Part shown: one piece after another, positions 1-16,048 of the stretch
Numbering within the stretch: position 1 is the stretch's first letter
Layout: every line of letters starts with the position of its first letter
Virus record (IMG/VR): IMGVR_UViG_2548876955_000010
Source: a virus
Lineage: Duplodnaviria > Heunggongvirae > Uroviricota > Caudoviricetes
Length of the DNA stretch: 16,048 nucleotides
Reading direction: 5' to 3' (one strand)
Notes under the pieces: model-generated
Told to the model about the DNA's origin: nothing
Seen by the model: only the letters and a program-made list of their open reading frames with translations
Databases searched by the model: none
Translations under genes and position numbers: made by a program

Positions 1-1
1 A

Positions 2-1282
2 TTAATTTTTCATTGCTTCGTTATGGGGCATGGTTGGGGCAAACTCGCTTAACTGTGTATTTAACAAAGCTACCTGTGCATTATTGTTTTCAGACATCCA
101 TTTTCCGTATACCTGAAATACCATTTGCGCATCTGCATGGCCCATCTGGTTTGCTATAAATGCCGGGTTAGCACCAGCTGTCAGCGACCAGCAGGCATAA
201 GTATGTCTCGACTGATATGATTTTCGATGGCGGAGTCCGGCACGTTTTATCGCTGCGTCCCACATCTGCCTTATTGAGTCAACGGTAAAATGGTCACCAT
301 AATTTTTTACTCTCGCTGACACTTCAGGTTGAAAAACAAAGGTGCATTTTTGTTTTTCTGTTCTGCCATACTCTCTGAGGTGAACATCAATGATATGCTC
401 TTTGCTCAGTCTCGTTAATGTCATCTGACTCCGGAGAGCGTCGATTGCTGGCTTAATAAGATGAATGACCCGATTGGTTCCCGCCTGTGTTTTTGGTACC
501 GTGAAACGGTCTTTTGCTAAATTTCTCCTGATCATCATTGTTCCATTTTTCAGATCTATGTCCTCCCATCCAAGTGCACACAGCTCACCAGGGCGAACGC
601 CAGTATAAACAGAAACACACCATAAATTTTTTGCTTGCTGATTTCTGCACGCATCGATAAGACGGATAAATTCCTCCCGCGAAAGAGGATCCGGAATGGT
701 TCTTGATTCCTTTAATGGCGAGATCCCCTTAAACGGATTATCTGGCAGGTAACCGTTATCAACACCAAACTGGAACACGGCGTTAAGATTTGTCATGTAA
801 TTATTTACAGTTACAGCCGATCTCCCTGGTTGTGTAACAATATAGTTACTTTTGGGGATCTGGTATCCAGTCAGTAGCTCTTTACGAACCTCCAGTAATT
901 TTTCTTTATTAATCGATGAGGCAAGATTTTTTTCACCGATTATGCTCAGGATATTTTTGATGACGGCACGGTATGTGTTGAGTGATGTTTTGGCGACTTC
1001 AGTTTCTTTCAGTGCCAGAAATTTTTCAGCCAGTTCTTTTATGGTTAAATCTTGTCGGGCCTCACCAAATTTTTCCAGATTGCGTGAGGAGGGAAACTGT
1101 TTTGCATAGTCGAAAACACCAGTTTTTATTGCGTAACAAACAGAGGAGCGTAGTTCACCTGCAACGCGCCTGTTTTTTGCTGTGTCAGGAACCCCCAGAT
1201 TTTCCCTGACTCTTACGCCTTTATAAACAAACCAGATACGTAATTTCCCTCCATGGTTTTCCACGCCTGTCGGATATTTCAT
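2..1282 (-). CDS. int: Phage tyrosine integrase (site-specific recombinase); C-terminus abuts the window edge
   Basis: Long minus-strand ORF (track 2..1297). Translation has integrase-like C-terminal catalytic region (…RHTYACWSLTAGANPAFIANQMGHADAQMVFQVYGKWMSE, conserved R/H/Y context). Start placed at internal ATG 1282 (MKYPTG…); the upstream ATG at 1297 is an alternative. Product assignment from family knowledge, not a search. Confidence 0.88.
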   Translation of the reverse strand: MKYPTGVENHGGKLRIWFVYKGVRVRENLGVPDTAKNRRVAGELRSSVCYAIKTGVFDYAKQFPSSRNLEKFGEARQDLTIKELAEKFLALKETEVAKTSLNTYRAVIKNILSIIGEKNLASSINKEKLLEVRKELLTGYQIPKSNYIVTQPGRSAVTVNNYMTNLNAVFQFGVDNGYLPDNPFKGISPLKESRTIPDPLSREEFIRLIDACRNQQAKNLWCVSVYTGVRPGELCALGWEDIDLKNGTMMIRRNLAKDRFTVPKTQAGTNRVIHLIKPAIDALRSQMTLTRLSKEHIIDVHLREYGRTEKQKCTFVFQPEVSARVKNYGDHFTVDSIRQMWDAAIKRAGLRHRKSYQSRHTYACWSLTAGANPAFIANQMGHADAQMVFQVYGKWMSENNNAQVALLNTQLSEFAPTMPHNEAMKN

Positions 1283-1316
1283 TTCAACTTCTCTCATTAG
1301 TTAGTGTGGCTTTTAG

Positions 1317-1568
1317 TCAAGTAAGATGACGTCTTGGTCTCGCTGATGCCTGGCGCTCAATCCAGCGATCAATTTCTTCCAGGTTGTAAAAGCATGGACT
1401 GTTATCCCATGGCATACCGTCATGAGCGACATGCTTATATTCCCTTCCTTCCATAAACGATTTTTCCCGGGCCTTTTTTAACGTACCTTTTTTTATTCCT
1501 TTCAGCGCAATTAACTGCTCTTCGGATACCCATTTGCCGGGAGAGACAATCATGATTACTTCGCTCAT
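1317..1568 (-). CDS. Small excisionase-like / recombination directionality protein (putative)
   Basis: 83-aa basic ORF immediately upstream of and co-oriented with int, the classic xis-int arrangement. No specific motif recognised; function inferred from position and size. Confidence 0.6.
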   Translation of the reverse strand: MSEVIMIVSPGKWVSEEQLIALKGIKKGTLKKAREKSFMEGREYKHVAHDGMPWDNSPCFYNLEEIDRWIERQASARPRRHLT

Positions 1569-1640
1569 CGATTTCTTTATCTCTTACATCAGACGAGCGC
1601 CGGTTGCAGAATACCAGTCACAACCGGCGACAGTTGAACA

Positions 1641-4112
1641 TTAAGAATCAGCCTGACTCGGGATCAGTTTTTGCCAGATAACTGAAACGTATTTTGCCTG
1701 GTAACGGGCGTCATCAAGTGCATTATGGCGCTCACCTTCGAATGGAATAGCCGTTCTGGCATCGAAGTCTATGGCTTTCCCCAGCTCAACGATTGTGCGT
1801 ACATCGCGATCGTTGTAGTAACGCCACGGGCAGGGGATCCCCTGCCGTTCGTATGAACGGCGCAAAATCGTGTTGTCGAAGTTGGCTCCATTTCCCCAGA
1901 CCTGAACAAAAAATTCACCGGAGTTTTCGTCGATAAATTCCCGCAATTGTAACAGTGCATCATCTAACGGGATTTCATCGGTCATAATGGCAGATTGCGC
2001 TTCGCGTGATTGCTTAAGCCACCATTTAATGGTGTCCCGATCAATGACTCCGCCAGCAGTTTCCAGATCGATAGTCTTACTAAATTCCGGTCCCATATCT
2101 CCGGTTTGCGGATCGAAAAATATTGCACCTATTGAGATGATCGGGGCATCAGGATTTTTTCCCATGGTTTCAAGGTCGATCATTAGATGGTCACACGTCC
2201 TGCTGGTGGATGTGATTTCGTGATGACCGTTCACCTTAATTGAGTGATCTGCCGTCTCGCCAGTTTCATTATCGCTATCGTGATGCTGATTGCCGCCAGT
2301 GTTCTCCTTGTGTGGATGTTCAGCGCCTTCCATTTCCTTCGGATCATCTTCCTGAACTTCAACCTGATACTCTTCATCGAATGTTTCCTGGTATGTTGCG
2401 TCGCCCATCACCGCGCCACAATCAGGGCAGTTGCCGCCGCCGGTCTGACCGCAGGCGGTGCAGACTTTTTCCACTTCCTGTTGCGCCACTGGTTCAGGCT
2501 GTTTCGTTTCTGGCTCGTTTTGTAACGCATTTGGGCTGTTTTGTTCCGCTTTTTGGTAGTTCCGTTCCGATTCATGCTGGTTCTGGTTCACAGAATCGCG
2601 GGTCTGGATCCCCTTAACCCATTTCGGATCATTCGGGTCACTAATCCCTTCAACAAATTCACCACGTGATGCAGCAAGCAACTTATCGGCGTCAGGCTGG
2701 CTGATATTGGCTGCCTGCATAATTTTGTTTACTTCGTCAGCGGTAACTTTTATCGGTTCTGGTTGTTCTGAATCTTCAGCGGTATCTACATTTTGCGGTA
2801 AGCCCGTGTATGTGCCATTTTTTCGGGCAAAATATTCTTCTTTAGTGATTTCAGTGGCGCCAGCAGCCAGTGCCTTATCCAGACCAGAAAGTTTGTTTGC
2901 GCGACCGTATTTTTCTCCGTCCTTATCTGCGAAGAGGAAATAGAACGGCCCCTCACGCTCTACAGATGGTTCAGCTTCCGGCGCGGTTTCATTTTTTGGG
3001 ATATCAGATACCTCAGTTTCCACTGCATCAGTTTGTGTTTCTGATGACTGGAGAACATCAACAGTGCCCAGGTCTGTTTCTTCATTCTCAAACACGCCCT
3101 TTGTCGTCAGGTATTCGCAGATATATTTGTTCAGTGCTACGGGTTCTTTGTGAATGTCGATCGGACGCTCACGGACAAGGCCAAAAATAGTTTGGCGGTC
3201 GTAGCGAAGGGCATCAGGCTGTTTGCGCATTGATGCCGAGATACGCTTCCAGTCTTCGCGGTCGTTGTCGATAACTTCTTTTTTTGCCCAGCGATGGATG
3301 CTGCCGTCAATGTTTCCGGCATCCACATCACCAGGCCAGAGAGCGTAGGCCAGTTCGTCATCCAGTGTTTTCCATGTCTGCTTGTATTCGCGATGAATGG
3401 CAGCAATGACCGGGCTGATTTTTCCTGTTGAATTTTCAGTGTACTGTTGATTGGCTCTGGTGCGGGCGAGATCAACAACAGACGTGTATTTTCCGGTTCC
3501 CTTGCGTTCACCTTCGCGACGTTTTTTCCAGATGCGCATCTCTGCCTGAATTTCGGGCCATTTAGCACCAGGAATACATTTATGCTTAACCCACCCAATG
3601 GCGTGCAACTTAAGCTCCGGATACATGGCGTTAACTTCTGGCATTTTCATCAACGCTTCAACGATATGTCCGTCGAATGTTGCCATGTCTTCCTGCAACA
3701 ATTCCTGTGCGCTAATAACCATATCAACGGTGATGTTTTCACATGTGTCGAACTTAACCATGACAGCGTTCTGTACTTCAGGGGCCAGCTTGTCAAAAGT
3801 GACGTTCATCGGATCGGATTCAGTCTCAACCGGGACAAAAGAAGCAGACTCCTCATCCCAGCGGTTTTCCTGCATATATTCAGCATCCCATGAATCGAGG
3901 GCAGGGCGGGGTATGCCAGGTTTATCCTCGCAGACAATAAATTTATAAGCGCAGTCCTGAGCAGCCGGATAATGTTCCAGGAATTGCCAGTGAAATTTTG
4001 CTCGAGCACGGCGTTCGTCGCCAGCTTCAATGGCTGTGGCTACAGCCACAGCGCCTTCTTCCCTTGTTGCCAGTTCGTCAGGAATAGCGGCGCAAATAAA
4101 GACTTTACTCAT
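1641..4112 (-). CDS. Exodeoxyribonuclease VIII-like protein (RecE/YdfE family), intact 823 aa, with C-terminal DnaQ-like DEDDh exonuclease-like region
   Basis: 823-aa ORF with GAGG RBS about 8 nt before ATG 4112. C-terminal part has MIDLETMG…H…ALDDAR-type acidic motifs typical of DEDD 3'-5' exonucleases. Cys cluster VCTACGQTGGGNCPDCG (C-x2-C-x8-C-x2-C). N-terminus resembles what I recall of the truncated K-12 Qin ydfE product. Confidence 0.85.
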   Translation of the reverse strand: MSKVFICAAIPDELATREEGAVAVATAIEAGDERRARAKFHWQFLEHYPAAQDCAYKFIVCEDKPGIPRPALDSWDAEYMQENRWDEESASFVPVETESDPMNVTFDKLAPEVQNAVMVKFDTCENITVDMVISAQELLQEDMATFDGHIVEALMKMPEVNAMYPELKLHAIGWVKHKCIPGAKWPEIQAEMRIWKKRREGERKGTGKYTSVVDLARTRANQQYTENSTGKISPVIAAIHREYKQTWKTLDDELAYALWPGDVDAGNIDGSIHRWAKKEVIDNDREDWKRISASMRKQPDALRYDRQTIFGLVRERPIDIHKEPVALNKYICEYLTTKGVFENEETDLGTVDVLQSSETQTDAVETEVSDIPKNETAPEAEPSVEREGPFYFLFADKDGEKYGRANKLSGLDKALAAGATEITKEEYFARKNGTYTGLPQNVDTAEDSEQPEPIKVTADEVNKIMQAANISQPDADKLLAASRGEFVEGISDPNDPKWVKGIQTRDSVNQNQHESERNYQKAEQNSPNALQNEPETKQPEPVAQQEVEKVCTACGQTGGGNCPDCGAVMGDATYQETFDEEYQVEVQEDDPKEMEGAEHPHKENTGGNQHHDSDNETGETADHSIKVNGHHEITSTSRTCDHLMIDLETMGKNPDAPIISIGAIFFDPQTGDMGPEFSKTIDLETAGGVIDRDTIKWWLKQSREAQSAIMTDEIPLDDALLQLREFIDENSGEFFVQVWGNGANFDNTILRRSYERQGIPCPWRYYNDRDVRTIVELGKAIDFDARTAIPFEGERHNALDDARYQAKYVSVIWQKLIPSQADS

Positions 4113-4205
4113 TTTGTTTTAACCTCATGACAGATTTAAGGATGAACAAATCCCTGCCATTGCTGGCATATAAGAATGAAACCGGATATTTATTACGGAA
4201 CTGTT

Positions 4206-4397
4206 TTAAAGACCTGCCGGGATTTCGATATTATCCTGGTGAATAACTTTATCGACCGGGTAACAGTTACCGGGAATTTTCTGTTCGGTTGCTGCAGTCA
4301 TACACTCCTGCATTGTCCTGTGAACACTGACTGCAATATCAACTGGCACTCCGGAAACAAGAAAAACTGTCAGAACAAGCGCAAATGCTGAATTCAT
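4206..4397 (-). CDS. ydfD: YdfD-like small lysis protein with N-terminal hydrophobic segment (63 aa)
   Basis: Start ATG 4397 overlaps the dicB stop in an ATGA junction (translational coupling). AAGGA RBS. Hydrophobic N-terminus MNSAFALVLTVFLVSGVP. Size and position match Qin ydfD. Confidence 0.75.
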   Translation of the reverse strand: MNSAFALVLTVFLVSGVPVDIAVSVHRTMQECMTAATEQKIPGNCYPVDKVIHQDNIEIPAGL

Positions 4398-4582
4398 TGT
4401 GCACATCCTTTTGGCATCAGACGTAAACGAGCCAGCATTGAAACAATGCATATTTTATTTAATAGCTCCCGTTCTTGTTTTCTCTTGTTAATGGCATCTT
4501 CAGTAAATACAGGGTTACTGATAGTGACACCAATTTCAAAACAACCTTCAGACGTATTAACGTTTGGTAATAACGTTTTCAT
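4394..4582 (-). CDS. dicB: Cell division inhibitor DicB (62 aa; MinC-dependent division inhibitor)
   Basis: Translation MKTLLPNVNTSEGCFEIGVTISNPVFTEDAINKRKQERELLNKICIVSMLARLRLMPKGCAQ, 62 aa. GAGGA RBS 8 nt upstream. Lies immediately downstream of DicF, as in the Qin dicB operon. Confidence 0.88.
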   Translation of the reverse strand: MKTLLPNVNTSEGCFEIGVTISNPVFTEDAINKRKQERELLNKICIVSMLARLRLMPKGCAQ

Positions 4583-4751
4583 TATCGCGTCCTCAACAAT
4601 GAATTTTGTGATGCAGTGCCTGGTGCCTCCAGGTGACGTTAACCAGTTAACAATTAACGTCGGATACAGAGAATCCACCCATAACACTGTTTTTGGTTTT
4701 AACTGTTCCGCGTGCGCTTAGCCGCATTCACCGCATCACAAAATTCACTTT

Positions 4752-4809
4752 AAAAACGGCGGCAGAGCAGTCACGGAGTAAAACTGATACCGCCAAACGT
4801 CACCAGAAA
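4752..4809 (-). ncRNA. dicF: DicF small regulatory RNA (ftsZ-targeting sRNA of the dicB operon)
   Basis: Minus-strand sequence TTTCTGGTGACGTTTGGCGGTATCAGTTTTACTCCGTGACTGCTCTGCCGCCGTTTTT matches the DicF sequence as I recall it, including the GGCGG/CCGCC stem and 3' U-tract. Ends are approximate. Confidence 0.85.
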
Positions 4810-5068
4810 ATTGATAACAGAGGGCGTTGCAGCGGGGTTGTCACTTAAGCGTATGGTCAACCTGACAACCCGGTGTCATCAACGGGGAAGGAATAACCCC
4901 GCCATACTTACCGCCGCGCCATTTTGCGGGTTGCCACAACCGGAAGCGCACGGTCGAATTAAATTTAACGACACCGTACAGTGAGACGAACTTCGCCGTG
5001 CGCTTTCGTGTTGTGTGCCTGCTTTTAACCACGTCAGGCGAGGTGGTATCCTTAAAATCACCACAGTT

Positions 5069-5644
5069 TTAAGGATTCATTAAGCAATGTCGCAACCACC
5101 AATAAATCCGCTTAAGAACATGAAAATTGATTACTGGTATAAAGCGCTTACAGTTGTTGGCGCTGCGTTGTTTGTCTTTAATGGAACGTCTTTTTTTGAC
5201 AGATATCCCGTTGTTCCATTGGGTTTTTTGTCCTCCGGCATCTTTTTTATTGGTTTGGGGGAGTGGATTAATCACCCTCTCAAAGTGAGATTTATTGGTC
5301 CTGGAGTTTGGACTCGTGGATATAATCGTTCTTCGTGCGCACTCGGTATCATCTTCGACATACTTGGTTGTTTCCTGATTGTTACAGGAGTCGTCAAGTT
5401 CTTCTGATGTAAAACCGCAAATGGGGCACGTAACGGGAATTTTGAAAAGCGTTTCTCCGGGTTCCAGAACAAAATTTTCTGCGGTCTGATTTTGCTTCTC
5501 ATATTTGTGCTCCGCGTCATTGTGAGAGCACATTCTTATTCTGAGTGCCTGTTTAAACTCACTGAAGCTGAGAGCTTCTTCGCCTTCGGCAAGGCCTTCG
5601 AAGTATTCTTCGTAAGCCTTTTCCATGATTGTGTCGAAATCCAT
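5069..5644 (-). CDS. YdfB/YdfC-like protein (fused reading frame; C-terminal extent uncertain)
   Basis: Start ATG 5644 lies 2 nt after the ydfA-like stop. N-terminus MDFDTIMEKAYEEYFEGLAEGEEALSFSEFKQAL…HNDAEHKYEKQNQTAENFVLEPGETLFKIPVTCPICGF resembles YdfB followed by YdfC as one continuous frame. The distal about 65 aa are low-complexity K/R/N-rich and overlap a plus-strand membrane ORF, so the true 3' end is uncertain. Confidence 0.6.
   Translation of the reverse strand: MDFDTIMEKAYEEYFEGLAEGEEALSFSEFKQALRIRMCSHNDAEHKYEKQNQTAENFVLEPGETLFKIPVTCPICGFTSEELDDSCNNQETTKYVEDDTECARRTIISTSPNSRTNKSHFERVINPLPQTNKKDAGGQKTQWNNGISVKKRRSIKDKQRSANNCKRFIPVINFHVLKRIYWWLRHCLMNP
5087..5407 (+). CDS. Alternative call: hypothetical small membrane protein (about 3 predicted TM segments), antisense to the ydfB/C-like tail
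   Basis: 106-aa ORF with three hydrophobic stretches (ALTVVGAALFVF; LGFLSSGIFFIGLGEWI; ALGIIFDILGCFLIVTGVV). AAGGA about 12 nt upstream of the ATG. Conflicts with the minus-strand ORF; only one of the two is likely translated over this span. Confidence 0.3.
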   Translation: MSQPPINPLKNMKIDYWYKALTVVGAALFVFNGTSFFDRYPVVPLGFLSSGIFFIGLGEWINHPLKVRFIGPGVWTRGYNRSSCALGIIFDILGCFLIVTGVVKFF

Positions 5645-5645
5645 A

Positions 5646-5801
5646 TCACTCACCTGAGTTTCTTTCCAGCCAGCGACGGGCACCATTTTCGGTTTTAAAC
5701 GTTTTGCTTTTGGTATACGTCATCGCGGTGAACGTGCCGTCCTGGTTGGGGAACACGCCACATACCAGAGATTCGCTGTTGCCAAGATCGATAGTATCCA
5801 T
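5646..5801 (-). CDS. ydfA: YdfA-like small protein (51 aa)
   Basis: Internal ATG 5801 with GAGG 8 nt upstream. Translation MDTIDLGNSESLVCGVFPNQDGTFTAMTYTKSKTFKTENGARRWLERNSGE. First gene of the leftward operon downstream of the dicA-like repressor. Confidence 0.78.
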   Translation of the reverse strand: MDTIDLGNSESLVCGVFPNQDGTFTAMTYTKSKTFKTENGARRWLERNSGE

Positions 5802-5882
5802 GCTGACCTCATTTCCCCTTAACGCCGGGGTAGCGGAACTGTTTGCTGAGAACACCGTGCGGTGTCTTGATGGAGGTAATTT

Positions 5883-5936
5883 AGTTTTCTCATTATTTTT
5901 CGTCAAGGTTTTTTGATGAGAAAACTCAAGTATTGG
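5883..5936. promoter_or_regulatory. Putative DicA operator copies / leftward dicB-operon promoter region
   Basis: Palindromic element TGAGAAAACTCA at 5917..5928, within a 19-mer GAGAAAACTCAAGTATTGG (5918..5936) nearly repeated at 6454..6471. An inverted partial copy AGTTTTCTCAT at 5883..5893. Located between the dicA-like stop and the ydfA-like start. Confidence 0.5.
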
Positions 5937-5993
5937 CGCAAGATAAAGCCAATACATTGAAATGTAAGGCTTTAAAATTTTGTGAAGGGATGA

Positions 5994-6401
5994 TTATTGA
6001 TGCTTGTTGCGTTTGCGAGCCTCTAATAGCTCGGTGAACAGGCGATTAAAATTCTCAACGCGGGCGCGGAGTTCGCTGAGTTGTGCTTGTTGCTCTGATT
6101 TAGGAAGTGCGCGATACAAACGCAGCATCTCTAACTCATCTTCCGATAAGTCTAAGGCACTATCGAGTGAAACAGGGGGAGCTGGTGTTTTGTCCTCGTC
6201 GCCAAACAGTATCCAGGTTGGTGAACATTGCAATACCTCGGCGAGGCGATGCAAATTTTGCCCGCGCGGGGCTGTATGGTCACTTTCCCATAATGAAATT
6301 GATGAGCCAGATACGCCAGCAGCTTTGCTTAAACCGTTTTGACTTAAGCCTACCTGCTTACGTCTTTCTCTAATGCGTTGACCTAAAGTTTTCTCGTTCA
6401 T
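5994..6401 (-). CDS. dicA: DicA-like XRE-family HTH repressor (135 aa), prophage immunity repressor analogue
   Basis: Start at internal ATG 6401 (MNEKTLGQRIRERRKQVGLSQNGLSKAAGVS… HTH motif). Conserved …VLQCSPTWILFGDEDK… segment characteristic of DicA as I recall it. Divergent from the Cro-like gene. Confidence 0.85.
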   Translation of the reverse strand: MNEKTLGQRIRERRKQVGLSQNGLSKAAGVSGSSISLWESDHTAPRGQNLHRLAEVLQCSPTWILFGDEDKTPAPPVSLDSALDLSEDELEMLRLYRALPKSEQQAQLSELRARVENFNRLFTELLEARKRNKHQ

Positions 6402-6478
6402 ATTTAGATATCTTAATAACCCTTGACTTGAGATTCCTTGAGTGATTAGCATTGAGAAAACTCAATATTGGAGGTGCG
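6402..6478. promoter_or_regulatory. Divergent dicA/dicC promoter-operator region with perfect palindrome ATTGAGAAAACTCAAT
   Basis: 77-bp intergenic region. 16-bp perfect palindrome at 6451..6466. TTGACT -35-like hexamer at 6423..6428 with TAGCAT -10-like about 18 bp downstream. GGAGGT SD at 6470..6475 for dicC. Confidence 0.6.
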
Positions 6479-6706
6479 ATGTTTAAATCAGACGTAATTA
6501 ATTTTTACGGTACGAAAGCCAAAGTAGCGAAAGCTGCTGGCGTTGACCCATCTGCTGTTTCTCAATGGCAAGAGCTGGTTCCTGAAGGTCGCGCGATGCG
6601 TCTACAGGAGGCATCTGGCGGCGAGCTTCTGTATGATCCCAAGGTTTATGACGAATATCGTAAGACGAAGCGGGCGGGGCGGTTGAACAATGAAAATCAC
6701 TCCTGA
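6479..6706 (+). CDS. dicC: DicC-like Cro-type regulator (75 aa)
   Basis: ATG 6479 with GGAGGT RBS. Translation MFKSDVINFYGTKAKVAKAAGVDPSAVSQWQELVPEGRAMRLQEASGGELLYDPKVYDEYRKTKRAGRLNNENHS; the C-terminal half matches what I recall of DicC. The track ORF starts upstream at 6452 but lacks an RBS there. Confidence 0.85.
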   Translation: MFKSDVINFYGTKAKVAKAAGVDPSAVSQWQELVPEGRAMRLQEASGGELLYDPKVYDEYRKTKRAGRLNNENHS

Positions 6707-7211
6707 ACAGGCTCGTGAGGCTCTGGATGCCTGGATATGTCGACCAGGAATGACACAGGAGCAGGCGACGATATTAATCACTGAAGCATTCTGGGCTTTG
6801 AAAGAGCGCCCGAACATCGATGTTCAGCGTGTCACATATGAAGGTGGCGCGGTTGATCAGCGAGCGCTTAGCGTTAATCGAGTGAAGATATTCGAACGCT
6901 GGAAGGCTATCGACACCAGGGATAAGCGTGAAAAGTTCACAGCGCTAGTGCCTGCAATTATGGAGGCTATCCGGATTAGTGATTTCAGGTTGTATCGTGA
7001 GATCAGTGATGGAAAAAGTATTACGTACATGATCGCCGGGTTAAATAAAGAATATGGCGATGTGGTGGAATCCGGACTGCTTTTTGCAGATCCTGCCGTT
7101 GTAGATCGTGAAACTGACGAACTTATAGAAAAAGCAATTGCTTTCAAGCTTGCGTATCGACAGCAATACCAACAAAAAGCTGGATGGAATTATGAGTCTT
7201 CTTTTTGCTGA
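6690..7211 (+). CDS. CII-like / YdaT-family regulator (putative)
   Basis: 173-aa ORF overlapping the dicC stop by 17 nt, in the position where lambdoid phages carry cII. Family assignment is by position and size only; no diagnostic motif confirmed. Confidence 0.65.
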   Translation: MKITPEQAREALDAWICRPGMTQEQATILITEAFWALKERPNIDVQRVTYEGGAVDQRALSVNRVKIFERWKAIDTRDKREKFTALVPAIMEAIRISDFRLYREISDGKSITYMIAGLNKEYGDVVESGLLFADPAVVDRETDELIEKAIAFKLAYRQQYQQKAGWNYESSFC

Positions 7212-8157
7212 ACGCCCACTGGTTATAAACACGCAGCTGGCAATGAAAATCGGCTTAAACGAAGCCATTGTTTTGCAACAACTGCACTACTGGTTGAGAG
7301 ATACCAACTCCGGTATGGAATGTGATGGTGTTCGCTGGATTTATAACACAACGGAACAATGGCTGGAACAGTTCCCATTCTGGTCAGAGTCAACGTTAAA
7401 GCGCGCGTTTGCAAGTCTGAAAACGCTGGGGCTTTTGCGTTGTGAAAAGCTCAATAAATCAAAGCGCGATATGACCAATTTCTACACGATCAACTATGGG
7501 AGCGAGCTTTTAGATGGTGGCAAATTGAACGAATCCATCGGTTCAAAATGCGCCGCTCCATCAGGTCAAAATGACACGATGGAAGAGGTCAAAATGAAAC
7601 GCTCCATTGGTTCAAAACGACCCAATGTCATCGGGTCAAAATGGCCTGATGATCTTACAGAGAATACAACAGAGATTACTACAGAGAATAAAAACACTTT
7701 TCGTCCGGAAGCTTCGCAACCGGACCCGCAGACGACTGAACAGGATTTTTTAACCCGGAACCCCGACGCGGTTGTGTTTAGTGTGAAAAAACGCCAGTGG
7801 GGTAGCAGGGAGGATTTGGCGTGTGCGCAGTGGATTTGGGGGCGGATCGTGAACCTTTACGAACAGGCTGCCAGCGACGATGGAGAGATCATGCGACCAA
7901 AAGAGCCTAACTGGACAGCCTGGGCCAATGACGTGCGCACAATGCGGATGCTGGATGGCAGAAGCCACAGACAAATTTGCGAAATGTTTGGTCGGGTACA
8001 GCGGGATCCATTCTGGGTAAAAAACATCATGAGCCCGTCAAAACTCCGCGAAAAATGGGACGAACTGGTCATCCGCCTGGGACGTTCACCTGTACAGCGT
8101 TGTGTGAATCATATTTCTGAACCGGATACAGAAATTCCGCCTGGTTTCAGGGGATAA
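7192..8157 (+). CDS. Phage replication initiation protein (replisome organizer) with DnaT-like C-terminal domain
   Basis: ATG 7192 (MSLLFAERPLVINTQLAMKIGLNEAIVLQQLHYWL…). C-terminus …VNHISEPDTEIPPGFRG closely resembles the C-terminal end of primosomal protein DnaT (…SEPDSQIPPGFRG, from memory). Contains an internal iteron array (see repeat feature). Confidence 0.85.
   Translation: MSLLFAERPLVINTQLAMKIGLNEAIVLQQLHYWLRDTNSGMECDGVRWIYNTTEQWLEQFPFWSESTLKRAFASLKTLGLLRCEKLNKSKRDMTNFYTINYGSELLDGGKLNESIGSKCAAPSGQNDTMEEVKMKRSIGSKRPNVIGSKWPDDLTENTTEITTENKNTFRPEASQPDPQTTEQDFLTRNPDAVVFSVKKRQWGSREDLACAQWIWGRIVNLYEQAASDDGEIMRPKEPNWTAWANDVRTMRMLDGRSHRQICEMFGRVQRDPFWVKNIMSPSKLREKWDELVIRLGRSPVQRCVNHISEPDTEIPPGFRG
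7539..7643. repeat. Iteron-like direct repeats (5 copies of GG(T)TCAAAA(T/C)G, about 23-24 bp spacing) inside the replication gene; candidate phage origin
   Basis: Copies start at about 7540, 7564, 7587, 7609 and 7634, encoding the repeated IGSK/GQN peptide motif. Followed by an A-rich stretch with repeated ACAGAGAATA (about 7660..7700). Analogous to ori-lambda iterons inside the O gene. Confidence 0.6.
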
Positions 8158-8197
8158 GTGTTGATTTCAGGTCATGAGGTAATTTTAAGGGGGACTT

Positions 8198-8620
8198 GTG
8201 GCAAAAGTTTTTACACAAGAAGAGCGGGAAAAAATTAAAGGGCAGGTTGTTGAACTCGTGCGCCGGAGTGGGCGTGAGACGTTACGGCAACTGGAAGTCA
8301 AGACAGGTGCGACAAGATATCTGATGAGCGTTCTCGCAAGAGAGCTGGTTGCCAGCGGCGATGTATACAACTCCGGCTACGGGTTATTCCCCTCTGAACA
8401 GGCGCGTAAGGACTGGCAAAACGCCCGCAAAAAACTCTCGAGGGCAAAGGTGAAGAAACCTGCTGTGGTTGATCCGGACCTTATCTGGTCATTACCTGAC
8501 GGAGAAATACGTCGCTACGACAGGCGTCATAATTTAATTTGTAGTGAGTGCCGTAAGAGCGAAGTTATGCAGCGCATATTATCGTTTTATCAGGGAAATG
8601 TTCGGTATTTATTTAAGTGA
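8198..8620 (+). CDS. Hypothetical protein (140 aa), last gene of the replication-module operon
   Basis: GTG start at 8198 preceded by AAGGGGGA RBS. Basic protein with no motif I can assign. Confidence 0.65.
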   Translation: MAKVFTQEEREKIKGQVVELVRRSGRETLRQLEVKTGATRYLMSVLARELVASGDVYNSGYGLFPSEQARKDWQNARKKLSRAKVKKPAVVDPDLIWSLPDGEIRRYDRRHNLICSECRKSEVMQRILSFYQGNVRYLFK

Positions 8621-8686
8621 CGAGATTAAAGTGCATTAGTTCAGATATAATTTGACATTTTCATGGCACAGTGTAGAGCTGGCGTG

Positions 8687-8716
8687 GTTGTCTGCTTTGT
8701 GGCAAAAGCAGACAAC
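8687..8716. repeat. Perfect 12-bp inverted repeat (GTTGTCTGCTTT / AAAGCAGACAAC) with 6-nt spacer; hairpin or protein-binding site
   Basis: Seen directly in sequence at 8687..8698 and 8705..8716. No flanking T-tract, so not a canonical intrinsic terminator. Sits between the replication module and the AT-rich cargo gene. Confidence 0.4.
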
Positions 8717-8898
8717 TCTAACGTAACGAGCGGGCGTCAGATATCTAAAAACTCATGGTGTGACTGTATGGGGGGTTAGAGTGGTGTCAGTCCAAATATT
8801 TCAAGAGTGAATGAAGTCATTATATAACAATGTTTTTTATTGCTATAGTCTCTGTTCAATGTCATTTTTTTGGTAAAAAGGATTGCTAAGGAATTTGT

Positions 8899-11496
8899 AT
8901 GACACCTATAGAAAAAATCGCAAATTGGTCTAAAAATAAACCTGTCTGGTGGCGGCACTCGCTACGTCTTGCATTAAATAATGGAACATTGGAGCAAGAC
9001 GATTTCAATGAAATATTTAAGTTAGCTTGCATGGAGCATGGTTTGTTGGAGAAAAACGCACATTTTTCTGAATGTGAAAAACCGATAGATTTTACTGGCT
9101 ATGCTGCTGAACTACATGAGGTATCATTAAAATCAATTTATGACGTAAAAGGCGTTGGGATACTGGCAGAAAACCAAAAGCTCAATTTTTCTAACAATGG
9201 CCTGTTTATCGTTTATGGTGATAATGGCGCCGGAAAATCAAGCTATGCAAGCATTTTAAAAAATGCATGCTTAACCCGAGGGGATAGCCCTGCAATTATT
9301 GGGAATGTCTTTTCCAAACTGAACTTACCTCCTCAAGCAAAACTCGCTGTTTCATGTAATGGTGTGGATGAAATTCATTCATGGAATCAACAAGTATCAA
9401 GCATTGAATCATTAAAGTCTATTCGTATATTTGACAGTTCATCTGCAAGCCATTACGTAAACAAAGAAGATGCTCTGGGTTTTAAACCTGTTGGACTAAA
9501 TTTACTTACTGAGTTGGTTCGTGCCATCGGAAGTGTTAATGCTTTTATTAATGAAGATACTATGCCCGGAAATGGTCTTACTACATTGATGAAGCTACAG
9601 TCAGGCAGCGTTACCGCTAGCTTTGCCAACAATCTTTCGGCAAATACTTTTGAAGGAGACGTCGATAATCATATTGCTACTGAAGCTGACTTACAACGAA
9701 TAGAAAGTTTGAGAAGAGAAATAAATCAATACAAGTCCCAGACGGCTGAAACGATAAAAAGTGCGTTGGAACAGAATAAGAGAACCCTTTCTCCACTTAA
9801 AAGTTTTTGTGATAGTTCAATTAAATTATTAGGTAATAATGCTGTTTTAGAACTAACAAAGCTACAGGCCGAACAAGAACGAACACAACATGTTTCTGAA
9901 GAACTACGTAAAGCTACATTACAAAATCTACCTTTAGATACAGTTGCAGGTCTTAGCTGGCAGAATTTATGGAAAGCAGCTAAAAACTTTATTGAACAGG
10001 AAACACGAAAGCAAAATTTCCCGATGCAAAAAGGAGAGCCTTGCCCGCTTTGTTTGCAAGAGATTGGCTTGGAAAGTGAAAGCAGATTGGCTGCATTAGC
10101 ACAGTATTTAAGTGACGAAACGGCGCAGTCAGCAAAAATCGCAAAGTACAATGTTGATAATGCATTAAAATTATTGTCCTCACATTCTCTCGAGCTAACC
10201 CCTTACATTGCAGCTATTGAATTTCTTAATGATAAGCACCCACCTCTGGGTGATGACGTCAAAATGATGTTTGCGCTCCTAGCGGAAAGAAAGGGAAATA
10301 TGTTATTAGGTAATGTTGAAGATACACATGCTGCATTGAATACTGAATGTGTAAATCAGTTTAATAAAATCATTGAGGGTCTCGATCAAAGTATACTCAG
10401 TGTTAATTCGGATGCGGATTTTTTGCTGTTAATAAAAAGGGAAGAGATGGAGTTAGCACGACTGGAAGATATGAAATATGTGTTGGATAATAAATCCAAT
10501 ATTATTTCTAACATCAGGCGTCTCAAAATTATTAAAAAATTTGAAAATTTGCAGTCACAATGCGGAACAACATCAATTTCAACTTTGTCTTCTCAGATAA
10601 GTCGTTCTGGTGTTGTTGAGCCGTTGATTTCAGCATTTAGCGAGGAACTGCGTAATTTTGGTTTTGAACGCTTCAAAGTGAAAGTTGATACCCGAAATCG
10701 TTCTGGTGAGCAGCAGTTTAAATTATCATTGGCTGATGAAGATGATGTGACTATTGCTACACTCGGAGTTGCAAGTGAGGGGGAACAACGATGTATTGCT
10801 ATTGCCAGTTTCCTTGCCGAAATGAAGGCTGATGCAAGAAAGTCGGCCGTTATATTTGATGATCCAGTTAACTCATTAAGTCATGAGTGGAGCAGCCGGG
10901 TTGCAAGACGCCTAGCCTTAGAATCGAAAAATAGACAGGTTATTGTCTTAACTCATAATATAGTTTTTTACAAACTACTGCTGGAAGTCGCTGAAGAGAT
11001 AAATGCAGAATGCTCCTGTATTGCTCTTGAACGCTCCCGTAAACTTGCAGGCTTAGTCAGGGAGTCAGCCCCTTGGGAAGCAATGACTACGCGAAGCAGA
11101 TACAAAGAACTTAAAGTTAAACTACAAGAGCTTAAACGATTAGATAAAAGGGATGAGACAACAGTTGCTGAGTTTCGTTTGGCATCTTGTCAGTTTTACG
11201 GATTTCTACGCGAGGCTTGGGAAAGGCTTGTTGAAGAGAAGCTTCTTAATAAAGTAGTGACTCGTTTTGAAAGAGGCATCTCTACTCAGCGATTAGCTCG
11301 ATTAAAAGATATCAATCAGGATGATCTTGATAAGATTGATCGTGGAATGTCTAAATGTAGCACTTATTTTAGAGGGCATGATAGCGCGCCTGCTGTCGGT
11401 GATCCTTATCCAATGATTGCTGAAATAGAGCAGGATTTAGATGCGATTAACATATTCTTAACCGAGCTTGAGAGCCCTTCCAGAAAAAGAAATTAA
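8899..11496 (+). CDS. Large P-loop ATPase (ABC/AAA_13-like) with coiled-coil CxxC insertion and distinct C-terminal domain; candidate RloC/PrrC-like abortive-infection / anticodon-nuclease protein
   Basis: 865-aa ORF with AAGGA RBS 6 nt before ATG 8899. Walker A GDNGAGKS (nt 9217..9240). Walker B-like AVIFDDP (nt 10846..10866) followed by VLTHN. More than 500 aa between the two motifs, K/E/Q-rich with CPLC (nt 10042..10053). C-terminal about 170 aa contain LREAWE and YFRGHDS. Gene and flanks are visibly AT-rich relative to neighbouring prophage genes. Function is inference. Confidence 0.85.
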   Translation: MTPIEKIANWSKNKPVWWRHSLRLALNNGTLEQDDFNEIFKLACMEHGLLEKNAHFSECEKPIDFTGYAAELHEVSLKSIYDVKGVGILAENQKLNFSNNGLFIVYGDNGAGKSSYASILKNACLTRGDSPAIIGNVFSKLNLPPQAKLAVSCNGVDEIHSWNQQVSSIESLKSIRIFDSSSASHYVNKEDALGFKPVGLNLLTELVRAIGSVNAFINEDTMPGNGLTTLMKLQSGSVTASFANNLSANTFEGDVDNHIATEADLQRIESLRREINQYKSQTAETIKSALEQNKRTLSPLKSFCDSSIKLLGNNAVLELTKLQAEQERTQHVSEELRKATLQNLPLDTVAGLSWQNLWKAAKNFIEQETRKQNFPMQKGEPCPLCLQEIGLESESRLAALAQYLSDETAQSAKIAKYNVDNALKLLSSHSLELTPYIAAIEFLNDKHPPLGDDVKMMFALLAERKGNMLLGNVEDTHAALNTECVNQFNKIIEGLDQSILSVNSDADFLLLIKREEMELARLEDMKYVLDNKSNIISNIRRLKIIKKFENLQSQCGTTSISTLSSQISRSGVVEPLISAFSEELRNFGFERFKVKVDTRNRSGEQQFKLSLADEDDVTIATLGVASEGEQRCIAIASFLAEMKADARKSAVIFDDPVNSLSHEWSSRVARRLALESKNRQVIVLTHNIVFYKLLLEVAEEINAECSCIALERSRKLAGLVRESAPWEAMTTRSRYKELKVKLQELKRLDKRDETTVAEFRLASCQFYGFLREAWERLVEEKLLNKVVTRFERGISTQRLARLKDINQDDLDKIDRGMSKCSTYFRGHDSAPAVGDPYPMIAEIEQDLDAINIFLTELESPSRKRN

Positions 11497-11512
11497 TCAT
11501 TAACTTCATAAT

Positions 11513-11540
11513 CAAACCCTGTGTTTGATGCGGGGTTTTG
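11513..11540 (+). terminator. Weak candidate intrinsic terminator downstream of the ATPase gene
   Basis: AAACCC…GGGGTTTT imperfect hairpin with a 12-nt loop and short T-run. Marginal stability. Confidence 0.3.
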
Positions 11541-11811
11541 ACTTTATGTAAGTATTCTAGGAAATCGCTCCATTACCTTTTGAAGTCCCTTGCAACCTAG
11601 CTAACACAACTTCCGCTCCTCGCTCAAAGCGGACTGGAAGGTTAGCTTGCGTCGGACTTTGCGTATTAAAAGAAGTGCTGGTGGTGACTGGTGGTTGAGC
11701 CCCATTTCCACAGAAAAATCAGAGAAACCATACCCAATAGTTGTATTGAATCACGGACGAGACAGCCTCATATTTATCAGGGCTGGTGTACGTCCAATAC
11801 AGGAGGTTGTG

Positions 11812-11901
11812 GTGCTGGTTCTCAAATGTGCGCTGGCTATTACGGCTGTAATGGCGATTTATTGTCTTGCTATTGTTCTTATGGATCGCCTTTCTGACTG
11901 A
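11812..11901 (+). CDS. Candidate 29-aa hydrophobic small peptide (type I toxin-like or leader peptide)
   Basis: Consensus SD AGGAGG (11801..11806) 5 nt before GTG 11812. Translation (M)LVLKCALAITAVMAIYCLAIVLMDRLSD is a single TM-like helix. Lies about 210 nt upstream of mok/hok. Not matched to a known family from memory. Confidence 0.35.
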   Translation: MLVLKCALAITAVMAIYCLAIVLMDRLSD

Positions 11902-12055
11902 TTTCATATTGGCGAGGTAAAGGTAGTTAAGTAGAATGGCTGCGGGTGCTTGAGGCTATCTGCCTCGGGCATGAACACCAAAGGCAGATAGAGAAAAGCC
12001 CCAGTTAACATTACGCGTCCTGCAAGACGCTTAATATTAATCTGAGGCCAATTTC

Positions 12056-12268
12056 ATGCTAGACACATGTAGGTTAGCCTCTTACGTGCCGGAAGGCAAG
12101 GAGAAGCAGGCTATGAAGCAGCAAAAGGCGATGTTAATCGCCCTGATCGTCATCTGTTTAACCGTCATAGTGACGGCACTGGTAACGAGGAAAGACCTCT
12201 GCGAGGTACGAATCCGAACCGGCCAGACGGAGGTCGCTGTCTTCACAGCTTACGAACCTGAGGAGTAA
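12056..12268 (+). CDS. Mok-like overlapping frame (N-terminally extended Hok, MokC-type)
   Basis: In-frame upstream ATG at 12056 gives MLDTCRLASYVPEGKEKQA + Hok; this resembles the MokC/HokC arrangement. Confidence 0.45.
   Translation: MLDTCRLASYVPEGKEKQAMKQQKAMLIALIVICLTVIVTALVTRKDLCEVRIRTGQTEVAVFTAYEPEE
12113..12268 (+). CDS. hok: Hok/Gef-family type I toxin (51 aa membrane peptide)
   Basis: MKQQKAMLIALIVICLTVIVTALVTRKDLCEVRIRTGQTEVAVFTAYEPEE carries the Hok/Gef signature (LIVIC…LVTRKDLCEV…GQTEVA…AYE). Which hok paralogue it is cannot be resolved. Confidence 0.88.
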   Translation: MKQQKAMLIALIVICLTVIVTALVTRKDLCEVRIRTGQTEVAVFTAYEPEE

Positions 12269-12336
12269 GAGACCCGGCGAGGGAGAAATCCCTCGCCACC
12301 TCTGATGTGGCAGGCATCCTCAACGCACCCGCACTT

Positions 12337-12358
12337 AACCCGCTTCGGCGGGTTTTTG
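12337..12358 (+). terminator. Rho-independent terminator at the 3' end of the hok mRNA
   Basis: AACCCGC-TTCG-GCGGGTT hairpin followed by TTTTTGTTTTT. Confidence 0.7.
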
Positions 12359-12484
12359 TTTTTATTTTCAACGCGTTTGAAGTTCTGGACGGTGCCGGAA
12401 TAGAATCAAAAATACTTAAGTAGCGCGCAGGGATAAGAGGGATGGTCCCTTAAAGGGGAGAGCTAATTATCCGGAAGGATTCTG

Positions 12485-12736
12485 ATGATGAACATCGAAG
12501 AACTGCGTAAAATTTTTTGTGAAGATGGCCTCTATGCTGTGTGCGTTGAAAATGGAAATCTTGTTAGTCATTACCGCATTATGTGTTTGCGAAAGAATGG
12601 GGCTGCGTTAATTAATTTTGTGGATGGTCGAGTGACAGACGGATTTATCTTGCGCGAAGGTGAGTTTGTCACTTCATTACAGGCACTGAAAGAGATCGGA
12701 ATAAAAGCAGGCTTTTCAGCTTTTGCAGAAGAATAA
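12485..12736 (+). CDS. rem: Rem-like hypothetical protein (83 aa)
   Basis: 83-aa ORF with AAGGA RBS. Position between hok and ydfU-like and length match Qin rem; the sequence itself is not independently recognised. Confidence 0.65.
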   Translation: MMNIEELRKIFCEDGLYAVCVENGNLVSHYRIMCLRKNGAALINFVDGRVTDGFILREGEFVTSLQALKEIGIKAGFSAFAEE

Positions 12737-12802
12737 ACTCATCTACAATCTTGCGCGGGGCTGAACTCCCGCTGAGTAACACCGTGCCACCGGAGAAAAC
12801 CG

Positions 12803-13081
12803 ATGGCACGCAACGTAAAATATTACAATTCTGATAATTCGCCCGTTCTTGCCTGCACGCACGGGCGGTATTCTCACGCATTCAAGTCTGAATGGTTCCA
12901 GCACCCTCCATGCACTGCAGAACAGGCCGAATGGCTGATTCATTCTTACCGCAGGCGCGGGTTCGAGGTTAAGAAAGCTCTCAGTCTCGACTATCGGCAC
13001 TGGATAATCTCTGTCAGGCTGCCTTATTCCGAACGCCCACCACGTGCGTCCCGCACTTTCCAGCAACGGATCTGGAGGTAA
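12803..13081 (+). CDS. Hypothetical protein (92 aa)
   Basis: GGAG about 9 nt upstream of ATG 12803. Stop TAA is 1 nt before the GTG start of the next gene (coupled). Confidence 0.6.
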   Translation: MARNVKYYNSDNSPVLACTHGRYSHAFKSEWFQHPPCTAEQAEWLIHSYRRRGFEVKKALSLDYRHWIISVRLPYSERPPRASRTFQQRIWR

Positions 13082-13082
13082 C

Positions 13083-14132
13083 GTGCGGGTATTACTTAGA
13101 CCTGTTCTGGTGCCTGAGCTTGGGCTGGTGGTCCTTAAGCCGGGCCGTGAATCCATACAGATATTTCATAATCCTCGAGTGCTGGTGGAACCGGAACCAA
13201 AAAGCATGCGTAATCTGCCATCCGGAGTCGTTCCTGCCGTTCGCCAGCCGCTGGCGGAAGACAAAACATTGCTACCGTTTTTTAGTAACGAACGGGTGAT
13301 TCGTGCTGCTGGCGGCGTTGGCGCATTGTCTGACTGGCTATTACGTCATGTTACATCCTGCCAGTGGCCTAATGGCGATTACCATCACACTGAAACAGTC
13401 ATTCACCGTTATGGTACCGGCGCAATGGTGTTGTGCTGGCACTGCGACAACCAACTGCGTGACCAGACATCGGAATCACTGGAGCTGCTTGCTCAACAAA
13501 ATCTGACAGCATGGGTGATTGACGTCATCCGTCACGCAATAAGCGGTACGCAGGAGCGGGAATTATCTTTGGCTGAATTATCCTGGTGGGCGGTCTGCAA
13601 TCAGGTGGTGGATGCACTACCTGAGGCTGTATCGCGTCGTTCGCTGGGATTACCAGCGGAAAAAATCTGCTCGGTGTACCGCGAAAGCGACATCGTACCG
13701 GGAGAGCAGACCGCCACCAGCATATTGAAACAACGCACAAAAAATCTTGCACCGTTGCCTTACGCCCACCAGCAACAAAACCCATCACAGGAAAAGACGG
13801 TGGTAAGCATCAACGTTGATCCAGAGTCTCCGGAATCTTTCATGAAGCTGCCTAAACGTCGCCGCTGGGTTAAGGAGAAATACACTCGTTGGGTTAAGAC
13901 ACAGCCGTGTGCTTGCTGCGGTATGCCAGCCGACGATCCGCATCATCTGATTGGTCACGGGCAGGGCGGAATGGGAACAAAAGCACATGATCTCTTTGTG
14001 TTGCCTTTGTGCAGAAAGCATCACAACGAGCTGCATACGGATACAGTGGCATTTGAAGAGAAGTATGGCTCCCAACTGGAGCTGATATTTCGTTTTATCG
14101 ATCGCGCGCTGGCAATTGGCGTACTGGCGTAA
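13083..14132 (+). CDS. ydfU: YdfU-like protein (DUF968-type), 349 aa, with C-terminal Cys/His cluster
   Basis: GTG start at 13083 preceded by GGAGG (13074..13078); the track ORF extends upstream to 13044 without an RBS. C-terminal CACCGMP…HHLIGHGQGG…CRKHHNELH motif. Length equals Qin YdfU (349 aa). Confidence 0.8.
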   Translation: MRVLLRPVLVPELGLVVLKPGRESIQIFHNPRVLVEPEPKSMRNLPSGVVPAVRQPLAEDKTLLPFFSNERVIRAAGGVGALSDWLLRHVTSCQWPNGDYHHTETVIHRYGTGAMVLCWHCDNQLRDQTSESLELLAQQNLTAWVIDVIRHAISGTQERELSLAELSWWAVCNQVVDALPEAVSRRSLGLPAEKICSVYRESDIVPGEQTATSILKQRTKNLAPLPYAHQQQNPSQEKTVVSINVDPESPESFMKLPKRRRWVKEKYTRWVKTQPCACCGMPADDPHHLIGHGQGGMGTKAHDLFVLPLCRKHHNELHTDTVAFEEKYGSQLELIFRFIDRALAIGVLA

Positions 14133-14145
14133 GTGGAGAACGAGC

Positions 14146-14898
14146 ATGAACCTTGAAGCCTTACCAAAATATTACTCCCCAAAATCTCCAAAATTGAGCG
14201 ATGACGCTCCAGCGACAGGCACCGGTTGTTTAACAATTACGGATGTAATGGCAGCGCAGGGGATGGTGCAGTCGAAAGCACCACTTGGGTTGGCCTTATT
14301 TCTGGCAAAAGTTGGTGTTCAGGACGCTCAGTTTGCGATTGAAGGCCTGCTAAATTACGCGATGGCACTGGATAACCCGACATTGAACAAATTGAGTGAA
14401 GAAATCCGGTTACAGATTATTCCTTACCTCGTGAATTTTGCCTTTGCTGATTACTCCAGGTCTGCGGCAAGTAAGGCTCGCTGTGAGCATTGTTCAGGTA
14501 CGGGATTTTATAATGTATTGCGCGAAGTGGTGAAACACTACAGACGCGGGGAATCTGTAATCAAGGAAGAATGGGTGAAGGAACTATGTCAGCATTGCCA
14601 TGGTAAGGGCGAAGTCAGCACAGCGTGCAGAGGGTGTAAGGGTAAAGGGATTGTTCTGGATGAAAAAAGAACCCGGTTTCATGGCGTACCGGTATATAAG
14701 ATTTGTGGGCGTTGTAATGGAAACCGGTTTAGTCGTTTACCGACCACGCTGGCACGACGTCATGTCCAGAAGCTGGTACCAGACCTGACCGATTATCAGT
14801 GGTATAAGGGGTATGCGGACGTCATTGGTAAACTGGTAACAAAGTGCTGGCAGGAAGAAGCATACGCGGAAGCGCAATTGAGGAAGGTGACGAGATAA
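14146..14898 (+). CDS. quuQ: Late-gene antiterminator Q homologue (QuuQ-like, 250 aa) with four CxxC zinc-finger-like motifs
   Basis: ATG 14146 with GGAGA RBS. Four CxxC motifs (CEHCSGTG, CQHCHGKG, CRGCKGKG, CGRCNGN), the first three CxxCxGxG. Followed by a strong promoter and terminator. Position after ydfU as in Qin. Confidence 0.82.
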   Translation: MNLEALPKYYSPKSPKLSDDAPATGTGCLTITDVMAAQGMVQSKAPLGLALFLAKVGVQDAQFAIEGLLNYAMALDNPTLNKLSEEIRLQIIPYLVNFAFADYSRSAASKARCEHCSGTGFYNVLREVVKHYRRGESVIKEEWVKELCQHCHGKGEVSTACRGCKGKGIVLDEKRTRFHGVPVYKICGRCNGNRFSRLPTTLARRHVQKLVPDLTDYQWYKGYADVIGKLVTKCWQEEAYAEAQLRKVTR

Positions 14899-14929
14899 AT
14901 GATTTTTGCTGAAGATGGCGACATGATGT

Positions 14930-14958
14930 TTGCATTTTTCAAAAAATATGGATAAAAT
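14930..14958 (+). promoter_or_regulatory. PR'-like late promoter (sigma70 -35 TTGCAT, 17-bp spacer, -10 TAAAAT)
   Basis: -35 at 14930..14935 and -10 at 14953..14958, read directly from sequence. Immediately downstream of Q and about 50 nt upstream of a strong terminator, the classic Q-utilisation layout. Confidence 0.5.
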
Positions 14959-15003
14959 TTTTTCAATGATGGGCTTTGTATACCCGACGTTAAGAAAAAG
15001 TAG

Positions 15004-15030
15004 AAAACCCGCTGATGAGCGGGTTTTGTG
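15004..15030. terminator. Bidirectional rho-independent terminator (tR'-like for the late leader; also terminates cspF)
   Basis: AAAACCCGCT-GATG-AGCGGGTTTT: 6-bp GC-rich stem flanked by an A-run upstream and T-run downstream. Confidence 0.72.
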
Positions 15031-15319
15031 CTTTAAATGGGGCAATGGTAATGTTGAATCTCATCCCGGGACTCATGTCTGTTAACTTATTATTTAGCTG
15101 GTGACTTGGTTATTTGCCTGATGTTTAAAATGTTTTCTTCCAGTACAATGTCCCTAAACACAATGAGTCTGCTTATTATATTATTAGCAGAGCTATTACG
15201 GCCAAAGTACAGCATAAGCTTTTAAAGCCAATCAACCAGTCATCAAGACAGACGGGGTTATTCATAAAAACTCTCCATGTGTGATCCGATGGGGCCTGAA
15301 ATTAAAGCTTTAATATAGC

Positions 15320-15532
15320 TCATGAAAGGTAAACATTGGCAGCTGAAGGGCCACGCAGACCATTTATCCGGCAAAATTCCACGCGTAATCCGGTGGTAAT
15401 TTCTTCTGCATCGCGGAGATTGAGCGCTGAAACATGAAGCTGGACATCGATACGACCATCGGATGGGGTGATAAGACCCTTGCCGCTTTTGCCGTCAAAG
15501 GTTTTGACAATTCCTGTCATTTTACGGGACAA
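15320..15532 (-). CDS. cspF: Cold-shock protein CspF-like (70 aa)
   Basis: [70 protein letters not shown]; cold-shock domain fold signature. Confidence 0.88.
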
Positions 15533-15832
15533 AAAAATTCCTTAATACTGATAACTTGGCGCACTATACACACGTTCCTGAAGAAAGCTATAGTTTTTTG
15601 ATGGGGTTGAAGATGGCTGGATGTCTAAAATAAACATTGCTTCATATGTTCAACTATGCGTTAATGATTGCGTCGGTTTGAAGAACAGACGATATACGAA
15701 GTAGTTTACTAAAGCAGTTCTCATTTCAGGTGTTATTCACTTATTCCTTCTTTGAGTCTCTCCAATTAAGTACGAAGTCGTTTCTGTTATGCAAACCATT
15801 TATGCCGAAAGGCTCAAGTTAAGGAATGTAGA

Positions 15833-16048
15833 ATGTCAAATAAAATGACTGGTTTAGTAAAATGGTTTAACGCTGATAAAGGTTTCGGCTTTATTTCTCC
15901 TGTTGATGGTAGTAAAGATGTGTTTGTGCATTTTTCTGCGATTCAGAATGATAATTATCGAACCTTATTTGAAGGTCAAAAGGTTACCTTCTCTATAGAG
16001 AGTGGTGCTAAAGGTCCTGCAGCAGCAAATGTCATCATTACTGATTAA
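15833..16048 (+). CDS. cspB: Cold-shock protein CspB-like (71 aa)
   Basis: [71 protein letters not shown] with RNP1-like KGFGFI and RNP2-like VFVHF motifs. Long 5' leader (about 300 nt) typical of csp genes. Stop TAA at 16046..16048. Confidence 0.9.

Follow-up and report, generated by a model that had tools for sequence, protein, structure and literature searches.

An intact dicF–dicB–ydfD cassette in the predicted early-left operon of a Qin-type Escherichia coli prophage

A copy of the dicF–dicB–ydfD cell-division-inhibition and lysis cassette within a prophage raises the question of whether it is fit to work as its Escherichia coli K-12 counterpart does, and of what would control it. We addressed this for a tailed-phage (Caudoviricetes) record of IMG/VR, IMGVR_UViG_2548876955_000010, using the whole stretch of 16,048 nucleotides, hereafter the window. 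The window comprises the left arm and the early genes of a lambdoid E. coli prophage of the Qin/mEp460/HannyBb type, beside rspB. Its minus strand carries the cassette between positions 4809, the first base of DicF, and 4206, where the ydfD stop codon ends, with all three genes intact. Our comparisons point to a real and probably functional, but ordinary, copy: the cassette is already known and among the best studied of its kind, and its alleles are common in E. coli and found in isolated phages.

The cassette and its three products

The window minus strand from 4190 to 5030 was aligned to the annotated K-12 MG1655 locus, and the entire window was scanned with Rfam. A preliminary description of this DNA had placed DicF, DicB and a YdfD-like lysis protein on the minus strand, and Rfam, Pfam, NCBIfam and the K-12 alignment bear out its coordinates to the base. 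The features of the cassette are as follows.

4757..4809, minus strand: DicF sRNA, 53 nt (Rfam RF00039 and K-12 dicF alignment)
4583..4756, minus strand: DicF–dicB spacer, which forms the 5′ leader of dicB (differs from K-12 by three substitutions)
4394..4582, minus strand: dicB, 62-aa cell-division inhibitor (62/62 residues identical to K-12 DicB, b1575)
4206..4397, minus strand: ydfD, 63-aa lysis protein (61/63 residues identical to K-12 YdfD, b1576)

From 5026 to 3346 the DNA is 98% identical to that of K-12. The match of DicF to RF00039 runs from 4808 to 4757 and covers model positions 1–52 of 52, with a score of 72.5 bits (gathering score 48) and an E value of 1.2e-14. Compared with K-12 dicF (b1574), 52 of the 53 nucleotides are the same: nucleotides 1–52 are identical, and the only change, C53G, falls on the last nucleotide of DicF, after the terminator stem. 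We examined position 53 because the pairing of DicF with ftsZ, as with pykA, has been mapped to its 3′ part, the xylR pairing being mapped to its 5′ end (PMC5069750). When K-12 ftsZ from −29 to +25 was used as the target, the predicted duplex had the same structure for both alleles, with energies of −38.9 kcal/mol for the window and −38.5 kcal/mol for K-12, and nucleotide 53 was unpaired. The intrinsic terminator, a stem at 4794..4758 (−16.6 kcal/mol) followed by U5, is intact in both its parts. Thus no disruptive seed mutation relative to K-12 was found in DicF, its sole change lying outside the predicted ftsZ pairing.

It could be argued that a substitution beside the terminator, the sole difference from K-12 DicF in an RNA that pairs with ftsZ through its 3′ part (PMC5069750), makes this copy defective. 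The unpaired state of nucleotide 53, the unchanged duplex energy and the intact stem and U-tract argue against such a defect, as does the distribution of the allele: the exact 70-nt sequence with G53 occurs in 889 complete-genome records of E. coli, and two isolated phages, Tritos and HannyBb, also have G53. We consider a defect caused by C53G extremely improbable.

The dicB gene differs from that of K-12 by one synonymous change. Its product matches the DicB families of Pfam (PF05358; 1.9e-40, 136.8 bits against a threshold of 27) and NCBIfam (NF049927; 132.8 bits against 100). From its identity to the K-12 DicB studied previously (PMC6832061), we infer that the window DicB binds MinC and inhibits division. 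A Shine-Dalgarno sequence, GAGGA, lies 8 nt before the dicB ATG. The leader, when extended by the first 33 nt of dicB (4550..4759), gave a full-length match to the STnc100 family (RF02076). At 33.5 bits the score is below the gathering score of 47, and we rejected membership; the resemblance is likely one of homology and is kept as that only.

YdfD matches Pfam DUF1482 (PF07358; 2.2e-25, 88.7 bits, cutoff 25). Its two changes relative to K-12, V6A and E17V, are both in the N-terminal, IspG-binding half, and C32 and C45 are kept; the same A6/V17 allele is present in phage HannyBb. The lysis caused by YdfD has been reported to require its intact length (PMC8835842). The overlap of the ydfD start with the dicB stop, noticed earlier, is present as caATGAat, exactly the K-12 arrangement. 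Two plus-strand ORFs that lie opposite dicB and ydfD (4176..4391 and 4446..4721) were set aside as mechanical ORFs without support.

The functions first ascribed to the three products agree with the literature on DicF–ftsZ pairing (PMC5069750), on DicB, MinC and phage resistance (PMC6832061) and on lysis by YdfD (PMC8835842). One statement needs to be narrowed. Both DicF and DicB had been said to alter phage sensitivity; this holds for DicB, on which lambda resistance depends, but not for DicF, the deletion of which had minimal effect (PMC6832061).

The early-left operon, its immunity region and the prophage

In the direction of transcription, the minus strand presents the DicA-type repressor gene, operators, the dicBp promoter, ydfA, a truncated ydfB, a variable segment, an RNase III hairpin, DicF, dicB, ydfD and the genes for an exonuclease (exo), an excisionase (xis) and an integrase (int). 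The cassette is the middle of a complete early-left operon, with dicBp in a pL-like position. The features of its control region, and the distant rem gene, are listed here.

5646..5801, minus strand: ydfA (DUF1391), first gene of the operon (Pfam DUF1391, 8.8e-28)
5878..5929, minus strand: dicBp promoter with operators (−35 TTGACG at 5906..5901, −10 TAAATT at 5883..5878)
5994..6401, minus strand: DicA-type (CI-like) repressor, 135 aa (NCBIfam DicA subfamily, 239 bits, cutoff 101)
6452..6465, minus strand: perfect palindromic operator TTGAGTTTTCTCAA, in the dicA–dicC divergent promoter region
6479..6706, plus strand: DicC-type (Cro-like) regulator, 75 aa (Pfam P22_Cro, 3.2e-16; 70% identical to K-12 DicC)
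12485..12736, plus strand: rem (96% identical to K-12 Rem)

A promoter scan placed a sigma-70-like promoter with a 17-nt spacer at the position of K-12 dicBp. Across 4000..6800 the totals of the promoter and terminator consensus scans were at chance level, and from them we used only the dicBp hit, which falls where the K-12 promoter does in the alignment and has operators on both sides. The operators at dicBp, 5916..5929 and 5880..5893, lie on either side of the −35 element and carry one and two mismatches, respectively, to the motif TTGAG-TTTT-CTCAA. Three sites match this motif with at most two mismatches, against 0.33 expected by chance. Downstream of the promoter, the sequence from 5872 to 5547, which includes ydfA and a ydfB-like gene starting at 5644, is 97% identical to K-12; this homology stops right at the −10 region of dicBp, and the other palindrome stands in place of the operator motifs of K-12.

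The repressor, divergent from the Cro-like gene, is 57% identical to K-12 DicA and so represents a different immunity allele. HTH_3 was the only domain detected in its 135 aa, with neither a RecA-cleavable nor an S24 domain. Operators and repressor allele have changed together and the architecture is kept, which gives the region the look of a working immunity module in which the repressor would bind these operators. In K-12, Rem is a DicA antirepressor (PMC10448788); it was tested on the K-12 allele, and the distance of the window repressor from that allele counts against a transfer of its action. If the near-identical Rem of the window works on its 57%-identical DicA allele, Rem would recognise a conserved part of the repressor outside DNA binding, across immunity types. 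No exact LexA box (CTGT-N8-ACAG) was found upstream of rem or elsewhere in the window, and hits with one mismatch numbered 7 against 4.7 expected. Since no LexA box stands above chance, we propose no SOS link; nor was another induction signal found.

Downstream of the cassette, the operon continues with three genes.

1641..4112, minus strand: exonuclease, 823 aa, full length (Pfam Rv2179c-like 3′-5′ exonuclease domain, 2.5e-67)
1317..1568, minus strand: excisionase (Pfam DUF1233, putative excisionase, 1.6e-31)
2..1282, minus strand: tyrosine integrase, 426 aa, intact (Pfam Arm-DNA-bind_2 and Phage_integrase)

The exonuclease gene, which follows ydfD, corresponds to the K-12 pseudogene ydfE but lacks its interruption. 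Besides int, xis and exo, the immunity region, an O-like gene, a Q antiterminator gene and rem are intact within the window. The nearest genome, NZ_CP148326, is 99.85% identical over 15 kb, the identity falling to 95% at the right end of the window (15330..16048). Its annotation gives, in order, a divergent Cro-like gene, a DicA-like HTH repressor, ydfA, a truncated ydfB, an unannotated gap, dicB, ydfD, exonuclease, excisionase, integrase and rspB. The prophage at this site in NZ_CP148326 goes on with lysis genes and with those for terminase, portal, capsid and tail. The window ends short of the lysis and structural genes, which are seen only in that genome and in related phages. The early suggestion that the prophage is not cryptic gains backing from this comparison, from the full-length int, xis and exonuclease genes and from the colinearity of 1..8605 with the isolated phage HannyBb, the structural half being presumed from the 99.85%-identical relative.

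The region between dicBp and DicF

Two features lie between ydfB and DicF on the minus strand, and a third is antisense to them.

5026..5547, minus strand: variable operon segment of about 520 bp, replacing the 3′ end of ydfB and ydfC of K-12 (K-12 comparison)
4933..5018, minus strand: long hairpin upstream of DicF, presumed RNase III substrate (window and K-12 folds)
5087..5407, plus strand: gene for a small membrane protein of 106 aa, antisense to the operon (cross-genus homologues)

Folds of both sequences indicate that the stem of the hairpin (5018..4933) is conserved with K-12 and that its loop has diverged. In K-12, the sole source of DicF is the dicBp transcript, in which no internal promoter was found; RNase III processing gives a 190-nt species, from which RNase E produces the 53-nt DicF (PMC10448788). 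The corresponding 5′ end of the 190-nt precursor, placed at about 4946 in the window, falls within the 3′ arm of the hairpin.

K-12 homology is absent between 5547 and 5026. The variable segment that takes its place is present in 796 of 5426 complete genomes and in phage HannyBb. It sits between dicBp and DicF, and a dicBp transcript must therefore cross it to reach DicF. The 106-aa ORF within it is missing from the RefSeq annotation. Its product has 60 homologues close to it in size, the most distant sharing 34% identity; they come from Yersinia, Herminiimonas, Reinekea and metagenomes, and the motifs DYWYKA and G-GEW-NHP are invariant. The AlphaFold model is confident and consists of three helices and a beta-hairpin (pLDDT 81.6). 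Searches of Pfam, PHROGs, PADLOC and NCBIfam gave no hit for the protein, and BFVD gave no significant structural match.

A sense-strand ORF of 205 aa (5069..5686) matches phrog_35040 and is called in HannyBb, without Pfam or NCBIfam support. Comparison of the segment with the copy of strain HH97 (92% identical, with many small indels) was uninformative on the coding strand, which we regard as settled because the antisense ORF has deep protein homologues. The part of the 205-aa ORF that overlaps 5087..5407 was accordingly discounted as a shadow ORF of that gene; its upstream part may or may not code. On the strength of the homologues, 5087..5407 appears to be a real gene, transcribed against the dicBF precursor.

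This antisense gene is the main uncertainty on the amounts of DicF and DicB made from this operon. The segment, with its convergent gene, could reduce dicBp read-through to DicF, and double-stranded RNA formed between the antisense transcript and the precursor would be a substrate for RNase III. The gene that replaces ydfC might accordingly gate the output of DicF, DicB and YdfD by convergent transcription or antisense pairing; or its protein might be an exclusion or defence factor expressed in the lysogen, a role suggested by the homologue in Yersinia prophages, which is similarly placed beside a repressor gene and a Cro-like gene. We regard this proposal, in either form, as unlikely.

A stronger form of the same concern would be that the cassette, though intact in sequence, is effectively silent, the segment blocking or destabilising the precursor and the genes being carried along as hitch-hiking cargo. 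The 520-bp replacement does hold an antisense gene that appears real, and an alternative start for DicF is hard to find: to the dependence of K-12 DicF on dicBp described above (PMC10448788) is added that promoter-like hits near DicF in the window were no more frequent than chance predicts (4 against 4.3), and we claim no internal dicB promoter. The consensus scan, however, found no minus-strand terminator-like site in the segment, and the same arrangement is kept in the 796 complete genomes and in HannyBb with DicF, dicB and ydfD almost invariant, which argues for continued selection. A silent cassette is in our judgement very unlikely, and we return to one that is expressed from dicBp.

Proposed working and relation to known systems

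Taken together, these comparisons indicate that the window very probably holds the intact dicF–dicB–ydfD part of an early-left operon in a Qin/mEp460/HannyBb-type prophage, and suggest that it would work as in K-12, given the near-identical sequences. In the lysogen, the repressor would keep dicBp off; relief could come from the Rem antirepressor, from spontaneous DicA/DicC switching or from stress. Derepression of dicBp would yield a polycistronic RNA, in which RNase III would cut the hairpin at about 4946 to leave a species of about 190 nt, and RNase E would trim this to the 53-nt DicF, ending at its own terminator. With Hfq, DicF would then pair with the ftsZ ribosome-binding site and block FtsZ synthesis, and it would also pair with the manX, xylR and pykA mRNAs (PMC5069750, PMC6832061). 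Transcripts that read through the terminator would allow translation of DicB and YdfD, the latter probably coupled to dicB via the ATGA overlap. DicB would bind MinC, bring it to the septum and so block Z-ring formation, and would also block the entry of ManYZ-dependent phage DNA (PMC6832061). YdfD would bind IspG and lyse dividing cells, an effect counteracted by DicB as it stops division (PMC8835842). The cassette would thereby halt host division early after induction, much like lambda Kil, and low or heterogeneous expression may alter the metabolism and phage sensitivity of the lysogen. The cassette lies in a pL-equivalent operon and precedes exo, xis and int, a position like that of the early lytic gene kil of lambda (PMC3961180).

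A different emphasis, compatible with this explanation, is that the cassette mainly serves the lysogen, through exclusion of ManYZ-dependent phages by DicB and metabolic tuning by DicF. Lambda protection is DicB-dependent (PMC6832061), DicF accumulates in stationary phase with dicBp on in about 1% of cells (PMC10448788), and the cassette is kept in defective prophages of most E. coli: among 5426 complete E. coli genomes, 4742 have DNA that matches it, and the median copy number is 2. Wide retention of dicF–dicB–ydfD was described in 2016 (PMC5069750), and the presence of dicB, dicF, dicAC and rem in the functional temperate phage mEp460_ev081 was pointed out in 2023 (PMC10448788). Against a mainly lysogenic role stand the repressor-controlled position upstream of exo, xis and int, where an early lytic function such as lambda kil would be placed, and the retention of the cassette in isolated phages. 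We hold such a role to be possible, if rather doubtful, and keep early division arrest as the preferred reading.

Functional analogues of the cassette are lambda Kil and Rac KilR, small toxic products of pL-type operons that block the FtsZ ring after induction (lambda Kil, PMC3961180). They have no sequence relationship to it, and we claim no membership. The routes also differ: Kil acts on FtsZ in a ZipA-dependent manner, whereas DicB acts via MinC and ZipA, and DicF as an antisense RNA. YdfD resembles phiX174 E in that a single gene causes lysis by inhibiting precursor supply (an analogy drawn in PMC8835842), but the target is IspG rather than MraY and the family is another one (DUF1482). YdfD is probably not the main lysis system of the phage, since it is an early-operon gene in a phage that also has a lysis cassette of holin, endolysin and Rz-like genes.

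Among phages, full-length copies of the cassette, 96.5–99.8% identical, occur in HannyBb (PP925841), Tritos (OV696610), PhiR42_1 and mEp460_ev081 (LR597641); these are isolated phages, whereas the window is an integrated prophage. HannyBb is colinear with the window and 98.7% identical over 1..8605, including the immunity region and the segment that replaces ydfC. Beyond 8605 it has other genes annotated where the window has PDC-S06, a candidate defence ATPase. Tritos, in which DicF is explicitly annotated, differs from the window in having K-12-like ydfABC and another immunity region. The more useful leads from this locus are the membrane-protein gene antisense to the operon, the combination of a heteroimmune DicA allele with a Rem close to that of K-12, and the PDC-S06 ATPase.

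The closest known system is the dicBF operon of K-12 Qin, which agrees with the window in gene order, in its site next to rspB, and in the ATGA overlap, RNase III hairpin and terminator. The two differ around this shared core. K-12 Qin has ydfC and the 3′ end of ydfB where the window has the other 520-bp segment, and it carries the other DicA allele and different operators; its relBE, flxA and ydfV region is replaced in the window by replication-type genes and the PDC-S06 ATPase. In K-12, ydfE and intQ are IS2-disrupted pseudogenes, whereas the exonuclease and integrase genes of the window are full length. With these and xis uninterrupted, and with a coherent set of repressor, operators and antirepressor, the window offers a natural reference form of the Qin left arm in a phage that may still be inducible, in contrast to the decayed K-12 copy.

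Immunity region and Rem

Judged from sequence comparison, the immunity allele of the window is swapped relative to that of E. coli K-12, whose cryptic prophage Qin holds the reference copy of the dicBF operon (DicF, dicB, and ydfD). The relevant features are as follows:

5994..6401, minus strand: DicA-type (CI-like) repressor, 57% identical to K-12 DicA
6479..6706, plus strand: DicC-type (Cro-like) regulator, 70% identical to K-12 DicC
5880..5929 and 6452..6465: putative operators
12485..12736, plus strand: rem, product 96% identical to K-12 Rem

The repressor diverges from K-12 DicA in its HTH part, while its middle (LQCSPTWILFGDEDK) and C-terminus are conserved, and the putative operators differ from those of K-12, being changed to TTGAG-TTTT-CTCAA. 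Rem, the antirepressor of DicA in K-12, retains its high identity despite the swapped DicA, DicC, and operators.

DicF flanks and an antisense gene in the dicBF operon

4933..5018, minus strand: long hairpin upstream of DicF
4550..4759, minus strand: DicF-dicB spacer and dicB start, resembling Rfam STnc100 (RF02076)
5087..5407, plus strand: unannotated 106-aa membrane-protein gene, within segment 5026..5547 and antisense to the dicBF operon

Compared with K-12, the stem of the upstream hairpin is kept and its loop has diverged; the RNase III cut yielding the 190-nt DicF precursor is expected in its 3′ arm. The STnc100 match is full-length and sub-threshold (33.5 bits, gathering score 47, E ≈ 1e-5), and the hairpin CACCUGGAGGCACCAGGCAC is conserved in both. 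STnc100 is probably the homologous dicB leader, registered as an sRNA candidate in other Gammaproteobacteria.

At the position of the 106-aa gene, K-12 Qin instead has ydfC. We found 60 homologues of equal length in several genera, with identity down to 34%, among which the motifs DYWYKA and G-GEW-NHP are invariant; the Yersinia homologue likewise adjoins a prophage repressor. A structure model predicts three helices and a β-hairpin, and searches of family libraries (Pfam, NCBIfam, PHROGs, and PADLOC) and a viral-structure library (BFVD) returned no match.

hok/sok-type module and right end

11944..12118 and 12113..12268, plus strand: hok/sok-type module (sok, Rfam RF01794, 119 bits; hokD, Pfam HOK_GEF, 1.2e-23)
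15672..16048, plus strand: cspA-type thermoregulator leader and csp-like ORF

The leader match (157.7 bits) is cut by the window end. The csp-like ORF 3′ of it (15833..16048, 71 aa) is uninterrupted, whereas its counterpart cspF is annotated as frameshifted in the nearest genome, NZ_CP148326, which matches the last 720 bases at only 95% and in a shifted position.

Replication-type genes and a candidate defence ATPase

6690..7211, plus strand: YdaT-family gene, 3′ of the Cro-like gene
7138..8157, plus strand: 339-aa ORF
8198..8620, plus strand: DUF977 gene
8899..11496, plus strand: AAA_13/AAA_21 ATPase (Pfam), 865 aa

The 339-aa ORF is annotated as O-like in HannyBb, an isolated temperate Escherichia phage, and the window shows no obvious helicase loader of the DnaC or P type. 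The ATPase is encoded 3′ of these genes and gives a full-length hit (1123 bits) to PDC-S06, a candidate defence system in PADLOC. K-12 Qin has relBE, flxA, and ydfV in the corresponding region, and in HannyBb other genes are annotated 3′ of DUF977.

Follow-up and report, generated by a model that had tools for sequence, protein, structure and literature searches.

Lysogen-expressed membrane proteins, or morons, are known from positions beside the repressor, for example, lambda rexB, sieB of P22 and lambda, or the exclusion proteins of the HK97 gp15 type. The locus described here resembles these in having a small membrane gene at the immunity switch, as exchangeable cargo behind a conserved block of its own. 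It differs from them in that the gene's product resembles none of these proteins in sequence or fold and in that the gene lies antisense inside an ORF of the early operon instead of between genes. A second group of relevant systems comprises the convergent or antisense devices at lysis–lysogeny switches, such as pRE/anti-cro, OOP, and paQ of lambda, or the pR/pL pair of coliphage 186. With these it would share a lysogeny-side transcript running head-on into the early lytic transcript at the switch (here predicted), whereas the antisense partner is in our case a complete protein-coding gene and the lytic strand keeps a long ORF across it.

In gene order and strand, the operon found in the window (that is, the whole stretch of 16,048 nucleotides that was analysed) is like the ydfA-ydfB-ydfC-dicF-dicB operon of K-12 Qin. 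Shared are ydfA, the first 34 codons of ydfB, DicF, dicB, and ydfD, whereas a cassette of about 500 bp has taken the place of the 8 terminal ydfB codons and the complete ydfC gene. Two phage genes can be compared directly. The membrane protein has a true homologue in the product of gp33 of Burkholderia phage Bcep176, and the antisense strand of this annotated gene carries four stops (three over the homologous part) and no spanning ORF. Gene gp39 of phage mEp390, by contrast, is the counterpart of the minus-strand ORF, with the membrane gene hidden on the opposite strand; there, the pair has a leader of the PGSV..GW type (see below) and sits between cro and cII, not left of the repressor.

Antisense genes embedded in other genes have been described in E. 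coli O157:H7 (nog1, asa, laoB, ano, and others), mainly on the basis of expression data and for young, narrowly distributed ORFs (PMC5960689, PMC6294744, PMC9927249, bioRxiv 10.1101/2020.11.18.388249). As in those pairs, one protein-coding ORF is wholly embedded antisense in another. Unlike in those pairs, the evidence presented here is evolutionary and drawn from dozens of lineages that have diverged, it is the embedded gene that is old and conserved, and the overlapping part of the host ORF is kept open without amino-acid constraint. A literature search returned no paper on this membrane-gene/minus-ORF locus. In the following, we describe evidence that gives good support to both frames being real, and thus to a rare antisense overlapping gene pair in which the membrane gene is nested in a phage ORF.

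Two codon-aligned frames in the early-left operon

The minus ORF (5069..5644, minus strand; 191 codons) belongs to the early-left (dicBF) operon, and the whole membrane-protein gene (5087..5407, plus strand; an ORF of 106 aa encoding three helices) lies antisense within it. The lengths that an earlier note on this DNA had given for both, 191 codons from 5644 and 106 aa for 5087..5407, agree with the ORF listing. The listing itself gives the minus frame as 5069..5686 (205 aa from an upstream ATG), and gene callers likewise start the minus ORF at the 5686 ATG (205 aa, phrog_35040); the in-frame ATG at 5644 is the ydfB start of K-12, one base past the ydfA stop, and yields the 191 codons. In both frames, codon starts fall on 2 mod 3, and the two are therefore codon-aligned reverse complements. 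The plus ORF overlaps minus codons 80–186, so that 112 codons lie opposite or beyond it. It had been assumed earlier that only the last ca. 65 residues mirror a hydrophobic gene, which is incorrect; helix 3 is already mirrored in the acidic stretch (SEELDDSCNNQ...TECARR) that was then regarded as protein-like.

Upstream of the minus ORF and in the same operon lies ydfA (DUF1391; 5646..5801, minus strand; Pfam PF07151, E = 9e-28, and PGAP), and the minus ORF has retained the position directly after it. A promoter scan returned a promoter-like site for the early-left operon (TTGACG-17-TAAATT; 5878..5906, minus strand), the position of which corresponds to the dicBF promoter region downstream of dicA in K-12; this predicted site would transcribe the minus ORF. 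Downstream, the same early-left transcript contains the sRNA DicF (4757..4808, minus strand; Rfam RF00039, 72.5 bits). The immunity region also holds a gene for a DicA-like HTH repressor (5994..6401, minus strand; PGAP) that is convergent with the membrane gene, and the synteny of repressor and membrane gene is repeated in the relatives L008–L013 and L145. Wherever the pair was found, it resides in a phage immunity region with the membrane gene antisense to an early lytic operon. Two placements occur, one to the left of the repressor and one, on the strand of the repressor, in the interval from cro to cII. Among left-arm phages, the pair is preceded by a portable block of upstream sequence. 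A sok-type antisense RNA is present elsewhere in the window.

The membrane protein and the block upstream of its gene

Judged by its sequence, the plus ORF is a genuine gene of an unnamed conserved family. A profile search gathered 487 clusters at 50% identity, mostly of 100–115 aa, with an invariant DYWYK near the N-terminus and GLGEWINHP after helix 2 as family signature. The protein of the window carries every invariant family column and qualifies as a DYWYK/GLGEWINHP member. Homologues of about 100–110 aa and with 34–88% identity occur in Yersinia, Herminiimonas, Reinekea, Burkholderia phage Bcep176 (gp33), and phage mEp390. Outside phages, genes of the family occur singly and lack an antisense partner. 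The frame evolves under amino-acid constraint (dN/dS 0.12–0.18, and a plus-frame omega of 0.12–0.25 within the overlap), its differences are biased towards the third codon position (11/7/35 at positions 1/2/3), and among 101 close relatives it shows neither a stop nor an indel. The earlier proposal of a small membrane protein encoded antisense is thus strongly supported by the homologues, the dN/dS values, and the intact ORFs of relatives. The three helices, too, were recovered in an AlphaFold2 model (residues 17–32, 42–62, and 85–105; pLDDT 86.8), together with a beta hairpin at residues 65–79. RefSeq E. coli genomes leave the gene unannotated.

Searches for known relatives of the protein gave no Pfam match above threshold (TMEM238 and DUF7103 appeared at E > 0.1 only), no matches in the PADLOC, NCBIfam, and PHROG libraries, and nothing resembling SieB; a Foldseek comparison of the model with BFVD and PDB yielded nothing at E < 0.03 or TM > 0.5. 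Judging from its position and type, the protein would most likely serve a prophage membrane function, for example, superinfection exclusion or abortive infection.

The portable block mentioned above, a candidate promoter, is an invariant stretch of 36 nt (GCCTGCTTTTAACCACGTCAGGCGAGGTGGTATCCT; 5017..5052, plus strand) upstream of the membrane gene and contains a candidate extended -10 element (TGgTATCCT; 5044..5052, plus strand). The block is invariant across lineages whose proteins are only about 50% identical and occurs in 94 phage records. It can be followed by a different plus-strand cargo ORF, as in SfV (81 aa), phiES15 (95 aa), and mEp460 (66 aa). These cargo genes contain one to five antisense stops and are not accompanied by a spanning ORF, and a generic need for anti-polarity therefore cannot be the whole reason for the open frame at the present locus. 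We infer that the block may have promoter activity; a scan for consensus promoters passed over it, and TATCCT as -10 would put the transcription start inside a hairpin. This AT-rich hairpin (CCTTAAAA-N9-TTTTAAGG; 5050..5074) lies between the block and the start codon and holds the stop of the minus ORF (5069..5071), with an SD-like AAGGA at 5071..5075. Both sides have changed in six of its nine pairs, a covariation score reached by none of 500 shuffles, and fold z-scores are -2.5 and -2.1. A relaxed-threshold Rfam search of 4820..5120 returned no family for block or hairpin, and no terminator was found after the plus gene. On the minus RNA, the hairpin element forms two hairpins one base apart, with a possible likeness to HK022 put RNA.

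Leader, tail, and stop codons of the minus frame

The 5' end of the minus ORF is recombinant. Codons 1–34 (MDFDT...FKQAL; 5543..5644, minus strand) are derived from ydfB: they match phrog_2061, and the ORF is near-identical to K-12 ydfB through codon 34 and unrelated beyond. It does not belong to YdfB (K-12 b1572, 42 aa), as it diverges from codon 35 and runs for 191 codons, and nothing similar to YdfC (K-12 b1573, 72 aa; MQKREPVIIAPDYTDDELYEW...) was found between ydfB' and DicF in the window. What had been suspected to be a ydfB-ydfC fusion hence turned out to consist of ydfB codons 1–34 with another conserved ORF attached in frame. The cassette is found in 806 of 5426 E. coli genomes (about 15% of complete genomes). 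Only in the variants P0065, P0068, and P0070 is ydfC located downstream of it, and there the cassette ORF reads in frame on into ydfC. Existing calls of the minus ORF include HannyBb CDS0038, WP_000344958.1, phrog_35040, and mEp390 gp39, while PGAP labels it a truncated ydfB pseudogene or a hypothetical protein.

The cassette-specific leader (codons 35–79; 5408..5542, minus strand) lies outside the overlap and is conserved in the minus frame. Its motif F.IP..CPICGF.S (5405..5446, minus strand) is conserved in four lineages, in which third-position changes are synonymous in the minus frame. The leader codons are under purifying selection, with a dS of 1–2.7 versus a dN of 0.35–0.7 and, among population SNPs, three synonymous changes and one nonsynonymous change. 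A second, related leader type (PGSV..GW) contains no Cys and has a pN/pS of 0.2–0.5. Good ribosome-binding sites precede the minus ORF in L008 (of the ydfA type) and mEp390 (gp39). From the C-x-H…CPIC motif that had been singled out in the earlier note, CPxC is indeed conserved, but the upstream C-x-H is absent in L008, L009, and L012. We also considered a zinc ribbon or rubredoxin-like knuckle and rejected it, as one CPxC is conserved versus two knuckles required; the Pfam family RUBY_RBDX matched the minus ORF at E = 0.13, far short of the cut-off.

The remaining 112 codons (5069..5407, minus strand) form a stop-free tail that mirrors the membrane gene together with 18 nt from the leader of that gene. 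Substitution patterns indicate that this tail stays open yet is not selected as a protein: minus-frame omega ranges from 0.6 to 1.7, pN is at least as high as pS, and plus-frame pS in the overlap equals that of neighbouring sequence. Amino-acid purifying selection inside the overlap thus acts on the plus frame, and the minus frame shows stop avoidance only. The either/or choice between the two strands that had been posed earlier consequently falls away, as the comparative data reveal selection on both. The idea that a basic tail is maintained was dropped: its net charge spans -4 to +14, a range shared by the antisense of non-phage homologues, and composition is therefore not selected. With a C/G ratio of about 1 over the overlap, the minus RNA offers no evident C-rich signature for Rho loading.

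Stop avoidance itself is pronounced. The tail in the window contains no stops versus 4.7 expected, and a codon-aligned antisense frame of 106 codons would be open by chance with P = 0.004 (local codon usage). Across 17 representative lineages (< 70% identity, synonymous sites saturated), 10 antisense stops were observed and about 65 expected. All three codons that read as stops on the opposite strand are depleted in the membrane gene, namely TTA 4.5-fold (p = 4e-8), CTA 19-fold (p = 1e-6), and TCA 16-fold (p = 6e-7), and Leu codons turn over among CTT, CTC, TTG, and CTG. A generic avoidance of A-ending codons or of TA was rejected, with GCA, ACA, and CCA unchanged, GGA enriched, and GTA and ATA down only about 2-fold. 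The enterobacterial phage lineages examined first all have zero antisense stops, and this holds for 28 of 36 distinct viral proteins overall, the same proportion of distinct phage lineages (28/36) in which both full ORFs are kept. The other eight carry one to four stops; in seven of them, the minus ORF ends 12–126 nt inside the 5' end of the membrane gene and most of the overlap is kept, while the exception, L137, has a truncated membrane ORF.

Competing readings of the open frame

On balance, we lean towards the interval being an antisense cassette of two genes that moves among temperate phages of enterobacteria and combines lysogen cargo with a ribosome-transit frame. On the plus strand, it would provide a 106-aa inner-membrane protein (three helices and a loop hairpin) with its frame under amino-acid selection. 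As the gene is always antisense to the early lytic operon beside the repressor, the protein is probably a lysogen-expressed cargo (moron) that would be made while the DicA-type repressor holds the dicBF operon off; on induction, opposing transcription would silence the gene. The minus strand would supply a translated early-left ORF assembled in frame from three parts, i. e., ydfB codons 1–34, 45 leader codons with CPxCG, and 112 codons merely mirroring the membrane gene. Since the membrane gene shuns exactly TTA, CTA, and TCA, uninterrupted transit of ribosomes would be what is selected. An open frame may keep the early transcript translated until past the cassette, and continued translation may in turn protect this transcript from Rho, RNases, and pairing with the membrane-gene mRNA. 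Both the timing of expression and the purpose of the open frame are inferred. On the narrower proposal that codon choice in the membrane gene is constrained to maintain a sequence-indifferent bridge of ca. 110 codons behind a conserved leader, with the ORF acting as conduit or disordered appendage, our judgement is evenly divided. A pure ribosome-transit model does not account for the conserved leader peptides.

These leader peptides, with their purifying selection, are one reason to consider true dual coding, in which the full-length minus protein is functional and consists of a leader and a long disordered tail, the presence and length of which matter while its sequence is free. Such a protein would also fit the observations that the CPxCG and PGSV..GW leaders are both always joined to the same mirror-image tail, that the spanning antisense ORF is unique to the membrane cargo and absent for other cargos behind the block, and that tail length is fairly constant, the ORF usually ending 24–39 nt past the start of the membrane gene. 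However, the tail lacks amino-acid as well as charge conservation and is modelled with pLDDT < 50 (48 for the minus ORF, below 50 at residues 43–171, which on a 13-row alignment is weak evidence of disorder). In eight distinct proteins, moreover, the ORF stops inside the membrane gene, and in some relatives it continues in frame into ydfC, so neither its end point nor its length is fixed; in the window, 34 ydfB codons of foreign origin stand fused in front of the leader. We therefore consider dual coding rather unlikely.

Sense–antisense RNA control appears improbable. Here, early-left/early-right transcription and the membrane-gene mRNA would silence each other, either like a type I toxin–antitoxin system or as a convergent-promoter switch (cf. 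coliphage 186), and the open frame would be secondary. The constant antisense orientation of the membrane gene to the early lytic operon next to the switch, the small and hydrophobic product, and the sok-type antisense RNA elsewhere in the window are consistent with this scenario. With 106 aa and three helices, the protein is, however, far larger than type I toxins, and a type I system in the strict sense (toxin < ~60 aa plus discrete sRNA) was rejected on this ground and because neither an sRNA family nor a terminator, and no discrete antisense sRNA, was found in 4820..5120. RNA control would also leave stop-codon avoidance and the conserved leader peptides unexplained, and it has to contend with non-phage family members that lack an antisense partner.

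A third possibility is that only the membrane gene is functional and that the minus frame is open by chance or codon bias, the ydfB stub being a pseudogene, as PGAP has it. Codon-aligned antisense frames are in fact the most prone to chance openness, 8% of control windows from neighbouring genes (8/99) are likewise stop-free, and minus-frame omega in the overlap is about 1. Furthermore, the comparison of stops in both frames that the earlier note had named, run on 101 close relatives, gave two singleton E. coli alleles with minus-frame stops (5245 T>A and 5339 G>T) versus none in the plus frame, and in one Yersinia strain the minus ORF is broken by an A-run frameshift. Against this stands the recurrence of the stop-free state in 12 of 17 lineages, as compared to the 8 of 99 control windows (Fisher 8e-8), and the specificity of the depletion for the three antisense-stop codons. 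Non-phage homologues at the same GC (0.37–0.50) are full of stops (3–12 each; two with high GC3 have 0 and 1), and beyond the overlap, the amino acids encoded by the minus frame are conserved. A mere shadow of the membrane gene is thus highly improbable. The converse, in which the plus ORF would be the shadow of a minus frame that alone is a gene (YdfB with an extension, or YdfB fused to YdfC), is practically out of the question even though the minus frame is the longest ORF and the choice of gene callers, as plus dN/dS is low with substitutions on plus third positions, the plus protein has hundreds of homologues, some with stop-filled antisense frames, and ydfC is not present in the window.

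The cassette also occurs in many prophages of Enterobacter, Klebsiella, Yersinia, and Salmonella type, and yet the membrane gene is almost never called in RefSeq or phage annotation, where the longer mirror ORF or a ydfB pseudogene appears instead. Beyond the gene pair, the analysis brings to light an uncharacterised membrane protein at the lysis–lysogeny switch as well as a portable block with which small cargo genes of different kinds enter early-left operons. Whether long antisense overlaps exist in bacteria and phages is a matter of controversy, as the evidence for them usually consists of expression alone; this locus contributes clean evolutionary evidence from many independent lineages, with a built-in control in the form of non-phage homologues without an antisense ORF. 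Three layers of selection can be separated, that is, amino-acid selection on one strand, selection confined to the leader on the opposite strand, and, within the overlap, the avoidance of stops and nothing else, and synonymous Leu-to-TTA changes offer an experimental handle on an open frame without coding constraint. If selection for a conduit or appendage holds true, few long antisense overlaps in prokaryotic viruses would have comparative evidence as good as that for this locus.

Locus geometry and prophage setting

The window comes from a lambdoid prophage integrated beside rspB and covers its early-left arm together with the immunity region, with int, xis, exonuclease, ydfD, dicB, the DicF sRNA (4757..4808, minus strand; Rfam, 72.5 bits), the minus ORF discussed below, ydfA (5646..5801, minus) and a DicA-like repressor gene (5994..6401, minus) on the minus strand, followed on the plus strand by cro/dicC, ydaT and replication genes. 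Both frames described in the earlier note were recovered in the ORF listing: a plus-strand frame of 106 aa (5087..5407) and, opposite to it, a minus frame listed as 5069..5686 (205 aa in the version of the annotators of the free phage HannyBb), which is open for 191 codons from an in-frame ATG at 5644. In K-12, ydfB starts at the same ATG, which lies one base past the ydfA stop and is preceded, at 7 nt, by AGGTGAG. Codon starts in both frames are 2 mod 3, so that plus and minus codons pair off as exact reverse complements; a codon-aligned antisense frame of this type is open by chance more commonly than any other, as a stop can arise only opposite TTA, CTA, or TCA. The mirrored part, earlier taken to be the last 65 or so residues, in fact spans minus codons 80-186, and the acidic stretch after CPICGF, earlier considered protein-like, is itself part of the mirror image, lying opposite helix 3 of the plus protein.

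Alignment with the K-12 Qin prophage revealed near-identity through ydfA and ydfB codons 1-34, then about 500 bp of unrelated sequence (the cassette) in place of the ydfB tail and the entire ydfC, with similarity resuming shortly before the DicF region. The proposed fused ydfB-ydfC gene is thus wrong, since ydfC is not in the window; what the locus has in common with K-12 ydfB is the operon and 34 codons, and the minus ORF belongs to neither the YdfB nor the YdfC family. Of 5426 complete E. coli genomes, 806 carry the cassette (786 at ≥99 % identity), and so does HannyBb. The PGAP annotation at 5543..5644 is, in most genomes, a ydfB pseudogene (truncated); in a few, the 191-aa minus ORF is called a 'hypothetical protein'. 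The plus ORF is annotated in none of the records examined. At one Shigella flexneri locus an early stop, after 'MSQPPINPLRT', has disrupted the membrane ORF, so the cassette can decay.

Elsewhere in the window, a sok/CssrC antisense RNA match (11944..12118, plus; Rfam, 119 bits) points to a prophage-borne hok/sok-type module, a cspA 5'UTR thermoregulator (15672..16048, plus; Rfam) is cut off at the window end, and an 865-aa ORF behind the replication and DUF977 genes (8899..11496, plus; AAA family ATPase according to PGAP) is perhaps an accessory or defence gene.

The membrane gene and its upstream block

The plus ORF is a real gene. By tblastn its product, with three predicted helices, shares 39 % identity with a protein encoded in phage mEp390 and 45 % with gp33 of Burkholderia phage Bcep176; a large protein database yielded 60 relatives of very even length (about 100-110 aa) from Yersinia, Herminiimonas, Reinekea, and many metagenomes, and a full profile search 487 clusters at 50 % identity (218 with E < 1e-10), with D-Y-W-Y-K and G-L-G-E-W-I-N-H-P invariant in the family alignment. 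Across four enterobacterial lineages (51-84 % identity) plus-frame dN/dS is 0.12-0.18, and differences gather at third positions (11/7/35 for codon positions 1/2/3 between the window and relative L008). SNPs among 101 close relatives are likewise third-position-biased, with zero indels and zero plus-frame stops, so that the stop check suggested earlier came out cleanly for this frame. The AlphaFold2 model of the protein (pLDDT 86.8) has three helices (17-32, 42-62, 85-105) and one hairpin (65-79). No family in Pfam, NCBIfam, PHROGs, or PADLOC matches it, and fold searches with the predicted model gave nothing. Judged by these substitution patterns, the membrane gene is the member of the pair under amino-acid selection.

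Outside phages (Reinekea, Herminiimonas, and an Arcobacter MAG; L044, L042, and L025-L027) the family is found either with runs of small same-strand ORFs and a ParD-like gene, in what looks like an integron cassette array, or next to DUF5677; one Arcobacter genome carries three identical copies. The sole terminator-like plus-strand hairpin downstream of the window's gene (5584..5603) is weak, with 6 pairs of which 3 are G-C, and sits within ydfB-derived codons.

All phage loci examined have the pair within the immunity region and antisense to an early lytic operon. It is placed either left of and convergent with the repressor (window, L008-L013, L145) or, in the mEp390 type, between cro and cII and on the same strand as the S24 repressor. 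Ahead of the membrane gene, phages of the left-arm type have an invariant 36-nt block (5017..5052, plus; ending TGgTATCCT), a hairpin with a covarying stem (6 of 9 pairs altered on both sides; its score was reached by 0 of 500 shuffles), and an SD-like AAGGA, in this order. The block (GCCTG.CTTTT.ACCAC.TCAGGC...GTGGTATCCT) holds two interleaved inverted repeats; block and hairpin together span 5017..5074, match no Rfam family, and on the minus RNA fold into two hairpins one base apart. This element is present in 94 phage records, for example, SfV (L200, 2509..2576), phiES15 (L201, 1518..1589), mEp460 (L202, 1533..1600), and PPompW (L203, from 1502), and each phage group has a different small plus-strand ORF behind it. 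In SfV, phiES15, and mEp460, block, hairpin, and SD lead to the ATG of quite different ORFs, two of them unannotated: directly behind the block and with good SDs, the 81-aa ORF of SfV (2577..2822, plus) and the 95-aa ORF of phiES15 (1590..1877, plus) run antisense to the early-left operon and are probably missed cargo genes. The block is thus a portable module that lies upstream of cargo genes placed opposite the early-left operon.

The opposing minus frame

Upstream of the overlap the plus strand encodes nothing, and here the minus frame contains a conserved leader peptide, [FL]..IP..CP[IV]CGF.S, with synonymous changes (ATT/ATC/ATA, CCC/CCA/CCT, TGC/TGT, GGT/GGA, TTT/TTC) and a dS of 1-2.7 versus a dN of 0.35-0.7. 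In the window, L008, L009-L011, and L012-L013, the antisense frame has no stop over the entire membrane gene and ends 18-39 nt past its start codon. In L008 the minus ORF begins right at the ydfA-type ribosome-binding site, and mEp390 gp39 and others also have good sites. A profile of minus ORFs recovered 29 proteins, among them variants of 245-271 aa that run in frame into ydfC, and a 151-aa group from Enterobacter and Klebsiella prophages that is homologous to mEp390 gp39 and has its own conserved leader (M.YEFFERL..PGSV.IDRE.STVTL.GW). In the viral-contig scan the leader of every minus ORF is of either the PGSV..GW type or the related P.G..VKPLYDKCP.CGCD type; the window's CPICGF is a variant of the latter.

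Several single loci are of note. In the E. coli prophage proteins P0065, P0068, and P0070, there is no stop after the mirror tail and the frame continues into ydfC. Two Yersinia enterocolitica loci (L012, L013) differ by an A6/A5 homopolymer frameshift upstream of the CPICGF motif, which leaves one strain without the minus-ORF start codon and with an intact membrane gene. In mEp390 the annotated gp39 (3456..3911) is a minus-type ORF, and the membrane gene opposite to it (3495..3815, TTG start) is unannotated; a membrane gene is probably likewise hidden opposite the 151-aa 'hypothetical proteins' P0072-P0082 of many Enterobacter and Klebsiella prophages.

Inside the overlap, the minus tail is not selected as protein. 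Minus-frame omega is 0.6-1.7 there, and in the mEp390-type group pN equals or exceeds pS, compared with a pN/pS of 0.2-0.5 in the leader. In that group, plus-frame pS in the overlap (0.33-0.79) matches that of the adjacent leader in the same pairs (0.23-0.94), which means that plus-synonymous sites, i. e., minus first positions, evolve neutrally. The net charge of the tail ranges from -4 to +14, as in the antisense of non-phage homologues, and AlphaFold, from a shallow alignment, gives a pLDDT below 50 at residues 43-171. As for the stop check, two singleton alleles in the E. coli population (5245 T>A and 5339 G>T) introduce minus-frame stops, and both change the plus protein only conservatively.

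The minus frame is nevertheless more than a shadow of the membrane gene. Among 36 distinct membrane proteins from the viral-contig scan (ranked on the mEp390 protein), the antisense frame is stop-free over the whole gene in 28; the other eight have 1-4 stops each, the minus ORF ending 12-126 nt inside the 5' end of the membrane gene in seven and the membrane ORF itself being truncated in the eighth (L137). For 17 representatives below 70 % protein identity, about 65 antisense stops are expected from local codon usage and 10 were seen; 12 of the 17 genes are stop-free as compared to 8 of 99 equal-sized control windows from other long ORFs of the same loci (Fisher 8e-8, Mann-Whitney 2e-7). TTA makes up 3.3 % of Leu codons (background 14.9 %, p = 4e-8), CTA 0.4 % (7.6 %, p = 1e-6), and TCA 1.4 % of Ser codons (22.8 %, p = 6e-7), whereas GCA, ACA, and CCA are at background level, GGA is more frequent than in the background, and the decrease of GTA and ATA is only about 2-fold. 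Leu codons at conserved positions swap freely between CTT, CTC, TTG, and CTG, so that the pattern is neither inherited stasis nor adaptation to the major codon CTG. In non-phage members with a GC of 0.37-0.50, TTA or CTA accounts for 30 % of Leu and most genes have 3-12 antisense stops, the two exceptions (0 and 1) having a GC3 of 0.54-0.61. There are 17 in a member at GC 0.28, and otherwise only higher-GC members are open. By these codon comparisons, stop avoidance is statistically strong and specific.

Reading of the pair

The two genes of the interval form a nested antisense pair, and the existence of both is near certain. The minus ORF, presumably a translated frame of the early operon, is composed of a recombinant ydfB N-terminus (in this strain), a conserved leader, and a sequence-indifferent tail that is kept open. 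In the most economical reading, the selected feature would be ribosome transit across the cassette, which would shield the early transcript from Rho, RNases, or pairing with the membrane-gene mRNA. However, three points speak against transit as the whole story: the minus RNA lacks a C-over-G bias, other cargos behind the block have no spanning minus ORF (and 1-5 stops in the codon-aligned antisense frame), and the conserved leader peptides are left without explanation. A functional minus protein with a disordered tail therefore stays a serious rival. Openness of the minus frame by pure chance and coding by the minus strand only are both effectively excluded.

The pair falls within known kinds, antisense overlap and moron, and no description of it was found in literature searches. 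Prophage morons and exclusion genes resemble the membrane gene in position only. The antisense overlapping genes reported in E. coli O157:H7 differ in that here the evidence is comparative and covers dozens of lineages, it is the embedded gene that is ancient, and within the overlap the host ORF avoids stops with no constraint on what it encodes. As to function, we infer that the membrane gene would be lysogen-expressed cargo, active as long as the early operon is silenced by the repressor and turned off upon induction, when head-on transcription would run into it. Its product likely serves the prophage at the membrane level, for example, in exclusion.

Follow-up and report, generated by a model that had tools for sequence, protein, structure and literature searches.

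The DNA analysed here (the window, all 16,048 nucleotides of the Caudoviricetes record IMGVR_UViG_2548876955_000010) carries a dicA-like repressor gene with short repeated elements on both sides, and the question is whether these elements are the operators of its immunity region and, if so, of which specificity. An earlier note on this DNA had read them as DicA-like operators serving both the immunity switch and the leftward dicB/dicF operon. That reading is favored by their overlap with promoters, their occupation of the same positions as in Escherichia coli K-12 and the K-12 precedent, and we infer that the repressor binds them. With a probability of about 0.85, the elements are operators of a heteroimmune DicA/DicC-type (Qin/mEp460-type) lambdoid immunity region. 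The layout is of a familiar, unremarkable kind; the operator sequence appears to be a previously unlisted specificity variant, and a full-text literature search with the operator strings found no paper.

The repressor gene (5994..6401, minus strand) encodes a protein of 135 residues with 55% identity to K-12 DicA. It contains a Pfam HTH_3 domain (2e-15, residues 10–64), corresponding to a P22 C2-like N-terminal helix-turn-helix (HTH), and no other Pfam domain; in particular, no S24 peptidase/autocleavage domain was found by Pfam, and the protein ends at residue 135. The C-terminal half is short and conserved (LQCSPTW...LPESE...NFNxLFxELL is invariant), and the protein aligns full-length with K-12 DicA. 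A 152-residue reading frame starting at 6452 was rejected, as its upstream ATG is absent in loci L004 and L006 and homologues begin with MNEK or MNEM, which supports the 135-residue gene. The divergent dicC/cro-like gene (6479..6706, plus strand) encodes 75 residues that match Pfam P22_Cro (PF14549, 3e-16). The leftward operon that would be regulated (4394..5801, minus strand) consists of ydfA (5646–5801, Pfam DUF1391), a ydfB/C-like ORF (5069–5644), the DicF sRNA (4757–4808, Rfam, 72.5 bits) and dicB (4394–4582), whose product is identical to K-12 DicB at 62 of 62 residues. The dicA-like, dicC-like, ydfA and dicB/dicF assignments of the earlier note are thus in agreement with Pfam, the Rfam DicF match and the K-12 identities. 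A homologue of the Rem antirepressor (12485..12736, plus strand; 79 of 82 residues, 96%, identical to K-12 Rem) is likely the inducer that inactivates the repressor. Another ORF, 11647–11901, was considered as rem and discarded, being unannotated in E. coli genomes and matching no family.

A promoter scan of 5700–6600 returned only two sigma-70-like promoters, both overlapped by the repeated sites. The predicted leftward, dicBp-like (PL-equivalent) promoter (5878..5906, minus strand) has TTGACG (5906..5901), a 17-nt spacer and TAAATT (5883..5878), with a predicted start at ~5871, at a conserved CATCAAG. Its assignment is based on consensus and homology: the hexamers align with K-12 TTGACC-17-TAATCT and are kept in population variants, and the same simple scan run on K-12 did not call the dicBp hexamers. 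The predicted rightward, dicC/cro-like (PR-equivalent) promoter (6423..6452, plus strand) has TTGACT, an 18-nt spacer and TAGCAT, with its start predicted at ~6459, inside an operator site. The K-12 equivalent, TTGACT-17-TATCTT, is in the homologous place, and natural variants of the −10 (TAGCAT, TAGTAT, TACTAT, TAACAT and TACCAT) differ at positions 3–4 only.

Three strong sites with the core TTGAG-WWWW-CTCAA are located at 6451–6466, 5915–5930 and 5879–5894. The first, described in the earlier note as a perfect 16-bp palindrome, was correctly placed, but it is not perfect: ATTGAGAAAACTCAAT has the reverse complement ATTGAGTTTTCTCAAT and is self-complementary at 12 of 16 positions, with 6-bp arms (ATTGAG/CTCAAT) around an asymmetric, non-palindromic AAAA. 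This site (6451..6466, core 6452–6465, ATTGAG-AAAA-CTCAAT) is the putative equivalent of the K-12 operator Oc, as suggested by its repetition, conservation and position. On the rightward promoter, it reaches from the final −10 bases across the predicted +1, with the cro Shine-Dalgarno GGAGG following 4 nt after its end. The two putative leftward operators are proposed from repetition and conservation. The distal one (5915..5930, minus strand CTTGAG-TTTT-CTCATC) stops 8 nt short of the dicBp-like −35, on its upstream side. The proximal one (5879..5894, minus strand AATGAG-AAAA-CTAAAT) fills the spacer and extends into the −10 TAAATT, and the degeneracy of its right half is due to these bases also serving as the −10. 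The centres of the leftward sites are 36 bp apart.

All repeat coordinates given in the earlier note agree with the sequence. Its near-identical 19-mer is indeed present in two direct copies, 5918..5936 (GAGAAAACTCAAGTATTGG) and 6454..6471 (GAGAAAACTCAA-TATTGG), with 18 of 19 positions matching and one indel. The TATTGG tail, however, was rejected as part of the operator, since it varies freely among relatives: beside Oc, CCAATA is changed to CCAGTA, CCAGCA, CCAACA or CCAAAG, and beside the distal site GCGCCAATAC is changed to GCATTAAATA. The inverted copy is also exact (5916..5926, reverse-complemented, equals 5883..5893) and extends to 17 nt at 88% (5877–5893/5916–5932); it had been called partial, but is instead a full 16-bp site (5879–5894) fused to the −10.

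Conservation of the sites was assessed in a population set of 82 loci, representing 50 haplotypes of the immunity type of the window. The 14-bp Oc core is invariant in all 50, with variation at the three bases on either side; the distal site is nearly invariant and the proximal site conserved. On average, 0.14 haplotypes differ per column in the three cores, versus 1.32 in the other intergenic columns. When the cores are compared with all other spacer columns for the proportion that vary, Fisher's test reaches only p = 0.07, since conservation extends to the leader and terminator. Two Buttiauxella prophages, whose repressors are 76% and 74% identical to that of the window, retain the three sites at unchanged offsets although the spacers have otherwise diverged; the Oc site is identical in one of them (L004), the distal site reads ATTGAGTTTTCTCAAT / ACTGAGTTTTCTCAAT, and the proximal site is conserved, ending CTAAAT(T)/CTAATC as in every immunity type. 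Different palindromes occupy the same three positions in five further immunity types with this gene context, drawn from genome contigs and E. coli genomes; a scan of viral contigs by repressor alignment yielded near-identical loci only and no further types. The matrix of cross-matches between Oc and downstream regions is block-diagonal, with 13–16 of 16 positions matching within the window group, and 8–12 of 16 between window-group Oc and the downstream regions of other types or in the reverse direction. The site sequences are therefore swapped together with the repressor and the Cro HTH. The immunity type of the window is found in 796 of 5426 (~15%) complete E. coli genomes, and the region is 99.8% identical in mEp460_ev081, a functional temperate phage.

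The dicA-dicC immunity region of K-12 Qin was reportedly described by Bejar et al. in 1988. The dicA-dicC spacer is 77 bp in the window (6402–6478) versus 83 bp in K-12, and the Oc palindrome starts at −65 from the dicA ATG versus −67/−69 in K-12 and eight other loci. In K-12, Oc (TTGTTAGTCATAACTAACAA) lies after the dicC −10 and before the RBS, the dicBp −35 TTGACC has TTAG..CTAA palindromes on both sides, and the positional equivalent of the distal site 5915..5930 is ATGTTAGCTATAGCATAC. The alignment to the K-12 dicA-dicC and dicBp operators suggested by the earlier note thus gave the same positions but not the same sequence: the 16-mer of the window Oc matches K-12 downstream DNA at 9 of 16 positions only, the reverse comparison also gives 9 of 16, and the alignment shows no operator identity. 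The locus appears to share K-12 architecture and not K-12 specificity, and would be heteroimmune. It is a mosaic with K-12 in which the flanks are 97–100% identical, whereas the segment from 5873 to ~6585 is only 23–87% identical (30-nt blocks, mostly 50–70%). This swapped segment comprises exactly both operator sets, dicA and the HTH end of dicC, with the dicC-like gene being K-12-like from ~6585 on. DicA of K-12 occupies Oc in vivo, an interaction lost upon single base changes, while Om and Oa show no in vivo DicA binding (Yun et al. 2012, PMC3441716; Oc, Om and Oa as defined there and in PMC10448788).

A weaker third site, missed by the earlier note, is next to the dicA start (6402..6417; plus strand ATTTAGATATCTTAAT, repressor strand ATTAAG-ATAT-CTAAAT), with two mismatches to TTGAGWWWWCTCAA. 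Directly adjacent to the dicA ATG, it coincides in part with the likely promoter of dicA and its near-leaderless start; the palindrome is at −16 from the ATG here, and the K-12 ATTTAGCATTAGCTAACT at −18. No variation was seen in any haplotype, in Buttiauxella or in C. braakii. With low confidence, it may be a third operator, equivalent to Oa. Additionally, CTTGAG at 6426 and 6437 (6426..6442), between the −35 and −10 of the cro-side promoter, could be auxiliary half-sites at the position of K-12 Om. This assignment is also of low confidence: read by eye, the element has three mismatches to the consensus, and Buttiauxella keeps it partly (CCTGAG...CTTGCG). Both weaker sites may lack function, because K-12 Om and Oa are not bound by DicA in vivo (PMC3441716). 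A fourth copy of a 9-mer, GAGAAAACT at 6387–6395, was rejected as a coding coincidence, since it falls in dicA codons 3–5 (N-E-K-T) and Buttiauxella has ATGAATGAAATGACG.

Similarity arising by chance in A+T-rich intergenic DNA, or left as a relic of the recombination that swaps modules, is extremely improbable as an explanation of these repeats. The left mosaic joint (~5873) does adjoin the proximal site, and a looser 12-mer search (up to 2 mismatches) shows no enrichment over the whole window (4 matches versus 2.4 expected). The inverted-repeat shuffle test in the leftward spacer has a null inflated by self-palindromes. For TTGAGWWWWCTCAA, also with up to 2 mismatches, there are 4 matches in the window versus 1.07 expected, all inside the two spacers, for a pattern built from three of them. 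The argument for non-random repeats is carried instead by the exact-word test and the conservation data. The exact ungapped repeat is the 13-mer TGAGAAAACTCAA (5917–5929 and 6453–6465); 13 nt is the longest exact word common to both intergenic regions (77 and 192 bp, either strand), and a common word of at least 13 nt was reached by only 3 of 5000 dinucleotide-preserving shuffles of the two regions. All three occurrences of the 10-mer TGAGAAAACT in the 16-kb window (both strands) are within the spacers flanking dicA. Against chance or a relic are also the cores that stay invariant amid variable flanks in the 50 haplotypes, the retention of the sites in Buttiauxella, the palindromes that every other immunity type has of its own at the same positions, and the location of the sites inside the swapped module rather than in the flanks common with K-12.

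The repeats could be genuine and still have another role. The leftward pair (5877–5893/5916–5932) might form an RNA hairpin in dicA read-through transcripts, acting as a terminator, insulator or processing site. The toxic dicB operon would have to be shielded from dicA by a terminator, and minus-strand RNA of 5874–5935 folds at −11.2 kcal/mol (z = −4.2; z = −5.2 for the entire 3' region). Palindromic operator copies can always pair, however, so that the leftward fold is an automatic by-product; its stem is A/U-rich with the −35 hexamer in the loop and no U-tract after it, and the terminator scan of 5700–6600 was negative here. Four independent single-arm changes are uncompensated (L088 TTGAGCTTTCTCAT, L089/L093 TTGAGTTTTATCAT, L091 ATGATAAAACT and L033), and the copy at 6451–6466 has no pairing partner and sits in the cro-side promoter. 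A likelier dicA terminator, which would insulate the dicB operon from dicA read-through, is a separate, better conserved hairpin (5944..5974, minus strand; UAAAGCC.UACAU-UUCA-AUGUA..GGCUUUA, then UCUUG) that folds at −11.3 kcal/mol (z = −4.1), is unchanged in the 50 haplotypes and has a clear terminator as its homologue in E. whittamii (L013); the simple scan of 5700–6600 passed no site, this hairpin included. In the window, the TATTGG extension can pair with its 3' arm. A regulatory RNA hairpin in place of the leftward operators is thus very unlikely. Binding of the sites by the Cro-like DicC or a host factor, for example YjdC, a reported repressor of DicA targets in K-12, instead of the DicA-like repressor, is also quite unlikely. 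Repressor and Cro share operators in lambdoid switches, which counts against this reading, and a host factor would need one motif across immunity types, whereas the palindromes change with the repressor and Cro HTH. The K-12 ChIP-seq sites, one on each side of dicA, are those of DicC (PMC11430063), and DicA binding is recorded for Oc only (PMC3441716); but deletion of dicA in K-12 derepresses dicBp 22-fold, and deletion of dicC does not (Ragunathan et al. 2023, PMC10448788).

If the sites are operators of the DicA-like repressor, a dimer of the 135-residue protein would read the 14–16-bp (A/C)TTGAG-WWWW-CTCAA(T) through its P22 C2-like HTH. On the rightward side, the one strong site (6451–6466) would cover the −10/+1 of the promoter that serves the cro-like gene and, behind it, the early genes (ydaT/cII-like and O-like replication). 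On the leftward side, 5915–5930 and 5879–5894 would bracket the −35 of the promoter for ydfA-dicF-dicB, then exo-xis-int, with binding that may be cooperative. Bound repressor would bar RNA polymerase from both promoters and so silence the lytic genes together with the division inhibitors DicB and DicF. The Cro-like DicC would use the same sites, and the weak 6402–6417 over the dicA start, to turn dicA off, such that the repressor and the Cro-like protein would form a bistable switch. Induction is expected to proceed via Rem (12485–12736), because the repressor lacks an autocleavage domain; K-12 Rem relieves the repression of dicBp by DicA (PMC10448788).

On this reading, the consensus TTGAG-WWWW-CTCAA would mark the switch that silences dicB, dicF and lytic genes in ~15% of E. 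coli genomes and in the functional infant-gut phage mEp460_ev081; heteroimmunity with K-12 Qin is predicted. The general picture of how such switches work is unchanged, but the locus offers a natural comparison of how P22 C2/DicA-type HTH proteins shift their DNA specificity. More tentatively, and with the odds against it, Qin/mEp460-type modules may constitute a specificity-swap series, in which swappable recognition-helix/operator cassettes are carried on a constant chassis of promoter spacing, the repressor C-terminal half and Rem (96% identical between window and K-12). In such a series, G32/S33/L37, versus H/V/Q in K-12 DicA and N/V/Q in P22 C2, would set TTGAG versus TTAG(T/A) or TTAAG, and one antirepressor would co-induce heteroimmune prophages via the conserved C-terminal half of their repressors. 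The orientation of the A4/T4 centre relative to transcription is the same in the window type and both Buttiauxella loci; this centre may be subject to indirect readout and could set repressor binding apart from Cro binding.

Compared with known systems, the locus most resembles K-12 Qin in organization. Both have the order ydfA, dicA, divergent dicC and a ydaT-type gene, with dicF and dicB downstream (DicB 100% and Rem 96% identical), a 135-residue repressor architecture, a single strong inverted repeat in the −10-to-RBS interval of dicC, and two sites that bracket the −35 of the dicA-ydfA promoter. They differ in operator geometry, TTGAG-N4-CTCAA (6-4-6) versus TTGTTAGT-CATA-ACTAACAA (8-4-8) in K-12, and in the recognition helix, SGSSISLWES versus SHVSVSQWER, the repressors being 55% identical. 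The Cro N-terminal HTH is not the K-12 one, and the window type is that of an intact functional phage (mEp460_ev081), whereas K-12 Qin is a cryptic remnant.

The closest solved homologue of the repressor is the N-terminal domain of P22 C2 (1adr, 2r1j and 3jxb), which has been solved on operator DNA; a phmmer search of the PDB aligned residues 1–72 without gaps (1adr, 8.3e-16; 2r1j, 4e-15). P22 operators, roughly ATTTAAG-N4-CTTAAAT, have a half-site + 4 bp + half-site organization like the sites here, and the half-sites differ by one base (TTAAG in P22, TTGAG here). In helix 3, P22 C2 N32/V33/Q37 correspond to G32/S33/L37 here and H/V/Q in K-12 DicA. P22 C2 is a protein of 216 residues with a RecA-sensitive C-terminal domain, which the 135-residue repressor lacks, and P22 has three OR operators, while one strong cro-side site is evident here.

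As in lambda, repressor and cro genes are divergent, operators overlie PR-like and PL-like promoters that flank the repressor gene, its mRNA is probably near-leaderless, and the promoter of that gene may be overlain by a weak operator. The two are unrelated in sequence, however, and two leftward sites and one strong rightward site are found here versus three and three in lambda; the leftward centres are 36 bp apart and flank the −35, and induction is expected by antirepressor rather than by RecA cleavage. Salmonella Gifsy prophages, whose antirepressors are LexA-controlled, are similar in this last respect, having short repressors without an autocleavage site that are inactivated by a small antirepressor (cited in PMC10448788), but their repressor and operator sequences are unlike those described here.

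The window spans a lambdoid prophage's left arm together with the early region. The minus strand encodes an integrase (2–1297), an excisionase (1317–1565), an exonuclease (1641–4112), dicB (4394–4582; 62/62 residues identical to K-12), DicF RNA (4757–4808; Rfam, 72.5 bits), ydfA (5646–5801; DUF1391) and a 135-residue HTH_3 repressor (5994–6401). The plus strand carries a P22_Cro-type gene (6479–6706), a ydaT/cII-like gene (6690–7211), an O-like replication gene (7138–8157), rem (12485–12736), a DUF968 gene (13044–14132) and the Q antiterminator (14116–14898). Over the immunity region, identity is 99.8% to phage HannyBb and to mEp460_ev081, a functional temperate phage with homologues of dicB, dicF, dicAC and rem (PMC10448788). 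Of 5426 complete E. coli genomes, 796 contain a match over at least 80% of 5600–6750.

After ydfA, in the place taken in K-12 by the small genes ydfB and ydfC, a 191-residue ORF (5069–5644, minus strand) resembles the YdfB-type family in its first ~34 residues only and matches PHROG 35040 (function unknown) over its full length. An 865-residue AAA_13/AAA_21 ATPase between the ren-like gene and hok/sok (8899–11496, plus strand) shows a full-length match (E = 0) to PDC-S06, a candidate defence family in PADLOC, and is probably an anti-phage moron. The sok antisense RNA with a hok/gef toxin gene (11944–12268, plus strand) and a cspA-type thermoregulator 5′ UTR truncated by the window end (15672–16048, plus strand) are ordinary cargo in Qin-like prophages. 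Repressors 100% identical to that of the window occur on short contigs of MAGs labelled Bacillota and Veillonella parvula (L002, L003), probably through binning contamination.

A consensus scan of 5700–6600 identified exactly two sigma-70-like promoters, one leftward (minus strand; TTGACG 5906–5901, 17 nt, TAAATT 5883–5878) and one rightward (plus strand; TTGACT 6423–6428, 18 nt, TAGCAT 6447–6452). The hexamer assignments are supported by natural variants, which keep them: the cro-side −10 changes at positions 3–4 only (TAGCAT, TAGTAT, TACTAT, TAACAT, TACCAT), and the leftward −35 is TTGACG, TTGACC or CTGACG only. Three related inverted repeats overlap these two promoter-like elements. The rightward site (6451–6466) starts within the −10 and spans the predicted start (~6459); the proximal leftward site (5879–5894) occupies the promoter spacer and overlaps the −10, and the distal leftward site (5915–5930) lies 8 nt beyond the −35 on the upstream side. 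The leftward sites are 36 bp apart, centre to centre.

The coordinates that an earlier note had assigned to these repeats all match the sequence. Its perfect 16-bp palindrome at 6451–6466 is instead an inverted repeat with 6-bp arms flanking an asymmetric AAAA: ATTGAGAAAACTCAAT, with reverse complement ATTGAGTTTTCTCAAT, is self-complementary at 12 of 16 positions. The near-identical 19-mer holds as a 13-mer, TGAGAAAACTCAA, exact and ungapped in both spacers (5917–5929 and 6453–6465); its TATTGG end is joined via one indel and is not conserved in the same-type loci compared. The inverted partial copy at 5883–5893 is indeed the exact reverse complement of 5916–5926, and the longer match spans 17 nt at 88%.

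Chance similarity of the repeats is excluded by a shuffle test and by haplotype conservation. A 13-nt word common to the 77-bp spacer between the repressor and cro-like genes (6402–6478) and the 192-bp spacer between ydfA and the repressor gene was reached in only 3 of 5000 dinucleotide-preserving shuffles. All three occurrences of the 10-mer TGAGAAAACT in the 16-kb window (both strands) lie inside these spacers, as do all four matches to TTGAGWWWWCTCAA with at most two mismatches (1.07 expected window-wide); a looser 12-mer search showed no enrichment in the window. Within the immunity type, sampled as 82 loci representing 50 distinct 683-nt haplotypes, the sites are selectively conserved. 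The 14-bp rightward core is invariant in 50/50 haplotypes, and each of the three bases on either side differs from the window in 2 to at least 9. The leftward cores show singleton or doubleton changes only, and the linkers between them are strongly variable. Differing haplotypes per column average 0.14 in the cores versus 1.32 in other intergenic columns. A cruder test of variable versus invariant columns reached only p = 0.07, since conservation extends to the operon leader and the dicA terminator.

The two leftward sites could also form an RNA hairpin, which folds well (z = −4.2); however, this fold follows automatically from two palindromic operators, lacks a U-tract and has the −35 within the loop, and four natural changes affect one arm without compensation in the other. 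The likelier dicA terminator is a separate conserved hairpin (5944–5974, minus strand; UAAAGCC.UACAU-UUCA-AUGUA..GGCUUUA, then UCUUG), located ~20 nt past the dicA stop, which folds at −11.3 kcal/mol (z = −4.1), does not vary in the 50 haplotypes and is homologous to a clear terminator of E. whittamii; it likely insulates the toxic dicB operon. A competing pairing in the window involves GUAUUGGC/GCCAAUAC (5930–5955). Binding of the sites by a host factor would leave the type-specific palindromes unexplained.

The ydfA-dicF-dicB leader (5802–5872, minus strand) is kept in all immunity types and in other genera. It contains CATCAAG at the predicted start, a 5′ hairpin ACACCGCACGGTGT (5852–5865), then GTTCCGCT and a hairpin CCCCGGCGTTAAGGGG (5815–5830), an arrangement loosely like boxA/boxB nut sites. 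The alignment fold includes a few compensatory pairs, and a whole-window scan placed no Rfam family at gathering score in the leader.

Residues 1–72 of the repressor align without gaps to the N-terminal domain of P22 C2 (1adr, 8e-16; same domain in 2r1j and 3jxb, which are complexes with operator DNA). At C2 positions 32, 33 and 37, presumably base-contacting in the C2-operator structures, the window has G/S/L, compared with N/V/Q in P22 C2 and H/V/Q in K-12 DicA. Leu for Gln at position 37 is common to the TTGAG-operator types (window type, Buttiauxella and C. braakii), which is suggestive, but not proof, of covariation between this residue and the operators. A domain search found no peptidase domain in the repressor, and RecA-type induction is therefore not expected. 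The Rem homologue (12485–12736, plus strand) is 96% identical to K-12 Rem, although identity between the repressor and K-12 DicA is only 55%. Rem, if acting here, probably has the repressor's conserved C-terminal half as its target, and heteroimmune prophages could then be induced alike.

Promoter overlap, conservation and K-12 positions support the reading that DicA-like operators control the immunity switch and the leftward dicB/dicF operon. Repressor dimers on the three sites would keep RNA polymerase off both the cro-side and the dicB-side promoter, the Cro-like protein would act through the same sites to shut off dicA, and Rem would inactivate the repressor. Weaker candidate operators include 6402–6417 (repressor strand ATTAAG-ATAT-CTAAAT; two core mismatches), which adjoins the dicA ATG at the position of K-12 Oa, and CTTGAG half-sites at 6426 and 6437, which correspond to K-12 Om. 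Confidence in them is low because DicA did not bind Om or Oa in K-12 (PMC3441716); any function they have is more likely as targets of Cro. The 6402–6417 site overlaps a −10-like TAAGAT (by eye, TAGAAT or TAGCAT in other types), so that the dicA mRNA would be near-leaderless.

Repressors of Buttiauxella ferragutiae and B. gaviniae are 76% and 74% identical to that of the window, with recognition helix SDSSISLWES. The two species keep ATTGAGTTTTCTCAAT or CCTGAGTTTTCTCAAT at the position of K-12 Oc in otherwise diverged spacers, and ATTGAGTTTTCTCAAT or ACTGAG..., plus CTTGAGAAAACTAACC or ATTGAGAAAACTAAAT, around the leftward −35. At these same positions, the other immunity types carry palindromes of their own: TGTTAGT-CATA/CATG-ACTAACA (K-12, Citrobacter NCU1), TGTTAGA-CTTT-TCTAACA (ATCC 25922 type), CTTAGA-TTTT-CCTAAG (AZ146 type), TGTTGAG-TTTA-TTTAACA (C. 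braakii), TGTT(A/T)GA...CTAACA variants (Symbiopectobacterium, Yersinia, Rosenbergiella) and TAAC-TTTTG-TTA (E. whittamii, LSJC7). The ydfA...ydaT E. coli context is common to the window, K-12 and the ATCC 25922 and AZ146 types. When 13 loci were scanned for palindromes, 10 had their best inverted repeat −65 to −69 from the ATG of the repressor gene. Comparison of each Oc 16-mer with every downstream region gave a block-diagonal matrix, with scores of 13–16/16 within the window group versus 8–12/16 when its Oc was set against the downstream regions of other types, and likewise in the opposite comparison. The proximal leftward site of every type finishes in CTAAAT(T) or CTAATC, the −10; in the window its right half is CTAAA rather than CTCAA because the site end doubles as the −10.

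No paper in the full-text collection searched contains the operator sequence, which is apparently undescribed. The architecture is known, and the feature is of low to moderate interest; the comparisons support its assignment to the DicA/DicC immunity family, as the operators of a heteroimmune member. Identity to K-12 is 97–100% up to 5869 and from ~6590 on, versus 23–87% per 30-nt block in between (mostly 50–70%). The window is a mosaic with K-12 Qin, with joints at 5873 and ~6585. The swapped cassette extends from the leftward −10 to codon ~33–37 of the cro-like gene and contains dicA with the operators on either side, the leftward promoter and the part of the cro-like gene that encodes the N-terminal HTH; the low-identity block therefore comprises exactly the specificity determinants, the sites being replaced together with the repressor and Cro HTH. 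In K-12, Oc (TTGTTAGTTATGACTAACAA, plus strand, L001) lies between the −10 of the dicC promoter (TTGACT-17-TATCTT) and the dicC RBS, and palindromes ATGTTAGCTATAGCATAC and ATGTTAGTCATGGCTAATC flank TTGACC downstream of dicA. In vivo, K-12 DicA binds Oc, and binding is lost when single bases are changed (PMC3441716); dicBp rises 22-fold on deletion of dicA, and repression is relieved by Rem (PMC10448788). The K-12 motif is a TT(A/C/T)G...C(G/A/T)AA palindrome (PMC11430063). Alignment with the K-12 dicA-dicC and dicB-promoter operators, which the earlier note had proposed, places the window sites at the same three positions with a different sequence, and they are positionally equivalent to the experimentally supported sites of K-12.

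Follow-up and report, generated by a model that had tools for sequence, protein, structure and literature searches.

The 865-aa protein encoded in the cargo region of a Qin-type Escherichia coli prophage is best read, with slightly better than even confidence, as the product of a stand-alone abortive-infection-type defence moron that combines an RloC-like sensor ATPase with a HEPN-like RNase. Its gene lies in a viral record (IMG/VR IMGVR_UViG_2548876955_000010), the whole 16,048-nucleotide stretch of which is referred to here as the window, and the product is identical to WP_024241010.1, which is annotated as “AAA family ATPase”. A sequence-only reading of this DNA, made without database searches, had proposed a Rad50-like ABC ATPase with a zinc-hook-like insertion and a C-terminal nuclease triad, possibly an RloC/PrrC-type anticodon nuclease. 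It is plausible from our analysis that the gene is an RloC-like abortive defence gene belonging to a distinct and very widespread subfamily.

The record represents a Qin-type E. coli prophage at ynfA/rspAB, in which the ATPase gene is preceded by an O-like replication gene and a DUF977/Ren-like gene and followed by sok/hokD, that is, between the replication module and hok as had been noted from the sequence. Homology to E. coli SJC33 ends at position 8714 and restarts at 11581, delimiting a 2.9-kb cassette of which the ATPase gene is the sole gene (Table 1), and the left junction falls inside the 3′ arm of a hairpin that follows the DUF977 gene. The G+C content ranges from 0.37 to 0.41 along the ATPase gene and from 0.45 to 0.53 in the flanks, which bears out the AT-richness claimed earlier. 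The presence of relBE at the same place in the K-12 Qin prophage was also found to be correct, since relB-relE lies directly upstream of hokD and thus occupies the same slot, while E. coli SJC33 and three other strains carry an FRG-domain gene there. The cassette itself is carried by 3 of 5,426 complete E. coli genomes. A tblastn search against 50,697 phage records gave no match to the ATPase, and PHROGs has no full-length family for it, only weak SbcC-like matches; no restriction-modification (R-M) genes are found in the window. The gene therefore has the features that define a prophage defence moron, being non-core, compositionally distinct and self-contained, placed in a variable slot, and having homologs in mobile and defence contexts, and its designation as cargo rather than core gene is upheld. 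The candidate promoter within the cassette was read by eye and scored below the threshold of a consensus promoter scan, and the weak hairpin past the stop codon, likewise read by eye, was not among the terminators reported by a terminator scan.

Table 1. Features of the ATPase cassette and its product (positions in the window; aa numbering of the 865-aa protein).
Feature	Position	Strand	Basis
Hairpin 3′ of DUF977 gene, 12-bp stem GTTGTCTGCTTT / AAAGCAGACAAC, loop GTGGCA	8687..8716	+	From sequence
Variable single-gene cargo cassette, AT-rich, 2,866 bp	8715..11580	+	Homology break vs E. coli SJC33; GC
Candidate sigma-70 promoter TTCAAG-17 nt-TATAAC, within cassette	8800..8828	+	Read by eye; inferred
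Ribosome-binding site AAGGA, 6 nt 5′ of ATG	8888..8892	+	From sequence
865-aa ABC ATPase gene, PDC-S06 / RloC-like group, ATG start	8899..11496	+	Pfam and PADLOC matches
N-terminal helical domain, aa 1-70	8899..9108	+	AF2 helices 3-11, 16-28, 33-46, 54-59
ABC head N-lobe, aa 75-200	9121..9498	+	Pfam, AF2, Foldseek
Walker A GDNGAGKS, aa 107-114 (K113)	9217..9240	+	From translation
Helical (coiled-coil-like) insertion, aa 201-589	9499..10665	+	AF2, Foldseek, PHROG
CPLC zinc-hook-like motif, aa 382-385, insertion midpoint	10042..10053	+	Conservation; SbcC comparison
ABC head C-lobe, aa 590-721	10666..11061	+	Pfam, AF2; hhalign to RloC alignment 98%
ABC signature SEGEQ, aa 626-630	10774..10788	+	From translation
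Walker B/D-loop AVIFDDP, aa 650-656	10846..10866	+	From translation
H-loop H686 (LTHN, aa 684-687)	10954..10956	+	From translation
C-terminal four-helix bundle, HEPN-like candidate effector, aa 722-865	11062..11493	+	
R771 (LREAWE), helix 2	11209..11211	+	
E775 (LREAWE), helix 2	11221..11223	+	
H827 (YFRGHDS), start of helix 3-4 loop, beside D828	11377..11379	+	
Weak terminator-like hairpin AAACCC...GGGTTT then TTT, past stop codon	11514..11539	+	Read by eye; inferred

The open reading frame and every motif quoted in the sequence-only reading are present in the translation, together with an ABC signature, SEGEQ, that was absent from its motif list. These motifs place the protein among ABC ATPases of the SMC/Rad50/SbcC-like clade, as had been proposed, and Pfam matches to AAA_13, AAA_21 and SMC_N agree with this; the profile search suggested as a check gave AAA_13 at 62 bits against a cut-off of 36 bits, on the ATPase part. 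An AF2 model of the full protein (pLDDT 85) predicts an ABC head in two lobes, separated by a helical insertion at whose midpoint lies a hairpin with the CxxC, and Foldseek retrieved SMC, Rad50, JetC and retron Ec83 ATPase structures, the SMC/Rad50 heads with E-values of 2e-8. Conservation was assessed in 204 full-length homologs of 25-100% identity: it is complete (100%) at K113, D654, D655, W354, C382, C385, R771 and E775, and 99.5% at H827, E779, R789 and Y767. GDNGAGKS, SEGEQ, FDDP (653-656) and H686 are conserved at 99% or more, except for Q630 (74%) and F653 (91%), and because conservation is nearly total at such divergence the motifs are not due to chance. Ahead of the head lies a helical domain with conserved W10, P15 and W17 that has no match in Pfam. 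It is specific to the family and missing in a canonical RloC ortholog, where Walker A already occupies aa 31-38.

The 390-aa insertion that divides the head comprises about 17 helices in the AF2 model, and its only strands belong to the hairpin that carries the CxxC. Foldseek matches here are SMC/Rad50/JetC heads with coiled coils, and aa 267-689 can be aligned with the SbcC-like profile of PHROG. CPLC is the sole CxxC of the protein, both cysteines are invariant, and among the 204 homologs the insertion has no further Cys or His that is conserved, so the predicted helical insertion with a single zinc-hook-like motif agrees with what had been read from the sequence. The hook-like motif reads GEPCPLCLQ here, and the hook GQPCPLCGS in E. 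coli SbcC, the tetrapeptide being identical, and across the homologs it takes the form CP[LV]C. Located at the arm's tip, CPLC probably binds zinc and forms an inter-subunit hook, on which the protein would dimerize. Mutation of the hook in RloC de-represses its nuclease.

In the C-terminal domain, AF2 predicts with a pLDDT of 88 an up-down four-helix bundle (helices 731-750, 756-782, 807-823 and 840-858) that agrees with the structural definition of HEPN, with an insert (783-806) between helices 2 and 3; K819 ends helix 3. In this model R771, E775 and H827 would occupy the catalytic positions of HEPN and RloC nucleases, which fits a candidate triad. The residues are arranged as R771-x3-E775-x51-H827, and the spacer between Glu and His is 48-53 residues among the 204 homologs, against the RloC motif R-x3-E-x36-52-H (Davidov & Kaufmann, 2008; PMC2610378), the range of which is exceeded by one residue in 2 of the 204. 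As compared with HEPN, Lys takes the position of the canonical Arg, and the spacer from this residue to the His is mostly 7 residues instead of 4-6. Near-invariance of R, E, E, R, K, C, H, D and D within this 140-aa domain, extending to relatives of 25% identity, indicates a catalytic or ligand site. Foldseek on the bundle alone returned generic four-helix bundles, HEPN domains among them, and the best matches were the protein-binding bundles of vinculin tail, FAT and p130Cas; neither sequence nor Foldseek searches of the domain gave a significant nuclease match. Scanned alone, the domain had no Pfam match and matched only PDC-S06 models in PADLOC, with none to the PrrC model, and the PDB contains no sequence relative of it or of RloC. 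The best 150 matches of a C-terminal profile search were all members of the same family of about 860 aa. Thus, of the R/E/H nuclease triad suggested earlier, the residues and their positions stand, whereas the profile link to the RloC/PrrC nuclease is absent.

How far the kinship with RloC extends was addressed using a canonical ortholog of 746 aa from a Shewanella ANA-3 plasmid, taken from Table S1 of Davidov & Kaufmann (2008; PMC2610378). Like RloC of Geobacillus kaustophilus and Acinetobacter baylyi (AAA_13 / COG4694), our protein is a single polypeptide whose ABC head is interrupted by a helical insertion with a central CxxC, and its last 140 or so residues form a domain in which R-x3-E...H is invariant and lies at a comparable distance from the H-loop. 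PADLOC assigns it to the same PDC-S06 group as the canonical ortholog, and hhalign aligns its family with an RloC alignment at 98% probability in a region that comprises the head C-lobe and part of the arm. Unlike RloC, it is about 100 aa longer, has the extra N-terminal helical domain of this family, carries a CP[LV]C hook of SbcC type where the canonical ortholog has CPFC, and shows GHD where the ortholog has GSH; Ser often precedes the motif His in RloC (Davidov & Kaufmann, 2008; PMC2610378). AAA_13 aligns at best over its profile positions 324-582 of 713, compared with 1-713 (E=4e-178) in the canonical ortholog, so that homology along the full length of RloC, including the anticodon-nuclease domain, was not found. 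The C-terminal domains have no homology detectable by HMM or hhalign (local mode, C-terminus against C-terminus: not significant, E=0.45), and forced alignments from Walker B to the end, global or with low mact, conflict with each other and do not pair the triads consistently, one placing E779 with the RloC Glu and the other C820 with the RloC Cys. Conversely, the ortholog has no match to the PDC-S06 sub-models that cover our family, and its PrrC-model match (profile 70-314 of 372) reaches further in the direction of the nuclease domain, whereas that of our protein is confined to aa 626-700 (E=7e-5). A search with the G. kaustophilus RloC sequence, machine-read from Supplementary Figure 1 of PMC2610378 and probably unreliable as OCR, gave no match. 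JGI labels canonical RloC “wobble nucleotide-excising tRNase” and the family of about 860 aa “EcfA2” or hypothetical; neither JGI nor COG annotation calls our protein RloC. The earlier designation as an RloC/PrrC-type anticodon nuclease is hence an analogy and no established membership, because the C-terminal domain is unmatched by the C-terminal part of AAA_13, the PADLOC PrrC model and hhalign.

Other known systems share parts of this architecture. PADLOC matches the protein to PDLC04891, a sub-model of PDC-S06 (aa 1-864 against 1-857 of 858, E=0, 1123.5 bits), and because this match is full-length, the family already figures in that catalogue as a candidate defence system made of one gene. 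PDC-S06 is a prediction; in the portions of the literature accessible to us it is named as a PADLOC prediction only, and no experimental validation of any member was found there. It lumps at least two architectures, one canonical RloC-like of about 730-790 aa and the other the class of about 860 aa. PrrC of the E. coli prr locus also joins an ABC-type NTPase to a C-terminal RNase of the HEPN class with R-x3-E...H, the counterpart of which is here a candidate effector, and serves suicide defence by disabling translation. However, PrrC is about 400 aa long, has no coiled-coil/zinc-hook insertion, and is always found within a type Ic R-M locus, by which it is silenced, features that are matched neither by the long insertion of our protein nor by its surroundings. 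Rad50/SbcC (Mre11-Rad50, SbcCD) is among the top structural matches and likewise has an ABC head split by a helical arm with CxxC, G-x-P preceding CPLC as in E. coli SbcC; its antiparallel arm with zinc hook is much longer and less broken, and our protein differs in having no Mre11/SbcD nuclease partner, its own C-terminal candidate effector and a mobile cargo context. Fusions of an ABC ATPase to a C-terminal HEPN domain, the APECO1_4465-type proteins, are frequent in integrated prophages, where their suggested role is the R-M-independent exclusion of other phages (Anantharaman et al., 2013). Table S1 of Davidov & Kaufmann (2008; PMC2610378) has an E. coli APEC O1 entry, possibly this same protein, of 738 aa, the size of the canonical AAA_13 class. 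A transporter ATPase, as the JGI label “EcfA2” would imply, was rejected because NCBIfam transporter models scored 15-23 bits, far under their cut-offs of 190-460 bits.

Homologs occur as solitary genes in prophages, plasmids and defence islands and beside type I R-M systems, which, together with the full-length PDC-S06 match, supports the phage-defence affinity suspected from the sequence. Examples include a moron of P2-like prophages that lies between gpS and gpV, a gene adjoining DarTG in a Yersinia prophage, one at the end of an e14-like prophage, another beside Shedu and HEPN genes, and a distant homolog directly 3′ of hsdM-hsdS-hsdR. In 71 homolog loci we found no conserved partner gene, no neighbour family being present in more than 5; integrases and the type I R-M subunits HsdM and HsdR are among the top recurring neighbours, R-M subunits occurring in only about 4 of the 71. 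Likewise, RloC is mostly a solitary gene with an occasional type I R-M neighbour. Clustering at 50% identity divides the class of about 860 aa into at least 1,900 clusters, with members in Proteobacteria, Bacteroidota, Planctomycetota, Nitrospirota, Firmicutes and Patescibacteria.

Three other explanations have to be weighed against the preferred one. That the protein is canonical RloC, the known wobble-nucleotide-excising anticodon nuclease, poorly annotated by HMM libraries, we consider quite unlikely. It has all three elements by which RloC was screened for, namely the ABC motifs, CxxC in a helical insert and R-x3-E-x36-52-H, and Table S1 of the same study lists gamma-proteobacterial “RloC orthologs” of 861-868 aa (Davidov & Kaufmann, 2008; PMC2610378), the size of our family, in addition to the shared PADLOC group; but the cluster members listed gave no informative names tying these entries to it, and the partial AAA_13 match, the exclusive sub-models, the differing reach of the PrrC model, the unlinked C-terminal domains, the extra 70-aa N-terminal domain and the different hook all speak for a separate class. 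These proteins may, more tentatively, even form an independent family, in which an SbcC-type hook sensor and a private N-terminal domain are combined with a non-canonical HEPN-like effector (K-x5-7-H plus R-x3-E) that is non-orthologous to the RloC nuclease and has a different trigger and/or RNA target; this possible reading would make them a second, convergent “Rad50-hook + HEPN” solution, not a diverged RloC.

A defence ATPase whose bundle is not a nuclease at all is fairly unlikely, the bundle then serving regulation or partner binding, as in a Lamassu- or Wadjet-like SMC sensor, a recruiter of a host nuclease, or some other route of killing. The protein-binding folds at the top of the Foldseek list and the lack of a significant nuclease match would suit such a role, as would the nearest PADLOC matches outside PDC-S06, AriA, LmuB and GajA, which are partner-dependent ABC ATPases; against it stand the single-gene cassette and the 71 loci with no conserved partner, as well as the near-absolute conservation of the nine residues named above, which sit at the HEPN active-site positions. 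A DNA repair or recombination protein of SbcC/RecN/RecF type, acting in the prophage's own replication or recombination, is very improbable. Its place directly 3′ of the replication genes, its weak matches to RecF and to the SbcC-like profile of PHROG, and the SbcC-type hook motif might be taken in its favour, but the cassette is AT-rich, rare and swappable with relBE or the FRG gene, the gene is absent from the phage records and from full-length PHROG families, its homologs are found on plasmids, as morons among tail genes, at R-M loci and within defence islands, and NCBIfam repair models, like the transporter models, score far under their cut-offs. An SbcCD-type role in particular was rejected because there is no SbcD/Mre11-type partner nuclease.

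According to the preferred explanation of an RloC-like sensor with a HEPN-like RNase, head and arm would act as sensor and switch through ATP binding and hydrolysis and, by analogy with RloC, would be triggered by DNA ends or by further DNA or protein signals that a phage induces. The C-terminal bundle would be the effector, a metal-independent HEPN-like RNase built on R771/E775 and K819/H827/D828, which upon release would cleave RNA, the anticodon loops of tRNA being the likeliest target, so that translation would stop and the infection would be aborted.

The E. coli representative is easy to test because the same prophage backbone offers natural controls, with relBE or the FRG-domain gene in the slot. 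If the mechanism is true, this would be a one-gene, prophage-borne suicide defence in which sensing of DNA damage or DNA ends by an SbcC-like zinc-hook ATPase leads to translation shutdown, and it would concern a very large and taxonomically broad family that is annotated everywhere as “AAA family ATPase”. At stake are whether PDC-S06 is one system or two, and how far the RloC motif definition reaches to proteins whose nuclease domain is missed by profiles.

The open reading frame that the sequence-only reading had proposed as an RloC/PrrC-type anticodon nuclease or abortive-infection protein is genuine: it opens with ATG, is preceded by a ribosome-binding site and encodes an 865-aa ATPase in which every motif quoted by that reading was found. 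The gene had been called AT-rich, and its G+C content is indeed 0.37-0.41 against 0.45-0.53 in the flanks.

Features of the window and of the ATPase (nt, window; aa, ATPase)
Feature	Position	Strand	Basis
ATPase ORF	8899-11496	+	window sequence
Ribosome-binding site AAGGA	6 nt 5' of ATPase ATG	+	sequence
Swap slot between DUF977 gene and hokD	8621-12112		
Hairpin, 12-bp stem, containing left cargo boundary	8687-8716		
hokD	12113-12268	+	
sok antitoxin RNA	11944-12118	+	Rfam RF01794, 119 bits
DicF antisense sRNA	4757-4808	-	Rfam RF00039, 72.5 bits
cspA-type thermoregulator 5' UTR	15672-16048	+	Rfam RF01766, 157.7 bits
823-aa ORF	1641-4112	-	
N-terminal four-helix domain	aa 1-60		AlphaFold2
ABC N-lobe	about aa 75-200		AlphaFold2
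All-helical insertion	aa 201-589		AlphaFold2
ABC C-lobe	aa 590-721		AlphaFold2
C-terminal bundle	aa 725-858		AlphaFold2
Bundle helices	aa 731-750, 756-782, 807-823, 840-858		AlphaFold2 domain model
Walker A GDNGAGKS	aa 107-114		sequence
CPLC, sole CxxC	aa 382-385		sequence
ABC signature SEGEQ	aa 626-630		sequence; overlooked by the sequence-only reading
AVIFDDP	aa 650-656		sequence
LTHN	aa 684-687		sequence
LREAWE	R771, E775		sequence
YFRGHDS	H827		sequence

When E. coli SJC33 is aligned to the window, homology ends at 8714 and is back at 11581, and therefore the cargo is 8715-11580, with the ATPase gene as its sole gene. The flanking DUF977 gene and hokD are common to LF82, SJC33, 2014C-4587 (whose prophage is a gene-for-gene match to that of the window) and NR3838, in all of which the slot holds an oppositely oriented FRG-domain gene (445 aa). 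K-12 Qin carries ydfW-flxA-ydfV-relB-relE there, so relBE does lie at this place, as the sequence-only reading had stated, and K-12 homology to the window restarts only 14 nt upstream of hokD. Given these alternative contents, the DUF977-hokD slot behaves as a cassette-swap hotspot of Qin-type prophages and acts as a moron exchange site.

Elsewhere in the window, DicF adjoins dicB and ydfD, the arrangement expected of Qin. The sok RNA overlaps the start of hokD, forming an intact type I toxin-antitoxin directly downstream of the cargo, and the cspA-type 5' UTR, cut by the window end, pertains to the prophage cold-shock gene cspB. The intact 823-aa ORF is labelled 'exonuclease' in the matching RefSeq record; its K-12 Qin counterpart region holds only a ydfE pseudogene fragment and an IS2.

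The AlphaFold2 model of the ATPase (35-sequence alignment, pLDDT 85) shows a split ABC head and a helical insertion midway along which the CxxC sits in a small hairpin, and Foldseek against the PDB retrieved SMC, Rad50, cohesin, JetC and retron Ec83 ATPase structures (best E 2e-8). No Cys or His of the insertion is conserved other than C382 and C385, so a putative zinc site would need two subunits; it would bridge them much like the Rad50 hook, whose zinc site is shared by two subunits (Hopfner 2002, as cited in PMC2610378). The sequence around the CxxC, GEPCPLCLQ, matches the hook GQPCPLCGS of E. coli SbcC, as detected by BLASTP.

The suggested profile search gave a divided answer. Pfam AAA_13 scored above its cut-off (E 4.7e-17, 62 bits against 36 bits), with the top match spanning only profile positions 324-582 of 713, and the PADLOC PrrC model matched aa 626-700 only (E 7e-5); AAA_21 exceeded its own Pfam cut-off and SMC_N fell under its own. 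PDLC04891, a sub-model of the PADLOC candidate defence group PDC-S06, matches end to end (E=0, aa 1-864). PADLOC thus already lists precisely this family among its candidates. Five papers name PDC-S06; two of them give it solely as a PADLOC prediction, and no experimental test was found. Homologs measure 855-880 aa, at identities as low as 26%. The C-terminal-domain profile alone matched 2,786 cluster representatives (50% identity) at E <=1e-3 and 1,935 at E <=1e-10, and the best 150 of the 2,786 all have the ATPase-type architecture or are fragments thereof. Plasmids carry the family too (290 records, with Staphylococcus, Bacillus, Rhizobium and Mycolicibacterium among the genera), as do species representatives from many phyla. 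Among 204 full-length members, K113, D654, D655, W354, C382, C385, R771 and E775 are 100% conserved, and H827, E779, R789, Y767 and H686 99.5%. Klebsiella plasmid matches (H73-H87, e.g. NZ_CP138827.1:8423-8965) are short 'hypothetical proteins' of about 23% identity covering only query aa 1-182, the N-terminal domain and Walker A lobe; they may be truncated relatives, or the N-terminal domain used separately.

Homologs occur in varied surroundings: a 60%-identical moron between gpS and gpV in Enterobacter P2-like prophages, an 86%-identical copy in a Yersinia lambdoid prophage (closest upstream genes, a UvrD-like helicase and DarT-DarG), a 35%-identical one at the end of an E. coli e14-like prophage, a 67% (nt) allele beside a Shedu nuclease and a HEPN-domain gene in an E. 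coli LR-06 island (L009:5972-8415), and a 27%-identical homolog directly after hsdM-hsdS-hsdR in a metagenomic genome (L007). The LR-06 island adjoins an integrase remnant and ypjA. At L007:5791-5988 a 65-aa ORF separates hsdR from the homolog, and the relaxase and coupling-protein module downstream marks the locus as a mobile element. When 71 loci of diverse genomes were compared, none of the neighbouring families came up in more than 5; integrases were commonest (5), followed at 4 each by HsdM, HsdR (type I R-M), another methyltransferase-like family and one unassigned family. The ATPase therefore acts without a partner and moves in the company of defence and mobile genes. Linkage to R-M is rare, as it is for RloC (8/72; Davidov & Kaufmann 2008, PMC2610378).

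The published definition of RloC combines ABC motifs with a CxxC and the pattern R-x3-E-x36-52-H, a triad essential for a nuclease that the hook represses (Davidov & Kaufmann 2008, PMC2610378). As reference we took the canonical 746-aa ortholog of the 2008 Table S1 from the Shewanella sp. ANA-3 plasmid record. Next to it lie a type I R-M operon, an IS200/IS605 transposase, genes of the Qat system and the 'mobile mystery proteins' A and B (L014:10255-20386); the locus is a plasmid defence island. That the ATPase is simply a canonical RloC is quite improbable. The RloC/PrrC-type assignment stood as regards the motif definition, PDC-S06 membership and a profile-profile match to the RloC family that is significant (probability 98%) only between about aa 484 and 692 (query profile columns 492-698), in the head C-lobe and a stretch of the arm; it was not supported by the C-terminal domains, which profile-profile comparison did not align (E 0.45) and for which forced alignments disagree with each other. 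The ortholog matches the whole AAA_13 profile (1-713, E 4e-178) and PDC-S06 sub-models of about 730 aa, and its match to the PrrC model runs on in the direction of the nuclease domain, as far as position 314 of the 372 in that profile. It lacks the N-terminal domain of the ATPase, its own Walker A lying at aa 31-38, and JGI names its relatives 'wobble nucleotide-excising tRNase', whereas ATPase-family members are 'EcfA2' or hypothetical. From sequence comparison we conclude that the window protein is an RloC-like superfamily (PDC-S06) member satisfying the motif definition, yet belongs to a distinct subfamily, whose candidate effector domain is at most a putative homolog of the RloC nuclease.

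A separate model of that domain (pLDDT 88) shows four helices in an up-down bundle, with a hairpin and short helix inserted between helices 2 and 3. In the model, one face of helix 2 bears Y767, R771, E775 and E779, K819 and C820 end helix 3, and H827 and D828 start the loop to helix 4. RloC and PrrC nuclease domains have been assigned to HEPN (Anantharaman et al.). The family motif is R-x3-E-x48-53-H in the 204 full-length members; in its HEPN-like motif the basic residue is Lys in 92% and Arg in 4% of 204 homologs, with a spacer of 7 (5 in a distant clade). A defence ATPase with a non-nuclease bundle sits poorly with the invariant R771 and E775; we regard it as unlikely. A prophage repair or recombination factor, to which the SbcC resemblance might point, is very improbable: NCBIfam repair and transporter models scored far under their cut-offs, and placement in a known repair family was the outcome that the sequence-only reading had set against itself. 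The best-supported model, which we hold with slightly better than even confidence, is an abortive-infection protein in which an SbcC-like head, arm and hook would detect a cue induced by phage. If RloC is a guide (PMC3458546, PMC3874168), the cue may be DNA ends or DNA damage, coupled to a DNA-dependent ATPase. Head and arm would next permit the putative HEPN-like RNase at the C-terminus to act, and its cuts in RNA, probably in tRNA anticodon loops, would stop translation.

The architecture is of a known kind, that of RloC. What is new is the recognition of a separate, very large subfamily, its N-terminal domain, a putative SbcC-type hook and a non-canonical HEPN-like candidate active site. 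The E. coli copy lies in a clean natural cassette-swap locus, which makes it easy to test.

Follow-up and report, generated by a model that had tools for sequence, protein, structure and literature searches.

A Qin-like lambdoid prophage of Escherichia coli with an apparently complete and functional hok/mok/sok type I toxin-antitoxin cassette

The region from ~11925 to 12363 of the DNA analyzed here (the window, 16,048 nucleotides at its full length) very probably contains a hok/mok/sok type I cassette that belongs to the hokD/hokW subfamily and is complete and apparently functional, a self-contained transcription unit carried by a Qin-like lambdoid prophage; we put the probability of this reading at roughly 0.85. 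An initial annotation had picked out the region as a toxin locus for which an antisense Sok RNA was to be expected, but it had not located that RNA and had left it in doubt whether the antitoxin was intact. As far as sequence can settle the matter, the Sok antitoxin gene looks intact. The cassette is an ordinary one: of 5426 complete E. coli genomes, 4269 contain an intact leader of the window type (median two copies, maximum ten), so that the locus has to be regarded as already known and very common.

A RefSeq E. coli chromosome record is 100% identical to the window over positions 11900-12400, beside rspB, and the window has the organization of a Qin-like lambdoid prophage. The gene order runs from integrase through excisionase, exonuclease, ydfD, dicB, DicF (an Rfam match at 4757-4808 of the window) and ydfA to a repressor/Cro pair, a YdaT-like gene, a DUF977 gene and a gene for an 865-aa AAA ATPase, and continues with hokD, rem, ydfU, the Q antiterminator gene and cspF/cspB. 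The features of the toxin gene are as follows.

12056..12268, plus strand: mok (70 aa), which reads in the hok frame and ends at a common stop codon
12113..12268, plus strand: hok toxin gene, 51 aa, starting at the internal ATG at 12113 of the mok frame
12044..12047, plus strand: mok Shine-Dalgarno sequence GAGG, 8 nt before the mok ATG, by direct sequence reading
12098..12103, plus strand: hok Shine-Dalgarno sequence AAGGAG, by direct reading, overlapping the -35 hexamer of sok on the opposite strand
12251..12254, plus strand: TACG motif at Tyr47 of Hok, a TadA A-to-I editing site (Tyr to Cys), by direct reading

The identification of the region as a mok/hok type I toxin locus was borne out by the Pfam assignment of the toxin, by the in-frame mok and by an Rfam match to the leader. 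Hok belongs to Pfam family PF01848 HOK_GEF (81.6 bits, cut-off 22) and carries C15, T17, R26, L29, E31, E40 and A42, the residues that are invariant in six aligned Hok proteins, and RefSeq annotates the gene as hokD. The 51-aa Hok with its in-frame Mok-type N-terminal extension, as initially described, was confirmed, the two frames being 12113-12268 and 12056-12268. The mok Shine-Dalgarno sequence of plasmid R1 is likewise GAGG, at the position equivalent to 12044..12047 (PMC9841398), and the hok Shine-Dalgarno sequence AAGGAG is retained in nearly all aligned loci. Alignment with hokD showed that the coding DNA is identical to that of K-12 hokD from 12099 on; K-12 HokD, which is the same protein, is listed as a toxic control (10.1101/2025.08.07.668861), and Hok may be toxic here as well. 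The sequence of the TACG editing site is also the same as in K-12, where editing of hokD at the Tyr of this motif has been reported (PMC5630033).

The hok transcript and the elements expected to control its folding lie on the same strand, and the leader and 3' elements were mapped from the R1 map of Le Rhun et al. (PMC9841398).

11909..11937, plus strand: hok promoter, with -35 TTGGCG at 11909-11914, a 17-nt spacer and -10 TAGAAT at 11932-11937
11944..12362, plus strand: full-length mok-hok mRNA, ~419 nt
11944..11955, plus strand: tac (translational activator), GGGUGCUUGAGG, pairing with 12318-12330 at a mean probability of 0.995 in the full-length RNA
11956..11991, plus strand: 10-bp hairpin, the conserved apical stem of the 5' domain of the hok mRNA
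11996..12002, plus strand: ucb or anti-Shine-Dalgarno box, AAGCCCC, assigned by analogy with R1 positions 70-74 (PMC9841398)
12276..12297, plus strand: 9-bp hairpin, GGCGAGGGA-GAAA-UCCCUCGCC, present in every predicted fold
12318..12330, plus strand: fbi (fold-back inhibition) element, CCUCAACGCACCC, pairing with 11944-11955 over 12 bp with a single bulge, probability 0.995
12337..12362, plus strand: hok intrinsic terminator, a 7-bp G+C-rich stem at 12337-12354 followed by the T run TTTGTTTTT

Transcription is predicted to start at the G at 11944, from a plus-strand promoter that matches 9 of 12 consensus positions in a consensus scan and is described as weak. Its -10 element lines up with TATAAT of hokC and TAGAAT of 933W, and the -35 region is variable among relatives. 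At the other end of the transcript, a terminator scan recovered the strong 3' terminator that had been noted before, as the stem at 12337-12354 plus the T run. The minimum free energy (MFE) of the full-length hok mRNA is -177.5 kcal/mol (z = -6.9).

The perfect 10-bp hairpin that had been singled out in the leader, about 65 nt upstream of mok, does lie at 11956..11991. Its arms, CTATCTGCCT (11956-11965) and AGGCAGATAG (11982-11991), are fully complementary and enclose a 16-nt loop, and the distance from the end of the hairpin to the mok ATG at 12056 is 65 nt. It is more than a chance repeat: only nine inverted repeats with a 9-nt seed and arms no more than 60 nt apart occur in the 16-kb window, this one extends to 21-nt arms (11945-11965 and 11982-12002), and the 59-nt 5' domain folds at -29.5 kcal/mol (z = -5.4), a value equaled by 0 of 200 shuffled sequences. 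Loci from Escherichia, Kluyvera, Photorhabdus, Pantoea and Citrobacter retain the stem and show compensatory changes in it, the A11958-U11989 pair being replaced by G-C among close relatives, and the pairing probability of the stem is 0.94-0.995 in all transcript forms tested. It sits between tac and ucb and corresponds to the first stem of the Rfam RF01794 model. The hairpin is thus the standard, conserved first stem of the hok mRNA leader and not an oddity of this locus.

Control by fold-back of the 5' and 3' ends, which had been expected from what is established for the hok family, was borne out in silico when the full hok transcript was folded. In partition-function calculations on the full-length RNA, ucb pairs with the mok Shine-Dalgarno region at 12042-12048 with a probability of 0.99 and the pairing of tac with ucb has a probability of 0; the long-range tac/fbi pairing and the covering of the mok Shine-Dalgarno sequence by ucb are also present in the MFE fold. 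The 12276..12297 hairpin is presumed, from its likeness to the last stem-loop of R1 Tr-hok (PMC9841398), to be the stem that would protect the 3' end of the processed (truncated) hok mRNA; relatives have G.U or G-C in place of its A12280/U12293 pair. For truncated transcripts the partner of the 5' end was not consistent between MFE folds, and partition-function probabilities were used instead. These still vary with the assumed 3' end: tac-ucb pairing reaches 0.64-0.70 for 3' ends at 12305-12310 and is only a minority state, at 0.23-0.31, for 3' ends at 12298-12302. The tac-ucb helix was recovered by RNAalifold, with one compensatory pair. Overall, these models make an R1-type switch from tac/fbi to tac/ucb pairing plausible here. 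An alternative ucb, AGCCUCUUACGUGCC at 12077-12091, was considered and dropped, as the ucb/anti-Shine-Dalgarno box of R1 is at nt 70-74, directly after the 5' hairpin (PMC9841398); the placement at 11996-12002 follows from this equivalent position together with the RNAalifold helix.

The leader also matches Rfam family RF01794, named "sok antitoxin," at 11944-12118 on the plus strand (model positions 1-157, 119.1 bits, gathering score 59). Taken at face value, this label would make the plus-strand RNA at 11944-12118 the antitoxin itself, a reading that has the 119-bit match in its favor and that we consider hardly credible, as a plus-strand RNA cannot be antisense to mok. It was rejected when the family was examined in K-12, where RF01794 matches the coding strand of hokC and hokB, opposite the curated sokC and sokB genes, over a span of ~153 nt from the 5' end of the hok mRNA to the hok start codon. 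From this strand assignment it follows that the model describes the leader of the hok mRNA, which contains the complement of Sok.

An antisense Sok gene, as expected for a hok family locus, could be placed on the minus strand, at a position equivalent to those of the annotated sokC, sokB and sokW genes.

11988..12064, minus strand: Sok antisense RNA, starting at 12064 and ending at 11994 if it resembles sokW or at 11988 if it resembles sokC and sokB
11997..12049, minus strand: Sok terminator hairpin, followed by UUUUCUCUAU
12071..12099, minus strand: sok promoter, with -35 TTGCCT at 12099-12094, a 17-nt spacer and -10 TAACCT at 12076-12071

For the placement, the window was aligned with K-12 loci in which sok genes are curated and with a hok/sok copy from a plasmid that does not differ from that of R1. 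In this alignment the annotated sokC and sokB of K-12 map to 11988-12064 on the minus strand. The annotated 71-nt sokW of phages 933W and VT2-Sakai, which have a much closer relative of the locus, maps to 11994-12064 on the same strand; comparison with hokC/sokC, which had been suggested at the outset, thus identified a conserved sok position and favors an intact Sok. The predicted start site lies 7 nt past the -10 hexamer (six intervening bases), and the 5' tail of Sok (12064-12050) is complementary to the mok start region. The RNA folds at -31.5 kcal/mol (z = -6.4). Its terminator has an 18-nt G+C-rich extension, GCGUC-loop-GACGC, that is absent from sokC and sokB, so the length of Sok would be ~71-77 nt and not ~60. 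An expectation that did not hold was that an antisense RNA of ~60 nt would be found opposite 12040..12110: positions 12065-12099 are instead occupied by the sok promoter, and the transcript would run leftward from 12064. The only base of Sok that is unique to the window is at 12035 (C to T), a change that preserves the structure of the terminator stem by converting a G.U pair to A-U.

That no convincing minus-strand promoter could be made out by eye was a fair remark, since the sok promoter agrees with the consensus at only 7 of 12 positions and a generic promoter and terminator scan of the minus strand called neither it nor the sok terminator; the placement of sok therefore rests on homology and conservation and not on consensus matching. 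These scan results, and the fact that RefSeq annotates no RNA gene there, could be taken to mean that the antitoxin is defective, with a minus-strand promoter too weak to act or no Sok at all, so that hok would be restrained only by the fold-back of its mRNA. We think this very improbable. The promoter has the same two hexamers as sokW of 933W and VT2-Sakai and differs from it at a single position, spacer base 12092, and sokW is functional: Takada et al. reported its expression from its own promoter, a northern blot signal and protection against HokW (PMC8621323), and mutation of its -10 element abolished antitoxin activity (PMC8621323). The sok promoter of R1, TTGCGC/TATCCT, likewise matches the consensus at only 8 of 12 positions at best. 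The missing annotation is a pipeline effect, given that only the curated record of K-12 has annotations for sokC and sokB. Expression of Sok, its instability and its neutralization of hok, which have been demonstrated for the homologue sokW (PMC8621323), would by analogy be expected of an intact Sok here as well.

Conservation bears on the same question. Related loci were sought in genome contigs with a single Hok protein as the query, and per-site diversity was determined over 83 close loci, comprising 80 IMG/VR contigs, 933W, a Rac-type phage and the window itself.

sok promoter: diversity 0.02 per site
Sok body: diversity 0.02 per site
tac: diversity 0.02 per site
hok coding sequence: diversity 0.01 per site
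Sok 5' tail: diversity 0.17 per site
hok promoter region: diversity 0.29 per site

Together with ucb, the tac element, the sok promoter, the Sok body and the hok coding sequence all fall at 0.01-0.02 per site, and the sok promoter region has the lowest diversity of the noncoding parts, which argues further against a defective antitoxin. The T1, A2 and T6 positions of the sok -10 hexamer and the TTG of the -35 hexamer are present, from Escherichia to Photorhabdus, in almost all loci other than those of the hokC group, which has a 1-nt deletion in the sok -10. In the Sok terminator stem, five of the 12 consensus pairs show compensatory changes. On the Sok strand, 91.5% of alignment cells form pairs, compared with no more than 62% in slid controls, and double changes were counted in 29 cells, compared with 10.3 after shuffling. 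Read on the sense strand, this helix is paired in only 68% of cells, the 66 cells that form G.U pairs in the Sok orientation becoming A/C mismatches in the mRNA. This strand-specific covariation suggests that the fold of the antisense RNA is under selection, and the conservation as a whole supports a functional antitoxin gene.

If the cassette works as in plasmid R1 and in hokW-sokW, the full-length hok mRNA would be stable but translationally silent until slow 3' trimming to the 12276-12297 hairpin removed fbi; tac would then pair with ucb and free the mok ribosome-binding site. Sok, a constitutive product on this model, would pair with the processed hok mRNA for as long as it was made, and the duplex would be destroyed. 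Should transcription of the locus stop, through prophage induction, DNA damage or loss of the element, the short-lived Sok would decay first, mok would be translated, hok would be translated by coupling, and Hok would depolarize the inner membrane. Each of these steps is ascribed to the present allele by homology. The most likely role, again by analogy with hokW-sokW, would be to aid lysis and phage release after induction, to stabilize the prophage segment, or both; the physiological role is the least certain step of the explanation, and prophage-segment stabilization or abortive infection are possible roles. In the hokW-sokW system, mitomycin C causes SokW to disappear in a RecA-dependent manner and HokW to appear in the inner membrane (PMC8621323), and phage yield is halved when the locus is absent (PMC8621323). 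Because 5 of the 15 positions in the 5' tail of Sok are different in SokW, homology is the only ground for carrying the hokW results over to the window.

A structurally intact cassette could nevertheless be physiologically silent, with Sok and hok mRNA both made and Hok not released in meaningful amounts, so that the locus would be hitchhiking phage cargo. Such silence has been reported for the native chromosomal hokA, hokB and hokC loci, and the native chromosomal hok loci tested earlier did not give postsegregational killing (summarized in 10.1101/2025.08.07.668861), which means that structural integrity is no proof of a phenotype; the poor conservation of the hok -35 region, with a diversity of 0.29 per site across the promoter, points the same way. 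Set against this are the measurable phenotype of the close homologue hokW-sokW on prophage induction (PMC8621323), the strong conservation of tac, ucb, the sok promoter, the Sok body and the hok coding sequence in the 83 loci, and the prevalence of the intact leader among E. coli genomes, which is hard to square with neutral decay. We therefore regard a silent cassette as unlikely, though less so than a defective antitoxin, and retain the reading of a complete and apparently functional one.

The cassette behaves like a separate module. What is common to 80 related IMG/VR loci extends over ~11925-12363: the points at which homology breaks off form a left cluster at 11924/11925 and a right cluster at 12355-12363 (35 of the 80 loci), and these clusters define a minimal common unit that runs from the -10 region to the terminator. 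Between the ATPase gene and hok, an open reading frame at 11647-11901 would encode 84 aa from a TTG start, with a hydrophobic C terminus; it has no Pfam match and no RefSeq annotation, homology breakpoints are scattered through it, and it was treated as noncoding. The observation that hok adjoins a candidate defense gene stands, the upstream 865-aa ATPase matching the candidate defense family PADLOC PDC-S06 over its full length with 1123 bits. The K-12-type relBEF arrangement, in which relE directly precedes a leaderless hokD, was not found here, and it is the AAA ATPase that lies upstream.

The slot just upstream of the cassette is highly variable. In K-12 it contains relBE, ydfV and flxA, and more than 40 different ORF architectures were seen in the 72 IMG/VR contigs with enough upstream sequence. 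In 70 loci an ORF of 100 aa or more was available, and a tally of the one closest to hok in each of them, on a sample that was not dereplicated and had no control, gave 33 distinct protein clusters; 14 of these, covering 22 loci, match PADLOC families, namely Septu PtuA/PtuB, Kiwa KwaB, Old, dCTP deaminase, PD-Lambda-2_C, PDC-S06, PDC-S15, PDC-S39, PDC-M68B, an NsnA-like protein, a kinase fragment and two weak matches. The commonest cargo is of a nondefense kind: QueH (15 loci), a 183-aa protein of unknown function (9 loci) and a DUF551 protein (6 loci). The tally supports variability of the slot and frequent defense content; it is no evidence of statistical enrichment over other phage cargo sites, nor does it tie hok/sok functionally to the cargo. 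Given the makeup of the sample and a recent survey in which hok was not generally enriched near defense systems (10.1101/2025.08.07.668861), we treat the defense-rich slot as a lead and not as a finding. A literature search of limited coverage, and thus weak evidence, returned no paper on a hok-adjacent hotspot in lambdoid prophages. It is possible, although we hold the idea only tentatively and rate it below even odds, that the cassette is the conserved right-hand anchor of a cargo/defense hotspot in Qin- and Rac-like prophages, located between the replication module (DnaC-like, DUF1627, DUF977) and hok-rem-ydfU-Q, where cargo would be swapped through recombination in the flanking homology that the cassette provides and the toxin-antitoxin system may help to retain the cargo. 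On such a hypothesis, the relBE-hokD arrangement of K-12 would be a cargo swap that clipped the hok leader. The position of the cassette at the edge of a defense-rich variable slot is the only mildly novel angle of the locus, and the slot could serve as a search anchor for new defense genes in lambdoid prophages.

hok/sok is among the best-studied type I toxin-antitoxin families, the nearest relative of the present locus, hokW-sokW, is annotated and experimentally tested, and the locus has little discovery value; its practical value lies in annotation. In the RefSeq record only the hokD coding sequence is annotated at the locus, with nothing under the leader and with mok and Sok absent, and RefSeq uses the one name hokD for both the intact form and the truncated form of K-12. 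The Rfam "sok" family actually marks the sense-strand hok leader. With annotation in this state, annotation-based calls of intactness would mislead. Our literature search, again of limited coverage, found no relevant use of the name "sokD."

Among known systems, the hokD (relF) locus of the K-12 Qin prophage shares the prophage gene order and an integrase adjoining rspB, and its DNA is identical from 12099 to at least 12400, a stretch that takes in the hok Shine-Dalgarno sequence, the coding sequence, the 3' untranslated region with fbi, the terminator and the start of the rem flank. Upstream of 12099, however, the K-12 sequence is replaced by relBE, the junction being with the 3' end of relE, whereas the window is unrearranged. 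As a consequence of this replacement, K-12 hokD is without its own promoter, tac, the 5' hairpin, ucb, the mok start, Sok and the sok -10 hexamer, and an Rfam search of K-12 hokD found no hok leader. Pedersen and Gerdes, writing in 1999, are said to have described hokD as inactivated by a major rearrangement. The K-12-type relE-hokD junction is present in 1173 of the 5426 complete E. coli genomes.

The hok/sok (parB) locus of plasmid R1 has the same elements in the same order, that is, tac, the 5' hairpin, ucb, the mok Shine-Dalgarno sequence, the Sok target, a sok promoter overlapping the hok Shine-Dalgarno sequence, the 3' protective hairpin and fbi, and it shares the predicted switch from tac/fbi to tac/ucb. 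R1 Hok, however, is only 37% identical, the mok and hok frames of R1 differ, the 64-nt Sok of R1 has a different hairpin, and the loop of the R1 5' hairpin is longer; moreover, the R1 cassette is plasmid-borne and acts in postsegregational killing. The chromosomal hokC/mokC/sokC (gef) locus of E. coli is closer in its protein, with 82% identity between the Hok sequences, and has mok in frame and an RF01794 leader of 118 bits, but the 18-nt hairpin extension is absent from its sokC, the sokC -10 region (ACTCTA) has lost 1 nt, and in K-12 the locus is flanked by IS186. The mokW/hokW/sokW cassette of 933W and VT2-Sakai (Sp5) is 92.7% identical in DNA over 11916-12340 and is likewise carried by a lambdoid prophage, with an in-frame mok, a 51-aa Hok, a 71-nt Sok and the 18-nt extended terminator hairpin. 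HokW is 92% identical to the Hok described here, four C-terminal residues being different (TAYEPEE here, VDYESEK in HokW), and the 3' terminators of the two cassettes also differ; the 933W cassette lies near one end of the genome map, beside a YgiW-like gene, whereas that of the window lies between the cargo slot and rem-ydfU-Q.

The following features of the cassette bear on where the Sok antitoxin RNA lies and on how it varies:

11944-12118, plus strand, match to Rfam RF01794, "sok antitoxin (CssrC)"
12050-12064, minus strand, 5' tail of Sok, complementary to the mok start region

The Rfam match lies on the same strand as the hok mRNA, and the two K-12 loci compared are also matched by RF01794 (at 502-654 in L003 and at 567-718 in L004). 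In K-12, the matched strand is the one opposite the curated sokC and sokB genes. RF01794 is therefore a model of the sense-strand hok mRNA leader and not of the Sok RNA, and automated pipelines that rely on this family would assign "sok" to the wrong strand.

Among the 83 close loci (80 IMG/VR contigs, 933W, a Rac-type phage, and the window), no part of the transcribed cassette varies as much as the 5' tail, whose per-site diversity is 0.17; the Sok body and promoter are at 0.02. The tail has two main haplotypes: GTCTAGCATGAAATT is the window's own and occurs at 53 loci, and GTTCAGCATGGATTG, the SokW type, occurs at 20. Since a single genome can carry up to 10 copies of the cassette, variation in the tail might limit cross-talk among co-resident copies. 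Position 12035 is T in the window only and C in all 69 of the other unique related sequences; in the Sok terminator stem the T turns a G.U pair into A-U, and in the mRNA hairpin it gives A-U in place of an A/C mismatch.

Upstream of the cassette lies a region that differs from one prophage to the next:

about 8620 to 11925, variable slot
8899-11496, plus strand, AAA ATPase of 865 aa, upstream of hok and within the slot; full-length match to PADLOC PDC-S06 (1123 bits)
11647-11901, plus strand, ORF of 84 aa that lacks annotation, starts with TTG, and has a hydrophobic segment at its C terminus; located downstream of the ATPase and upstream of the hok promoter

PDC-S06, the family matched by the ATPase, is listed by PADLOC as a candidate defence family, and the counterpart of the slot is hypervariable among related prophages. 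The nearest gene upstream of hok was PADLOC positive in 22 of 70 IMG/VR loci, with Septu, Kiwa, Old, dCTP deaminase, PD-Lambda-2, and several PDC families represented at this position; other occupants in related loci were QueH, DUF551, and unknown proteins. The 84-aa ORF is probably noncoding: a Pfam search with it gave no match, and homology breakpoints in related loci are spread throughout it.

Elsewhere, the window contains the following elements:

4757-4808, minus strand, DicF antisense small RNA (full-length Rfam match, 72.5 bits)
12377-12406, plus strand, promoter-like site (TTGAAG, 18 nt, TAGAAT) directly past the hok terminator
15672-16048, plus strand, cspA-type thermoregulator 5' UTR (RF01766, 157.7 bits; match interrupted by the window end)
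15833-16048, plus strand, cold-shock protein ORF downstream of this 5' UTR

The rem gene (12485-12736) follows the promoter-like site at a distance of about 80 nt. In the related RefSeq record, which is identical to the window across hok, cspB comes after the Q antiterminator, and the spacing differs from that of the window by about 260 bp. As in Qin, dicB and ydfD adjoin DicF.

Comparison with K-12 hokD draws on two further positions:

12099, breakpoint of the K-12 type relE-hokD junction, shared by L002, L094, and L115
12251-12254, plus strand, TACG motif whose TAC codon encodes Hok Tyr47

The junction, which removes the entire hok leader together with Sok, is present in 1,173 of 5,426 complete E. 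coli genomes. L115, a contig from Kluyvera sp., carries it too, so the range of the rearranged hokD form extends beyond Escherichia. Near-identical hokD/hokW sequences on a 275-bp contig of Acinetobacter idrijaensis (L105) and a 431-bp contig of Xanthomonas pisi (L110), both tiny contigs of nonenterobacterial assemblies, appear to be contamination from E. coli or phage. In K-12, relBE occupies the slot where the window has the PDC-S06 ATPase. The TACG site of K-12 hokD is reported to undergo A-to-I editing by TadA, which recodes Tyr to Cys (PMC5630033), and the sequence of this Tyr47 editing site is the same in K-12 hokD and in the window.

Follow-up and report, generated by a model that had tools for sequence, protein, structure and literature searches.

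A Probable PR'/tR'-Type Late-Gene Regulatory Cassette Downstream of the Q Gene in a Qin-Type Lambdoid Prophage

Positions 14930–15034 of the 16,048-nucleotide stretch of DNA analysed here (hereafter, the window) very probably constitute the PR'/tR' late-gene regulatory cassette of a Qin-type lambdoid prophage, homologous to the cassette of phage lambda. At the sequence level, the structural elements by which Q-dependent late cassettes are defined (PMC9388147) all have a counterpart here in the register of lambda (Table 1). The element is of an ordinary, textbook kind, i.e., an unannotated further member of the Q-lambda-type late cassettes, and it leaves the current understanding of antitermination unaltered. 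Its description locates the late switch of a widespread Qin-type E. coli prophage to the base, while the terminator tR' accounts for an RNA 3' end of K-12 so far classified as "orphan".

Table 1. Features of the late-gene regulatory cassette and its surroundings (window coordinates; numbering with a sign is relative to the putative transcription start).
Feature	Coordinates	Strand	Basis or remarks
ydfT/quuQ, Q antiterminator, 250 aa, Q-lambda family	14146..14898	+	PF03589 and E. coli annotation
PR' −35 hexamer TTGCAT	14930..14935	+	same register as lambda TTGACT; relatives have TTGCAT, TTGCAA or TTGTCA
17-nt spacer TTTTCAAAAAATATGGA, candidate Q-binding element (QBE)	14936..14952	+	11/17 positions identical to the lambda spacer
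PR' −10 hexamer TAAAAT	14953..14958	+	relatives have TAAGAT, TAGGAT, TAGTAT or TAAATT
Putative +1 (A14965), putative pause element AATGAT (+1..+6) and discriminator-like GGG (+7..+9)	14965..14973	+	lambda register
Conserved initial transcribed region (+10..+27), CTTTGTAT....CGTT	14974..14991	+	64–72% identity in distant relatives
tR' intrinsic terminator hairpin, 10 bp, loop GAUG	15004..15027	readable on both strands	scanner and folding
U-rich tract UUUUGUGCUUU, containing C15031, to which the in vivo 3' end corresponds	15024..15034	+	K-12 Term-seq
ynfS, encoding a small protein (cargo, antisense to the late transcript)	15176..15265	−	translation identical to K-12 YnfS (PMC6001520)
cspF (cargo, antisense to the late transcript)	15320..15532	−	PF00313 CSD and annotation
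cspB with its own cspA-type 5'-UTR thermoregulator (cargo, late-transcript sense)	15672..16048	+	Rfam RF01766 (157.7 bits), CSD domain and annotation

Prophage setting and Q gene

Over positions 14100–16048, the window is 100% identical to several E. coli chromosomes, in which ydfU, ydfT (antitermination protein), a small hypothetical gene, cspF and cspB are annotated, and it aligns collinearly, at 99.5% identity, with Qin, a cryptic prophage of K-12 MG1655. Because of this identity to E. coli and Qin, and of the Rfam matches present in the window (DicF, sok and a cspA-type thermoregulator 5' of cspB), we place the window at the transition from the early-right to the late region in a lambdoid prophage of the Qin type. 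The late-switch module itself occurs in 1628 of 5426 complete E. coli genomes (about 30%), K-12 included, and among the genome records listed no annotated feature lies under it.

The protein encoded immediately upstream of the cassette matches PF03589 (E 3e-54, 181.5 bits for a cut-off of 26.7), a family named Q-lambda in PMC9388147, and also the DnaJ_CXXCXGXG profile. It can be aligned end to end with lambda Q (33% identity, BLASTP E 3e-40) and further matches the lambda Q chains of PDB entries 7UBM (E 7e-36) and 4MO1. The residues aligned with the lambda zinc cysteines and with the N-terminal segment are kept, and a 48-aa insertion holding two extra CxxCxGxG motifs lies between both halves of the lambda zinc ribbon. 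The reading frame is intact, an identical protein being found in E. ruysiae and other genomes, and its stop codon (14896–14898) is separated from the −35 element by 31 nt.

Promoter, pause element and their conservation among relatives

The first-pass annotation had recognized, directly after the Q-like gene, a near-consensus sigma-70 promoter of the form TTGCAT-17-TAAAAT, and had taken the whole arrangement for the signature of a lambdoid late promoter. The two hexamers lie where they were described, but "near-consensus" was an overstatement, the match to TTGACA/TATAAT being moderate: 3/6 and 5/6 positions in the 17-nt register (8/12), or 9/12 in the neighbouring register (TTTGCA-18-TAAAAT) preferred by the promoter scanner. 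Moreover, promoter-like sites are not in excess over chance in the region 13000–16048 (7 vs. 5.2 ± 2.3 expected), so the hexamers alone are no proof and, since their statistics are not significant, the case for a promoter rests on homology and conservation. The wider reading as a lambdoid late promoter is supported, with a Q-lambda gene, a promoter sequence in lambda register, a putative pause element, a terminator and late genes all present.

The homology to lambda extends without gaps from −35 to +9, over a layout composed of the −35 hexamer, 17 nt, the −10 hexamer, 6 nt and AAYGATGGG, with 31 of 44 positions identical. In this order, lambda reads TTGACT, TATTGAATAAAATTGGG, TAAATT, TGACTC and AACGATGGG, and the window reads TTGCAT, TTTTCAAAAAATATGGA, TAAAAT, TTTTTC and AATGATGGG. 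The composite lambda-PR'-type pattern TTG-N20-TANNNT-N6-AAYGATGGG has a single occurrence in the window (14930–14973, + strand), and none was obtained in 200 shuffles. By the lambda register, transcription would start at A14965 (K-12 1642422, − strand), a position for which the Cappable-seq supplements contain no start-site entry in the coordinates of either genome version. A 51-codon open reading frame (14930–15085), which is listed as a "hypothetical protein" in PhiR42_1, was rejected as a gene: it starts at the −35 hexamer, crosses the terminator and has no Pfam match.

When Q loads in lambda, sigma region 4 makes use of a −35-like element (TTGACT) located just 5' of the pause element; this −35-like element is not conserved here, where TTTTTC is found instead. 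The pause element itself is kept, AATGATGGG beginning 6 nt past the −10 element and being one base off the lambda sequence AACGATGGG. In lambda, sigma-70 re-binds the −10-like AACGAT (+1..+6), with the GGG at +7..+9 as its discriminator-like partner, and thereby causes the +16 pause that is required for Q loading (PMC4005639, PMC5001585). By homology, AATGAT and GGG would together form a sigma-dependent pause element in the window. The differing base is a C-to-T change with respect to K-12 at +3 of the element (base 14967), AACGATGGG being found at the pause position in K-12 Qin, PhiR42_1, SfV, mEp460, Ayreon and the Stx2k phage. AATGAT is nevertheless nearer to TATAAT than AACGAT is, and it is also present in other members of the family (Scandinavium, E. 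coli ECMA0423 and L095).

To assess conservation, relatives were retrieved by searching with the Q protein rather than with DNA, which yielded 17 loci with a Q identity ranging from 100% to 40%, including loci from seven genera other than Escherichia/Shigella and one contig labelled Veillonella. The layout is common to all but one of these loci. Across the distant relatives (Mangrovibacter, Kosakonia, Phytobacter, Atlantibacter, Scandinavium, Buttiauxella, Entomohabitans and E. albertii), identity to the window is 89–93% for the pause element with GGG, which make up the most conserved columns of the alignment, 61–74% from −35 to −10, where T51, A52 and T56 of the alignment (−10 element) are invariant, and 70–82% for the hairpin. 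It falls to 22–36% over +28..+39 and to 24–33% past the terminator, while the third-codon positions of Q reach 34–44% in the seven relatives with a 63–71% identical Q. Conservation is therefore selective: promoter, pause element and hairpin are kept in relatives of at least six genera, whereas the adjoining non-coding DNA and the third-codon positions of Q are not. The stretch from +10 to +27, which is conserved as well (Table 1), may position the pause or aid Q-dependent escape.

The terminator follows the same trend, a hairpin ending at +50..+68 being found in 14/14 relatives obtained from Q homology. Among 29 distinct hairpins with a consensus stem of 8 pairs, compensatory double changes affect 5/8 pairs and only 4/232 cells are broken. 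When viral contigs were scanned for the pause-plus-ITS pattern, at least 120 of them gave matches. Where the flank was long enough, a Q-lambda-family gene ends 43–91 nt upstream (206 nt in one case) in 64 of 75 contigs, and a terminator was detected in 69 of 79 copies; its end lies within +48..+66 in 67 copies and at +99 in the other two. The contigs that deviate seem to be chance pattern matches in unrelated contexts.

The spacer behaves differently from the pause element. The lambda QBE is located between −35 and −10 (PMC6266700, PMC9388147), and here all loci whose Q is at least 63% identical to the window Q share the spacer motif TTCAAAAA..TGG, while loci with a Q at 36–41% identity have other spacers instead (e.g., TTGCCGTTTTTGTGT or TTTTCCSGAAT). 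Such co-variation with the Q clade is the behaviour expected of a QBE lying between −35 and −10, which makes the spacer a candidate site for Q binding. A published comparison of pR' in Stx prophages (PMC6266700) gives no base-level description of this promoter type. The comparison offers a clean natural example of modularity, in which the pause element recognized by the polymerase is fixed and the spacer presumably recognized by Q varies with the Q clade.

The terminator and the short PR'-tR' RNA

The strong bidirectional terminator that had been proposed about 50 nt beyond the promoter exists as a hairpin, 45 nt from the −10 element and ending at about +63, and both strands qualify by sequence, yet the Term-seq 3' end is on the Q/PR' strand only. 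The terminator scanner called the − strand alone, with the tail CTACTTTTTC; on the + strand, a run of four U is enclosed in the extended stem and followed by GUGCUUU. This + strand U-tract (UUUUGUGCUUU) is short and interrupted, and relatives have 5–8 U. The + strand RNA (14965–15036, 72 nt) is predicted to fold into a 5' hairpin and the terminator hairpin at −28.6 kcal/mol (z = −5.8), and the values for the − strand RNA are −15.1 kcal/mol and z = −4.7. A terminator is also annotated at this place in the GenBank records of SfV and Ayreon.

In the Term-seq data of K-12 (Adams et al. 2021, PMC7815308, supplementary file 1), a dominant 3' end of class "orphan" is reported at 1642356(−), with TACCCGACGTTAAGAAAAAGTAGAAAACCCGCTGATGAGCGGGTTTTGTGCTTTAAATGGG as flanking sequence. 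It is entered three times, the file being made of three growth-condition lists, and two of the rows have scores of 103,591 and 55,368 (PMC7815308). Coordinates were converted as K-12 = 1642489 − (w − 14898), where w is the window position, and the conversion was verified with the 99.5% collinear alignment. The 3' end thereby falls on C15031, 8 nt past the stem, which fits the expectation for intrinsic termination. Taken with the putative start at 14965, it would delimit an RNA of about 67 nt. On the cspF strand, the K-12 Term-seq lists have no 3' end at the terminator (PMC7815308), so bidirectional use is a statement made at the sequence level only.

Such an RNA could be more than a dead-end product. 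An unlikely, though not negligible, reading is that the PR'-tR' RNA (14965–15031; K-12 1642422–1642356, −) acts as a constitutive trans-acting regulator in Qin-type lysogens, in the manner of StxS or IsrK. Its 3' end is a curated dominant "orphan" with three entries in the K-12 Term-seq lists, and the PR'-tR' RNAs of Stx phages are proven Hfq-dependent sRNAs (PMC7547250), but typical Hfq-binding 3' ends have a longer U-tract than this one. A node named "cspF.ydfT.IGR" does figure in a table derived from Hfq RIL-seq, yet with an sRNA probability of 0.0024, only 2 partners and its strand unstated. The two-hairpin fold (z = −5.8) and the conservation of +10..+27 beyond the needs of the pause element speak for a function of the RNA, but conservation over +1..+27 is equally expected from the constraints of pausing and Q loading. 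Finally, the Rfam model of isrK (RF01394) gives a weak full-length match at 14963–15029; we rejected it as a family assignment, since its 18.8 bits compare with a gathering threshold of 50, similar chance matches driven by terminators score alike and no relative reaches the threshold. No target or phenotype of this RNA is on record. If the regulatory reading were true, the RNA that ends at the K-12 orphan 3' end would be a StxS-like regulator, its module being carried by about 30% of the complete E. coli genomes.

A regulatory role of the PR'-tR' RNA could either add to its role as a by-product or replace it.

It is also quite improbable that the cassette is an inactive relic, in which the dead-end RNA is still made but Q is absent or defective and the control of the lysis genes is lost. 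K-12 Qin is annotated as a cryptic prophage, the +3 base of the pause element is changed relative to K-12 and to active phages, and phage relatives have a stronger U-tract on the + strand. Against this, the changed element is the closer of the two to TATAAT and recurs in Scandinavium, ECMA0423 and L095, while Q has an intact frame, an identical counterpart in other genomes (E. ruysiae among them) and the residues aligned with the zinc cysteines and the N-terminal segment of lambda Q. Moreover, the isolated phage PhiR42_1 is 99.6% identical over the Q-PR'-tR'-csp-lysis region, Tritos and 2H10 share the layout, and the prophage runs on into terminase genes in a 100%-identical genome.

The idea that the hexamers arose by chance and that the hairpin is a terminator shared by convergent transcripts (early-right/Q and cspF-ynfS), which could invoke the ordinary frequency of promoter-like sites in the region, the scanner call on the cspF strand and a Term-seq 3' end derived from Q-gene read-out transcripts, is highly implausible and excluded by the conservation data, with a promoter and pause element whose conservation among distant relatives greatly exceeds the neutral background, a base-for-base alignment with lambda PR' and a composite pattern found in 0/200 shuffles, a terminator kept without cspF in SfV, mEp460, the Stx2k phage and E1V33, and no cspF-strand 3' end at the site in the K-12 Term-seq lists.

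Cargo slot, proposed late switch and comparison with known systems

Past the terminator, cspF (antisense) and then cspB (coding part 15833–16048, + strand) follow, as first described. SfV, mEp460, Ayreon, Stx2c phages and phiSTEC1575-Stx2k are homologous to the window, at about 90% identity, over a segment that begins upstream of Q and stops precisely at 15027, where the hairpin ends. Beyond the equivalent of this position, SfV has orf47 and a DNA methylase, mEp460 and Ayreon have orf47, a DNA methylase and one or two more hypothetical ORFs, while tRNAs and stx2 occupy this place in the Stx2k phage. The mEp460 and Ayreon sequences become homologous again from window-equivalent 16790 onwards, some 12 nt ahead of the holin gene. 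Because of these breakpoints, we interpret the segment from 15028 to about 16789 (ynfS, cspF, cspB and ynfU) as filling the slot in which cargo is usually found, between tR' and the lysis genes. This slot is composite: Escherichia sp. E1V33 is devoid of 15043–15594 (ynfS and cspF), phage Tritos and E. ruysiae are devoid of 15072–15329, and cspF-ynfS and cspB are separable units. Hence, of the proposal that the csp pair was inserted between PR'/tR' and the late operon, the insertion agrees with the mosaic breakpoints, but the single pair has to be given up.

The lysis genes that had been anticipated beyond position 16048 are indeed there. In the genomes 100% identical over 14100–16048, cspB is followed by the essD/essQ holin, ydfR, rrrQ and rzpQ (i.e., holin, ydfR, lysozyme and spanin), with the holin gene about 0.75 kb past the end of the window, and a terminase large-subunit gene is found further downstream in one such genome. 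K-12 and the isolated phages PhiR42_1, Tritos and 2H10 share this late-gene order.

On the model of lambda, the late switch would operate as follows. RNA polymerase with sigma-70 would start at about A14965 from TTGCAT-17-TAAAAT, after which sigma region 2 would re-bind AATGAT and GGG and hold the enzyme in a promoter-proximal pause near +16/+17. Without Q, transcription would terminate at the hairpin (15004–15027) and release the RNA of about 67 nt, whose 3' end is the one seen by Term-seq in K-12. Upon prophage induction, Q would bind the −35/−10 spacer and load onto the paused polymerase. The polymerase, made resistant to terminators, would then cross tR', the antisense ynfS-cspF pair, cspB with its terminator and ynfU, to reach the holin-lysozyme-spanin genes. 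Q binding, pausing and Q-dependent readthrough are all proposed here by homology with lambda, and the switch may never fire in K-12, since Qin is a cryptic prophage there.

The closest textbook counterpart is the Q/PR'/6S RNA/tR' system of lambda, which has a Q of the same family (PF03589) and the same order of Q, promoter, pause element, terminator and late genes. The register is also the same, with AA(C/T)GATGGG at +1..+9, and the spacers differ at 6/17 positions. In the window, the terminator at about +63 would yield an RNA of about 67 nt, whereas the 6S RNA of lambda is longer (about 194 nt). The window further differs by the 48-aa insertion in Q, by the cargo genes located between tR' and the holin gene, and by the loss of correspondence to the −35-like TTGACT upstream of the pause element.

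The modules of SfV, mEp460, Ayreon, Stx2c and phiSTEC1575-Stx2k are nearer still, with about 90% identity from Q to the end of the hairpin, an identical spacer and AACGATGGG as pause sequence; they differ by longer U-tracts (7 U), a divergent +20..+39 segment and non-csp cargo. Because a Q-PR'-tR' unit of such identity drives Shiga toxin in Stx2c and Stx2k phages, the putative pause element and the candidate Q-binding site described here apply to them as well.

With regard to the RNA, StxS and IsrK (Gifsy-1) are short constitutive RNAs running from an antitermination-controlled late promoter to tR' (PMC7547250), and the Qin RNA would have the same origin. StxS, 74 nt long, is released by RNase E from a precursor of 258 nt, and both its binding to Hfq and its targets are proven (PMC7547250), whereas what is seen of the Qin RNA is an abundant 3' end in K-12. 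HnrS, a 66-nt sRNA of an EHEC prophage (PMC13502914) whose length and "late gene" location were suggestive, was set aside, as no link to it emerged: the Q of the Sakai prophage Sp9 is of the Q21/DUF1133 type (PF06530), the sequence downstream of it has no similarity to the window element, and no HnrS sequence is printed in the text of PMC13502914. The Q21/Q82-family cassettes, of which Sp9 is an example, follow the same logic, from antiterminator gene to promoter to nearby terminator (PMC9388147), but their Q families are unrelated to Q-lambda (PF06530 and PF06323), and both the QBE architecture and the pause position are different (PMC9388147, PMC5001585).

Promoter-proximal sequence of the PR'-tR' module

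The third position of the pause element is a T in the window (position 14967, AATGAT), while the base there is C (AACGAT) in K-12 MG1655, in phage PhiR42_1 and in the majority of relatives. The window's version also occurs in Scandinavium, in E. coli ECMA0423 and in a viral contig (L095). A further variant, AAAGAT, is present in one E. coli. Since a consensus -10 element has T at the position matching +3, pausing may be slightly stronger on the window's element.

Immediately downstream, the segment from +10 to +27 (window 14974-14991, CTTTGTAT....CGTT) is 64-72% conserved, even where the Q proteins are only 40% identical, and this conservation exceeds that of the adjoining +28 to +39. When folded, the first 27 nt of the window RNA form a small 5' hairpin, in which AAUG pairs with CGUU and GGGC with CCCG (positions 7-10 with 19-22). 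The conservation and the hairpin may reflect pause-site positioning, Q-dependent escape or a function of the RNA itself.

A 51-codon ORF has been annotated across this region (see the table), in overlap with promoter, short RNA and terminator. A family search with it returned no match. The ORF is almost certainly an artefact of annotation rather than a gene.

Feature coordinates in the window and in relatives (L016, L022, L023, L039 and L064 are loci of relatives; other positions are those of the window)
Feature	Location	Strand	Annotation
51-codon TTG-start ORF	14930-15085	+	'hypothetical protein' in phage PhiR42_1 record
865-aa AAA_13/AAA_21 ATPase ORF	8899-11496	+	PADLOC candidate defence family PDC-S06
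DicF antisense RNA	4757-4808	-	72.5 bits
sok antitoxin RNA, hokD locus	11944-12118	+	119.1 bits
STnc100	L016 3497-3693 and 4279-4479	late-transcript strand	RF02076
STnc100	L022 4417-4606	late-transcript strand	RF02076
STnc100	L023 5422-5615	late-transcript strand	RF02076
STnc100	L039 2629-2803	late-transcript strand	RF02076
STnc100	L064 2770-2872	late-transcript strand	RF02076

Variable cargo downstream of tR' and an apparent variable slot elsewhere in the prophage

Beyond tR', the antisense ynfS-cspF cassette (window 15043-15594) is present in some genomes and missing from others, independently of cspB: Escherichia sp. E1V33 is devoid of the entire cassette, and phage Tritos and E. ruysiae are devoid of a 258-bp piece (15072-15329) corresponding to ynfS together with the final codons of cspF. 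In several relatives, the cargo slot that follows the PR'-tR' module holds copies of the STnc100 sRNA family, all in the orientation of the late transcript. One K-12 Term-seq list includes an extra 'orphan' 3' end at about window position 15199 (+) (K-12 1642188, minus strand), which lies on the PR' strand, 168 nt beyond tR' and antisense to ynfS, and is directly preceded by an imperfect hairpin (TCTGCTTATTATATTATTAGCAGA). This 3' end may mark products of readthrough or processing.

Further upstream, the large ATPase ORF matches PDC-S06 across its full length (1123 bits) and is flanked by replication-region genes and hokD/sok. About where the window has this ORF, the Qin-type prophage of strain 1190 has an FRG-domain gene; K-12 has relBE-ydfV-flxA beyond hokD. 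The site seems to be a slot for variable cargo or defence genes. The presence of DicF and sok is consistent with a Qin-type prophage.

One 22.9-kb contig (L009, JAGZPX010000007.1) is labelled as part of a Veillonella parvula metagenome-assembled genome. Its Q protein is 100% identical to that of the window, and the sequence downstream is identical to the E. ruysiae copy. Most likely the contig comes from an Escherichia prophage and was mis-binned into the Veillonella parvula genome.

The window Q protein and the late region of Sakai prophage Sp9

Compared with lambda Q, the window Q (14146-14898) has a 48-aa insertion (residues about 121-168) in the zinc-ribbon 'arm', where it separates the two cysteine pairs. 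Within this insertion lie two extra CxxCxGxG motifs (DnaJ_CXXCXGXG, 36 bits). The insertion resembles a repeated zinc knuckle, because HMMER aligns lambda Q residues 117-125 to two different copies in the window protein. It is also found in the Q of relative L022, which is 40% identical to that of the window. As the lambda arm touches positions 11-13 of the Q-binding element and sigma region 4 (PMC9388147), the loading geometry of the window Q may differ from lambda's.

In the E. coli O157:H7 Sakai prophage Sp9 (locus L028), the antiterminator belongs to the DUF1133/Q21 family, and promoter-like hexamers and a terminator (AAGCCACCGGAAGGTGGTTTTTTT) are found within about 120 nt after it (L028 15391-15510). 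HnrS, which may be the short RNA made from such a promoter and ended at this terminator, is a 66-nt Hfq sRNA that a 2026 paper (PMC13502914) places in the late region of Sp9, Sp10 and Sp12.
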